Shown piece by piece: positions 1-64,000 of a DNA stretch of 64,000 bases. The stretch is from Kudoa neothunni (lineage: Eukaryota > Animalia > Cnidaria): positions 4,303,354 through 4,367,353 of the forward strand of contig OZ199838.1 in assembly GCA_964304625.1 (NCBI GenBank), given 5' to 3'. Under the pieces are notes generated by a model. It did no database searches. It was not told where the DNA came from and was given only the letters and a program-made list of their open reading frames with translations. Every line of letters starts with the position of its first letter. Within the stretch, counting starts at the first letter, position 1. The translations under genes and the position numbers were made by a program.

Positions 1-1389
1 TCTATAGCTAACATTTTTTAAATCATTTTCAGAAGAATCGATCTCATTTCTTTTGTTAATTATTTCCATGGACGACAATTCGATACTTTTCGATTTCATC
101 CAAACGAAGCACTCATTCACACGTTGATCAGCGTCTCTAGCTTTTCCTTTCCGCATTGATCTTCGTTTAGCTAGAACCAGTTGACTTTCAAATGCCTGTT
201 TAATTTGAATCTTTTTCTATAATGCCATTTAAAGTTTAAATATAACCTATTTTGAAGTGTTGAATAGTCTCCGCCTTTCTATTTAAGGCCGTAAACTATC
301 ATAATATTTAATTATATTTCTCTGTAAGTATTATGAATTTGTGAATTCTTTTTTCGGACATTTAGAAATAATTACGGATTTTCGGTTATTACACAGTTAT
401 GAAAAAATTTATTCCACAAAACAAAAACGTTACTATTATATTTAATTAAGAACTCGTAATAAATGTTATTTGATAAATTCAACCGGATGGATAAAGTTTT
501 AAGGAAAGTTACGAATTAACGGTCATCTACTGTATATTTAATGAAATTTTTCTTATTTTCGTACATATATTCTATTTATGTGATTTATTAAGTCCAAACA
601 TTAAAACTCGTGGTTTTGTCACATTGAATAACGTTCTAACGCAGTGTTTGGCAACTTTTTTCTACCGCGCCCCACCTTCAAATGTATTGATTTTTTAATC
701 TAAACTGCTTATAAGTTGGAATAAAGCTTCACGTCACATGAAAATTTGAAAGTTATCAATTAATATTTCTATCCTCGTTAGAATTAAAATTAATTCGATC
801 AGATCTAATTTAATTTATCGATTGACTTTAAAATTTAACACTTTTATTTCTTCATTCCGTCAAAATACAATGATAATGAACTTTTGGAGGATATCCTTCT
901 CTATATTGCACCCTTTTATACCATAGTCGATTAAAATAATTCAAAAAATTTGTTATTTTTTAGATTACTCTTTTATGTGCATTTTTTCTTGTCTACGAAT
1001 TATTTTTATACTGAATCAAAAATTTAGCGACAGTAGTGTAATACAGTAAAACCTCGATATAGCGAGGTTTTGAGGGAATGTAATTCACCATTTACCATGC
1101 AATAACAATAGTAAGGCTCCTCGAATTATCGAGGACTCACGCACGCGCACACAATCCTTATATTTCAATTTTTTGACGAAATTGGTATCTTTTTTTGGTT
1201 TTTTTGCCTTTCAAATATTTTTTTATAAAAGATCCATAACAGGATGTAGAGAAAGAGTGAGTAAGGCCGAAGGGTTTTCTAATTGTATTGGTCGAAACTT
1301 TTAGTTGTTACGTCGAAACTGTTTGTTTTCGAAATAAAAGTCGAGGTCTCTATCGAACACACGAATTTTTAAGTTACTTATATCTAGGG

Positions 1390-3076
1390 CAGTAGTGGGC
1401 ACAACTTTTAGGAGTGCGGGCCATATTAGCGCATTTGAGAAGCTTTGAGGGCCGCAATGTTTAATACGCGTTTTTTGAGAATTTAAATACTTGTGATTGG
1501 TTTTTATAACATTTTTAGTACAATAAAAAAAATAAGTATATAAATTAATCTAAAAACCCTTCCAATCAGTAAAACTTAATAAGGAATTAAATAGATTTTT
1601 TAAATATAGAAATTTTGTGATTGGCATATTATAGTAACGATTGAAATAATTACCGTTAAACTTAATAAACTTTAACTCTAACTGAAATTATGAAAATTTA
1701 ATATTATTCATGAAGTAGACATTAAATTTTTAAACAATAACTTAGATATAATTATTTCATAATTAGTTTAAACATGGCATTCAATATGATATATCGTACT
1801 CTAAAATAAGCCTAAGTTATAAATATGAGTATAATAAATTTTGCCCAAAAAATTACATTTATGATATTTTAGATTATACAAAATATATTGTGAACTAAAT
1901 GTCACCAACGCATAGATGTAATTTTCTTAAAATTTATTACGAAAGATATCAATTCCAAAGTATGATCTAAATAACTTAAAATTACAAAAATCGTAATTTT
2001 TGTTAATTATCAATGTAATATTCATATTTTTTAAGGTTTTGTAAAATGATTTTTCAGAATAAAAATTCCACCCGAAAAAGTTATCATAAATTAATATTCG
2101 TTACCCTTAATTATTTCTTTCAATTTCACTTATTTATATCAATAAATAAAAGAAATATTAATGATAAGGTTTTAACTCGTAATCAATTGGTTTTGCCTAT
2201 TATAACTTACAAAAATTTTAAGGCCTTTTTTTCTCTATCGTTATCGTTGATTTGCTCACTGACTTTCCCAGGTTTCATTCTGTGCTACCGCATCAAGTTA
2301 TATTCCTTTTAATACAGGAACTGATTCGAGACAAAGCCAACAGATCGCTTTACTCATTGAATGTGTGAAGAAATATTTTTGAGTCCAATCATCATTAAAA
2401 CTACGGCTTTCATCAATAAGTTTACACATTATCAGGGGACATTTATGTTTCATTGCACAAACATGTGATGTCAACACACGACGATTAATAAATTAATAAG
2501 GGAAGTTTGCGTGCATTATCACTTGAGAGAATTAAGAAGATAAATAGAAAACTATTCCTATCTTGAACTGATAAAATTTTATACACCTCTATTATAAATA
2601 TTTATGGTTAAAAATCTAAAGTTATCTAAAAAATTACACAAATTACATCGACTCTATGCCTTTTAAATATAGTAATAAATAATTTTATCGTTAATGCATT
2701 GTTTGTAATGAAAGGTATGGGAATGGTTCATGTTGGGTTAAACTTCTAATTTAGATAGAAGTATCGCATGCTAATGATTTTTAATATTTTGGTAATTTTA
2801 GATTTATTTTGTTTTAAGCGCGTACAAAATCTTACCATGATCACTATTACATACGATAATCATACACAGGGTGCAATCGTAGATAAAATATAAAATTGGA
2901 TAACTAAATCGAGTAGAATTAACGTTTATAAATCTAAAGTATTTCTCAACAAAAAATTTTTTTACTTATGGAAGAAAAACGCTGTTTCGGTGTTAATAAA
3001 TTGGGAAAATCGTGTACGCTCGCGCAATTTTTCAGCCTTCTAAACACGTCCGCGGGCCGCACCTTGCCCACCACTG
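1390..3076 (-). mobile_element. Internally deleted hAT (Buster/SPIN/Charlie-like) DNA transposon
   Basis: TIRs CAGTAGTGGGCA / TGCCCACCACTG; 8-bp TSD atctaggg/acctaggg. Minus-strand remnant at ~2280-2430 reads CKLIDESRSFNDDWTQKYFFTHSMSKAICWLCLESVPVLK, like the N-terminal zinc-finger region of SPIN/GTF2IRD2-type transposases. Confidence 0.85.
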
Positions 3077-4377
3077 ACCTAGGGCATGCAATTCTCGATT
3101 TAAATCGATTTTATCAGGATGGTTCGACGTCTATTTTTTCGGATTGTTCCGGAAAAGGTGCCCTAATAAGAATGTGCAGAAAAAGATGTGACTTGGAGAA
3201 TTATTTAAAATGGATCTATTTACAAATACCACAAGTTATAATTACCTAATGTTGTGTATTTTAGACGCGCTATAGAAATACTGATTCGTAATTCAAATAA
3301 CATGCGGTGAGCCCGAAGATTCTCGTTATAATAAGTAATAGTCGTTAATACCAAAAACCTACATAACAAAACCAAACCATGTGTAGAAACATGTTTTATT
3401 ATTAAAGCATCGTTCAATGATAGAATCGTTAAAGTATGTCTCTCCTGACCTCTTTTATTGTTTAGAGATCATAAAAATCAAAAAATAAAGATTTATCTTG
3501 TTTCAGCTGTAGTGTATGATGGATTACCACTTAAAATAATAAATAACTACACAAGACCTAGGAGTTGTTCCTAAAAATATTATCTTACGGCACGTTCACT
3601 TTCTAATGCTAAAACTTTTATCGTTAATCACTTACATTGTTTGCAAAAAAAGATTCTAGCAACGTCGACTTCGTTGACAATTTTCATGGATTTTTAAACA
3701 TACCACTGTTGTTAATCGCAGTAAAAAAATTTTCGGAGATTAGGCGTGCGTGTTCTTTCAAGGGAAAAAATATCTTGCTCGAAAGAAAAAATTTCGATGG
3801 TATTATAATTTTATCAAAATTGTGAAATTCAATATTATTATAATCCGTGTAATGTTAATTTGTATTTTTTGGGTCATAGAGATGTTTGTGTAGATCTATG
3901 TATAATCTCTTATATGCGCAAAGCGTCGAAAAATTTGACGTTTATTTATAGACGTCGATTCTTTCAAAGATAAACGTCGAAAATTGCATGCCCTAGTTAT
4001 AACCCACATACATACACAACTATTAGCTATTAATAAGCCCAAAATCATTACGCACTTGAATTTAAAAGTAGAATGAAGATTAAAGATGACATTGTAAAAT
4101 ACAAACATCGGTCCTATTAAAGTGAATTTATATTAAAAAACAAGGGGCTTATATGGTTGATTATAATCGATTGCTTTCGGGATCTGAATTTGACGCTACC
4201 AGTCAAATATCACAGATTGTCGAATGAATCATTAGGGGTAGGATTAGGTAGTGTAATTGACGTTGCGAATAAAATTACGAATATTCCGAGTTGAGTTAAA
4301 TTGGATTTGTTTTGTAGCACTTAGGAATGCTATTATTATCAACGGCAGTCACGACGACGAGTCCACAATGGATTAAA

Positions 4378-4390
4378 TTTTTGGCGCGAA
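4378..4390 (+). promoter_or_regulatory. E2F-binding site upstream of geminin
   Basis: TTTTTGGCGCGAA matches the canonical E2F element and lies ~45 bp before the geminin ATG; geminin is an established E2F target in animals. Confidence 0.6.
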
Positions 4391-4434
4391 TTGCGTGAGC
4401 AACGTTGAGATTGGCGTTAATATTAATTTTGTTG

Positions 4435-5249
4435 ATGCGCACAATGGTCAAAGGACTTTCCGATCTATCGAATTCAAAAGAAAATATATCTGCTGAGCAA
4501 CTTATCAAGGTATGGGTTGGTTGTTCAATCTAGTTTGGTTAACTCGAGAATATTCTCTCCATAGAAATCACTCCTCAACACCAAAGAACAATCATCAAAA
4601 CAATATAACAGACAACCATTTAAAGTTGTTGAAAACCATTCCACATCAGCAACAGTTGATGAAGTTCCTAAACAATTTTCAAACACAATTGACGATGACT
4701 CGTTGAACGTGAAATTAAGTGAAATTAATCGTGATGATTCCATCAATGTGGTCGAAACATCTGCATCTGACGATGGGTTATTGCTGGATGATTGGAAAAA
4801 GTTGGCAATTGAACGCGAGTACGCTCTTAAAGAGACTGCTCTTGAAAACGAACTTGTAAATAGATCTTATATGTGGAGCTGTGTTTCACCCTTTGTATTT
4901 TTCAGATGAATGAAACCATTTTTGAAATGGAGAAGGAAATTAAACGTTTAAATCGAACCATTATATCATTACTGCCTTACAAATATTCGTGGCAAGTAGT
5001 CGAATTTCAATACTTTATTTCGTTGCTAAGAATTCACATTCAAATTTCATAGCGATTGGCTAAAGACTACACTAGGGACTCCAACGATGAAGACAGTGAT
5101 AACGTTTTGTCGATGAATTTGGGGCCTCAAATGAAACAAAATTTGAAAGACGAGCTTGAAATGTATCATCACCCACCGACTGTTGTGTTTGTTTTAATGT
5201 TTACTTTAGGTTGGAACTTCAAAATCACTCCAACCTTCATGATTTGTAA
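4435..5249 (+). CDS. GMNN: Geminin (DNA replication licensing inhibitor), 5 exons
   Basis: Exons ~4435-4509, 4565-4855, 4906-4995, 5053-5162, 5210-5249 with GT-AG introns. N-terminal KEN box (SKENIS), D-box-like RQPFKVVEN, and coiled coil WKKLAIEREYALKETALENELMNETIFEMEKEIKRL matching geminin [22 protein letters not shown]. Confidence 0.78.
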
Positions 5250-5802
5250 CACAATTGCCCATGTGAACAATTAGTTTTTCTTATTATAAATTTGTTTTGT
5301 GTTTTTTCCTATTTCATCCGTCTCATTATTTGTCTTTGTTTTTATTTGATTTTGCCTCATTCTTTCTATTTCACGTAGTAAGCTGTTTGGAATTACCATT
5401 AGGATATATCATTTAAAAATATCACAAGTCAGTAAAGAACAATAGTTTCGTTTTTTTGTCGGAGCGATAAAAGAGATTGGCGCCCGAGGAACGGCAGACA
5501 AACGATTGATTAAATCAACAATCCGTTAATAATGTTTGTCTGATGTGTTCACGATGTCAAGAAAATGTTAATTTATTTTTTTTATAATTTTTTAGTAAAA
5601 TTAATATGTGTTTTCTCCAACTTATCCAAGTTTATGTCTCCATCGAATTTAATAATCATTAAATTTTTGTTCAAAATTACGAAAATAAATCATTTTCATC
5701 ACAATTCGGCCGATCTACTTTCTGAATCCAATAGTTGAGGGAAATATATAGGAATATAATCCCACGTTATAATAGTTGCTGAGCCGATCACGTGCCATAA
5801 AA

Positions 5803-8614
5803 ATGATGCAAGAATGGGTCCGTTTAAAAATAATTTTAGACGTTGATGGAGCTCAAAGAAAATATTTACATTTAGTTGATAAGGAGCTGTACGAGAGCGG
5901 AACCATTAAACATCTGAAGGACAGTGTATGTAGGAAGATTCTGAAAAAGCGTCAATTGAAAAGAGTTTCCAGAGTTTCCTTTACTATGGATGACTATCAG
6001 CTATCAAGCAAAGAGTTAATGTGTGTGATTCGGCCAGACGAATGCGTTAAGTAGTCTTTTTACATTTTTTCAACAATAAAATAACACTTTTTAGTGTGAA
6101 AGTTCACTTGACGGATAAATCGGACCAGACTTCTATGATCTCGACTACTAGCACGATTTCCATAGATGACTCCCATATTCCTACCATTCAGTATGTTTAA
6201 ACTAAAAAATTTTATTTAAATTATCGATATTTATCAACTATACAATTATAATAAAAAGTCGTCATCACCAAGGTTGCCAGGACTTGGGGTTCTTGGAGGT
6301 TTTTTCATCTGTTTTAAATTTTGGGGTTTTATTGAAAATCTGTAAACATTAAATAATAACACAAATTTTTGTATACGACATTAATATTTATATTTTTAAT
6401 TAAGTATCCTATTCAGATTATATCATGCAAGGTTTAAACATTTACAATATTGAACGACAGCACATTAGATTGTTTAATATGGCACAATTACATAATTATA
6501 CAGTGAACATTGTCGCACATTATTTGAAACTTTAAACCTTATTTCAAAATACACATTGAATTATGAATTAATTGTGAGTATATTGATCTATACTAGACTT
6601 AAGTATGAGTGAGTTTTGGCACGAAAAAGTGCAATAATTCGACGATAAATTTAAATTTAATACCTGAAGACGCAATTATAGAATCAGAAGAAGATTAAAA
6701 ACTTCATTAGACACGATTCTAATTTTGTTGTTCTTTAAACTAGCGTTTTTCTCGGTCTTTGGTTGTTTTACTTAAACTTGGGGGTTTTCACCGTCTATTT
6801 TTGGGATTTTTTAAATCCCCGCTGGCGGCTCTAGTCATCACCAGTATTAGTTATAAAGAAGCAAAGTTATATACGCTCTAATTTCATTTTAATTCTGATG
6901 CAAAATCTAACTTGTTGCATAAATAATCAAATTTATGACAATCATTTTTATTTTTGGATCATCAGTTATAATGGCTTTGAAAAGTATTAAAGAAAAACCT
7001 TGTGAATCGAATATGTATTTTAGTAGGTAATATTTGTTCTAATTTATTTTATGCAAATAATTGATAAATGTGCTTATTTCTCTTAAATATATCATTATTC
7101 TGACTCTTGAATTACATCGCAAAGCTTCATTTACAGGAAAATATCCAGCGTACATAATTGTTGGCAATCATGATAACTTTCCTACATCAAATTGCGGTTT
7201 CTGCTTAATTTTACGATGACTATTAATATAGTGATCTACGATTTTGATAAATACCGAGTTATCGTACATTAGCGAAAGTTTGAATTAAAATTTGTATTAT
7301 TTGAAATAACTTAAATACTGAATACTAAAATTTGTAGATATTTAACCAATTATTGTACATTAAATTTTATCAAACAAATTAAAAATTACTCAAGGTTTGA
7401 TAATTGAACATGTTTTCAAATAACAGTTGACAGAGTATATGGATTAAACTGAGTTAAATATGTGAGGTAATTTAAAAAAAGATCGTAGAATTGCTCATGA
7501 GTTGAATCTATAATAAGTGATTTTCTAATTTTTTAAATTATTAATTATTTCTGTTTTTGTATTTGTATTTTGAAAATACAAAAGTATAAATTTGTCAATT
7601 ATATTATATCGAAACTGCACTGTGATTAATTGAATTAACAATAATGTCTAGAGAAAAAAGACCCAAGAACAATCTCGAGTTAGTTGTCAATTCCAGTCCT
7701 TATGGCGACGTACACAAAGCACTTTTTGGAAAAAATAATTCTACGTCAATGATGGTGCACAGTGAAAATCCAATGCCCAAAAATTGTTTGTATAACGAAT
7801 CAGATACTACAAATCAAGGCCAGTTGATCGTTGAGCAATCTTCCACTCCCTCCGAAGTACCCAAGACCAAATATAAACTAACTAAAAAGGTTTTTCGGAG
7901 CATGGTCAAAAGTGTGGGTGCATTACTGGGTGATTTGAATTCAGCTAATGATGGGTCGTCCGAATACTCATCTATCAACCAATCTAAGAATTCTGAGAAA
8001 CGTTCCAACCCAACCCATATTAAATTTGGTTCCGAGGATGAGGACACCCCCGAGGTCGAGAATGATTGTAACACTGCTGTATCAGTATTTACAACCAACC
8101 ATATTAATTCTGTCAAAAATTATTCACATTATAAACCGATGACCGAGTTTCCAAAAATGCGGGATCGAATAGCCTTCAAAATGAGAGAACTCTCCGCTGC
8201 TACATGTTGTCCAGAATTATCTCCTTTTTTGGTAATAATGATCGATTTGGAGATGAGATGTGTTCATTAATTCATTTCATACAGGAAGGCACGATAACCA
8301 ACGTAGATTCAGAGAAAAAAATTCTATATGTTGATATCGATGATGAATTTGTATGGGTGGAAAATGACGGTAATTCAATCATCTCCTCCCTTCCCTTTCT
8401 ATCATTATTAGGTCTTCCACGTACATCCAACGTTTATTACGATCTGGAAGATGAAGATGATTCGGATATTGAACTTCAACCCAATAAGCAAATACGGAAT
8501 AAGCATGTAAGTAAACTGTGTTAGTTTATATTTTTAAGCTCGTTCTAGGTGATGATAGTATGGAACAATGTGATAGAGCCTAAAATTTTGAACACTCCAC
8601 AAAAAGAACTTTAA
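5803..8614 (+). CDS. COIL: Coilin (Cajal body scaffold), multi-exon with a ~1.45-kb second intron
   Basis: N-terminal VRLKIILD...YLHLVD...MDDYQLSSKELMCVIRPDECV resembles the Coilin_N domain. C-terminal NYSHYKPMTEFPKMRDRIAFKMRELS...PELSPFL/EGTITNVD and terminal WNNVIEPKI match the coilin Tudor-like region. Splice phases are consistent. Confidence 0.85.
6269..6833. mobile_element. hAT-type MITE in coilin intron 2
   Basis: Perfect 8-bp TSD gtcatcac on both sides; imperfect TIRs CAAGGTTGCCAG / CTGGCGGCTCTA; internal TTGGGG subterminal repeats. Confidence 0.8.
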
Positions 8615-8772
8615 TTTTTGTTGTATATCGTTGACAGAATATTTGTTATTGCCATTTATACTGTGCACATTTTTGCAAGAATTATCGAAACCTTACATCG
8701 GCTAGCATTATGGCGCAAAAAAATAGAATTTGGGATGTAAAAAATTGTTGTATTGGTGAGAATATAAGTAGG

Positions 8773-11142
8773 TTAAATTATTAATTTTTTGGCTCGCCTT
8801 GCAAGTTCATTTTTAATGATGGCAGTCTCGAATCCCAGTCTAGAAAGGACGCTTTTATTTTCATTAATTCTTCGAAGCATGTACGGCATAACAGCGTCGA
8901 CTGGTCCGTAAGGTAGGTATTTGTAAGCATACAACTTGTTTTCGGCTAAAATCAGATCAAATACAAACCACAGAAACAAGTTTTCCCTCACATAAAGTAT
9001 TTGAAATGAATGAACACATTCCATACAATTGGGCAAATATTACTCGATCATCGTTTTTTTGGATATTTTTTGTGTCCATTCTAATATTATTTTATGTATT
9101 TTTGCATTGAATGTGAGTAACAATAAAAATTTGGTATGACAAAAAATACAAATCGATAGTGTATTTGACACTATCCAAGTTGTGGGTTGCAATAACTCCA
9201 GCACCATGGTTGTTGTGGATTCCATCAATCATGGCTACCAAACAACGTAGAAAGCTCAAATTAGTGTCGTCGTAGCTATCACAAACGGGACTTTCTGTTC
9301 CGAAATAGCTGGCCAATTCTCTTTCTTTCTCGAGGTAGGCTCCTCGTACCAATTTCGCACCAAGAATAAAGGGAGTTTGTGAGTTGGCGGAAAAATTGAG
9401 ATCGTCCAAATACTTTCTTAGAGTTTCCTAAAATATGGATATTATTGGAAAATATTGTTTAATATTTTAAGTAATTTTTGTTACTTTCAAATAAGCTTGA
9501 TAGGTATTGTACACTAGACATTGTTGAGTGTTGAATTTTTGAATTAATTCCATGGTGATTGTATGAATAGCATCTTGGTAGTAGGTTTGTTCGCCATCGA
9601 TCATAACTCTAACATTCTTTTTCTGAGCATATTCACATATAAAATTCAGTCTAGCTCGAATAAGATTCAATTCGTGGGCCAACATGGCATCTAATGTTTT
9701 CATATTCAATCCCAAATGATTTGTGTCCTTTTTTGGATTTAGCATGTCCATCCATTGATAATAGTTCAATTTTTCTCTGTCATCCAAACACCACAAAATG
9801 AGTACAACAATAAATAAGAATTAATGTCAGAGTTACGATTGGGTGTTTTGGCAGGCTTTTCGGAAGAGTTTAACCAGATGATCCTCGTCACAATCCAGTG
9901 AGTTGTTCTTATTTATTTGAAAATTAAACAAAATGAAAAATCACAAATACCGCGGATAATTTTGTGAGGGCTTTCTTAAATCCATCAAAGGTCATCAATT
10001 CTTCATCGTCTGTAAATTGATTGAAAATGCTTTGAAGGTTGTTGATATGGGTGTTAATTTTGTTCTAAATATTTTAATCATTACACTAAACAGTTAGCGA
10101 TAAAAAATACCAAATGGTTAGGATTGCAAATCGATGATACTTTAATTGCAATAATTCCTACCATACTATGTTGTTGGGCTTATCATTAACAAATTAGTCC
10201 CAATAATTAAAGTAACAATACTTAAAATTTACTACCTGCAATATCGACAGAATTTAGAAATGCCGAGATGTGTTTTTTATACTTATCACTTTTCATGTTG
10301 AATGAATTCATATTTTCATCGCACAATTTTTGTGTGTGAAGCACTTGATCACCTTTTAAAAAACCTAATAGATCATTTATTAGGTGTTAATTTCACAATT
10401 AATAACTATTTCTCAAAATATTATGAATTCTTTACTTATGGTTCGATTGGTTGGGTCCAAACTAAATAGAAATTAACATAATTATTAAATGGAATAAATT
10501 TTTAAATATTATAATTATTATATTTTTATTTAAATAAACAGATAACGGTTAAAGTCATCCATCAGATTACCTGTAATTTTCAACGTTATCTTCATCATTT
10601 ATGTCAGCTTCCACCGCATAATCCACAATACTTCCAATGTTTTGGGTTTGAAGGTAATCGATAAGTATTTTCACATCAGATTCCGTCTCTCCGCCCAAAA
10701 ACTGTCTATAAATAGTATTTCTAATGAGAGCATTTGAAATTGTGTTTCCTAGCACAGTCTTGGATAAGCGTAACAACTAAAATAATAGATATCTCATCCC
10801 AATTTTAGCAACAAATACTACTTTGTTACTATTTTCTACAATAAAATTAATCCTGGAGGTTTCGAGGACACCATAAGAACGAATTAAATGGAGTGTGGGT
10901 TCAGTCGTTAGAGATTTCTGTAAATTTTGGGGCGAAAACAAGACATCTCCTTTTTTTAATTGTTCGCTATCTCTTTTGAACGAATTCTCAAGTGTGATGT
11001 CACCATATTTTTTGGTCAGGTCACTGTTGAACTTGTAGGCGCCACTGATATATTCGATACGCATTGGGTTACTTATACTGCTCATCGTAACAACACGGAA
11101 TAAATTCAGTGGTAAATAAGTTCTTTGGCTGAACCTTCTCAT
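8773..11142 (-). CDS. PRODH: Proline dehydrogenase, mitochondrial (multi-exon)
   Basis: Motifs IYRQFLGGET, SIVDYAVEAD, VRVMIDGEQTYYQDAI, VYNTYQAYLK, GAKLVRGAYLEKER, IATHNLDSV, YKYLPYGPVDAVMPYMLRRINEN; Arg-rich N-terminal presequence. Confidence 0.96.
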
Positions 11143-13917
11143 TTATAATGACTGAATTTGTAACGGATTATTGCACAATAAATCTCTTAATAAACAAAAT
11201 GATCGGATTTGAAATTTATTATTCAGCTCTACAAATAACATCAACTAATCCATGTAAAATAATACCAACCTGCTAACGAAAGAACCAAGCCAAATTTGTT
11301 GTCGGATCAAAATTCCCTAGGCCCAATATCTTTGAAGATGATCTTTTGACCACAAAACCTTTTAATAAATGTTATTTAGCTTAGCGCGATTATTCACTTT
11401 GCTCTTGTGAATTAAATCGGAGGTAATTCATAATTATATCACCTCTAACCCCAAACACACTGTCTATATTGTTTCAACTGTCATTTGAAATTCTATCCTT
11501 ATTCTATTATCAACTTTCCCACAATAAATCAATGTCATTTATATCAAAGGTTGTGTGAATATTTGAATAGGAATTTTCAACCATCCCATATAAATAGTGA
11601 ATGATTCATCAAGTTAAGCTAATACCTTTTAATAGGAATCTTACTTATTATATAAAGTATGATATTTGTGAAATCCAGTTCAAAATGTATATAGATATTT
11701 TAAATCTGTATGTAAATCGAAACAAAATGAATAAGAATAGCAATACTTTTGCTTCGTCAAATATCGAATGAATTAACTTCACATCATAAAATACTCATGA
11801 ATGTGTGGACAAATTTATCAAATTTGATCTTATTATTTAAAAACCTTTATTTATTTTTATTTGTTTCACAATGATAGACTTTTATATATTTAAGAATGCC
11901 GTTAGAGTATCCCAATTAAAAGGTTGAATTTATGCACACCCATAATCTAATGTCCGCGACATTTACCGTAAACACAAAAGTCCACCTCTTATAAATAACG
12001 CAAACTCTCGCGTCTCATTTCATCATCAGATTAACAATAGAGCGCAACTTATGGATTAGGAATTCTCATCTACACCTTTTAGAGGGAGCTCGATATTAAC
12101 TTCCCCTTTAATGTGTGTGCTAATATGGGAATTAACGAACTACAACACAGCATATTTTTGGGATGGTCAAAGTTCCAAGCTATTATTTAAAGGAGGTTGT
12201 GTCTATGGAGCCAAAGGTGTTACATTCTTTATTAATGCAGACTTCAAGCTTCAAATATTCTATTTAGATCATTCATGTTGTATCAAATTTTAGATAAGAA
12301 TTCCTCACATCTGTTAAAAAATACGCTTTTTTAATGAGTATCTCCATAACGAAATTGGGAATGAAAAATAAAAACATTAGTCGGGCGAGAGTAGGAGTCG
12401 AGAATCAACATTCTGCCTGCTTCCTGTCTTTCCAATTAGTTTTAAAAATTATTATTTTATCTTCTAATACATACACTCCGTAATTTTTAGAATAATATAG
12501 CAGATTTAAATTGTTATAGAGATTAAACATGGAAAAAAATTTATTATTTTCCTCACAAATAATTGATTCCGAATTCATATGAGAACAATGTAATCGCTCG
12601 ATAATAGGATAATATTTTATCCTCAAAATAAGCTAAAATCGTTTTTTAAATATTAAAATCATCAGATAACTAAGTTATTATCAGCTATGCGAATTATAAA
12701 TAAGCGGATAAGTCGAATTCGACCCAACAGTATTTACATATAATAATCTTCGACCCCTTATCCCTTTTCATGGTCATATTTTTTGTTCGCGGTCTTAAAT
12801 TAAGATATTACCCCAAAATCTTTAATTATAACTTATAACTATTATAAGAGTTAAAATGCTCCAAAAAATTGAGTCAGCATCAAATTATGGAAAAAATGAA
12901 AATAAAAACAAAGTCTAATAACATGTATCAGAACCAAGTAAAATTCCATGCTGTTTTTAGAGTGCATTGTGGATTTATTTTGCGTCTGATTTATAAACAA
13001 TGTCTTATCTTAATAAAAGCAATATGCTTAAATCGATCAATACTTGCGCACGCGAATCAATTTGGATGTCAACTTCTCACTTTCAAAACTATTCCATATC
13101 TAAAAATATTTAAAACTGATAAATTTTAAAATAAATACAATAGGTTAAGTTTTAGTATATATATATTTTTGTACCTCATATAGACACATTATATCATTAT
13201 AAATAATGGCAATAATGATTTATTAAACAAGGCAAAACAATAATCCCTGTATAACTTTTTAAAATAATTTCTCAACGTTCCGAATATATAAATAAATATA
13301 TTCAAAATTATGAAAAATTATATTTTGACAAAGATCGTACAGAATCAGGTTCATTTATGTATAAAAATAATAAGACTGTTTAAACTGCGTTATTTTTAAT
13401 TTACTAAAATTATTATTAATTTGTTTTTGATTAGATGAAAATCACAATAACATTTTTAAACTACTTGGGAAAAAATATTAAAATTAAAGCGTAATAGAGA
13501 CGCAATTTTACTCTTGTTCATTTAAAATTTGAATCAAAATTGAACACGAAAAGGTTAATGAGGCGTCATCTAGCATTGAATTTAAGTTGAAATGTTCAAT
13601 CTTTATTTATTTGATGAATAGAAGTTAAAAAATAATTATAATGATTTAAAAATAAAAAAAAATTTAACACCTAAATTTATCCTAATTAAGAGGTGTTTTA
13701 TTAATACAGTGGATGCCCAATTTTCCTTGCTTTCCTTAATCATCTGTTATATTAGGAGGATAATCTGGGGTGAAACCTAATTAGTTTATTCCATTTAATT
13801 TTTTTTTCTTTAGAAATATCTACTAAATATTAAATAAAATGCGGAACTTAGGTAGTAAATTTTCCTCTACCTGTTGCACATGCGCACACTACCCATCGAA
13901 CTCAATAATATGCGAAT

Positions 13918-15624
13918 ATGGACCCAACGCATTCGTACAACTCTCGTAAAGCAGAGCGCGGAACGAATAACAAAAATCTGGAACTCGAACAAAAGATTCT
14001 TAGAACTCTTTCAAACAAATGCTACGGCCGACTGCAAAAGACTGAACGAACTGAACTGGTCACATTAATAAGCAAATTTTTTGATTCTCGAACTGAGGAA
14101 TTGACTAATAATGAAATTCAACAAATGATTCTATGTGCTAACAGTTTCGATTTTTTGAATAACATAAAAACAGCGAAGCTCAAAAACCTCCATAAATTCA
14201 GCCGACCTAAAATCTCTCTCACCAATACCAATCAACTGCTTCCGCTTTCACCCGCTCAGCATATGCGCTCGTTGGATAATTTAACTATGGCCAGACTGCG
14301 GGATGTTTGTGTTTCCCAATCAAATTACAATTTCAAATCCAAACATGCTAATTTCACTAGAGCAACTTCACTTTTAACAAGGTTATCTGTGAAAAGATTC
14401 ATTACTAGAACACCTTCTCCTAAAAATGGCGACGAAAAAAAATCAACGCTACACGACAAATCGACACAACAAAGTTTTGTTAATGTGAAGACTAATAACA
14501 CCTCTCAAGGTGATTTCAAGAATGTGGTTTTCTATCTTCCATCGATAGTACTTTCATCGTTCTGTATTACAAATAGGTTTTTATATTAATCGCATAAAAA
14601 ATAACTAATTTTTTTATTTTCGGCCAGTGAATGCACTCTAAATAAAGAAGCTATAGAAATACTTAACTTTAAGCCTACGGATAGCGGAATTTCGTTAGAG
14701 TTGGTTCTAAAATCAACCCCTTCTGTATTTGGTATTTAGACACAGATCTTAAATATTTTTTACGACAATTGTCAGATAAGCCTCCAAATGAGAAGCAATT
14801 CCCAATATTGAGCAATGTGAAAATAGTGTATTCATTCTCCGAATATTCCCATCCTACTGTGTTACCTTGTTTTGTCGTATATTTTTTGAGTTGAGTTAAT
14901 TATAAAAGTAGCTGTTCAACATATAGACTAGTTTGATTAACCAAAAAAGTTATGAACAAGACAAATCCATTAGTAATAATAGATTCTCTCTATTATACCC
15001 GTGGATAACGATAACATACTCTCGCCTCAAAAGGTTTGCCTTTGGATTCATCATGAATGTTATAGATTTCAATAAATAGACTTGAGAATATGCTGATTGG
15101 TTTCACTAATAAAGTAATTATTTCTGGAGCCAGAATTCTACCTTATATCTGAAATAGTTAAATTTGGATATTAATATTTTGGCCCATTCTGTGCTCTATT
15201 TGGAAAAATTAATATATTTGGTGAGAAATAATCACATCGTTACAAATAAAGTGTTAATTTTATTTTTTTAGTCATTTGTGAATAAATCCAACTCAATCAT
15301 TGTTGCAGGTATGTAGAAAACTGAATGAAGTTGATTCCTTTACTTTTTTTATTTTTTAGCGTGTTGCATGCTAATAGCTTTAAAACTGCATAAAGATTTG
15401 CCTCAACATAAACTTCCTAGTTTTACTCAAGTTATATTTAGTTTTGTCTGTTTATTTTATGGTTGTTTTAGAAAATCGTTGAAGAGCTTGATGTAGACCT
15501 GGACGACGTGTTGCCAATGGAGATGCCAATCTTAATCGCGCTGGAATTCAACCTTTTTCCACTTTGGGATGACTTGCGCCACTTCTACTTTAGTTTGTCT
15601 GAATATATTTATGTGAACCCATAA
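13918..15624 (+). CDS. CABLES: CABLES-like protein (Cdk5/Abl substrate, C-terminal cyclin-box fold)
   Basis: Spliced C-terminal exons read LAHSVLYLEKLIYL/SFVNKSNSIIVA/CCMLIALKLHKDL...KIVEELDVDLDDVLPMEMPILIALEFNLFPLWDDLRHFY, matching Cables VYFEKL...CVLLAAK...EFPVLVALEFAL. The N-terminal part is divergent and internal exon boundaries are approximate. Confidence 0.75.
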
Positions 15625-16888
15625 TGGTAATAATTTGTTATAAAATCCATTTTTATCATACACCAATTGTTACTATTATATTTTACTGCGTTATTTCAGA
15701 ATAAAAATTGATTTATAAATCACTCTGAGAAATATGATCATTGTTAGTTACAAGCTTATTTAATTTATAGATTTTCGGATTATCGTGTATTCAGTTTCAA
15801 TTTCTTGATTTTAGATTCGCATTGTTATTCGATTAAAAATTTGTATTCTAAAAAATAAACTCTGATTAAAGGAGTTTTTATAATTGTAAATCAAACATAA
15901 GTTAATATCATTATTAATTATAAATAAAGAATCTACAATTATTCTATATCTGTTATTATTACAAATTATATTACAGTGCAACCTCGGAGTTCGAACAAAT
16001 ATAGAAAGGGTATTCAGAACAAATCCAATTGGAGCAAAGACAGAATACAATAAATTCTGGAAGAAGAATCGCTCAATCAAAGTGTGCGACCGTCATCGAA
16101 AGAGAAACCTTTATTACCTATCGTATGATAATCAAAAAATATCTATTCTTTATTTAATATTTATTATAATATGTAATTTTTTTTATGTTTTATATTTTAA
16201 ACACAAGGTATGCATGTTTTTTATAAATAGGAATAAAAATAATCATTTATTTGACGACGATAACCGATTAACTCTTACGGGACGGAAGGGGTATTTTAGG
16301 AACCCCTATTATTTTATCTTTCAAAATTTCTATTTTACCTTTTTATTTTCTCTATAATTTTCAATGTAATCTTTTAATATCAAATAAAATCTAAACCAAC
16401 AAGCAATTTTTTTCTTGAGGTTATAAAATAATAGACTACATTTTAAAACCAAACCAATAGTATTTAGTAGGGTTGCACTGATATCACATTTTTTAAAACG
16501 AGTGCGAGTGCTCCAAATTCTAGTACTAGCCGATATCGATACCATGTTCTACGCATGCCCACACATTTTAATTTCAATTGTTTTAGACGTTTGTTGAACT
16601 CTAATGAGATTACGCCAAAATTTTTAGTTATCCAAACAAGGTTTTATTTCTATAAAATTTACTGATTTCACTTAATAAGGGAACCTAACTGATTGTATTA
16701 TCGGTCAGTAAAATATTAATTTTGTCAAATAATGTTTTGATATCCATTACATGTATAACTAGTTGATTTAGTAAGGTAAAACAAATATTTAGTTTGAGAT
16801 CGGTATTCTATTCATGAACACATCAAACCATGAGTAATATATTTTATCAGATAATAAAATTTTTCGCTTGCCATATTTTTATAAGATG

Positions 16889-17260
16889 TTAGCGCGAACT
16901 GCCCAGTGTTGCCTGGGGAAGATTTTTCATAGAGACGCTTCTTTATAACATTCAAAAAAATATTATGTTTCAAATTGATTTATAGATGCGGTCAAACTAA
17001 ATTTTTCTAAGCATCATATTTTGTCGATTTTGATTTCGAAATTTAAATCATGATGTTTGTGTGCAGGAATGTATCAAATCAATCCTGGTTTTGAATTAAC
17101 AATTTCTTGTCTTGGCACCAACGCTAAATAATTTAAGGTCATTGTCATATTTGTTTTCGTTCCGAATTATTGAAACTCTCTTAAAGTGCAATCTAATACG
17201 TTATTTTTTGGCCGGAGGATTTTTAAAGTCGAATTCTGGAATGGCACGGAAAATGTGTGC
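16889..17260 (-). mobile_element. Helitron remnant (3' end), same family as 46844-47990
   Basis: Reverse complement matches the 3' hairpin/CTAG end and the internal ACCTTAAATTATTT...TTGGTGCC segment of the 46.8-48.0 kb element. The far boundary is uncertain and may extend to ~18100. Confidence 0.65.
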
Positions 17261-18559
17261 ACTATTAACCTTTTAGGACACAAAAAAAATAGAAAAAGTA
17301 ATAGAGATGAAGAAAACACAGGACAATTAATTTTGATTGCTCAAATTAATATCTTTTGGCCTCGCATAAACTTTAATGCGCTCTTTTCAACAAACATCGA
17401 ATTATTTTGTTTCTTTCTTAGTTATTAATGCAAAAATTATTCATTATTACTATTTAGGTTATTTATTATTGATATATAACAATTTCACATAAACATCTCA
17501 TTTTTTACTATAATAAAAATACTTTGTTAACTTTTGAATATAGATATTAATGTAGTAAGATTTGTTTTAGTTTATAATTTTTTTTTATTAAATTTTCTAT
17601 CAGAAATTAAAAAATTATTCAGTTTGCATTATTAAAATCCAGGAACCCAATTTTTAAAAATGATTATATTAATCTTTTAACTTTGTAGTATGTGTAAAAC
17701 ATTAAAAAGATATTTCAAACCATATTTTTATTGTTTTCTAAGTTTTTTTTATGTGCCAAAATTTCTTAACAATTAATTCAACCCAAAATACGAATTGTGA
17801 ATATTTCAAGATATAATAAGCAATATGTATATCAAAGTTGTTATTTTTATCGGTACATATATAATTCATTTTAACTAATAATTTTATAGAAATAACAAAT
17901 TCTTCGTTGTTTATAACTAAATTTTTACGTTTATTTAATGCTATATTAAACACACATGTAAGAATTCAACCTAAAAAAATAATAACGTCCTATAATCTGT
18001 CGCAAGTTGTGCCCCCATTGAAATTAAATGTTGATCTAAAATATAATGTTAATTGATTATTGAAAAAACTCATCAGCTCCAAGAAAATTAAGAAAATATA
18101 TTTTGAGAGCACGTGGTTGTTTTCTCGCTTTTAAACTATTTATGCTTAAAACCTATAAAAACCTGTGTAATTAAATTTGATATTGTAAAATTTGTGTTTA
18201 TATAGTAAAGAAATATGAATAGAACCAATTTATGAATGATTATCAATACAAATTAGAGATCAATTCAATGTATCTCTGCTCTAGGTACTCTTTTATTTTA
18301 TTATAAACAATTATGAAAAAACTAGGAAGAAAAAATATTCGCAAGATGATGATTTCTAGGTGCCACACGCTCCACAATTATCGTTTTGTTTAAATTTATT
18401 TAAACTGACTAAGAAATGGTCTTCTTATCATTATAAAAAATGTCTTAAAATTTCTTAACGAAAGAAACATACGTTTTTCTGAAGGCGAAGGACGAAGTGC
18501 CACATTCATTTTCATAAAGATTTTTTAATTTAAAACAACTCGACTTCCGCAATTAACTA

Positions 18560-18994
18560 TATTACGTACGCACAAATGGATCCAAACCAGGCGGGAGACT
18601 TAATCCAATTATACCGATAAAATAAGAAGGGCGGGTGACTTGTGATGTTTCTTGTGAGCGACACTGTTTGCAAATAACGATGTATTCATATGTTTCGACC
18701 ATATTTATTGGTTATTATGGCATAAAACATTGTTTGGATGAAAAATAGGGGAATTGGTCGGTTGTACTCTCTTTTAGCTGGATTTTATTGTATTTGCAAT
18801 ATTGTCGTTTTATTTATTACAGGGGCTAAAACACTCTTCAATATTAATTACTATTAATATATATGTTCATGATAGTTTAAACTATGTAGACTTTGAGGAA
18901 TTTAAAGTTGGTTAAGGCTTATTTTTGCTGGAGTACGGCAGGTACCACCCCACGTCGGACGACGCGTATTTTTTTCGACGCAGTAATAGAAGGG
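18560..18994 (+). mobile_element. Probable piggyBac remnant (right terminus)
   Basis: Ends AGAAGGG|TTAA with a subterminal GACGCG..CGACG motif; degenerate Cys/His-rich coding trace upstream; left end not identified. Confidence 0.35.
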
Positions 18995-19410
18995 TTAAGT
19001 ACACAGGGAAATCCAGATTCACCAGATGTGCATGCAACCGTGTCATTCGGTTGTTAATAAAAGAAAAGGTGACACAATTATAAATTAACCGGTAATTCTA
19101 AAAACAAGCATCGCATACGCAAGATTTGATGTGCTTAATATTTCCGCCGAAGCATAATTGTACTAAAATATTTCAATGCTATTTCCATATCTATTCTAAT
19201 TAAATATCGACAATTATTTTTAAATTTCTAACTATTCGTAAACGATCGCACGTAGCTAAATTGAGTATAAAAGAAACGTGAATATTGCGATACCACACTA
19301 TCACAAAATTATCTAATTTATTTTCAAATGTAATATAATAAATACTGTTAACAATCACCTTAAAAATGTTTCACAAAACAGTTTTCTAAACTAAAATAAA
19401 TAACTCACAA

Positions 19411-19970
19411 CAGTAAACTCTCGATATTGCGTTACTTTTTGGGACCATGGAAAAGTTACACAATACCGAGACGCGCATATCAAATACCAATACAAATAAT
19501 AATTTTTTTATATATTCGTTCATTTTTTTTGATTTCCCAGTTTTTTGATTATTAGGTGAAATTAATGGTTTTAGGTATTGTAACGAAAGTTAACATATTC
19601 GCGATCAGCAGCAGAGAGATATGGCAACACCGCCTTTAAGCCATAGTTAGAGGGTTCGAACCCTACCCGCGATTATTCATTACATTGTTATGTTTGTTTA
19701 CTTTAAATTTTTCTTCAATATTTCTCTGAGAACGTATCATTTTCGGTTCTTATTGTAAAGTATTTTGAATTTTAAAAAGATTAGAACCAACAATTTACAT
19801 TACGCAATAACAACTTCAATTTTTCCTACTTTTCCAATTTTTTGCACCTTATATAAAATTGAACGTTTGAAAATAGATTGTTGTCTTCATATATTTATTA
19901 TTATTATTTTTTTTTCCTTATCATGATATATGCTAAAATCAGCGAATTACGCAATATCGAGAGTATACTG
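19411..19970. mobile_element. pogo/Tigger-type MITE
   Basis: TIRs CAGTAAACTCTCGATATTGCGT / ACGCAATATCGAGAGTATACTG, followed by TA. Confidence 0.8.
19598..19673 (+). pseudogene. Degenerate tRNA-derived sequence inside the MITE
   Basis: B-box/T-arm GGGTTCGAACCC, acceptor-like pairing TCGCG/CGCGA, internal stem TATGGC/GCCATA; D-arm and anticodon loop are non-canonical. Confidence 0.4.
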
Positions 19971-20129
19971 TATTCTAATATTTAGTTAAAAATTAAAACA
20001 AACACACTCAACTAGATTTCGTTACAGAAATATTTACAAATTCAATTCGTCCCGAGATTAAAATTGAACTTGCCGTAAGCCTTTTGTGTAAAGTATCGGC
20101 GCAAAAAAAATTCTCACGTATACTATAAA

Positions 20130-21476
20130 ATGCGCACGTCAAATAGCCGGCTTAAACTACCAATGGATGATGTGGGTCAGGGATTAATGTATATGATAAA
20201 GGAGAACTTTCCATCGTTTGGCTTTAGTGGATTGTTTCGTCATCGCAGCATGGTACGATTTATAGCATCAAGGTTGCCGTTCAGCCCAATTATTCGTCCA
20301 TTTTCGCAAGTAATTTCTAATAATAAACATTAGTTGTTATAAATCAAAAAATTTGATCTAGATTGACGGTGGAATAATTCTTCATGATATTAACAGCCTA
20401 AATTTTAAGCTGTGTGAAGGTTCAAGTGACGAATTTGGCTTGGATTTGTGTGGAAACGACCACAGTTTAAGTGACGGTGATTTGGAAAGTGATTGGGGTT
20501 CTAGTCAATTATTTGATTTGGCATCGCTGAAACTGCCAGAACCAAAACATATTTTAAGTCGCACATCTATGTGTGCTAGAGATGACGATTCAGAAAGTGC
20601 ATTTTTCTCCAGGGATGCCCGTGATTTCTGTCAACAAAGTGAATGTTCCCAAAGTGCTGATGAAAGAATTGAGATGTTGGAAGCTGAATTGAATCTTTTG
20701 AGGACTCAGCTTGAGTGTTTGGCATCGACTCGTAATTTCTTATATTTATATTTATTCTAGACTGTCTCTCGTCAATGTATATTCAATATTAATTCACATA
20801 CTTATAAATTTACATTAATTGTTGCGGTCTGATGGAATATTTACAGATTATTATCTAACTGATTGAAATTTTAGAGTCTAGTAACTCTAAAACAACACCG
20901 GAATTTTTCTTGGAAAATTCAAACAAAAACTCACTAATTCCGCCTCCGCCACCATTAGTATTACCCCTGTTGGTGGAATGTGAGCCTTCTTCCACCGCAA
21001 GTAACATATTTAATTTGGTTTCGATTGATATCCATTTGTTATGTAGCTCGTGATTTGCTAAGCGAAATTCGAACGGTTAAATTGAAACCTATTGATATGT
21101 ACGGTTATTATGTTCCCCCCAAAAACACTATCATTCATTTGTTAAACAATAGAGTGAGCACTCCAAACGCTAAAAGTTTAGTTGATTCCGGTTCAGAAAA
21201 GGACATTGGAGAATTTTTAACCGAATCCTTACAACAGAAATTTGGAGCATTTTCCCTATTAAATAATTCCGGTAATGATTTAGAAATAAACTTAGCACAT
21301 GAATAACAATGACTTAGAGTTACAAAGTGACTCCATGATTTCCTCTGTAGAGCCTTCATTCAACGTAATTAACAATTGAAGTCACTCGCCTAATTTAATC
21401 TAATCTATTGCATTCCGTTATTTGCGTCTAGGAATCAACTATTATCAAAGACCCGAATTCTACGACTAAATTATAA
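20130..21476 (+). CDS. MTFR1: Mitochondrial fission regulator (MTFR1/FAM54 family)
   Basis: HRSMVRFIASRLP (cf. RSIVRKIG), coiled coil ERIEMLEAELNLLRTQL, poly-proline PPPPP, DLLSEIRTVKLKP and FLTESLQQKF appear in the MTFR1 order. Start could be 20130 or 20164; last exons approximate. Confidence 0.8.
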
Positions 21477-21616
21477 TGCGCTGTTTGTATCAACTTGTTA
21501 TCAATATTTTCTTATTAATCTACCCAAAATTAATCCATGTGTTTATTTCGCGCATAAAAATAAAAAACAATAATTGGAACAAAAACACTATCGATTTAGT
21601 CTATTTGATATGGCTG

Positions 21617-22093
21617 TTAATTGTCAGATTCGATAGCAAACTTTCTCACGGGGAAATGAGCTTTTCGGACCAACTCTCTTCTAGTGACCAGTGACTTTTG
21701 GCGTTTTGTGAGTGCTTTTCTCATAGCTCTAGTTTGTTTCTTGCGCAAGTCGGTAGGCTTGTATTTCTTGTTGTGATAGAATTTGCGGAGATTTGCGGCT
21801 TGGTTTTGGTTGACAACTGTGAGCACTCTTGCAATAGATTTTCTAACCTCTCGTCTACACCACAAATATCACTACACACATACAGCTTTGGTTGAGTTAC
21901 ATTTGAGCAACTTTGTTAGGTGCAGCTCCAGTTACTTTGGTCACGCGTAGTGTAGCCAATTCTTTTTTATAGTCTTCCAACTCCTTCAAAAGTTCATCCT
22001 TTTTCTTCTCTCTAAGTTTTCTACAAGTAACACGGGCCTAAGTTAATTTTATTTGTATTAGGCCGCAAAAGCACAACCAATCCAACTCACCAT
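21617..22093 (-). CDS. RPL35: 60S ribosomal protein L35 (uL29), 3 exons
   Basis: ATG-only first exon, then ARVTCRKLREKKKDELLKELEDYKKELATLRVTKVTG, then VRKSIARVLTV...KKYKPTDLRKKQTRAMRKALT...FPVRKFAI. Confidence 0.97.
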
Positions 22094-22291
22094 TTCAGCT
22101 GTAGCGAAGGTAACACGCAGTCCGAAGTTACACGATGATGTCCGTTGAAGTTTAATAAGAACCGAATGCTCAATTATTGATTTAAGCATTCTTTCTATAA
22201 ATCATGCATAAATTTATATGAGATATGGATTAAGATAATAAAATTATTCGAAATTTTGAAAGTTGCGCGCGCACCAGAGAGTTAATAAATT
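22094..22291. promoter_or_regulatory. Bidirectional promoter between RPL35 and NEDD8
   Basis: Divergent ATGs only ~200 bp apart; contains the palindrome TGCGCGCGCA (22264-22273) and a repeated CGAAG(G/T)TA..ACG motif. Confidence 0.6.
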
Positions 22292-22779
22292 ATGTGGGTC
22301 AAGATAAAAACACTCACCAACCGGGAGGTTATTCTCCATACATTTAACTAAAATAGCTAACAATAATGTTTAAATTTAGATTGAAATCGACGTTGAACCT
22401 ACTGACCGTGTATGTTGGTTGTATTTGTAGTAGGATTGTTTGACTTTGGAAACGATTTTGATTAAGGTTGAACGTATCAAGGAAATTATTGAGGAAAGAG
22501 AGGGTATACCTCCAGTTCAACAAAGGTTTATCACTCCTAAATTGTGTATCCAACTTTAAATTTAATTCCTCTTAGGCTTATCTATTCCGGAAAGCAGCTG
22601 TAATTTGTTGATATATTTTGCTATGATACTACTATAAAAATGCGTTAATTTGGTATTCTAGTGTGGATAATAAATTGGTGAGCGAATGCCGAATCACTGC
22701 CGGATCCGTTTTACATATGGTTTTATCGCTGAGAGGTGGAACGAACAAAGTTGGGCCCACCTCTCGGCTGACTGTTTGA
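22292..22779 (+). CDS. NEDD8: NEDD8/Rub1 ubiquitin-like protein, 5 exons
   Basis: Spliced: [76 protein letters not shown] plus a 12-aa propeptide. Absent from the ORF track because the exons are tiny. Confidence 0.93.
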
Positions 22780-22787
22780 GTGAGTAA

Positions 22788-22808
22788 GTGACTGACTGAC
22801 TGACTGAT
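22788..22808 (+). repeat. (TGAC)n microsatellite in the NEDD8 3' UTR
   Basis: gtgactgactgactgactga. Confidence 0.8.
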
Positions 22809-22937
22809 TGTACAATAACCCAATAAACTAAATTATTCTTCGATTTCAACAATTAAAATATATATAAAAACAATTACAGCAAAAAAACAATGGTCTATTA
22901 TTTCTACACAAAATATGCAGTTGTTTTTTAACAATAA

Positions 22938-23786
22938 CTATTTGACCAATGGATCCTCTATGTTGAGTTCTCTAACATTGACCGCGTCTTCTATTTCGCG
23001 CTTTATTTCGTTCAATTTATCATGCAACACTTGCACGCCAGCTTTGAGAATATTCCTAGGAGTTAATTGGCCGATAGCTTCGATTGTGAAAATAAATTCG
23101 GTAGGTTCGCTTTGAGGTTCGTATGTATCTTCAAAGATATCGTTAGGAAGTCGAGAGTGTTCACTTTTGGGCCATTCCTGCGGGTCAGGGAACGTGGTGT
23201 GACGATATTTGTTATCGGGATCGTATTCAAATTGAACAATAGCCGGGCACCATTTTGAGTGTTCTTTGCCGAAACCTTTTTTTGCTAACGCAGACAACCG
23301 TAACTCTTGACCTCGTCTCAACTTACAAATTAATATATCACGATCTTCGTTTGAGGTGCCGCTGTAATAATCCCCACCATCTGCAATGGAGTCCATATTG
23401 GAATAGGGTAATGCGTCATGCTCCACCGGCTTCAAATCCGACGTGGTTACCAATTTAGTCTCCTCGTTATCACATTTTACATCAAGCACGTATTTGCGTG
23501 AACATTTGAGACAAACCTTATCATCCATACAGTCGCATTCACGCATGTAGCACAGATTCTTCACCTCATTGTCAGATATTATTGGAATCAGCCCTAGCCG
23601 ATGTGCTATAAATTCATCATGAAGCACAGATGTGTTGCTGTCTATTTGCACCGAATCTATCGCAACTGTAGGCACTTCTGCAATAAAAATTCGTCGCAAA
23701 CTGTTCGCAAATGAAAGACTGCAATTTTTCAGCAGAAATTTTATGCGACCAGCATCTTCTTCGATAACTTCGATAATCGGTCTCAT
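22938..23786 (-). CDS. POLR2C: RNA polymerase II subunit RPB3, intronless
   Basis: ANSLRRIFIAEVPTVAID...SVLHDEFIAHRLGLIP, zinc-binding cysteines, ILICKLRRGQEL...KKGFGKEHSKW. First in-frame ATG is at 23786 (the ORF track start at 23801 is TTG). Confidence 0.97.
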   Translation of the reverse strand: MRPIIEVIEEDAGRIKFLLKNCSLSFANSLRRIFIAEVPTVAIDSVQIDSNTSVLHDEFIAHRLGLIPIISDNEVKNLCYMRECDCMDDKVCLKCSRKYVLDVKCDNEETKLVTTSDLKPVEHDALPYSNMDSIADGGDYYSGTSNEDRDILICKLRRGQELRLSALAKKGFGKEHSKWCPAIVQFEYDPDNKYRHTTFPDPQEWPKSEHSRLPNDIFEDTYEPQSEPTEFIFTIEAIGQLTPRNILKAGVQVLHDKLNEIKREIEDAVNVRELNIEDPLVK

Positions 23787-23942
23787 CACAAATGGTTTCA
23801 AAAGAACGACCCGTCCCTATGAATGCGCGCGCATATATTGAATAACGAACTCATTAAGTTTAGTGATGTAAATGTTATAAAACTATCTCTTCAAATATTT
23901 ATTTCTGAAACATAAAGAAGTAATATTAGCAGTTATGGTGAA

Positions 23943-25400
23943 GGCATATATTTCGTACGGCGAAGTTTCGCCGGAATCTGCCAAATGCACATGCGCCGTA
24001 ATTTTTAGAAAACACGTACTTAATTTACATTTATAGCTATGGAACCAACCGTAAACTATGAAATTTATAATTTTTCAATCTATTGAAGTTTTCAATTATA
24101 TGTCCCCGCCAATGCTTCTAAATAAAATATATCAATATTTTTCATAATTTAGAATTATTGCTTTCAAATTTTCATATAATTCAGAGTTTGGGTCACAAAT
24201 TTGGAATAAAATGTCCTGTCCTACAATACTCTGATGTTCCTTCAGTTTTTGAATAAAAACGAGTATTCTAGAGTGGGATTGCTCGAAGCGTGAATAAAAA
24301 TGAAGATTAAAAATTTCCGCCGAATTTGAGGTGAGTTTAATATTGTTTAGGATTCGATCGTAAGCATTCCACGCTACTAATGGGTATTTTGAATGAAATT
24401 TTTTTGAAAGTATTCCATTAACAATTTTATGTTAGATTTCTCAAACTTTTTTGATTTTGTTTTTAGTTTCTCAAATTCATAAAGAATGGAATCAGGAAGG
24501 ACAAATGTAAGAGATGTCAGACATTTAACAAATAATTTGAAATCTTCGTCGGTTTCTACTCCCTCGAACAACCTAATTTTTGAACCTTACGATATATACA
24601 TTGACCTAAAGTGGAACAAACAAAAATGGACTGAATTCGACGAAAATTTTCTGAAATTTATCACTCATTAAAATATACATCAGTGGAAAAACTTTGTTGA
24701 AGACAGCCCCATGGATAGTGTACAATTGACAATATTCATTTGGAACAACATTAAATGTGCCATTCGCCATACAATAATCTGAATTCCTCAAATGGATTAA
24801 ATTTTTTTCTGTCGTGAAAATAATAATTCGGTGCTTGTCTTCTGATCCTGAGTCATATAAACAGAAGGACTCATTTCTGTTTGTTTTTAATTCATTGTAA
24901 CAGTCGGAAGTTTGGATAGTTTTGATATTTTGTCGCTTGCGAATATTTTGTATATTTTTATAAATCGACTTTTTAGAGCATATAGGAATATTATTTATAT
25001 TCTCTTCAGTTGAAGCAACGGAATAAACTCTGCTGGTTGGATGCACCGTATTTTCTGCTATGTATCTTATTTTTTGTTCGAAAATTTTCTTTTTCATATC
25101 CTCATCACCAATTATATGATTATGTATTCCAATTTCTGTGAGGGAATCAATGTCAACAGAGGGAGAAGTTCGCAATCTCTCTCTATACTTATTTGGAATC
25201 TCCAGTATTTGCATGGATTTTACTTTCACACAGATACATACAATAAGTCCACAAATTTCATTAAATTTTGTATTCGGATATATTATGCGTCATTGTTTAT
25301 GTATGGTTAGAATTTTAATAATTTCTAAGGAATTTATTGAGATGGATCTCATAGTTTTTATTTTTTTGTTCTAATACCAAAAATTATTTAAGTAAGTGAT
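23943..25400 (-). mobile_element. Mutator-like (MULE) transposase remnant
   Basis: ORF 24606-25229: HNH end of a FLYWCH-like domain, LYDSG..DKHRIIIFTT, MANGTFNVVP..QLYTIHG...FPLMYILM (MULE DDE region); downstream fragments LTFV...YFQKNF...WN.YDRIL. Frameshifted; boundaries approximate. Confidence 0.85.
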
Positions 25401-25792
25401 TAAAAATCTTTATTATACATTTAAAACAAACCCACTATATAATTAATTTACATAATAAGTTTATATAATAAACATTTAAAAAAAATTGGCGATATTAAAT
25501 AAATAACTAAAGTTAAACCTTTAGTTTCTAAATTTTCCTTGTGCATTGAGAATTTTTAAATTAAAAAAATATTAAAATTTCATGCGATTTGGATTTTATT
25601 GTTGTTAATAAATTATTTAACAATAAATTTAAATCTTTTTAATCTGTTTACTGAAGTGAACAAGGAGAACCAAAGGTTAAAATATTTATATGTACGAATG
25701 GATTATGCATTAAAACAAAATGAGATCCGTGCTAAGTCCATTAAACGAATTAGGGACCCGCAAGGAAGCGAGAATAAGAAACAATGTTAAAC

Positions 25793-25987
25793 CAGCGCTT
25801 CCCAACTAAAACTGGACCCGCACCCCCATTTTTTGACAAAACAAAATTCTCACCCCTTTGTGTACGATAGCGTGTAACTGACTTAAAATTTATCGAAAAT
25901 AATTTTCAATTTTGATCGGATCTCGCACCACCTGAGACCAAAATTCGCACCCCCTAAGGTGCGGGCATCCCCAGTTGGGAACCCCTG
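25793..25987. mobile_element. 195-bp hAT MITE
   Basis: TIRs CAGCGCTTCCCAAC / GTTGGGAACCCCTG; TSD tgttaaac/tgctaaac; internal CGCACCCC repeats. Confidence 0.85.
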
Positions 25988-26019
25988 TGCTAAACGATAT
26001 CTACGCTAGCGCCATTTAA

Positions 26020-26200
26020 GTTATTAATCCGAGCGACTCTTTCTCACAAGCTGTATAAAGGTCCAATTTTTTAGAATCTTCTATATTCAATAATTACTAA
26101 CCTCTAAGTGCGTAGCAGTAGAACAGAAATAATTATATGTGGTCGAAACTAGTAACGCTTTAATATTATTTACCATGAAAATAACGACTTTTTATATTAA
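26020..26200 (+). repeat. Dispersed repeat module (GACTCTT.CTCACAAGCTGT...GAAACTAGT)
   Basis: Related copies at ~35800, ~43630 (+) and ~42460, ~48030-48150 (-). Confidence 0.7.
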
Positions 26201-26879
26201 TTTATTGTAAAGTATATACTCTGTAAGTTTAATCTGTATTTAAGTAATAAAAATCAATAGAATCAAAGATATTAGGATTGATTTTGAAAATATTATGACC
26301 TCCATTATCTCAAAGAATTATGCAAATTATCTAATTGTAAGTTAAAATAAAAATTAAATTATGTTTCACCACTTAAATAATTTAGTTTAGTTTTTATTTT
26401 CTCTCTGTTATTTAAAAATAATCCCGTCGTTTCTTTGTAAGCGCATGTGTCGATGTATTTACGTCCTTTTCTTGAAAATGCATTTCTTAAATATAAACAA
26501 GAAATATTATGAGTCATGGTAAAAACTCTATTTTTTATATTTGCACATTATACTCATATAACTGCTTCTTTTTACAGTCATTTGAATATAAAAACACACT
26601 ATTAGTTACAATTGCGAACAATTTTATTTATCTGAGTATAAAAAGAATGATTCACAATAACGAAAGAAATAGACTGTATAGGACAAACTCAACTCTATTA
26701 TCGTTGCTTTCGTGTGTAGTCGGATAAAAACGTGATGAAATATTGTTTCTGTTCTTCCTGTTCCACATAAATATATCTGTCATTTTACACGTAAAATATT
26801 AAAAAGTAATATTTTAAAGCTGCTATCAATATCCACAACAACAAAATTTAATTATCTAAAAATAGCAACGTGCCACGAG

Positions 26880-27933
26880 ATGTATGAGGATAGTTCAGAT
26901 ACAGAACAACAACCAATTAATGTGATTCCACAAAAGAAAATTAGGAACTTTGTGGGTAAAAAGAGCAGTGAAAAACGTTTAATAATCATTCTTGAAAGAG
27001 CTTCGCTAGAAACAGTGAAAGTAGGTCGAAGAGATGGCAGTTACTAGGCGAATTTCTATTTTTTTGTTATTGTTAAAAAAGAAGCTTTTTGTTGTTGTTA
27101 AGATTAAGATGTATTCTTTTTGAAACATTTAAAAAATATTAAATTGATAAATCTGAAAAATTAAATTTCTCTTTAGAATGGCCAAAAATTTGAGTTGTTG
27201 TGCTGTGACAAACATCAACGCCAATTAAAACAAGAAAATAGAGACATAAACTCGGCTCGACCTGATATCACCCATCAAGCATTGATGATGCTGCTGGATT
27301 CTCCTTTAAACCAAGCCGGATACCTACAGATATTTATACACACCGAAAAAAACGTGTTGATCGAAGTGAACCCACAAACAAAAATTCCTCGAACCTATGA
27401 TCGATTTGCTGGGTTGATGATTCAACTTTTGCATAAACTCGGTGTTCGATCGTCAACTTCAAAGCAAAAGCTCCTAAAAGTACCACCAACATTGCGACAA
27501 TAATGAATGCAATAAAGAATGGTAGTATACGTTGAAATTTAGGTGGTTAAAAATCCAGTTACCGATTATCTACCTTCAGACAGCAGGAAAATTGGAACGT
27601 CATACTCGTCCGAAAATTTAGTTGATTTGGACGACTATGTAACCCAATTTGGAAACGACCCTGTGGTTTTTGTAGTTGGTGCAATGGCTCATGGATGTGT
27701 AATTACGATAAATATTCTGCTTAATATAAAATAATTTGTTTCTTAATCGAATTTTTTTTAAATCCGATATTATATAATATTTTGTGATTATATGATGTAA
27801 AGTATTGATATTTTGTTAGGTGGAGACAGACTACATCGAGGAGACAGTTGCAATCAATTCCTACCCTCTATCAGCTGCGTTAGTGTGCGCGAAAATATGT
27901 ACAGCTTTTGAGAAGAAATGGAAAATTCACTAA
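26880..27933 (+). CDS. EMG1: 18S rRNA pseudouridine-N1-methyltransferase NEP1/EMG1, 4 exons
   Basis: [16 protein letters not shown] / FELLCCDKH...[60 protein letters not shown] / [11 protein letters not shown]...VVGAMAHG / [20 protein letters not shown]. Confidence 0.97.
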
Positions 27934-28021
27934 AAACATTAGCCAAAATTATTATTGTACTTGGGTAACGATATAAAACATTAAAAAATTTTGTTTTCTT
28001 TTCGAGCGCATTTTTGCACGA

Positions 28022-31000
28022 TTAATATTTGGTGAAAACCGAGAAAATGTCACCCTTCGTGACATTGACTTCTTTAAATACACCACTCTTACGGTTGCCA
28101 AATGATTGACATTTAAAATCAATCTCGCAAAGTTGCTAAAACAACAATTAAAATAAAACAAAGAGAGGATTTACATTTTTTATGGAATCTTTAGACATGT
28201 CCCCCCTAACTGAGAGTAAGCTGTATGCGTGATCCTCTGTAAAATCAGAGTACAATGAGCACAATTTTGTGAGATCAAATCTAACAAAACTAATATCACG
28301 ACATTTGTACAAGTCTACACAAATTGATGCAGCACAACAATACACATCTTCAATAGAGAGCTTCTGCTTGAAAAATTCCACAAGACGTTTCATATCGTTA
28401 GACATTTGCTCGCCAAGTGCAATTTTTTCAGTTTTATCGCTAACTTTAAGTTTCATGCGGAAAAGCAACTATTTCGATAAATATCAAAAATAAAACACTA
28501 CAAATCACAACATACTTGGATGTATTGGCAGGAAATCCAATGATCGATTCCTTTCCACACGACTAGACGACCATCCTCATTAAGTGTCTCCATAACATGA
28601 GAAAAGTCTTCGAGCGCATAGTAGAACCCATCACTCCAACCTCTGGCATCATTCTTCCATTCCTCAGTGAACAACGAATTAAACGCCTCTTGCATTGATA
28701 AGGTGAAATCTCTCACAATAATCATACATGCCTGTTTGGCGAGATTCAAGATGGAGTTGTTGATGTTGGCTATACGCGCATTGTTATCATCACCCAAAAT
28801 ACGGTCATCGCTGCATGAACTGGCTACAATAGTGGATAGCTTGGACTTTTTAGCGTCATTAATAATCTGATCGCACAAAACTTTTACAACATTCAACAAC
28901 TGATAGCAGTTGTTCGAGATGGCTATGGTATAGTCAACAAAATATGTCCAACCATTTTCGGTTGGTGGTATAGACACCGCTTGAGACAAATTATTATTGC
29001 TCTGGTTGTTGTAGCTGGCGATGAGTTTGGCTGCATTGAAATTTTCGTCGCAATACTCCTCAAAAGCTCGTGAATATTTCTCCACACAGTTCTCGATGGA
29101 TGATAGAAACACCTTGAAAACTTTGAATTTAATGTCAAACCCAAAACTGCCAGCACTTTGGAGGCTACTAAGTACAGTCTGGGAAAGGAGGTTGGGAAGC
29201 ATAGTTTGATAGAGATTGTTGTAACAGTCGGGCTTGGTTTTGTCACTACGCCAATCGCCACTTTCAATATCCACAGCTTTGGTGGTGTAATCAGTCATTG
29301 ACTTGTATAGTGAAGCAATGTAGCAATTGTGAAGCAACTCCTTCTGTTTCGGAGACAACAACGGCCCCATGGATTTCACACTATCTATGACATCTTGGCC
29401 CAATTCCGTGTTTCCAAACATTGTCTCTCCTGTATAATCTCTACTCCAAATTAAAAGTGCGATCGCATAACGATGTTGCATTTCTTCAGTTGATTGAACG
29501 ATTATCCTCTCTATCTCGGATTTGATAGCGTTGTGATATGTTTTGGCGTAAAATTCCACGAGATTATAATGTGGTGGGAAACATTTGGAGACGTCATTTT
29601 TTATAGTTTTCAAATCGTTCAGTACCACAGCTCTGAATTGAGTGAAAATGAGATTGATATATTCCTATGAGATTTAACGTTATTGTCATCGACAAACAAA
29701 AATAATAGAAAATTTAAACAAATATTAGACACAAAAAACTCCTCAATTTAATTGTACAATCAATGTGAAATAAAGTGAATTTCCTCCTTATTTTCGGCTT
29801 TATGAAAATTTTTTTCGAAATTTTTAAAATTCTCCAACTTAGATTTTAGTTTATTTTCTTCTAATAAATTTTATTTAAAACAATTTGAATTTATACATTA
29901 ATGTAATCAATCCGAATACGACCAAAATGTTAATTTTACCTTAAAAGATTAAGATGTTCAAATAAAAATTTCTAACTACATGTTAGAACAAACCCTCAAA
30001 TATGCTTATCTTACGTATCGCTTTATCATATAAATAGTTAAAAAATAATGACATTTAGAGTAATCACAGATAGGAGCATTTGAAAGCACAATATTTACAC
30101 TCATACATATATTAAGGTGAATATTTTAATAACTGGAATTGCATAAACAGAGCTTTTCAAATTAGATAAGTCTATTTTTGAAATCTAACAAATTCAAACT
30201 GATTATAAAGTAATTCTTATTTCCACAAGCTACTTAAATAAGATTATTTGCTATATTTTTTAAAATTGCAATTTTAAATTTTGATACATTCATAATTGAT
30301 AACCTTAAAAAATTAGTATAACAATATTTAATGACTTAGCAACATTAATCTTTAATTTTTAGAGTTAATATGAGTTTAAAAAGGGCATTGTAATTTTGAA
30401 AAACAGACAAAATTTAAATGTATTCGGTTTTCCAGCGTAGAACTTCCACAAAATATTGATTAAAAATTATTAATAATAGACAAAATAAAATAATAATGAA
30501 ATGAGACTTGTTACATAGAAAGATTATTCCATAAAGTAAACTAACAAACAAAGCCTTGAAATATTATTTAGCACTTATACATTTAAAATTTTCTCTCGGC
30601 ACAGTGTCGGATTTATTTTTAAGGATACGATCCGACTAAAATTATGCCAAATAAATTGATATTATAATTTTATTTTTCAGTTGTTTCAAGCTTAAATGCC
30701 CTATTTAAATTAATTATGAGTATTTACTGATGCTAATTGTATATATTAATTACGTAACTAACAAATATAAGACAGCAAAACAGAGGTTTATTTTAATGAG
30801 TAAAATTCTATCGTAAATACAACCTGATTCAAAATAATAAATAATGACGCTAACATTAGTTTAACAATGTAAACAATTGTTTTTACATTCTATATGCTAA
30901 AAATTTGAACTTTATAATTTAAACTTGTGATCCATTTTCATCTACATATATATATCATCTCAACATTAAAAGAATAAAATAAGTAAAAATGACCTAACAT

Positions 31001-34000
31001 TATGGGCTATTATCTGAACTATCTGAATAATGTGAAGCATGTGGATATTCGTCAGTACACATTTAAATTTAGAGACGCTAAATTTTGAATTAAAATTATG
31101 AGAATCTACTATAGCTCAATAAAGGAAAATTTTTTAAAACCAACCTGACGTCTTTATACGTTGTTAAATCCGACGAAAACATTAGTTAGAAGTCAATCTT
31201 CTGAAATTCTACATGACTCATTTGCGAATAAGTACAACTTAAATTAAAATAACCATTACATGATTTATATATATTCGTTCCTCATTTTTATTCAAATAGA
31301 TAAACACTGAATATGGCGCGATAATATCATTTTGTTAATTAGACATAGACCCAGCAAGAATATGTTCTAAACTTTATTATTCAATAAAAAGAGTTAAAAT
31401 TTAGGTTAAATTAAATGATTTTGTCTCTAAAATTAGCTGCAAAATTCATTAAAACGCTCATAGAGGTATGAGTCGGATTTTACTTGAAAATAAATTGTTT
31501 AGACACAAGGAATCTTAAACAACCTTCTTTTTTAAACTCCAAGATTTCGCATGTACAACTTAAAAATAATGTTAACCTTTTAGGCCTACTTAAAATTAAA
31601 ACGACAAGCAAGAAGTCGTTAAACATTTATTTTTTTAACCAAGAGAATAAATTATAATATTCCCAAGAAACAAATGCTACTTAACTGTTTTCAAATATGA
31701 TTATTTAATATTCTCAAAGTATTAGGGTATAAATAGGTCGAATAAAACCATCCATGACAGTTTTTTCAAAATATTACAGCAAATAAAACCATATAAATTC
31801 GTCGATAGCGGTCATTTAATTATTTAATTTCCCCCATAAAGAAATAATATTATTATGACTAAACAAGAATTTTATTTTGATATATTTGATCAAAATATGA
31901 AAATTTTCCGTATTACTATTTTATATTTTAAAATTGTTAACTGTACAATTGAGGTCAACTCGACTAATGGGAATTTAAAGTTAGAGGAAAACCACCTTTT
32001 CAGAAGGATTCGTAGTTTCGCATATATGCTTGATTTTTGAGTGGATAGTGTTGGACACGGTATCAAGTGCATTTTTCTTGAAGTTTATAGGTCGGTAGAT
32101 TGGCATGAATCCTTTAAACTCACTCTTTTTAGACGTCCAAAATTCGTCGACCACTTCTTCTCTTTCGATTATTCTAAGAGCATTAACCAGCTTGATTGGG
32201 GATTCAGCCACTGAGCCATTCAAATCATCAAAAACTTCAAAAATTTTATCGAATAATGCTCTTCTTAGCGAGATCAACTCTACAAAGACATACACATCAA
32301 TAAATATCAAAAGAAGTAGAAAATAATAGTATCAGTCACAATAAAAGTTATTTATTAATCTTAAATCTGTAAACAAAAGATAATTTAGCACGACATATGT
32401 TTAAACATGTAATCTCATGGTTAAAAGAGATCGATATAAACAGCCAGTAAGTAATTTATCCGCATAATTATTAATCCATACAAATACGCCCGTCTAAGTT
32501 GCACATTTAAAATTCAGCAAATTATGTGATCAGCTGACAAAAGATTATAGAATTTTCGTTGTTAGACGATTAATTTTCAAAATTCTTACAGTATTTCTCG
32601 ATCAGTTTGCAAGTTGCTGGCGTATTTTGTAATTATACTCGATTAAGCTGCAATAAAGTTCATTAAAACACGAAAATTTATCGCGAAATCAAAAATTCTC
32701 TCGAATTGTTACGAGAAAAAATTATTAAACATCTGTATGCTCAAAAATAGTTCTTGTGTTAATTTTTTCTATTGAAGAGCAGAAGCAAAGTTAGACTCGG
32801 GATGTTTTAAATAATTTTTGAAATATTTCAATGAAATCTTATTCGGGTTTTTCTCTATACATTCAATCGAGTCTTCACAATTTTTTGGCTATCTACTTTT
32901 TAATATGGATTTAGGTTGAGCAAAAATTCCTTCGATAGAATTAAAATTAGGCGAGTATGGATGTGGTAGCAATAATTTTTTTATTATTTTGAATGAAAGT
33001 TCACACTATTTCATTTTTTTTATTCTACGCACACTATAATACTGTATACCTACATCGCGAACCCATATTGAACCAAACATCCCGTTTAATTTTTTTAAGT
33101 TAAAAGAAAATTAATTTATTAAAAAATAATTAAGTGACAAAAAAATTTAAAGGTGGTCGTTCTAATATGATTTGTGCTGATTTGATACTTAACGGTGATA
33201 CTTTGTGCCAGTAGCATTTCAAATACAGTAGAAAACTTGATATACGTGAATTGACCTTATAAGCTTACGTTAATTAATAATTGATGGACTAACTTTCACA
33301 AAACATGCATTGTCAAACTAATAGAGATTGTTAAATGTAATTTAAATAATGAGATGTGGTATTAATGTAGGTACACAACGTCGGTATTATTATGTTTTAT
33401 TAATTTGATTTCATTAACAGAATTATATCAAGAGATACGTAAAAATATGATAAAGAATGATATAATGAAAAAATATCTCTAATTTCATCCAAACTATGTA
33501 ATTCGACTACATTTATTTATATTTGACTTATTATTACGTTTTTAAGATGGAAAAAGTAATAAATTGAGCATTGCAGATTTTATTTTGTAAAATATGTAGC
33601 TTGTAGACAGGAGCTGAGTTGATTAACAATGACGCACGCGTGTAATTATTTAAGATTAATGTTATAAGAACTAATAATAACAACAACGAATCTAATACGT
33701 TCCATAATTTTACTACAAGATGTAAGGGACCTCTTGATAATTATTTCTATGTTATTAATACTTTAAAAATAATCGAAATTAAAGCTTACTTTCTCTAATT
33801 GTAAAAGAATGATATTTCTTCTCTATTAAACCCACAATAATTAGTTAAGAGTTCGTCTATTGAAAATACAAATTAATTGTTTTTGTAACCCTCTAAGGCA
33901 GTGGTTCTCAATAGTTTTTTCAAATTTATCCTCTCAGCCTGGTGGAAAATCAAAATTTACCCCTTTAACTTGGAAGCCAAATTTATATTTACATTAAGAT

Positions 34001-37000
34001 TTAATACTGGCTTAACCCTCCCTGTACTGACGTACTAAGCGCGTGGCCATAACGCGGAAGCCGATAGGGTCATTTTTAACCCCAGATAAAAACAATCTTA
34101 AAAACTTCAAATTTTTATCAAATTAACTCAGCACATCTTCTGACATAGTGTCACGATATACATAGGTAAATTGGATTCTAATTTTTACTTTTTGATGCGA
34201 ATCGCGAGCACGTCCATGTAGGTCAGCTATCACCAATTTAATTAGATTTTTAACGCCAAAGTCTATGGACGATTAATATGAGTCATAAAGACAAAAATAT
34301 TAGTCGAATTAATCAATTAAAAATTAAAATAAGCTGAAATGAAGTAGGAACATGACCTCGCCTGAAGGGCCAAAGTGACAAGCATCTTTGTTATCTTTCG
34401 GAAAATTCAGAATAGATTAAATATATTTTGATCATCCCATTGCTTTCCAAACCACTGTATTAGGATGGAATCGTAAATTAATTTTTCATTATTATGTCGA
34501 ATCAAAAATATTTTAGGTAATATGAAAAATATAGATATTTTGCTAAGACGTTGGAAGGGGTTATAATTGTTATAAACAGTATGCGGTTTAATATATTCTT
34601 GATTATACTTCATAATTGAATTTTTATCAGAATTCTTAATTAAAATATATAATAAAATTCAACCGATTATACTAAGTTAACTGTCCGACTCAACACTTGA
34701 TAGGAATCGTGTGTATTAAAAACCTCTACCCAACAAATTTCACATCAATAATAACAAATTTACATGAGAAAACTATTCGGGTCACTTGTTACATGAGATA
34801 GCTTATTTTTGTTTGGCATGATTTGGGCAAATAAATTAGCTACGATTCGAACAAGATAATGTGCACTTCTTAATCTTGGTCATTGCGAAGTAAAAGCAAC
34901 TGTTACGATATTGTATTTTTGAAGAATCAAAATCATCCTTATAGGAAATAGTCAGATTCTGATATTTTAAAATCATAATCATCATCGGAATTTGAGTTAA
35001 GATTATTTTGTATAAGCCATTAGATATCGTAGTATATCTTATTCGAGATCATATTGTTTAGTAATAAGAAAATATAATTTTAAGAAGACAAAAAAATATA
35101 AAAACATTAAGAAATTTACGTTTCACTAACACAAGAAATGTAAATTTCATTACAGCTTAGCAAGAAACGAAACCGCGTTTTTTTAGTTATATCAATAAAA
35201 CCATTAAAATTTAATTCCATAATTTAAAATAACCAATAAAAATTGATACATTAATATCTTTTTGTTGAAACATAAAGCAGAAAATAATCTTTCCTCATGA
35301 CACATGTAGGGTAGCTATTTTCTTAAATTCTTAAAACGAATAAAAATTTGTTCAACTCAAAATACATAGTTTCATTTAGGTATCCCTAGATGAATTAATT
35401 GGTGAGATCAGAATTCTTGGAGTTAGAAGAAAAATAGCTCACGTGGGGTCACAAATGATCCCACTTCGGACCGAGAGGGTTAACTACAGCTAGGGGTTAA
35501 GGCGGTTCGGTTATTGCTAAAACGGTTTTCGGTTTTGTAAATAATTTTTCCAATTGCCAATGTTAATTCTTTTGCACGAAACAATATGTAAAAAGGTGAT
35601 AGATTGAAAACTTATTTTTATCGTTTTTTGTTTAAAATATTATATCAATTGATAATAGAAGCTAATTTATATTAATTAAAAAAATAGTTTTTTAAAACCG
35701 GAACCGATTTTAACCCCCAACTTTAGAAAAGGCTATTTGAGGGGTAAATTCTGGTATTAAATGGCATGTACACTTGCATAATGACTATTTTAAATTCCAT
35801 CGACTCTTGCTCACAAGCTGTAAATGGATTTAATTTTAAAAATTTTTCCAAATTAAATTATTTATTGCTCTTTTCTGCACTCTTATGGGCTAAAAATAAT
35901 TAAAAATGGTCAAAACTAATGACATTTGAATGTTAATTACCACGAAAACAGTCATTTTATGTAGTAGTATTATTATTATTAGGCTGCACCATTAAAAGAT
36001 AAACAAGGCATAAAAGAAAAAGACTGATAATAGTTTTATAAATAGCTGGTAGATACTCATTCCTAAATACTTTTTAAGGATTTCTGCTTGAGTCTAATAG
36101 AACTGAATAACATAATTCCTTAGAAATCCTGAAGCACGTTACAAACCCATAATGTAAAAATTGCCCTCATCTAATTTTGATGTTACTTAATTTATCCCCG
36201 GTTGAGAACCCCTGCTCTAAGGTATCAAAAAATGAACTATCCCCAAAGATTTTAGGGAGAAATTCACCCCAGAATTTGTTTAAATATATTTAAACAAAAA
36301 ATGTATGAATGTTATCCGTAAAATATTATATGGTTTGACAGATTACATACCGAGAAAAAATGCCATTACTGATATTACTAATCCAACTAAAACCTTATAC
36401 GTCATAAGTCGCCACTTCTTCGGTAACGCACATAAGTAAAACAATTTATTCTAAAAGTAAAAAATGTAACTACGACGTATTTTATTTTAATTTCTAACTT
36501 AATATATTTTTTAAATATTATGAGCTAACATAGAATTCATTTTGAACAATTAGCACATTTTTTGGTTGAATAATTAAGGAAAAATTATGCTGGAGTAAAT
36601 TTCACACTAAAATCTTTGGAGGTTGTTTTTTAGTTTTTAATGACTCCCTATATTTTCCTAGACTAAATAATTACAAAGTTTACTTAGAATAAATTACTAG
36701 GTATAGCAATAGTTTCATACGCATTAAAAACAATGAAAGAATATATGGTGGGATTAAAACTTGTTTGGGATGAATTTTGGCCCAAAATCCTCAGGGGGTT
36801 AAATTAACTTAAATTTTTACATATAAAAAATTTTAAAAAGTTATTTAAAGTCAAAAAACAACTATAAAAATATTTAATTTCTAAAACTAATTTTTTATTA
36901 CCCTTTGCCGTTAAATCTTTCATTTTAAATACGCACGCGCAAACTTCATTTTCAATTACTGTAATTCTCATCGGTATACTGAAATTTTTATTTATATGAT

Positions 37001-38155
37001 AGAATCCGCTAAAATTAATTACTTAAAACTTCCCGATACGCCCATAGAGAGCCCAAGAATAATTACTCACAATCAAAGCTTTTAATCTATTAGAAACTTA
37101 GGCTAAATAAACAGATTCGTATATTAACAAACGATAAAACTACATCATTCATTTCGAATTAAGTCAAACACTTCAAAATGAATTTCTAACTGAAAGCATC
37201 AATATATTTTTTGTTTATAACTTAAAAAATAGGGTATGAATGCTGAAATATTCTAAGAAATATTCGAATTACACATTTTAATCCAATAATAATTTTTGCG
37301 CGCGCAACAATGTAAATGAAAACATAAAAATGCCATCTAGGGAATTTATTTTAGTAAGTTGGACGAATTATGCTACTATTTAAAAAATAAAAATACAATA
37401 ATTAATTTAAAAATATATTGTAAATGCAATCTTTATGTTGGAGGTTACGAACATTAAAATCTTAACTGAATTTTGATTTATCACATATTTAATTGATTTA
37501 AATTAATATATATATATATATATAAAGAAAAAAATCCAACGAAATTACAAACATACCTGAAAAATATTTAGATAGCGGTTGATCTTCAGACCCTACACGT
37601 CCCAACGAATGGGTAGACCTCATGTGTTCAATAAAGAGTGTGTCTCTTATAATTTCAAGTTCTCTAATATTTTTATGAGCCAACAACCATTCTCCGCCAG
37701 CGATAGCGTTTTTAGTGTTGGACACTACGCCGGGAACTTCAAATAGTTGATCCAATAGTATGATAGCTTTGTTTAAATAGGTCATACTATTGGCAACCGA
37801 TTTGACCTCTTTGAGTTTGGTTTCCAGTTGAGAAAAGTCACGACATTTCTCAGTGATAAAATTAAACGATGACGATATATCGGTCACATTATCGGACGAT
37901 TGTTTCAATTCTACCATACTACTTCTGATGCCATTTGTGTAGTAACGTAGTGATGTTTTTAAGCTGTTGATCAATTGTCACTTTTTGGACCATGATACGA
38001 CGTCGAATATTTTCCAAGTTTTCCAATTGCTCAGGTCGTTGAAAGTGTTCAATGACAAATTCAATGGCATCTTTTTGGGCCTTTTCTAGGTAGTTAAGAC
38101 TTTTATCATGGAGTTTGATTGTTCCACTTGATTTTGTTGGATCCGTAACAACCAT
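28022..38155 (-). CDS. EXOC3: Exocyst component 3 (SEC6), with two TE-expanded introns and one apparent +1 frameshift
   Basis: FQRPEQLENL, LLAHKNIRELEIIRD, LVNALRIIEREE, CFPPHYNLV, YSDFTEDHAYSLLSVRGDM. Exons ~38155-37557, 32280-31996, 29664-~28500, then two short 3' exons ending at 28022. Confidence 0.92.
34016..35479. mobile_element. Non-autonomous piggyBac element nested in the hAT MITE
   Basis: TTAA|CCCTC ... GAGGG|TTAA; subterminal GGGTCATTTTTAACCCC / GGGGTCACAAATGATCCC motifs. Confidence 0.85.
35491..35719. mobile_element. Small hAT-like MITE nested in the hAT MITE
   Basis: TAGGGGTTAA..CGGTTCGGTT / AACCGGAACCG..TTAACCCCCA termini; TSD degenerate. Confidence 0.6.
36241..36622. repeat. 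Element bounded by ~31-bp inverted repeats (unclassified MITE)
   Basis: CCCCAAAGATTTTAGGGAGAAATTCACCCCA versus reverse complement CCTCCAAAGATTTTAGTGTGAAATTTACTCCA; a related motif lies near 56930. Confidence 0.6.
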
Positions 38156-38340
38156 TCCGACGAAAAACCAAAGAGCAAACAAGCTATAAAGCATGCGCTT
38201 GCGCAAAAAAATAAAAAACAAAATTTCTGGATAAAATACTCAAACATCTATGCAAAGAATATAGCTATTATGTAGAAATATTTTTTGTAAAAATGTCTCG
38301 GTTCGAATACTCAGTCAGATATATCACCTCCAAATTATCA

Positions 38341-39269
38341 TCACATAGATGGTTGATCGTTTACCACTTCATGTCCATTGATCACCTCAACACATTTGTA
38401 ATCGATTTCAGCGTATTTGTACACATCAGGGCAGGTTTTATCGTTGAAAAATAATTTTGTACATCGAATTTCACACATTGTGGTTCCATCACAAGCGTCT
38501 TTAACCTTGGCTAAAAACAAGGGATTGGTTGGACAATATTTATCAGTAACAAGATTTCCAGAATTCTCTGAACAAATATCGAAATTTCTACGACCCCCAG
38601 AAAACTGATTTTATTGATATTTTTTTGAAATCACTACATTTGAGCCATGCTGTATCTTCTTCACATTTGATCATATTATTCTAGAGATAACAAATAGATT
38701 TATTGGTATATGTCAAAGAGAATGGTGGATATTATTTTTAGGATGTATTTTTGAGTGAGTAAGTTTCAATATAAAATGATACTTTGTTGGCAGTACTGAG
38801 TACCGAGATGGCGGTGCCTACACCCGGAGAACCGGGAGGCCCGGGTGGACCAGGCATACCACTTGGTCCAGGTTCACCAGGAAAACCTGGAGCACCTGGC
38901 AGTCCATCAATGCCGTCTCTTCCAGGCTCTCCGGCAAACCCTGGTTCACCGGAGTAACCACGTACCCCAGGTGGGCCCATCGGACCCATTTCTCCAGTAA
39001 ATCCAGGCGGTCCTACTGGAACTTGTACACCAGGTGGCCCAGGCATTCCATCAAATCCTGGTGGTCCTTGCAAACCTTTCAATATAAATCCTAGTGTCAC
39101 ATTTTGATCCTTCAATAGTTGATTTAATAATGGTGGAACTTGACCCGGCGTGTTGTGATACCACCTACCATCAGTATATCAATGAGATTTCGTACACAAA
39201 ACCTACCAGATTAACATTGAAGCCCATCCAAATAGCTACCAAAAATAACACAAAATATAATTTATACAT
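38341..39269 (-). CDS. Nematogalectin-family nematocyst/polar-capsule protein
   Basis: Signal peptide [14 protein letters not shown]; [23 protein letters not shown]; ~28 Gly-X-Y triplets; intron 38782-38681; then Cys-rich Gal-lectin (SUEL) domain [12 protein letters not shown]...[11 protein letters not shown]...KYC...[15 protein letters not shown]...[16 protein letters not shown]. One apparent frameshift at ~39145. Confidence 0.92.
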
Positions 39270-40770
39270 TCTAACACTAACAATGCGTTCTTCAAACCTC
39301 ATATTACATTGACTATTTTTATATGATATATGATAGTTGAAACAAATCAGTTCGAGTAACAAAAATACTCTATCTACTCTGAGAATTGGAACTGTTTAGT
39401 GTAGAGACCTAGGTGAATTCTCTACTGAATTTTACCTTCGATTGAGGGATACCATAGTGAATTTATGGAGTGACGCTTTCACCTCAGACTTTGTGAATAT
39501 ATTCATTTCGAAGAAGGTGGCAAGATCACCTTTGACATTAAATGGTTTTTAAAATCCTAAATAAAAAGCAGTTTTTTTTGTTTTCATCACAATTGATGGA
39601 ATAATTCGAGTCAATGATGAAGGGAAATAATGACTTATAAACCAAGTATAGATAGGGATTACGGATTTTGGGGTTTATTATTTCATCAGTTTTAATTTAT
39701 TTAGATGATAATTTAATTACTTGAAATTAAGGACTAATATTAGTAATTAGTGTGACTGTCTAACTAATAAGTACTGCTAATTTTACTCTAAATTTTTATG
39801 TCTTTTATACAATGTTAATTAAAATGAGAACAGTTATTGATACCTTAACTAAAATTACTTGTTAACATCTTTGCTAGAGGGATGCCGACTCCCATGATGC
39901 AAGCCCAATAAATATCATGCCAATCATTTCGATAAATGTTGTCATATTTACGGCTCCAAAAACATCTAATTTCATTTTCGTAGAAAGACAAATTTATATT
40001 TTAGCCTAATAATTAAGTTGAAATAAATAGTTCATAAAATTATTCTATGATTCGATTATTTCGCAGACTTTTTAATATGTTGAGAAAAGACATTATTCTA
40101 GGTATCGAATACCAATTAGAATCCCCCTAGAGCTGTAAATTACTCCTAAAATTAAAAGTAATTCTTTATAGGCAATTACTTTTTAAGTGTATTTTAAAAA
40201 ATTAATATGAGTAATAAAAACGAAATTTTTCAATTAAAATTACTTTATAAATTAAGGAGACCTTTATCTTCTCATCTAAATTTAATATTACAATATTTAA
40301 AGAAGCAATAATCATCTTGTAACTTAATAAATTTAAAATAAACTTACAACAATAAAAATTGGATATTGAATCTAAAATTTTTTGCTATAAAATTTAAATA
40401 TTTTAAAATTAATTAATATATATCTATTACACATACACACAAACGGGATGAACTTACGTCATTTCTTTTTTATAGTGCACATCCCCTAAGATTATTGTTC
40501 TGGAATTTCTAATGAGCAGACGTGAATAAGTAGTTTGTTTATTGAATATTATACTATAATAGGTTATATTAATAGGTATGTTTTGCATTTAATGTTTCAC
40601 CATGGGGGAAAATGAAGATTGGGGGAAACTGTTTTGTGTATTTTACCTAAATTTATTATTATTGTTGTTATAATGAGCGGATAACGTCTCAGCTGTCAAT
40701 CTAATCTGATCTCCGACCCTAAATTTCAACGTTTCTGAATAATCTAACTTTCACCAACTACGCTTTAAAG

Positions 40771-41074
40771 CAGTAGTTTTCAACCGGGGTCAGCGAAGTT
40801 TAGTTGGGGGATCCACAGTATCGAAAATGAAGAAAATAATAATAGGAATCTATTGACAATTTCATGTTGTTTAAGTCCTTGGCGTTGTCGAATAAATTTT
40901 AGAAATAATGTATTTTAGTATTTTAATGAATAAATGCATTTATATTATTTACAAACCTTGTATTTTATTTGTTTAAGATTCTCTCAATAATATATATATA
41001 TATATATATATATGAATTACAAGGCAACTAGAGCTGGTCAAGAGATCCACGATTCCAAAGATTGAAAACCATTA
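40771..41074. mobile_element. hAT MITE (degenerate)
   Basis: CAGTAGTTTTCAA / TTGAAAACCATTA termini with internal GATCCAC subterminal motifs; TSD decayed. Confidence 0.6.
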
Positions 41075-41744
41075 ATTTATATATTTATAAAAAATAATTC
41101 ATAATATTGAGTTGAAAAAAATTGTGCATGACTTTAATTTGGATTAATTATTGAAATTTATACTTTAGATATGTTTAATGAAAATATAATAAATACTGAC
41201 AGAGATATTTAAACTACATTAATTAATTAAGTTGAATAAATTTATATAAATATTATCGATAAAAATACAATAAATTATAACACATGGTAAAAATGTTTTA
41301 AGAAAAATTATATAAACTAAAACTCGATGTATTCATGAGGAAAAATTATTTTTATTATTTTAGCGTCATTATAAATTGTGAGAATTGATAATGCTTAAAA
41401 TAAAAAGTAATTAAAAAAACAATTTACATAATTATAAATAAAGACATACAATAATTTAATAAAAAGCTTTTATATAGTATATAACGATTAAATATCAATT
41501 TAATTGTATTTTGAAGGATATAATACGTGCAAAATAATTTCCATTAAATTTCCAGCTACAAACAAGCATTTCAATTGAAATTATTTACAGCTTTAATGAT
41601 AATTATACATTAAAACCTACATAAAAATATAAAAAGTAAATGAGTACGGTGATAAACTTTGACCTGAAAATTCTGCAGTAATAAAATAACTTTATGTGTT
41701 TATGGGCAATCACAAAAATGAACGGTGTCTGAAGAATTATCCCT

Positions 41745-42256
41745 TTCGAAGCATGCCTGGACAATATGGCTTAGCGGTGTTAGGTCGAGATCGCATACCT
41801 TGAGGTTGTGAAATCGAGGCCTACTCCTGGAGTTCATTTATTCCTAATCCAAAATTAAGTAGGAAGGCTGTAGTAAATCGCAAGGATCTACGATTTATCG
41901 TGGCCTTGCTTGCAGCTGGGAGGTGAACCTGGCAGAAGGGTAGATCTTTGGCGCTCGTAAACGCCAGGGTACAGGGACGAAATACAACCCAGTAGGGGGT
42001 TTCCGTATAGCCGACGCTCGCATTCAGACGACTTTCCAAACTAATTCTAGGTTAGTCCAGGGTATGGTTGGGGTGGTGATTGCTCCCGAAACAAAGATGT
42101 TTAGTGAGTTAAAATCCCACACTACCTTATAAACGTAAGTCGCCTTAATATGACTCTGCGGCGCATAGAGCAAAGCGTAAATGGAGAAGGCCTAACCAGC
42201 CCGAACTTCACAACCTAACAAGTTGCGCCGGGGTTTGATCTTGTAAACAAAAAAAC
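41745..42256 (+). other. GC-rich structured non-coding island (SINE/non-LTR UTR fragment or ncRNA)
   Basis: Roughly 50% GC in a much more AT-rich background; multiple hairpins, long-range end-to-end pairing, A-rich 3' tail; no credible ORF. Confidence 0.5.
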
Positions 42257-43468
42257 AACGATGATTCAGTTACGCAAATCACAAATTAAATACCATTATT
42301 ACATTACATTATCAAGATTAGAAAATAGTAATTAATCTCGTTCAGTTTATTTTTTAGTGAAATCACCAACTGAGGTGCCATATACGGAAATGGCTATTGG
42401 GTCGATAAACAATATTCAAGTGGCACTAGTTTAGACTATATAAATAATTCAATCTGCGAACAGCTTGTAAGTAAGAGTTCCTGGGATTAACAATTTACAA
42501 TGCGCAAGCGTATATGGCGTTTAGGATTAAATTTTTCTTTGCCTATGGCCTCTGCCACCATAAATAGTTAACCCGGGATATTTACTCTTAAAAATAATAT
42601 TACAGGATTAATGTTAAGATGTAAAGTCATTACTGGAACCAAATCATTACTTTTAAGTTTGAACTATGAAAACGGCCTTGCCTTTCCCATATAATTAATG
42701 AATAATATACAATTTTTAATTATTATAAAATTTTATTATATCGCTTTCATCAGTTTTTATCTTTTTACCTATCCCTAGATTATTTTTTAGATTCCGAAGA
42801 AAGCTGATAAAAATATGCCTACAAAATTTTTTTATTATACAGCGATAATTATTGAGTCAATATCAAATAATTTCATAAAATAGATTCGGGCTATAGTGCC
42901 TCCCAGAAATACGATAATTTGAATGTGTTACAGAGAAAAAAATTGTAACACAAATTTCATTAATCTAACACCTAAACAAGTTCTAGATTTTGAAAGAAGC
43001 TTTAATTTCTGCAAAAAAAATATTAGCGCACCTTAATATTTTTAAAATAGAAATTACCATATTGGATAAGATTATCCAAGTAAAATCGAGAACAAATTAG
43101 TGGAATCCTACCCTATCACGAGAATTAATGGGAACACTCCATATTAATTCCTCTTTATAATATGTATTAAATCGTTTTAGTAGGAAAAATCTGCTTTCAT
43201 GTAATATACTTTCCTTAACTCATTCAAATATACTCAAGGAGATTATTTGTAAGTTGTGGGAGCTAACGATAGTGCATTAAACATTTCCGAACTAGATTGT
43301 TCGAGATTTATTTACATAATTTCTCACAATTTCTCCAATATTCGGAGGGGAGAATATTTTAAAATTCTAAATGACACGTTCAAATAATCTCTTAAATACA
43401 ACCGTTTAAAAAGAAGCCATTATACATTGAGTTCGTTTGATCGATTTATGTCACTTAGCTCATTAGGA

Positions 43469-44049
43469 CAAGGTCCTCAAAAATTTTTTCAAATTTACCC
43501 TAAAACTTGAAAGTCAAATCCATACTTACTTTAAGATTACATACTGATTTAACTAAGTCAGAGGCATTTTGCATGGTAGATTCTAACCCAAAATGGCACA
43601 TACGCCTGTGTAATGACTACTTTTAATCTCTGCAACTCTTACTCACAAGCTGTCTCAAAATTCTATTTTTTTAGAATTTTTTACATTAAATTATTTCAGA
43701 CCTTTCTTTCCTTCTTAGAAGGCAGAAATAATTAAAAATAATCAAAACTAGTGACACTTAAATATTATTTACAATGCATATTGCAACTTTGAGTATTATT
43801 ATTATTATTATTATTTGGCTACACCACTAAAAAATAAACGATCTATAAAAGGGAGAGACTGATAGTAGCCTTATAAATAGTTGTTACACATTCCTAAAAA
43901 CATTTTAAGCATTGCTGACAACTTCTTATTGAGTTTATTAATCCTAAATATGATTCCTTCGACATCTTTAAGTCGTAAACCGCATTATGCCAAAATTGCC
44001 ATTATTTAATTTTGATGTCACTTGATTAACCCCCGGTTGAGAACCAGTG
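43469..44049. mobile_element. hAT MITE, uninterrupted sister of 33899-36214
   Basis: TSD cattagga/cattagta; right TIR CCCCGGTTGAGAACCAGTG; collinear internal similarity with 35720-36214. Confidence 0.85.
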
Positions 44050-44381
44050 CATTAGTAGGTCGGAGGATTATGTGACCAGCGTTTATCAGGTCAGACATGA
44101 ATGAACTAGTTGGGAACATAAAACTTAACATTAATCTGGTTTAATTCAAAAAATAGTGAGTAAATTATCATTTAATCCCTCAAACTTATTTGAACAAGCT
44201 CATGAGTCATATCAGTCAACATTTAAACTCAGCAGAATTTTTTAAATCTCATAAGATTTCAGTTAATTCAATCTCGACCGCTCTCCAAAATTATAATGTA
44301 ACCGCATCTCTAAAATTTTTGGCCCAAAACTATAAAATCAATTTTTCGAGTCCATAAAATTATTCGAGATAATAGTGCGAT

Positions 44382-45558
44382 TTAAGATGATTTCACTTCA
44401 TCAACTCCTGGAATATAATCCAAGATAAATGTTTTTATATCTTCCAATTCCTAATGGAAAAATATGATATAACAATTGCGAATATGATACAGTGTGATAC
44501 TTGGACTTCAGAAGAATGCCCCATCTTCTTGTATTCTTTAACCAAAGGAGCGTAATCAATCGAATTAAGTGCATTCTGTGTCGCATAAAAGTAATTTGGC
44601 AGCACTAGTGTATCGGCTAATCCTATACTCCATTTTAATAATTAATTAGCTGAAGGAATAAATCATTTATTTTCTAATTAGAAAGTCATTTACCATGACA
44701 TAACAACAAAGGTGTTGTTTTGTTGGTTTTGTTCAGTAGCTAATTGGAGTTAAACATTCACAATATGCATTATTACTTTTCCATTGACAAAATCTTCAGC
44801 GATAGGAAGATAAGCGCTAAGAATAATAGCGCCACCCAATTTGATATCAGTTGTGAGAAAGTTGTACAATGCAACAACTCCCCCTTGAGAAAATCCACCT
44901 ATAATTATATTCTCCGAGGGCACACCTGATTCTATTTCCTTTTTACACAATTCGGTTACTAATCAATGTAAAACCGAAAATATTACATAAACCAGTGTTT
45001 AAAATTTATTACAATAGTTGGAAGAAAGTTTGATATTAGCGTGATCTTCGCTTTCCTGCTCTTCCAATGATTTAATATCATACCACGCGGGCATTGTCAT
45101 GCCATAATTAAGTGTGACGGGCATATCATTACTAGGAACAATCAATTCGAAAATAATTGTAGTTAAATTACGCATGTGGACATACACATTTCACGAATGA
45201 AGGCATATATTGAGAAAGCTCGCAACACCAACTCTCACTAATTGTAATAGTCAACAACTTAAAAAAAAGAGAAATTATTAGGCTACACACCCTTGATCGC
45301 CTAGTCCATGTAGAAAAAGGAGCTAAACACCAAAAATCCAAGTCAACCACATAAACGCCAACCACAAAGATGAAAAGTTACAGTTAGTTTGTGATGGGAT
45401 CCACGAGGGGCAGCAACTTCAGGCCTCTTGAATTTATTCAATATTTCGGAACTCATCTCTTTCGACTCAGAAAAATGTCTGAAGCAACTGTATAATCTTC
45501 TGAACGCAAGATTAAAACAAGAAAATCCGTACATCTGACTACGGCTGCGCGAAATCAT
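44382..45558 (-). CDS. LYPLA1: Acyl-protein thioesterase / lysophospholipase (APT1/LYPLA family), multi-exon
   Basis: LLFLHGLGDQG, CVCPHA, PVTLNYGMTMPAWYDI, IIIGGFSQGG (catalytic Ser), LLCHG/LADTLV (Asp), MGHSS (His), ELEDIKTFI. Core ATG at 45456; upstream in-frame ATGs at 45534 and 45558. Confidence 0.93.
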
Positions 45559-46843
45559 TACCTTGATATTAGGCTATTATCTTCGCTAAATATTGTTTAA
45601 TATTTTATTTAGAATTTTGTTGATGCCTTTCTTATTAGATATTAATTGTTAAAGATATTTTTGATGTGGTCTTTATTGTTATTGTCCATTTCGTGCATTT
45701 TTCTAATAGAGGGATGCAATATATGTTTATCATTCCATATCTATAATATTATTAAGATATTTAAAATTAAGTCGAATTTTAAGTTAGATTTGATAAATTT
45801 CATATGAAGTTGTAGTGATATGATCTTTGTGGAAATAATAAATAAATTTTTTGCGTTTTTTGGAATTAGCGATATCTTTTTAAATGTAGTGATGATTTAT
45901 GTTTTGAATACACTCTCCTAATACGACGGATTATATATCGAATTAAATTCGACATGTGCCAGTCCCCTTCTATGCAGGTGCAAACATTATTATTATTAGT
46001 CTTTAATAAAAACTCATTGTAGAAAATGTTATAGAATAATTATTGATTTTTTTCTGGATGCAATAGATTTCTTGAATTTTATTATCACTTTCAGGTGAAT
46101 CATTACATTGAATTGAATTTGTGGATTCAATAACGGGTCTCACTCTGACACAGTTAAGCGTTCTTAATACACTATAAATAAAGTATAGAATAAAATAAAA
46201 CTCCTTCAACATATGAGTATGCGAAATTGTTGAAAATAGCATAAATGACTTTCTCCACGAATTCTAATGAAGGAGAAAAAATCAGAAAAATTTGCGGTTA
46301 AGGTTAGGTTTCATACAGTTCCTAAATCTGGGTATTAAAATTGATTCTATTACATTTACTTTCTTTAAAAAAATATTTATTACGGATTTGATTATATTTA
46401 TTAGAGCAATTTTTATTTATTTATACGCCATATTAAGTCAGATTAAACTACAATAATTTATTCGCTATATAATCCACCAGATTAACGGGGTGTACTCTAA
46501 ACTGGAATCGGAATTTGAGTTCCGGTTTGAATCTGAAGTATTAATGAAATCGTAACTAATCGTTTACCGATTCAATCCAGAAAAGTGGTCATATAGCTTG
46601 ATTTCCCCGATTTATTAAGTTGTCAGGCTATCTACATAATTTTTGCGATATTTTTTAAACGCGCCTTATGATTTATTTGGTTAAATTGCAGAATAATGGT
46701 CGAAGTTTCAGATTAAAAATTATAATTACAGTAACGGAGCGCTCGTACATACATTATTATTTTCCTTATTAAAGGTTCTCTCATATTTAATATAATTAAT
46801 ATAATTTAAAAAATTATATAATGTTAGAATTACATTTATTAGA

Positions 46844-47990
46844 TTTACTATATATATAAAGCTGAAATGTCTGTGTGTGTCAGCAAGTACGCATGTACAA
46901 CAATATTTTTTCCTTATAGAGAGACATTTATGGAATTTTTTAAAACTCAACATGTTTCGAAAAATCTTTAAATCTTTTTCACACAGCCAAAAATTCCCCA
47001 AAGTGTTTAGAAAATGATGAATAAGTCGTTTCAAAGTTTGTTTTTCGGATTACTTGAGTTCAACCATAGGATTAACGCCTGCTGATGGTCGATGAAAGTT
47101 AATTTTCCCCTTTATATGCTCTATCAAATGTCAATTAAGCGGTGCCATCTATCTTTAGATGTAAGGTTGGCTTTTATATTTTGGTCTTTGTGCAATTACA
47201 CTCCTTATTTGTGGAATTTAAATATACTTGACAGGATAAACACGTTTTGAAATTTCCATTAATGGTTTTAGATATGATAAAAAGTCTATGTTTGCGTAAT
47301 TAGTAGCGATTTGGTAAGGAATTCGATAATCAGATAGATTGAAGCTTTATGACACAAACACCATGTCCGTAGATTTTATTGAAGTCACCCGCTAAGTTTA
47401 ACCTTCTGTGATTAAATTCGATTCAGATGGTTGTACTTTTATTTCATCTTATTATTTTAATTATTTATGTTGATATTGGCTCGATCTGAAACTGTTTATG
47501 AGAAATCGTGCAATAACGTTCATGCCGGGACAAGGGATAATAATTTGAGCATTAAAAATCAATTATCGTAAATTTTCTTTTATTTCCTTATCTCTTTTTA
47601 CCTCCCCAGTAAAGCATGACAAAAACTTTCTGAGTCAGGTCAGAATCGGCTTTGAAAAATCCACTGGCCAAAAAATAACATTTTAGACGAAATTTTAAGG
47701 TAATTTAAATAATTCGGGAATATAGAAAAAAATGACATGGACCTTAAATTATTTTGCATTGGTGCCGGTTCATGAAATTTTTAAATGAACACCGGGGTTG
47801 ATACGTCCCTCCACAGAAATAATCAAAATTTTAATTTCTTCAATCCAAATCGTTAATGTATGATGCTTAAAATTTTTTAGTTATTTTTCTTCTATGGGTT
47901 AATTCACGACTTCAATTTATTTTGTGAATGTTATTAAGAAGCGTGTCTCTGCGAAATCTTCCTCAAGCAACGCTGGGTAATTCACGCTAG
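46844..47990 (+). mobile_element. Non-autonomous Helitron
   Basis: 5' A|TTTACTATATATATAAAG..GTCTGTGTGTGTC; 3' CAAGCAACGCTGGGTAATTCACGCTAG|T (hairpin plus CTAG, A/T insertion site); second copy at 16.9 kb. Confidence 0.75.
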
Positions 47991-49006
47991 TAGTTGAATA
48001 CAAGAAAATGATTATTAGCACGGTAAATAATTTTCAGATGTCATTAGTTTTTACTATGTTTAATTATTTCTTACCTCTAAGAGCGAAGTGGCGTTCTAAA
48101 AATAATAAATCTGTACACAGCTTGTGAGTAAGAGTTGTCGGGATTAAAAATTCCCATTGTACAGGCGTAAATATCTTTGGAACTATAATTTGCTGTGCTA
48201 ATAGTTAGAGGATAAGACGGTGCGGTTTCGGTTATTTTTGGAACATTTGTCGGTTTTTTATATTTTTTACTATAATTTTTAATTTGTTCAGTGTAAAAAA
48301 TAAGTAAATTACTAATAAGAATATTTTGGAAACTATTTTTTGATTAATCTTGCTAACTTTATCAACTCCAAGCTAGATCTTAACTACCATATCCATATAT
48401 GCCTAGATATTTAAAGTCGTTTGTTTGACCTTGATGACCACTCATTAGAACAGAGTGTGGGTCTTGAATTGACAACCCGAAAAATTTTATTTATCTTGTT
48501 TACCGTGGAAGTCTCCACATTTAAAGAAGAATTCAAAGCCGCATCATTTGATATTCAATCCCTTTTTTATGTGCTATTTTCAGAAACCTCCTAATAGTAA
48601 TACTTATAGCAATGTTCAAAATTGAGATATTGCTCATTGCAACTAACTTGGAAATATCAACATTTAGACTGCAGTACAAGAGACTTTTTCATGCAAGGTT
48701 ATTGTAACGCGGCAGCGACAAGCTATAGAAAACACGGTTCAACAAAACTAACCACGCCACCGACGACGAACCTCGACCATAACATAAAGGTGATGATTAA
48801 TTATATTAGGTTCACTACAGTTATGATTTCAGTTTGCACTTTAGTGTAAAAAATTTCTATTTTTTAGTATATCAGCGATTGGGAATGTGACGCGATCAAG
48901 GAATCAGCATTAATGGACAATAATAAGAAGGGTATCCGAACTTATTCGTTATCTATGCTAACGTCACAGTTATGATTGCAGTTTGCAGTTATGTTTGAGT
49001 AATGGT

Positions 49007-50118
49007 CAGCGTTGCCAACCGTGTCCGATTTTTTCTGAGTCCTGTTTTGTCCGATTTTTACTCTTGTTCTTCGAAAGAATGAATAATTGCAAAACAATGT
49101 TTCAACGATATGGAGTCATTGCAAATTTACAAAAAATGGAATTTAATCGTTGCTGATTTCATTACGAGAAATCTTCGAGTAGATAATTTTTTACTTGGAA
49201 CAATGCTTTATTTCAAATTAAAATGTCTGCAATAGAAGTTTACCAAACTCAAGATACAATTAGAAATTTTAATAATTCGTAAAATCCACGTAACGTAAAA
49301 ATTGAGCTTAAAAACATGTCAAAAATTTATTAAAATGAACACATTTTTATATGTTATGCTCCTGTTAAGATCAACATTTTGGAATTTTTACGATTATTAG
49401 CAATAAGACATAAGTTTATCATGACCACGAACCATTTTAGAATAAGTACGAAGGGATTTTTGTGTTTGAATTTAAAAAAAGACTCTGATGTTGGTGATAT
49501 CCAATGCTAAGTTATCATTACAAGTGTTTATTATCAATTTTCAGAGAATTCTAATTTTAGGTATTACCCGAACAAATTATAATTTAACTAAATATTATCT
49601 ACTTGACTAAGATTTCTTAATTTTAATAAATAAATGGTCGCACATAATAATAAAATCTCATCTAGGTATAGTTGTTACGCGTTATTCGAAAATCGAACCA
49701 GAGGCTGTAATAAAATTGTTTGATATTAAAGGAAGTGAATAGGCTCAAATACAAAGTTTGTTTGATTAGATTATTAACAATCGCCTTTTTGGTGATTGTT
49801 TATCGGCAAATAAATTTTAATTCTATTGGAAAATAGAGCACATCCTTACTTCCTCTAGCTCTGATTAACGCTTCTCCAGAAAGAGTATTTTCTCTTCTGA
49901 AATTATCGGAAACATCAGAAGATATATAATTTTGTGCTCAACATTAGATAATCTTGTTCTAATGAGTAAATTTTTCAACACATCGACAAAATGATGTCAT
50001 AAATTAACGTAATATATATATATATATATATAATTAAATATTAGTTCCGTTGTTACAAAAAATTCTGATTTGTCCAGAAAAGTTTTTGCCGTATGCCCGA
50101 TTTGGGTTGGCAACGCTG
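49007..50118 (+). mobile_element. Internally deleted hAT element
   Basis: Perfect 14-bp TIR CAGCGTTGCCAACC; internal NASPERVFSLLK (~49868-49903), the hAT C-terminal dimerisation motif; no TSD visible. Confidence 0.85.
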
Positions 50119-50461
50119 CTCGTAACAACGCATTTACTTTTTGTGGTGAATGTTAGAATGGAAATAGATAATAATTTCCAATAATTTAATTAAAGGTATT
50201 GTTAAACGGTTTCAGTTTTAAATTTTCGTTTTTCTGCTTAGCTAAATCTGAATCGATCTTAATCCTTATTCATTATAGTGAAATTATTCACAAAAATTCC
50301 ACATATAATTGAGTTTTTAAAATTATTTTAAATCGGTTCTTTATCATTCTATTAGTTACTGAATGAGAGGATTCAAAATTCGGAAGGTTAAAATTCACGT
50401 AGGCACATGCGTATTGACATATGTTTTAATTTTAAAAGTTTGGAGAATTTTGTCATAAAAA

Positions 50462-51322
50462 ATGATTCATGTTAGTTATTTGATACAAATATAAATTGAG
50501 CTAGACGAATCTAATTTTACTTTAATACTTAAATTTTAAATTAGACTTAGGTTGCGCGGGCAGTTTCGACCAAATTTCAAATGAAGGCTTTCGTACAATC
50601 ACGATCTTTCCTACCATCACTTAGCAAATTTCAGATGATTAAAATAATTAACAATATATTTCCTGATTATACCAGAAGGTCGATGAGCGAGGTTATTAGA
50701 AGCACCTCTGAAATTAAAGAAAAAACTGAACTCGACAGAAAACTAGAATCTATCAATTTTACGCTCAATGATGCGGGGCTTGATGATTGTTTGTCTATAC
50801 CTTACCACTCAGAAGAACAAATACAACAAATTGTTATTGATAATCTTGTAATGTTTGGTGTGGAACGAGAATTGGTACGTGTTAGGTTGATGTTGTTATA
50901 TTTCATTGATTTATAGATAACATTGGATTGCGATCTTGTTGATGATATTGGCATAAATCGATTTGATATGTTGCAACTTATTGAAAGTGTAGAAAAATAC
51001 ATAAGTAAATGATCGAATTAGTAGTTTTTTTACTTTTGGATGGAATAACTTTGTTAGATTTTTCAATGTTGGATGACGATGCTTTACAATGCAGAACTGT
51101 CAGACAAATAGCCAATCGTCTTTACACTATTCTTATGTATGATAAAGCTGACCAACTACATCGCGGCCCTTATTATTGTCCATGTAATTATTAAATGTGA
51201 TTTTTGTCAATGTGTTATGGATTTTAGCTGACTATGAAATGTACCATACATTCTGCCTTAAAATTGATGAGCTTTCATATGTGGACTATCTCAAATATTT
51301 GTTTTCATCAAAAGAAAGATAA
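50462..51322 (+). CDS. Mitochondrial acyl carrier protein homolog (NDUFAB1-like) lacking the phosphopantetheine serine
   Basis: Exons 50462-50470, 50551-50874, 50917-51004, 51058-51183, 51228-51322. Basic Ser/Arg-rich presequence. Core ITLDCDLVDDIGINRFDMLQLIESVEKYINFSMLDDDALQCRTVRQIANRL aligns without gaps to E. coli ACP [51 protein letters not shown]. Confidence 0.8.
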
Positions 51323-51698
51323 TCTATTAGGGTAAACCTGATAAAGTGTTTTTACTATATGTGTTTGAATTATTTTTGCATTTTGTCTATTTTTTCGCTT
51401 TAGTATAATTTTTAAAATATGCGGCAATTATTCCTATTAAATTTTATAATTGGAAAATCAACGAATATCTAATTCTACTTATGTTGTTTTAATTGTGATA
51501 TGATTGGAATGTATAAATTTTTGGCAGTGAGTGACAAATTTTAAGGAATAAAAAAAGTAGTTTAAATCGAGTGAGATCGCTAATTCTAAGAACACGATCA
51601 TAATTTTGAGCTAGTAGATGTGTGGACTTAAGTATATAAGTATTAGCTAGTCTTTTGTGTGGATGCTATTCAATAATTTCAATATTACAATCTTACTA

Positions 51699-53105
51699 CA
51701 GTGGAAACTGGATATTGTGTAATTTCACAAGTTATTTGAAATATAAAGGATATTTTAAATTTTTTACTCAAACTTTACTTTTATATTATTTAACTTAATG
51801 CCAACTAAGCAAGCTAAGATAAAAAGTTTTTATTAAAGAAGTATAAATTTAAGTTAGTGCGCTAAAACTAAAATCTCGCTACTGCGTAACATTTTGTTCA
51901 GTTTAATCCTCAATTAATCTTTTTTTTAATTCGGTGAAACAAAAATGGTAAGGAATCAGCGAACAGTGGCTGAAAAAATTGAAATAATCGAATACTATAA
52001 TTCAATTAAATCATTCAAAGGAGAAAAAGGAATGACTTTTAAATGCCCCAAGCCATCTAATAATATAAAATTATCTAATCCCAATATAATATATTTGTAA
52101 GGCATTCTACAATTGATAGAATTTTAGCTCCTCAATATGATATTATAAATTATATTATTTCGGCTTACAAAAATAAAAGAAGACAAGTACACAAAGTTAG
52201 TTAATTCATTCTATACTTGATTAACTAAAATGAGGAATGAAAAAAAGGTTGTTCCTGTTTACTTAATTGCTGAAAAGACAAAAAGTATCGCTAAATACAA
52301 AAGTATTGACAAATTTGCCGGTAGTATCGGTTGGTTCATCGAATTTAAAAATAGATTTGGAATTGATTTAAAAAAAATTTCATGGTGAAATCAACAATGT
52401 GAATAATCAAATTATGTGGCTTTTTTGGTAAAATCCTCAAAAATTTCACTACGATACGAAGAGCGCAAGGTAATAAGTATGGGTAATTCAAATTTTATTA
52501 AGTATATCATTTTGGTTTTATTAAAACCTTAAATTATGCATGGGAAAATGTATCATCGGCTATAATTCAAAAGTGATTCAGCAAATCTAGACTTTTTGAA
52601 CATTGTACTTTGATACTACAATATACCAAATTAAAGATTAATTAATAGATAATGAAAATTTCGCCACCTTATTTAATTGTTTATCAACTTTAATTTTTAG
52701 ATAAAAATATGACGAAACCAAAAATATTGAAGAAGAGGGAAAATATTTGAGGAATCAATAGCTTTACCTGAAGCGTATGCTGTTGATAGATTTCAAGAAA
52801 AGTTCGTTCCAACCTTTGTAAAAGATGAAGCGCTTGTGTCAACTGCGGAACTCAAACGATCAATTAATTTAATCAGAAAACTTTTGTTAGGAAACTCAAC
52901 AACATTATTTCCAAAACACACAGTTATGGAGTTCATATTTGAAATAATCCGAAAATGGCGCAAACAAATTGAAATTACCAGTTATTTTAAACCCCAATAC
53001 ATTTTTGTTTTTTGTACAAAACGCGTTTGCGCTAATATCCTATATTGCGTAATTTTTCGGGAATGGGACGAAATTACGCAATATCCAGATTTCCAAGTTC
53101 GACTG
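51699..53105 (+). mobile_element. Decayed pogo/Tigger transposon
   Basis: TA|CAGTGGAAACTGGATATTGTGTAATTTC ... GAAATTACGCAATATCCAG..CGACTG|TA; CENP-B HTH traces (RTVAEKIEII, FAGSIGWFIEFKNRFGI, HGE) and terminal KQIEITSYFK. Confidence 0.85.
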
Positions 53106-53144
53106 TAGTTGTTTGGCATAATTTGATTTGAATAAGCCTTTTTT

Positions 53145-55121
53145 CAGTAGGTAACTAGTTTCACGCACTTTTTAAAAATTATTTATTTTAATTAAGAGAT
53201 GAAGAATTGATTCAAAAATAATTTTTAATAAATAACTGCATAAGTCTTCTTTGAAAAATAAAATTATAAAATTAAGAAACAACGTACATAACACGTACGT
53301 AAGTGTCACGTGATTGGCTGGTTTACACACTCTTTGGAGCTGGGTTTTGTTGGTAATTTTGTTACTTTTTTTATTTTAATGACTAAAAAGGCACAGAGAA
53401 TTATAAAATTAACAGAAAAATATAATATAATTAAATATTATTATAACCTTCCACCCAAAGGCGCGGAAGCCCCTACCATAAAACTTTTTAAATTATCCTC
53501 AATTACGACTCTCAAAGGAATTTTAACAATGAGGGAAAATATTTTAACAATTGATGAATGCGGTCTACTTTCTAAAAACAAGAAATATTTCAATAAAGGG
53601 ACAAATAATGAAATCCGTCATACAATAAACAGAAAGATCGAATCGAGCGTTGCAAATATCATTGATAAGAGAAACGGGTTACCTAAACTTAAAAATATGT
53701 CATCAACTGCAACCTCTGAGAGGTTCCGCTGTTTTAAAAAAAGATATAATACTAAAAAGTCAATTTCCGTAATGAATCTGGCGACGTTGATCCCAAAACT
53801 ACATCAGAATAGATGTGTAAAATCGGACGCTTTGTAAGGGGTATTCAAAGGGTTGTATTTACAACATGGGTGAGACCGGTTTTTTATATCAACAGCATCA
53901 CGATAAATATTTCTCAATTTATTTTGTAATGATTTTTAAGGTAATAGTTATGTTCATTCATCCGAGAACAATACGAGAGGGATTGAAAAATCAAAAAAAC
54001 GTTTGACTATTTTATTAGGAGCTTCGTTAAGTGGAGAAAAACTAGATCCATTGTTAATCGGACACAATAAAACACCACAGTGCTTTAAGAATATTAAGAA
54101 ATTTCTGTTTTTATTCGAATCCAACAAAAAGGCTTGGATGACTCGGAATATTTTCTTGAGATACATTTCAAAAATTAATGACAACTTTATTAAAAAGGAC
54201 AAAAAGATTTTTCAAACGCAAAATTAATATTTTCCCCAACAAACACTACTAGCGGCTTTGCAGCCGTTAGACCAGGGCGTCATCCATTCCTTTAAATCAT
54301 GCTACAAGAAGTCGATGATAGAACGATTCATTCCTTGTGCTGAAATGGGAATAGAGCTAACTCCTCCGAACGTTCCAGAAGCAATGGGCTAAATTAAAAT
54401 CTGCCTGGGAGAGCATTTCTAAAAATACACTTATAAATTGTCTCATAAAAGCAGGATTTTCCTCGCTAAGACCTGCCTCAACTCAGAATGATTCATTAGT
54501 TGATAATGGTTAAAAAGTTGTTGATGATTTAATTGCAAATGAAATAACCGAAATAATCGAAGAAGAGGAATCATACGTAACTCTTAATTATAATGGCTTT
54601 GACTCTTCCGACCAGAATTATCAAATACTAGACACCAGTAAGATACTTGATACTTTTATTTTAATTAGATTTTTTGAGATTTTAACGCTAGTGATGCAGA
54701 ACAATATGACACGGGTGGAACACATAATGAAGAAAAATTCTCTAGAACAAAATTATTACCTGCAAAACGGCTTTAGAATATCTGAAAGAATTAAAATCAT
54801 TTTTCAGGGTACATGATAATAATCAAAATATTATGTTGAATGCAGCAGAAGAGTCGATATTTAAGATTCTTTCAAACAATATGAAACAAACTAAAATAAC
54901 AAAATATTTTTCTCGTATATAATGTACCCGATTTTTCATTTATAACATATTATATTAACCGCTCGGTATTGAATAATAAAATATCTTTTGAATGAATAAG
55001 TAGCACCAAAACATATATTCCGGCGCGTGCGCACAGCTTTAAGGTATGTAGAACCGGGCGTGACCAGTTTTACGCACTTTTCCCCATCCCCGAAGACATG
55101 CGTGAAACCGCTTACCTACTG
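53145..55121 (+). mobile_element. Decayed pogo/Tigger transposon with DDE transposase pseudogene
   Basis: TIR CAGTAGGTAA....TTTCACGCA at both ends; KKRLTILLGASLSGEKLDPLLIG...NKKAWMT...LQPLDQGVIHSFK...KQTKITKYF; frameshifts and stops. Confidence 0.92.
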
Positions 55122-55441
55122 TATTAACACAAAATGCAATTAATTCGAATATATTGTTATTTGATAGATGAATTTGTCGTGGATTAGGCAAAAAGTTGCA
55201 TATGGAAGCATCACTATGATGATTCTCTATTTAATATATTAATTTCCAAAAATTAGCATCGTCCCTTGTCTTAAATATGATATAAAATGGACAATCATTT
55301 TTATATGTTGTTGAGGTACACTCTCCAATTCCCGTGTGTTAAAAAAAGATTTAAAAAGCATACGAATTTCGTTCAGTAATAGACCAAAGCTTTATTAAAT
55401 ACCTTCCGATTTTATTTTTGACACCTTTTGATGTTCTAGAT

Positions 55442-55965
55442 CAGGAGTTTTCCTCATCCGGCCTGCGAGGGATGTCAATAATTAAGTTAATTAAGTATTA
55501 TCCCATTTTTTTAAATATAAAAATGTAAAAAACAAAATAGAGAATAAAATATTATTCTAAACAAATTCCTTATGTATTTTACTGATTGTACGATATTAGT
55601 CGTATTGTAACGAATGGAAATGTTTAATTATTGTTCCTTACGATTTTGAACCATCATTCAAATATATAAACATCTAAATTCAGCATTAATAAAATCAGGT
55701 AAACTTGAAAATAAAAAATTGTATAAACTAATCATTTCCTCATAAAAAGTGTCGAACTTTCACGTTCGCTATATTTTTCCCTGCATTAAAAATGAAAATG
55801 TATCTTTTAAATTTCAAAATATAAATTTAGTAATCCAATTTTCAATTGCAATATGAAAAATTCATTACATCTAAAGGATTTAAATATATTCTGGCCTCCC
55901 TTCTAGTTTGGCATGGTTATCCCACCCGGGATCCCTTATCCCTATTGGGTTGACGACCGACCCTA
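55442..55965. mobile_element. hAT MITE
   Basis: TSD ttctagat/ttctagag; CAGG...CCGGCCTGCG left end and GGTTG..CCCTA right end. Confidence 0.6.
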
Positions 55966-57217
55966 TTCTAGAGTTTCTTATTTTAGTTTGTAGGATGTAG
56001 AACGTTCATAACAGCTGATATGTGTTTGTAATTGCTCATACTATCTAAATCTCATTATTAGATAAAATTTAATGATGCTAATAAGAATAAAAAAAGTTAT
56101 TAAAATATAACTACGCGACCTATTATTTAAGTTATTGTAAATCGCGTATCAACTTTATGAGTTTTTTTTAAACATGTCCTCAAAACTTAATTAAATAATT
56201 ACAATTCGCCTAGAGTATATATTCTTAATTCCACAAAATGTTTGAAATATCAAAAAAAAATTATTATATTTCCGCTTTTCAAATTTCTCTAAATAAGTTT
56301 TCGAATGTAGTACAACAGCCGGATTTGACGTTGATCTTTAGGTCTAGATAGAGAATTTTTAAACCATCACCATAAAATTATCACAATGTGAAATCGAATA
56401 AACGATAATGCCATTTATCCCTTAAACTACAAAATAATTAGCAAATAAATCATTCTTCAAATAATCTATTCAATTTAAGTCAATCTTACCCCAAATCATA
56501 CATTATTATTGATTTTTATATATTAAGTAAAAAGTTGTTTTAATCATAAATCGATCGTTAAACGCTAATGTACACTTTTAATTTTGTACAAACTGAGAAA
56601 AAATATTCAATGAATAGGATCATAATTATCAATAATTGAATGTATAAAATCAGAGAAATGTTAACCAACAGAAAAAAACCACACTACCAGTTGATAAAGC
56701 CTTACTTAATATCAATTTCACCTGCACAGCACATAGTATTTCAAACAACAAAAATCATACGACTTCCATTATATTTTTGCAATTATAATAATTTATTATT
56801 TTATAAAACTTATGTTATCCTTTTTGTATTCTATCAAAATACAATGATATTTATATGATAATTAAATATTTAATAGCAGTTTTGAAAATTTGGAATAATT
56901 TAGGGAAATTATCATTTATTACGAAAAAAGGGTTGAAATTTCCACTAAAATCTTAGTTTTCGAGTAATTTCCCTCCATTTCAATAGAATGCCCGAGCATA
57001 TGTATTATATAGGCCGGTTGCAATAGTCACTGCCAATATTTATCGAATATTTCAACATAAAAAGTACAGATATTGCTAAAAGAAAAAAATCCGGTCCCAA
57101 TTAATTAGAGATGGTCAAACTCAAGGTCGGAACAAATATTTTCTAGGTCATCCGAATTTAATTCGAAAACACCTTTACAATCTTGGGTGAGTTTATCCAA
57201 CTAGACAAGCGGTTATA

Positions 57218-60200
57218 ATGAATAGTAATCGAAAACCGATACTTGTTGAACTCCTTCTAAAAGTTCTTCCTCAGAATCAACAAAACAAAGATCCGAATTA
57301 GGCTCTTGGGTCTTGTTTACAGCAGTTTCAAGACTAAAGAAGTAGTTTTGCCAATTTGTTTTCTTCCAACTTAATCGTTCATTTTCAGCCACATTTTAAA
57401 AATCACCAGTCTACTTGTAAATCATTTATTTTGTCTTTTATTCTCAATCTCATATCCATAAGAAATTTAACTTTTTCACCATTGGAAGTATTTTGTTCCA
57501 TGTCGGGTAGCAGCACTCACACGCAGCAAAAAAGTGCGCAAATAAGGACTGTTAGTTGAGTTTAATCGATCCGGATCGTCACCTCTCGTGTACAAGTTGG
57601 TTTGTATATATTTTTTCATTTTTCACTGGTATGTGCGATAAATTTCTATAAAAAATTGATCAAATATTTTAGCCTTTGACATTCTGGTGGAAACCATGTT
57701 GTCTTGTTCAACTTCATATGAATCTCTAAAATATCCTGCAACTGGTCTTGTTGATGTTAAAAGTCAGGTATTCTGTTATTTTTCCATTCTTTTTATCCAA
57801 ATATTCTATTAAAGCCAGTATTGTAAGTTATACGGAACCTACACAAGCAATTGAAGCTCTCCATAGTATCCACGAAAAAACATCCGCCCTCATAGCAAAT
57901 ATCTCCATGGAGAGGAAATGTATTATAGGAGTTACATTGGAAAAAAAAGAATATAAACACATTATAAATGAGTTTATTATTCTATCTGAAAAATATAATC
58001 GTATTTTTTATTTTAACCTTAAAACATGTGACTTATGTTTGCTACATTGAACAACATTTATTGTTCATTTTTCGAAAATAACCATCAAATTAGATATACT
58101 AAGACATTACTTGGAGAATCCAATTATCTTAGAGCCCTACTTAGGTATAGTTTTTGTCACATTTTAATTAGACTAATGCTGAGGAAGGAAATCTTATTGG
58201 GAGAACTTGTTGATTTAATTTCAAACGAAGAATCGCTTCTATTAGTAGAACAATACTTTGGTTATATTTTTGCCATCTACACAGTAACTAGGAGACACGT
58301 TTGGACTTTGTTAGTGTTGACATTATTCAAGACAATCAGAATCAAAAGTTTTATTAGAAATTTTGGTCAAGATGTGAATGATATCAAGAAAGTTGTGACA
58401 ATCATTGAGAAATTTCAGATCAACAATATCGTAGCATTTTTAAATCAATATTGTCAACCCAATTAATATGCATTTATATCTGTTTCTAGTTTGAAGTGGA
58501 TATTTTAGACGAATCGGTTGCATTTTCTGGTAAACTCACATTTTGTTGTTACATTTTTAATCAAAAACCAATAGAGGAGATGACCAATGAATTTAGGTAA
58601 TAACGTATTAATTTTTAAACGTGTAATGTGAGATTATGAATTTGTGCTTATATTTGAATTTTTTACAGATTGATAGTTTTGTTTGGTGTGATTCTGGTTT
58701 TGGTTTGTTGCATATCGATTCCGTTTAATCTACAACAAATTCATCCTAAGCTTTGTGAATGGGTGACAGCAATTATCAACAACATAGCAGTGAATCCCAT
58801 AAAATATGGAATATGTCATGATATAATTCCGTGGCTGTTTTCAAAGTGGGTTTCTTTAAGATCGTTCGGTTTTCACCACCCTTAGATTCCTTCATCGAGC
58901 CGACAGTTCTCAAGCTACTCGCATCAAGATGATCAAATGGTGTGTCGATTCAATTGGAATGTTTTGTTCAGCAGCCGAGCACACTTCAACCTCAAGTGTT
59001 TCTACTGTGTTTGGTATATAAGCGATTGGGTTTGCTTTGATATATATTGTCGAAAATTTGATAGCAATCATACTTTAAGAATGGAGACAGAGTAACCGAT
59101 CTTGACAAAGGTATCTTAGTTATTACTGCCAAAAGGCTTTTTCAAACTATTGAGTTATTTATTGTGTTGCAGATTTTTGAAAATTTGAATTAAAAGATAA
59201 AATTAGAGGATCAGTATGTAAAATATATAAACATGGCTGTGTCTATTTTGCCGGGCGCTCTTTTCTTTTTGAATAATAATTCAATCGTTATTATTTTTTC
59301 CAAAAATATCTTTTATAAATGTGGAATATAAATTAAGTTTCATTAATTCAGGGACGTACTTTAATATAACTAATTTGTATCAATAAAATCGATATGAAAC
59401 CAAGATGTAGTATAACTATTTGGCCAGTTCGTTTTTAAAATTCTTACGATAAGATAAATATCCCACGGAATGATTTACAAAACATTAAAATTTAATAAAA
59501 TATCGAACATTCTACTTTTTAATTTGTAAATAAATGGTACTGTGTAATTTCACATAAAATTATGCTTGAATCCTATATATCGGCATTGTTGTTACATTAT
59601 TATTATTATTATTGTCATAACAAAATTTTATGCCAAAGTCTTTAATTGTTCGTAATGCAACTTTTGGTTTACCCCTCAACTTCATTACGGTTGGCGAATT
59701 TATTCCTATAATTTCGTGAATTTCGCAACATGAATAAAATTTAAATAGTTATCAAATATGGATTTTCAACTGTAGAATCATTTACAATATCTAAGATTCC
59801 CATATCAGTTATTTTATGTGTTATTATCTCGAACTGCTTCTGGTATATCCTCCCTCTCCGTTCATGATTCTTCAGTAACGAAGTGTAAAATAAAAATTTT
59901 GCTAAAGGCACTCTCATTACATTTTGGATCTGAAATTTTTTGAAGTTTGCTGATAATATATTCAGACGTTAATTTATACTAAATTAAGTTGATTTATGAA
60001 TAGTGGAAAAAGTAAGCTACCTTATCCACAGAATCCTCGTTGAAAATTAGCGAGATTAATTCATCTAAAATCTTTATTAATAAATTAAGCTGAGTTTCCG
60101 TTTGATCAGACTCTTCTTCCATAATGATTGAACTTGGTACCATCATCGTTAAAGCTGTATTTTAAAGGTCATTTTACTCGTCTATGACGTCATACTACAT

Positions 60201-63200
60201 AAAATTAGCTTTATTTGAGAAATATACACAGGTTAATCGAAAATTTAATGTATTTTGTTGGTACTTATACGATAATTAAAATATCCTCGATGCATTTCGA
60301 TATCTAACTGTTAACTAAAAAAATGAACCTAAATTTATATTCTGCATTTATAAAAGATATTTTTTGGAAAAAATTATAACGATTAAATTATCATTTTAAG
60401 AAAAAAAGTGCGTCCGACAAAATAGGCACTGCCTACAAACATTCTTATTGAATCATTTCTTTAAAAATTGGAAATAATTCTAAGAATAGGTTGGTTTAAT
60501 CCTGGAGAATAGCGTGAGCCCATACACACTTTAATTTTTTATTATCGTGACATCTTGGATTACTCTCTAATTTAAGTATACTGAGGTATATTTGGACCCA
60601 AAAGAATTGCATACCCAATTATTTCGCGCTTTTTTTAATCTGCAGGATTAAGGTTGATTCAAGTCGTGTATAATATATTTTTCTATAGAAAAAACATCTT
60701 CGAAAATTAAATAACGACGTTTAGTACTTTCGTTATATAATTTTTCGTAACAATTATTTTTCGGCGTATGGGATAATCAACAACAAATGCATAAAGTGCA
60801 ATTAACCATAACAAAGGCTGCATTCGAAGACATTTAATTCTTGTTTTAAAACTAGAAGTTTGAAGCGTCAAATCTACGAATTATTTTTTATTAAAATTTC
60901 TCAATAATTCTAAGTAAGTTGTAGCGTCTGCGATTGATTATATTGAATTAATTTTTTACACAATTATATAAAGTTTATATAAAGTGAGAGGTTTTATGTA
61001 TGCTTAAAAATTTCGGTTGATCGTAGCGTGTTAACAGTTATTAATATTTTAAGGTACATCTACATGCAACGTTCAGGAAAAAACATTGAAAATAATATAT
61101 CTTATTAATTTAATTTTTTGTTAAAATGGATCATTTAAATAGTTTGTAAAAATTTTGGACTGTAGATTCGTTAAGATACACATTAAAGTAAAAAATTTAG
61201 TTGAACAGTTTTCTGTCGTGCGCGCGGAATGTAGTTCAAAATTTTTATGCGGTTTTCAAATTGGATGGAATTTTTAAATATAATAAATGATGTGGATGTA
61301 TAAATATTGAAATACTGCATTTCGGAGTATTATTATTATTATTCAAAAGAATTTGAATAATAATATGATTTTTTCGCCATTTAAGGATATTATTTAATAA
61401 TAATGCCTTTTATAAAACCTAATATTAATAAATTGAGTCAGTAAGAAGTAATATTTAACATATTTGCAACATTTTATTCATATTAATTGTTTAGTGCTAC
61501 TTTTGTAATAAACTGGAATATAAAGTTATTTCATATGATTTTTAACTACAGGTTATTTCAGTGCAGTTCCTTTCATTTTAGATATAACCAGAAATGTCTT
61601 ATATTATCGTAATTTCCTCACAATATTTACTGGCCTTTTTTGATTTGAGTGGTTTCCTGGTTGTTTTATTGCGGAGAATAGGAAATTTAAATTTGACTAA
61701 TGAGCTACGCAATGTCAATGATATAATCTTAGAAACGATACAATCACGTCTCATTATTCATATTATACCCAATAATTTATATTTGTTTAATTACTTGTAT
61801 TTTGTAAATAATCCGCCACATTCTTTGGCATAACAATAAAATGAAAAATGTAATATTGGTAATATAATGAGTTTACTGCATGATAATAATTTTAAAAGTC
61901 ATTATAAAGGTTTTGTATATCAGCTAAAGTTCCCATAAAAATAATGCAAATTTTTAATGTTATTCGATTATTTTATATGGTTTTATTATTGCGTTATTGG
62001 AATTGTTGTTTTTTAATCTTATATGTAATCGATATTTTAGGTTCTTTCGCGATAATTAATTTAATCCAGGATTAAATTAAAATAGCCTGCATTAAAATAA
62101 ATTTTGGTACATTTTTAATAGTTTGAGATATTCAAAAAGGAATAATATTTTAGTTTAATTACGAAGACTAATTCATTGTTAAAATGACACAGATGTTTAA
62201 TATTCGAAAAAATTAGTCATACTGTTACTCGTTTAATCTAATATCAAAAACTTTACTTATGGACAAAATTTGTAACTAAATAATTTTAATAGCTTGTTAC
62301 ACTTTCCAAAATGTGAATTTCGAGTTACTCGTCAGTAAAAAATCAATCAAAACCAAAACTGCTGCCTACAAGCTTCTGCAGGTTTGCTATTCTACTTACT
62401 GTCGTTGCTCTCACTATAACATTACTCAGAGAGTGGCAGTTATGATGTTAAAGCCTCTACGAACACAGCCCTTGAATTTGAGGTGATTGTTTACTTGTAT
62501 TAACAATTTGCCTAATAAAAAGTAGAAAACCCCATGTCAAAGATCTGATGGGAGAAAGTTGCAAACAAAAAACAAATTTAACTAATCAAGTATTTCATCC
62601 CTATATTTGTGTTGGCGGACCTCTTAAGTCTAACACAAAAATCTTATTCCTCGCTATCGAAAAAGGTTCGATAGCCGTAAAAATGATCTATTTTAGACGG
62701 TTGACCTTCAAGAAAATTCCACTGAAATTCCTATTGAAATTGATTCAATTATTGGTAATTTAGGTGTTGCTTCGTTAACGCTAATTTATTTAGAGCTGTT
62801 GCTGAATGGATTAGGTTGCGAAAGTTTCAACTCCCGGTGGTCATGTGCCAAAGGGTAATAAGATGTGTATTAAACACATATAATCACTTAATATTCCTCG
62901 ATAGAATCGGAAATATTTGTGAAAGGCTTGAAAGTGTTCTTGTAGGCGATGTGATTGAAAATATCAAAAGTCTCATCAAGTTAATGAATAAATTCTGAAT
63001 TAAAATGAGTTATTACGTATATTTATAGCACATATCAATCTTCAGAGTGTTGGCAAGGAGGTATAATGAATTTAGTCATTATATTCGTTAATTTTTCTGG
63101 ATATGTAAAAATGTTTTTTAGCATGCCTGGCTTTTGGCGAGCTATCAAGAAGATGCCTTATAACCATCGACCAACTTCCGGAAAGTAACACACATTATTA

Positions 63201-63420
63201 CAGCGAGTAACCGATTGTACGCATTAGATCAAAATTATAAAATTTAAATTGGACATAATACGTCGTTATAATTTTTTATCCATTAATGCTTGCATCAGTT
63301 ACAGAATATAGCAGAAGTTCTCCAAAAATTAGTTTTATCAAATTTGGACATGCTTTTGAGTCTTTTAACAACTTTATTGATTGGTTTTATAACTTTATTA
63401 AATTTGCATACATAAATAGA
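57218..63420 (+). CDS. Unidentified multi-exon gene (helical-repeat-like), probably continuing beyond the window
   Basis: Exon-like blocks with GT-AG boundaries at 57.2-59.3, 61.55-61.75 and 62.76-63.4 kb (e.g. ELVDLISNEESLLLVEQYFGYIF; IHPKLCEWVTAII...IIPWLFSK/FLHRAD). Several apparent indels; family not recognised. Confidence 0.45.
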
Positions 63421-64000
63421 AAGATTTTATATTGAAGATCTTATTAGGCATTTTTAAATCATTAGTTTCAACCCGAGTCCGTAAATTAAGCACTGAGACA
63501 ATCATATTAATTTTTCAATAATTTTTTTAATATATTATTAAACTACTATAAGCTATTTTTTATAAAAGAAATATTTTCAACAGCATATCTGTTGTTTGTA
63601 AAATATTTTTAAAAATTCACCTAATTAAACTAATAAGCCATTTGTCCATAATGCGAAAATTGTTTGTTTGGATATAAATGCGGGCTACCATTACTTTATT
63701 TTATTATTTATGAATTCTTTAATGACACAATTTTTCAAAATTTTATCTAAAAAATTCGGACTATTTTGAGCATAATTAAACCTGAATGTTTTATTTGACG
63801 ATTATTTTTTTTAATGATAAATGAAAATATTTTTTACTTTATACCTTATATAATGCTCTTCTTTCAAAAGTGTCGCAGTCAATTGGAAAACACCAAACGC
63901 CTCCTTCGGTTTACTAGGAGGCAGTAAAGGCACGTTAAATCATTCACTGATTGTTTTAAATTACATTAAATTATTAATAGAAATAAAATTTGTTGGTTTA

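What the first reader, a model, noticed from the sequence alone, without database searches (positions are those of the whole stretch)
50462..51322. Mitochondrial acyl carrier protein with the essential Ser replaced by Arg (GINRFD instead of GLDSLD)
Seen: a 5-exon gene with an intact frame, a presequence-like N-terminus and an ACP core that aligns without gaps to canonical ACPs. The DSL motif reads N-R-F (AAT CGA TTT at 50956-50964). All three motif codons differ and CGA is not one step from an AGY Ser codon, so a lone base-call error is an unlikely explanation. It also has a ~50-aa C-terminal extension. Established: the DSL serine carries 4'-phosphopantetheine; acylated mitochondrial ACP binds LYR-motif proteins (ISD11 of the NFS1 Fe-S complex, complex I subunits NDUFA6/NDUFB9); Plasmodium has a Ser-less mitochondrial ACP that uncouples Fe-S biogenesis from mtFASII. 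Inference: a parasitic animal may have convergently evolved an acylation-independent ACP acting only as a LYRM scaffold, with the adjacent Phe possibly replacing the acyl chain. I know of no described animal example.
Basis: partly seen in the sequence, partly recalled or inferred. Interest (0 to 1): 0.88.

Follow-up and report, generated by a model that had tools for sequence, protein, structure and literature searches.

The report
Serine-less acyl carrier protein paralog
A fish parasite that is itself an animal (the myxozoan Kudoa) keeps, under strong selection, a second acyl-carrier-like protein that has lost the serine needed to carry fatty acids, a trick so far described only in malaria-type parasites, but it is an extra copy beside a serine-bearing one, not the only one.

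Summary
A spliced gene at 50581-51322 (+) encodes a 200-residue acidic protein. Its core matches acyl carrier proteins (ACP), and Arg (CGA, 50959-50961) sits where the phosphopantetheine serine belongs.

It is neither a base-call error nor a pseudogene:
- Three orthologs on public contigs have identical exon lengths (88, 126 and 95 nt).
- They read GINKFD, GLSRFD and GLNQFD, against GINRFD in the window.
- Synonymous sites are saturated (pS 0.65-0.96), while pN is only 0.10-0.25.
- The roughly 50-residue C-terminal extension is real and is the best conserved part.

The interpretation needs correcting. The same genome has a second, single-copy ACP gene with the serine (GIDSYD). It shares both core intron positions and phases with the window gene, so the window gene is a Ser-less paralog, not "the" mitochondrial ACP. 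That second gene has an unresolved frame problem before its last exon.

Pathway searches of the genome gave:
- Present: LIPT2, LIAS, GCSH, NFS1 and NDUFV1.
- Not detected: ketoacyl synthase, MCAT, PPTase and LYR proteins. The search tool does give false negatives.

Most likely this is an acylation-independent, protein-binding ACP subunit. I found no described animal example. No reads, RNA or fold could be obtained.

The parts
50581..50874 (+). Coding exon 1 (98 codons). It holds a variable basic N-terminus that looks like a presequence (about 46 aa), a conserved 31-aa N-extension, and ACP helix I.
   Evidence: The ATG context and the MK[AV][FL] start are shared with orthologs L002 and L011. 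The donor is GTACGT.
50875..50916 (+). Intron 1 (42 nt, phase 0).
   Evidence: Its position is the same in three orthologs and in the Ser-bearing paralog L001.
50917..51004 (+). Coding exon 2 (88 nt): loop I, the altered attachment motif G-I-N-R-F-D, and helix II.
   Evidence: The exon is 88 nt long in all four species.
50956..50964 (+). The codons AAT CGA TTT (Asn-Arg-Phe), in place of the Asp-Ser-Leu of canonical ACP.
   Evidence: the Ser36 column of the ACP HMM aligns to Arg. The orthologs have N-K-F, S-R-F and N-Q-F here.
51005..51057 (+). Intron 2 (53 nt, phase 1).
   Evidence: L001 has an intron at the same position and phase if its GTAATG donor is used.
51058..51183 (+). Coding exon 3 (126 nt): helices III-IV and the start of the C-terminal extension, up to the HRGPYY motif.
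   Evidence: 27 of 41 columns are invariant in four species. The exon is single copy in the genome.
51184..51227 (+). Intron 3 (44 nt, phase 1).
   Evidence: The GTAAxx donor and the (T/A)TAG acceptor are conserved in all orthologs.
51228..51322 (+). Coding exon 4 (95 nt): the aromatic-rich end of the C-terminal extension, with stop TAA at 51320-51322.
   Evidence: The exon is 95 nt long in L010 and L011. In L002 it is cut off by the end of the contig after 76 nt, but it starts in the same frame.
50462..50470 (+). It is not supported.
   Evidence: The orthologs do not need it, and the upstream frame is not conserved with L002. No RNA data could be obtained.

Best explanation
The gene encodes a Ser-less paralog of the mitochondrial acyl carrier protein.

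Shown:
- It is an ACP homolog.
- The phosphopantetheine serine is replaced by a long polar residue (Arg, Lys or Gln) in all four species in which the gene was found.
- The preceding Asp is also lost and Glu41 has become Gln.
- The gene is single copy and under strong purifying selection.
- It carries conserved N- and C-terminal extensions that canonical ACPs lack.
- A separate Ser-bearing ACP gene with the same intron positions exists in the same genome.

Inferred:
- After duplication of the mitochondrial ACP, one copy kept the carrier job, presumably supplying octanoyl groups to LIPT2 and LIAS.
- This copy gave up the prosthetic group and became a purely protein-binding subunit. It would dock through its still-conserved helix II onto partners of the LYR-motif type: ISD11-NFS1, complex I LYRM3/LYRM6, or mitoribosome and assembly factors.
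- The extra helices of its extensions would supply contacts that the acyl-phosphopantetheine arm normally gives.

This would make part of ACP's scaffolding role independent of fatty-acid supply, as in Plasmodium.

The confidence of 0.5 is for the whole statement. For the shown part alone (a selected Ser-less ACP paralog) it is about 0.9.
For: - ACP homology: (21.4 bits against a shuffle maximum of 6.5; hhalign E = 1.2e-5; the reverse profile hits 71 of 71 ACPs).
- Ser column is Arg. The orthologs read GINKFD, GLSRFD and GLNQFD.
- Selection: pN 0.10-0.25 against pS 0.65-0.96.
- Helix II is the most invariant stretch of the core (F-D-x-L-Q-L-I-E-x-x-E), and 70% of the C-extension is invariant.
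- The mature part is acidic (30 D+E against 15 K+R). The N-terminus is basic and rich in hydroxylated residues, with few acidic residues.
- Ser-bearing paralog: PF00550 exon hit of 17.2 bits with motif GIDSYD and matching intron positions.
- Possible partners and pathways are present: NFS1, complex I NDUFV1, LIAS, LIPT2, GCSH.
- Precedent for function without phosphopantetheine: PMC8547962.
Against:
- No fold or complex model: the spliced protein has no reference, so those steps were left out.
- No LYR-motif protein was found in the genome. These small families are hard to see exon by exon.
- Mitochondrial targeting rests on composition only.
- The extensions, which are better conserved than the core, could mean a quite different job.
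- A basic residue at the Ser position differs from the hydrophobic Phe used by Plasmodium. It would face the basic LYR motif.
Confidence: 0.5

Rival explanations
1. The protein is a neofunctionalised ACP-fold protein. The ACP core is only a scaffold, and the conserved N- and C-extensions carry a lineage-specific function unrelated to LYR partners. It could be a subunit of another complex, or a decoy that regulates enzymes which recognise ACP.
For: The C-extension is the best conserved part (70% invariant), with two invariant cysteines and many aromatic residues. The exhaustive profile search finds the N-extension in only three other contigs out of 1.84 billion representative proteins. Nothing in Pfam, the PDB or the ESM Atlas explains the extensions.
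Against: Helix II, the classic partner-recognition helix, stays strongly conserved. The closest precedent, the apicomplexan mACP, still binds LYR proteins (PMC8547962).
Confidence: 0.28
2. The Ser-less protein is effectively the only working mitochondrial ACP. The Ser-bearing gene would be decaying and type II fatty-acid synthesis would be lost, which would be a full Plasmodium-like uncoupling in an animal.
For: As assembled, the Ser-bearing gene changes frame between exon 3 and the ACP-like last exon. Ketoacyl synthase was not found in four searches, which hit only thiolases and a GTPase. MCAT and both PPTase domains were not found either. The Ser-bearing copy matches the ACP profile less well than the Ser-less one (10.8 against 21.4 bits).
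Against: - LIPT2 (an octanoyl-ACP transferase), LIAS and GCSH are present and well conserved.
- An alternative GTTATA donor restores an open frame in the Ser-bearing gene.
- The assembly rests on about 7x HiFi coverage, so an indel error is possible.
- The genome search missed NDUFS2 although NDUFV1 is present, so its negatives are soft.
Confidence: 0.15
3. The feature is an artefact or a dead gene: a base-call error at the Ser codon, or a pseudogene drifting neutrally.
For: No read or RNA evidence could be obtained.
Against: Four independent assemblies lack the Ser, each with a different codon (CGA, AAG, AGA, CAA). All keep identical exon lengths and open frames. Non-synonymous change is only 0.10-0.25 where synonymous sites are saturated.
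Confidence: 0.02

Closest known systems
Plasmodium falciparum mitochondrial ACP (mACP, PF3D7_1208300) and its apicomplexan and Vitrella relatives (PMC8547962)
   Same: It is an ACP homolog that lacks the phosphopantetheine serine, is retained under selection in a parasite, and has a presumed acylation-independent role.
   Different: - Plasmodium has Phe at the Ser position; here the residue is Arg, Lys or Gln.
- Plasmodium mACP is the only mitochondrial ACP; here a Ser-bearing paralog exists.
- Plasmodium mitochondria scavenge lipoate; here LIPT2 and LIAS are present.
- This protein adds conserved N- and C-terminal extensions.
- It arose independently, in an animal.
[quoted passage not shown]
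   Same: There are two ACP paralogs in one parasite, with the conserved Ser lost.
   Different: Both Toxoplasma copies lack the Ser (they have Cys or Gly). In Kudoa one copy keeps it.
Canonical animal mitochondrial ACP (NDUFAB1/SDAP) and the two-paralog arrangement ACPM1/ACPM2 of Yarrowia complex I (from my own knowledge)
   Same: It has the acidic ACP core with helix II conserved and a presequence-like N-terminus. Duplicated ACPs with divided roles are known.
   Different: All of those keep the D-S-L serine and carry acyl-phosphopantetheine into their LYR partner. None has the roughly 50-residue C-terminal extension.
The Ser-bearing ACP gene of the same genome (L001, G000:C1:15197032-15197612, minus strand)
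   Same: It has the same intron positions and phases in the core, an aromatic residue after the motif position, and a presequence-like N-terminus.
   Different: It keeps Asp-Ser (GIDSYD), has no C-terminal extension, is about 30% identical in exon 2, and has an unresolved frame before its last exon.

Membership tests
Acyl carrier protein / PP-binding (PF00550) | A sequence-profile match across helices I-IV. | tested here: met
   My own ACP HMM scores the protein 21.4 bits over model positions 5-69, against 6.5 bits for the best of 1000 shuffles. hhalign gives E = 1.2e-5. The reverse profile hits 71 of 71 ACPs. The Pfam model itself, run exon by exon, found nothing.
Acyl carrier protein / PP-binding (PF00550) | The phosphopantetheine attachment serine in the D-S-L motif at the start of helix II. 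| tested here: not met
   The motif reads N-R-F in the window and N-K-F, S-R-F and N-Q-F in the orthologs.
Acyl carrier protein / PP-binding (PF00550) | The four-helix bundle fold. | not tested
The spliced protein has no reference.
Mitochondrial ACP (NDUFAB1 type) | An N-terminal mitochondrial presequence. | tested here: inconclusive
   Composition only. The pre-core N-terminus is 41-80 residues long in the four species, with 8-13 K+R against 0-3 D+E and many Ser and Thr. No targeting predictor or localisation data were available.
Mitochondrial ACP (NDUFAB1 type) | Common descent with the genome's own Ser-bearing ACP. | tested here: met
   Both core introns lie at the same positions and in the same phases. 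The family profile scores L001 13.7 bits, against a shuffle maximum of 6.3.
Mitochondrial ACP (NDUFAB1 type) | Binds LYR-motif proteins (ISD11, NDUFA6, NDUFB9). | not testable with these tools
   No LYR gene could be located, and no complex model of a spliced protein was possible.
Apicomplexan-type Ser-less mACP | It is the sole mitochondrial ACP, in an organelle that has lost FASII and PPTase. | tested here: not met
   A second, Ser-bearing ACP gene exists. LIPT2, LIAS and GCSH are present. Ketoacyl synthase, MCAT and PPTase were not detected, but these negatives are soft.
Apicomplexan-type Ser-less mACP | A hydrophobic residue at the former Ser position that contacts Isd11. | tested here: not met
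   The position holds Arg, Lys, Arg or Gln. The conserved Phe is one position later, where canonical ACPs have Leu and the Ser-bearing paralog has Tyr.

The most novel reading that the evidence does not exclude
Myxozoan animals have evolved an acylation-independent mitochondrial ACP scaffold, independently of Apicomplexa. In Kudoa it has taken over the structural ACP roles in Fe-S biogenesis and/or complex I. Meanwhile type II fatty-acid synthesis (ketoacyl synthase, MCAT) has been lost, and the Ser-bearing copy survives only for lipoylation or is itself decaying. That would be the first animal in which respiratory-chain and Fe-S assembly are uncoupled from mitochondrial fatty-acid synthesis.
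Probability: 0.3. Interest if true: 0.8.

Novelty: new variant of a known kind. Interest (0 to 1): 0.62.

Why it matters
In animals and fungi, acylated ACP is thought to act as a metabolic licence. LYR-motif proteins for Fe-S synthesis, complex I-III assembly and the mitoribosome need its acyl-phosphopantetheine arm. The only known escape from this coupling is in apicomplexan parasites.

A conserved Ser-less ACP in a parasitic cnidarian would be a second, independent case. It comes with a built-in comparison, because a Ser-bearing paralog sits in the same cell. It also has extra conserved segments that may show how the missing arm is replaced.

It further points to an odd metabolic state. Lipoylation enzymes that use octanoyl-ACP are present without a detectable ketoacyl synthase. 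That state is directly testable.

Tried and rejected
- **Reads and RNA.** No read or expression evidence exists.
- **Pfam, exon by exon.** Nothing was found.
- **PDB profile searches of single exons.** Exon 2 gave nothing. Exon 3 gave only a chance Musashi match.
- **Prefoldin lead.** Exon 1 gave weak hits to human prefoldin subunit 4 (E = 0.23-0.33). I rejected this. The genome has its own prefoldin 4 gene. The family profile scores that gene 0.6 bits, and 379 of 1000 shuffles score as high.
- **ESM Atlas feature search of the N-extension.** No hit reached 0.9.
- **More orthologs.** The word-based search with exon 3 found only the L011 fragment. The exhaustive search found just three contigs.
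- **Orthologs of the Ser-bearing gene.** None were found, so its frame problem could not be settled by comparison.
- **LYR-motif genes.** PF05347 and PF13232 found nothing. For PF13232 the tool's controls rang nowhere, so that result is uninformative.
- **Ketoacyl synthase.** The weak fabF hits turned out to be thiolases and a translation-type GTPase.
- **Source of the ortholog contigs.** Their run and sample accessions occur in no searchable paper. Calling them myxozoan is an inference from their short introns and shared gene structure.
- **Joined spliced protein.** It was built only inside scripts from the stored files, for local alignment, HMM and substitution counts.

Full report
**What is there.** The window is AT-rich eukaryotic DNA (about 30% GC). 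Earlier notes of this scan assign the genome to the myxozoan Kudoa neothunni, a parasite of tuna. That fits the preprint describing a K. neothunni assembly recovered from Thunnus albacares HiFi reads at about 7x k-mer coverage. I did not test the assignment myself.

On the + strand, an open frame starts at the ATG at 50581 and continues through three short introns. The exons are 50581-50874, 50917-51004, 51058-51183 and 51228-51322. The introns are 42, 53 and 44 nt long and have GT..AG ends. Together the exons give a 603-nt frame for a 200-residue protein.

**Is it an ACP?** Pfam run exon by exon sees nothing, because the domain is cut into three short exons. The spliced protein has no reference. 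I built it only inside scripts, from the stored files.

- I fetched 80 bacterial acpP loci and built an HMM from their 71 distinct proteins.
- That HMM scores the joined window protein 21.4 bits over model positions 5-69. The best of 1000 shuffled versions scores 6.5 bits. The column of the phosphopantetheine serine aligns to the Arg.
- hhalign of the four-species alignment against the ACP alignment gives E = 1.2e-5.
- The reverse profile hits all 71 ACPs, with a median of 19.2 bits against a shuffle maximum of 9.3.
- Apart from a 3-residue insertion after helix I, the alignment has no gaps.

The core is therefore an ACP homolog. It has lost the Ser, the preceding Asp (now Asn or Ser) and Glu41 (now Gln). 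It keeps Asp38, Glu47 and the hydrophobic face of helix II.

**Is the change real and selected?**

- A word-based search and an exhaustive HMMER search with exon 1 found three relatives, all on short genomic contigs. One comes from an ENA metagenome and two from Logan assemblies.
- Read by eye and then by script, all three have the same gene structure. Internal exons are exactly 88 and 126 nt in all four species. The last exon is 95 nt in the window, L010 and L011; L002's contig ends inside it. Introns are 32-53 nt.
- Their motifs are GINKFD, GLSRFD and GLNQFD. None has a serine at the attachment position, and the codons differ (AAG, AGA, CAA, against CGA here). This rules out a base-call error.
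- Over the 148-154 alignable codons, synonymous sites are saturated (pS 0.65-0.96), while pN is 0.10-0.25. That is strong purifying selection.
- The conserved part runs without gaps for about 150 residues: a 31-residue N-extension, the ACP core, and a C-extension of about 50 residues. The C-extension is the most invariant part (31 of 44 columns), is rich in aromatic residues and has invariant cysteines.
Three of the four proteins begin MK[AV][FL] at the equivalent ATG.
- The variable N-termini are basic, rich in Ser and Thr, and nearly free of acidic residues. The conserved part is strongly acidic. This is compatible with a cleaved mitochondrial presequence but does not prove one.
- The gene is single copy in the genome.

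**The second ACP.**

- A six-frame search of the whole genome with PF00550 gave one place, G000:C1:15197173-15197259 on the minus strand (17.2 bits). It is an exon reading GIDSYD, with the serine.
- Around it lies a four-exon gene with a presequence-like start. Its two core introns sit at the same positions and phases as introns 1 and 2 of the window gene.
- The window family's profile scores it 13.7 bits, against 6.3 for the best shuffle. It too is single copy.
- The window gene is therefore a Ser-less paralog, and the duplication predates the split of the four species.
- One caveat concerns this second gene. With the expected GTAATG donor, exon 3 runs into a frame that stops after about 15 codons, while the clearly ACP-like helix III-IV sequence lies in another frame. 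A weaker GTTATA donor restores an open frame with a 4-residue longer loop.
- I could not decide between alternative splicing, a 1-nt assembly error at low coverage, and real decay. No ortholog of this gene was found.

**Pathway context.** These were six-frame searches run exon by exon, and their negatives are soft.

| Result | Genes |
|---|---|
| Present | LIAS (195 + 95 + 56 bits) |
| Present | LIPT2/LipB (149 bits; Pfam LplA-B_cat 127 bits) |
| Present | GCSH |
| Present | NFS1 |
| Present | complex I NDUFV1 |
| Not detected | ketoacyl synthase, in four searches whose only hits were thiolases and a GTPase |
| Not detected | MCAT |
| Not detected | both PPTase domains |
| Not detected | LYR-motif proteins |

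The tool also missed NDUFS2, although complex I is clearly there. Absence is therefore not shown.

**How it most likely works.** Established knowledge:

- The serine carries 4'-phosphopantetheine.
- Acyl-ACP docks through helix II onto LYR-motif proteins, and the acyl arm inserts into them.
- Plasmodium mACP does this without the arm and is essential for Isd11-Nfs1 stability (PMC8547962).
- Plasmodium LYR proteins have lost the acyl tunnel (PMC11293456).

Here helix II is the best conserved stretch of the core, the prosthetic-group site is gone, and a Ser-bearing copy remains. I therefore infer subfunctionalisation. The Ser-bearing copy would serve as carrier, at least for lipoylation. This copy would be a structural, acylation-independent subunit, and its extensions would provide extra contacts. 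This last step is inference only.

That position is Leu in ordinary ACPs and Tyr in the Ser-bearing paralog. The former Ser position carries a long polar or basic side chain, not a hydrophobic one.

**Rivals.**
- A new function carried by the extensions.
- A full Plasmodium-like state, in which the Ser-bearing copy is decaying and FASII is lost.
- An artefact or pseudogene. The ortholog comparison effectively excludes this.

**Novelty.** The two papers that surveyed Ser-less mitochondrial ACPs found them only in Apicomplexa and Vitrella. No paper in the searched library links ACP biology to Myxozoa; the only paper holding both terms is an unrelated eukaryote-phylogeny review. I class this as a new variant of a known kind: an independent case in an animal, as a paralog with added conserved segments.

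**Not obtained.** Reads and RNA, a fold, complex models, the taxonomic identity of the three ortholog contigs, and the partner proteins.

Noticed in passing
L001:1372-1930 (minus strand) = G000:C1:15197032-15197612: This is a Ser-bearing ACP gene (motif GIDSYD) with a presequence-like start. As assembled, the expected GTAATG donor of exon 3 leads into a frame that stops early, while the ACP-like helix III-IV lies in another frame. A GTTATA donor 14 nt downstream restores the frame. The cause could be alternative splicing, a 1-nt assembly error at about 7x coverage, or real decay.
   Followed up: partly
G000 whole genome; LIAS C2:2727193-2728237, LIPT2 C1:8302224-8302769, GCSH C3:4767355-4767489: The octanoyl-ACP-dependent lipoylation enzymes (LIPT2, LIAS, GCSH) are present and well conserved. 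No ketoacyl synthase, MCAT or PPTase was detected in several searches. Either the searches missed them or the octanoyl donor has an unusual source.
   Followed up: partly
G000 whole genome: The complex I 51-kDa subunit is found at 117 bits (C1:16056222-16056665), but the equally conserved 49-kDa subunit model found nothing. This shows that the genome search tool gives false negatives on this intron-rich genome.
   Followed up: no
window 50716-50814: The conserved N-extension before ACP helix I weakly resembles human prefoldin subunit 4, around a shared D-D-C-L-x-I-P-Y stretch (PDB search E = 0.23-0.33). The genome has its own prefoldin 4 gene at C3:7752173-7752487, which the family profile does not match, so I took the resemblance as chance.
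   Followed up: yes
G000:C2:196268-196453 and C2:228589-228774: Two places about 32 kb apart gave identical scores in one search. Only the first was read: its open frames look like domains II-III of a translation-type GTPase. The equal scores suggest a recent segmental duplication.
   Followed up: no
window 50403-50418 and L002:104-119: A similar 16-nt element (CRCATGCGTAYT..CA, about 12 of 16 bases shared) lies upstream of the start codon in both close orthologs, at different distances. It may be a shared promoter element. I saw it by eye only.
   Followed up: no
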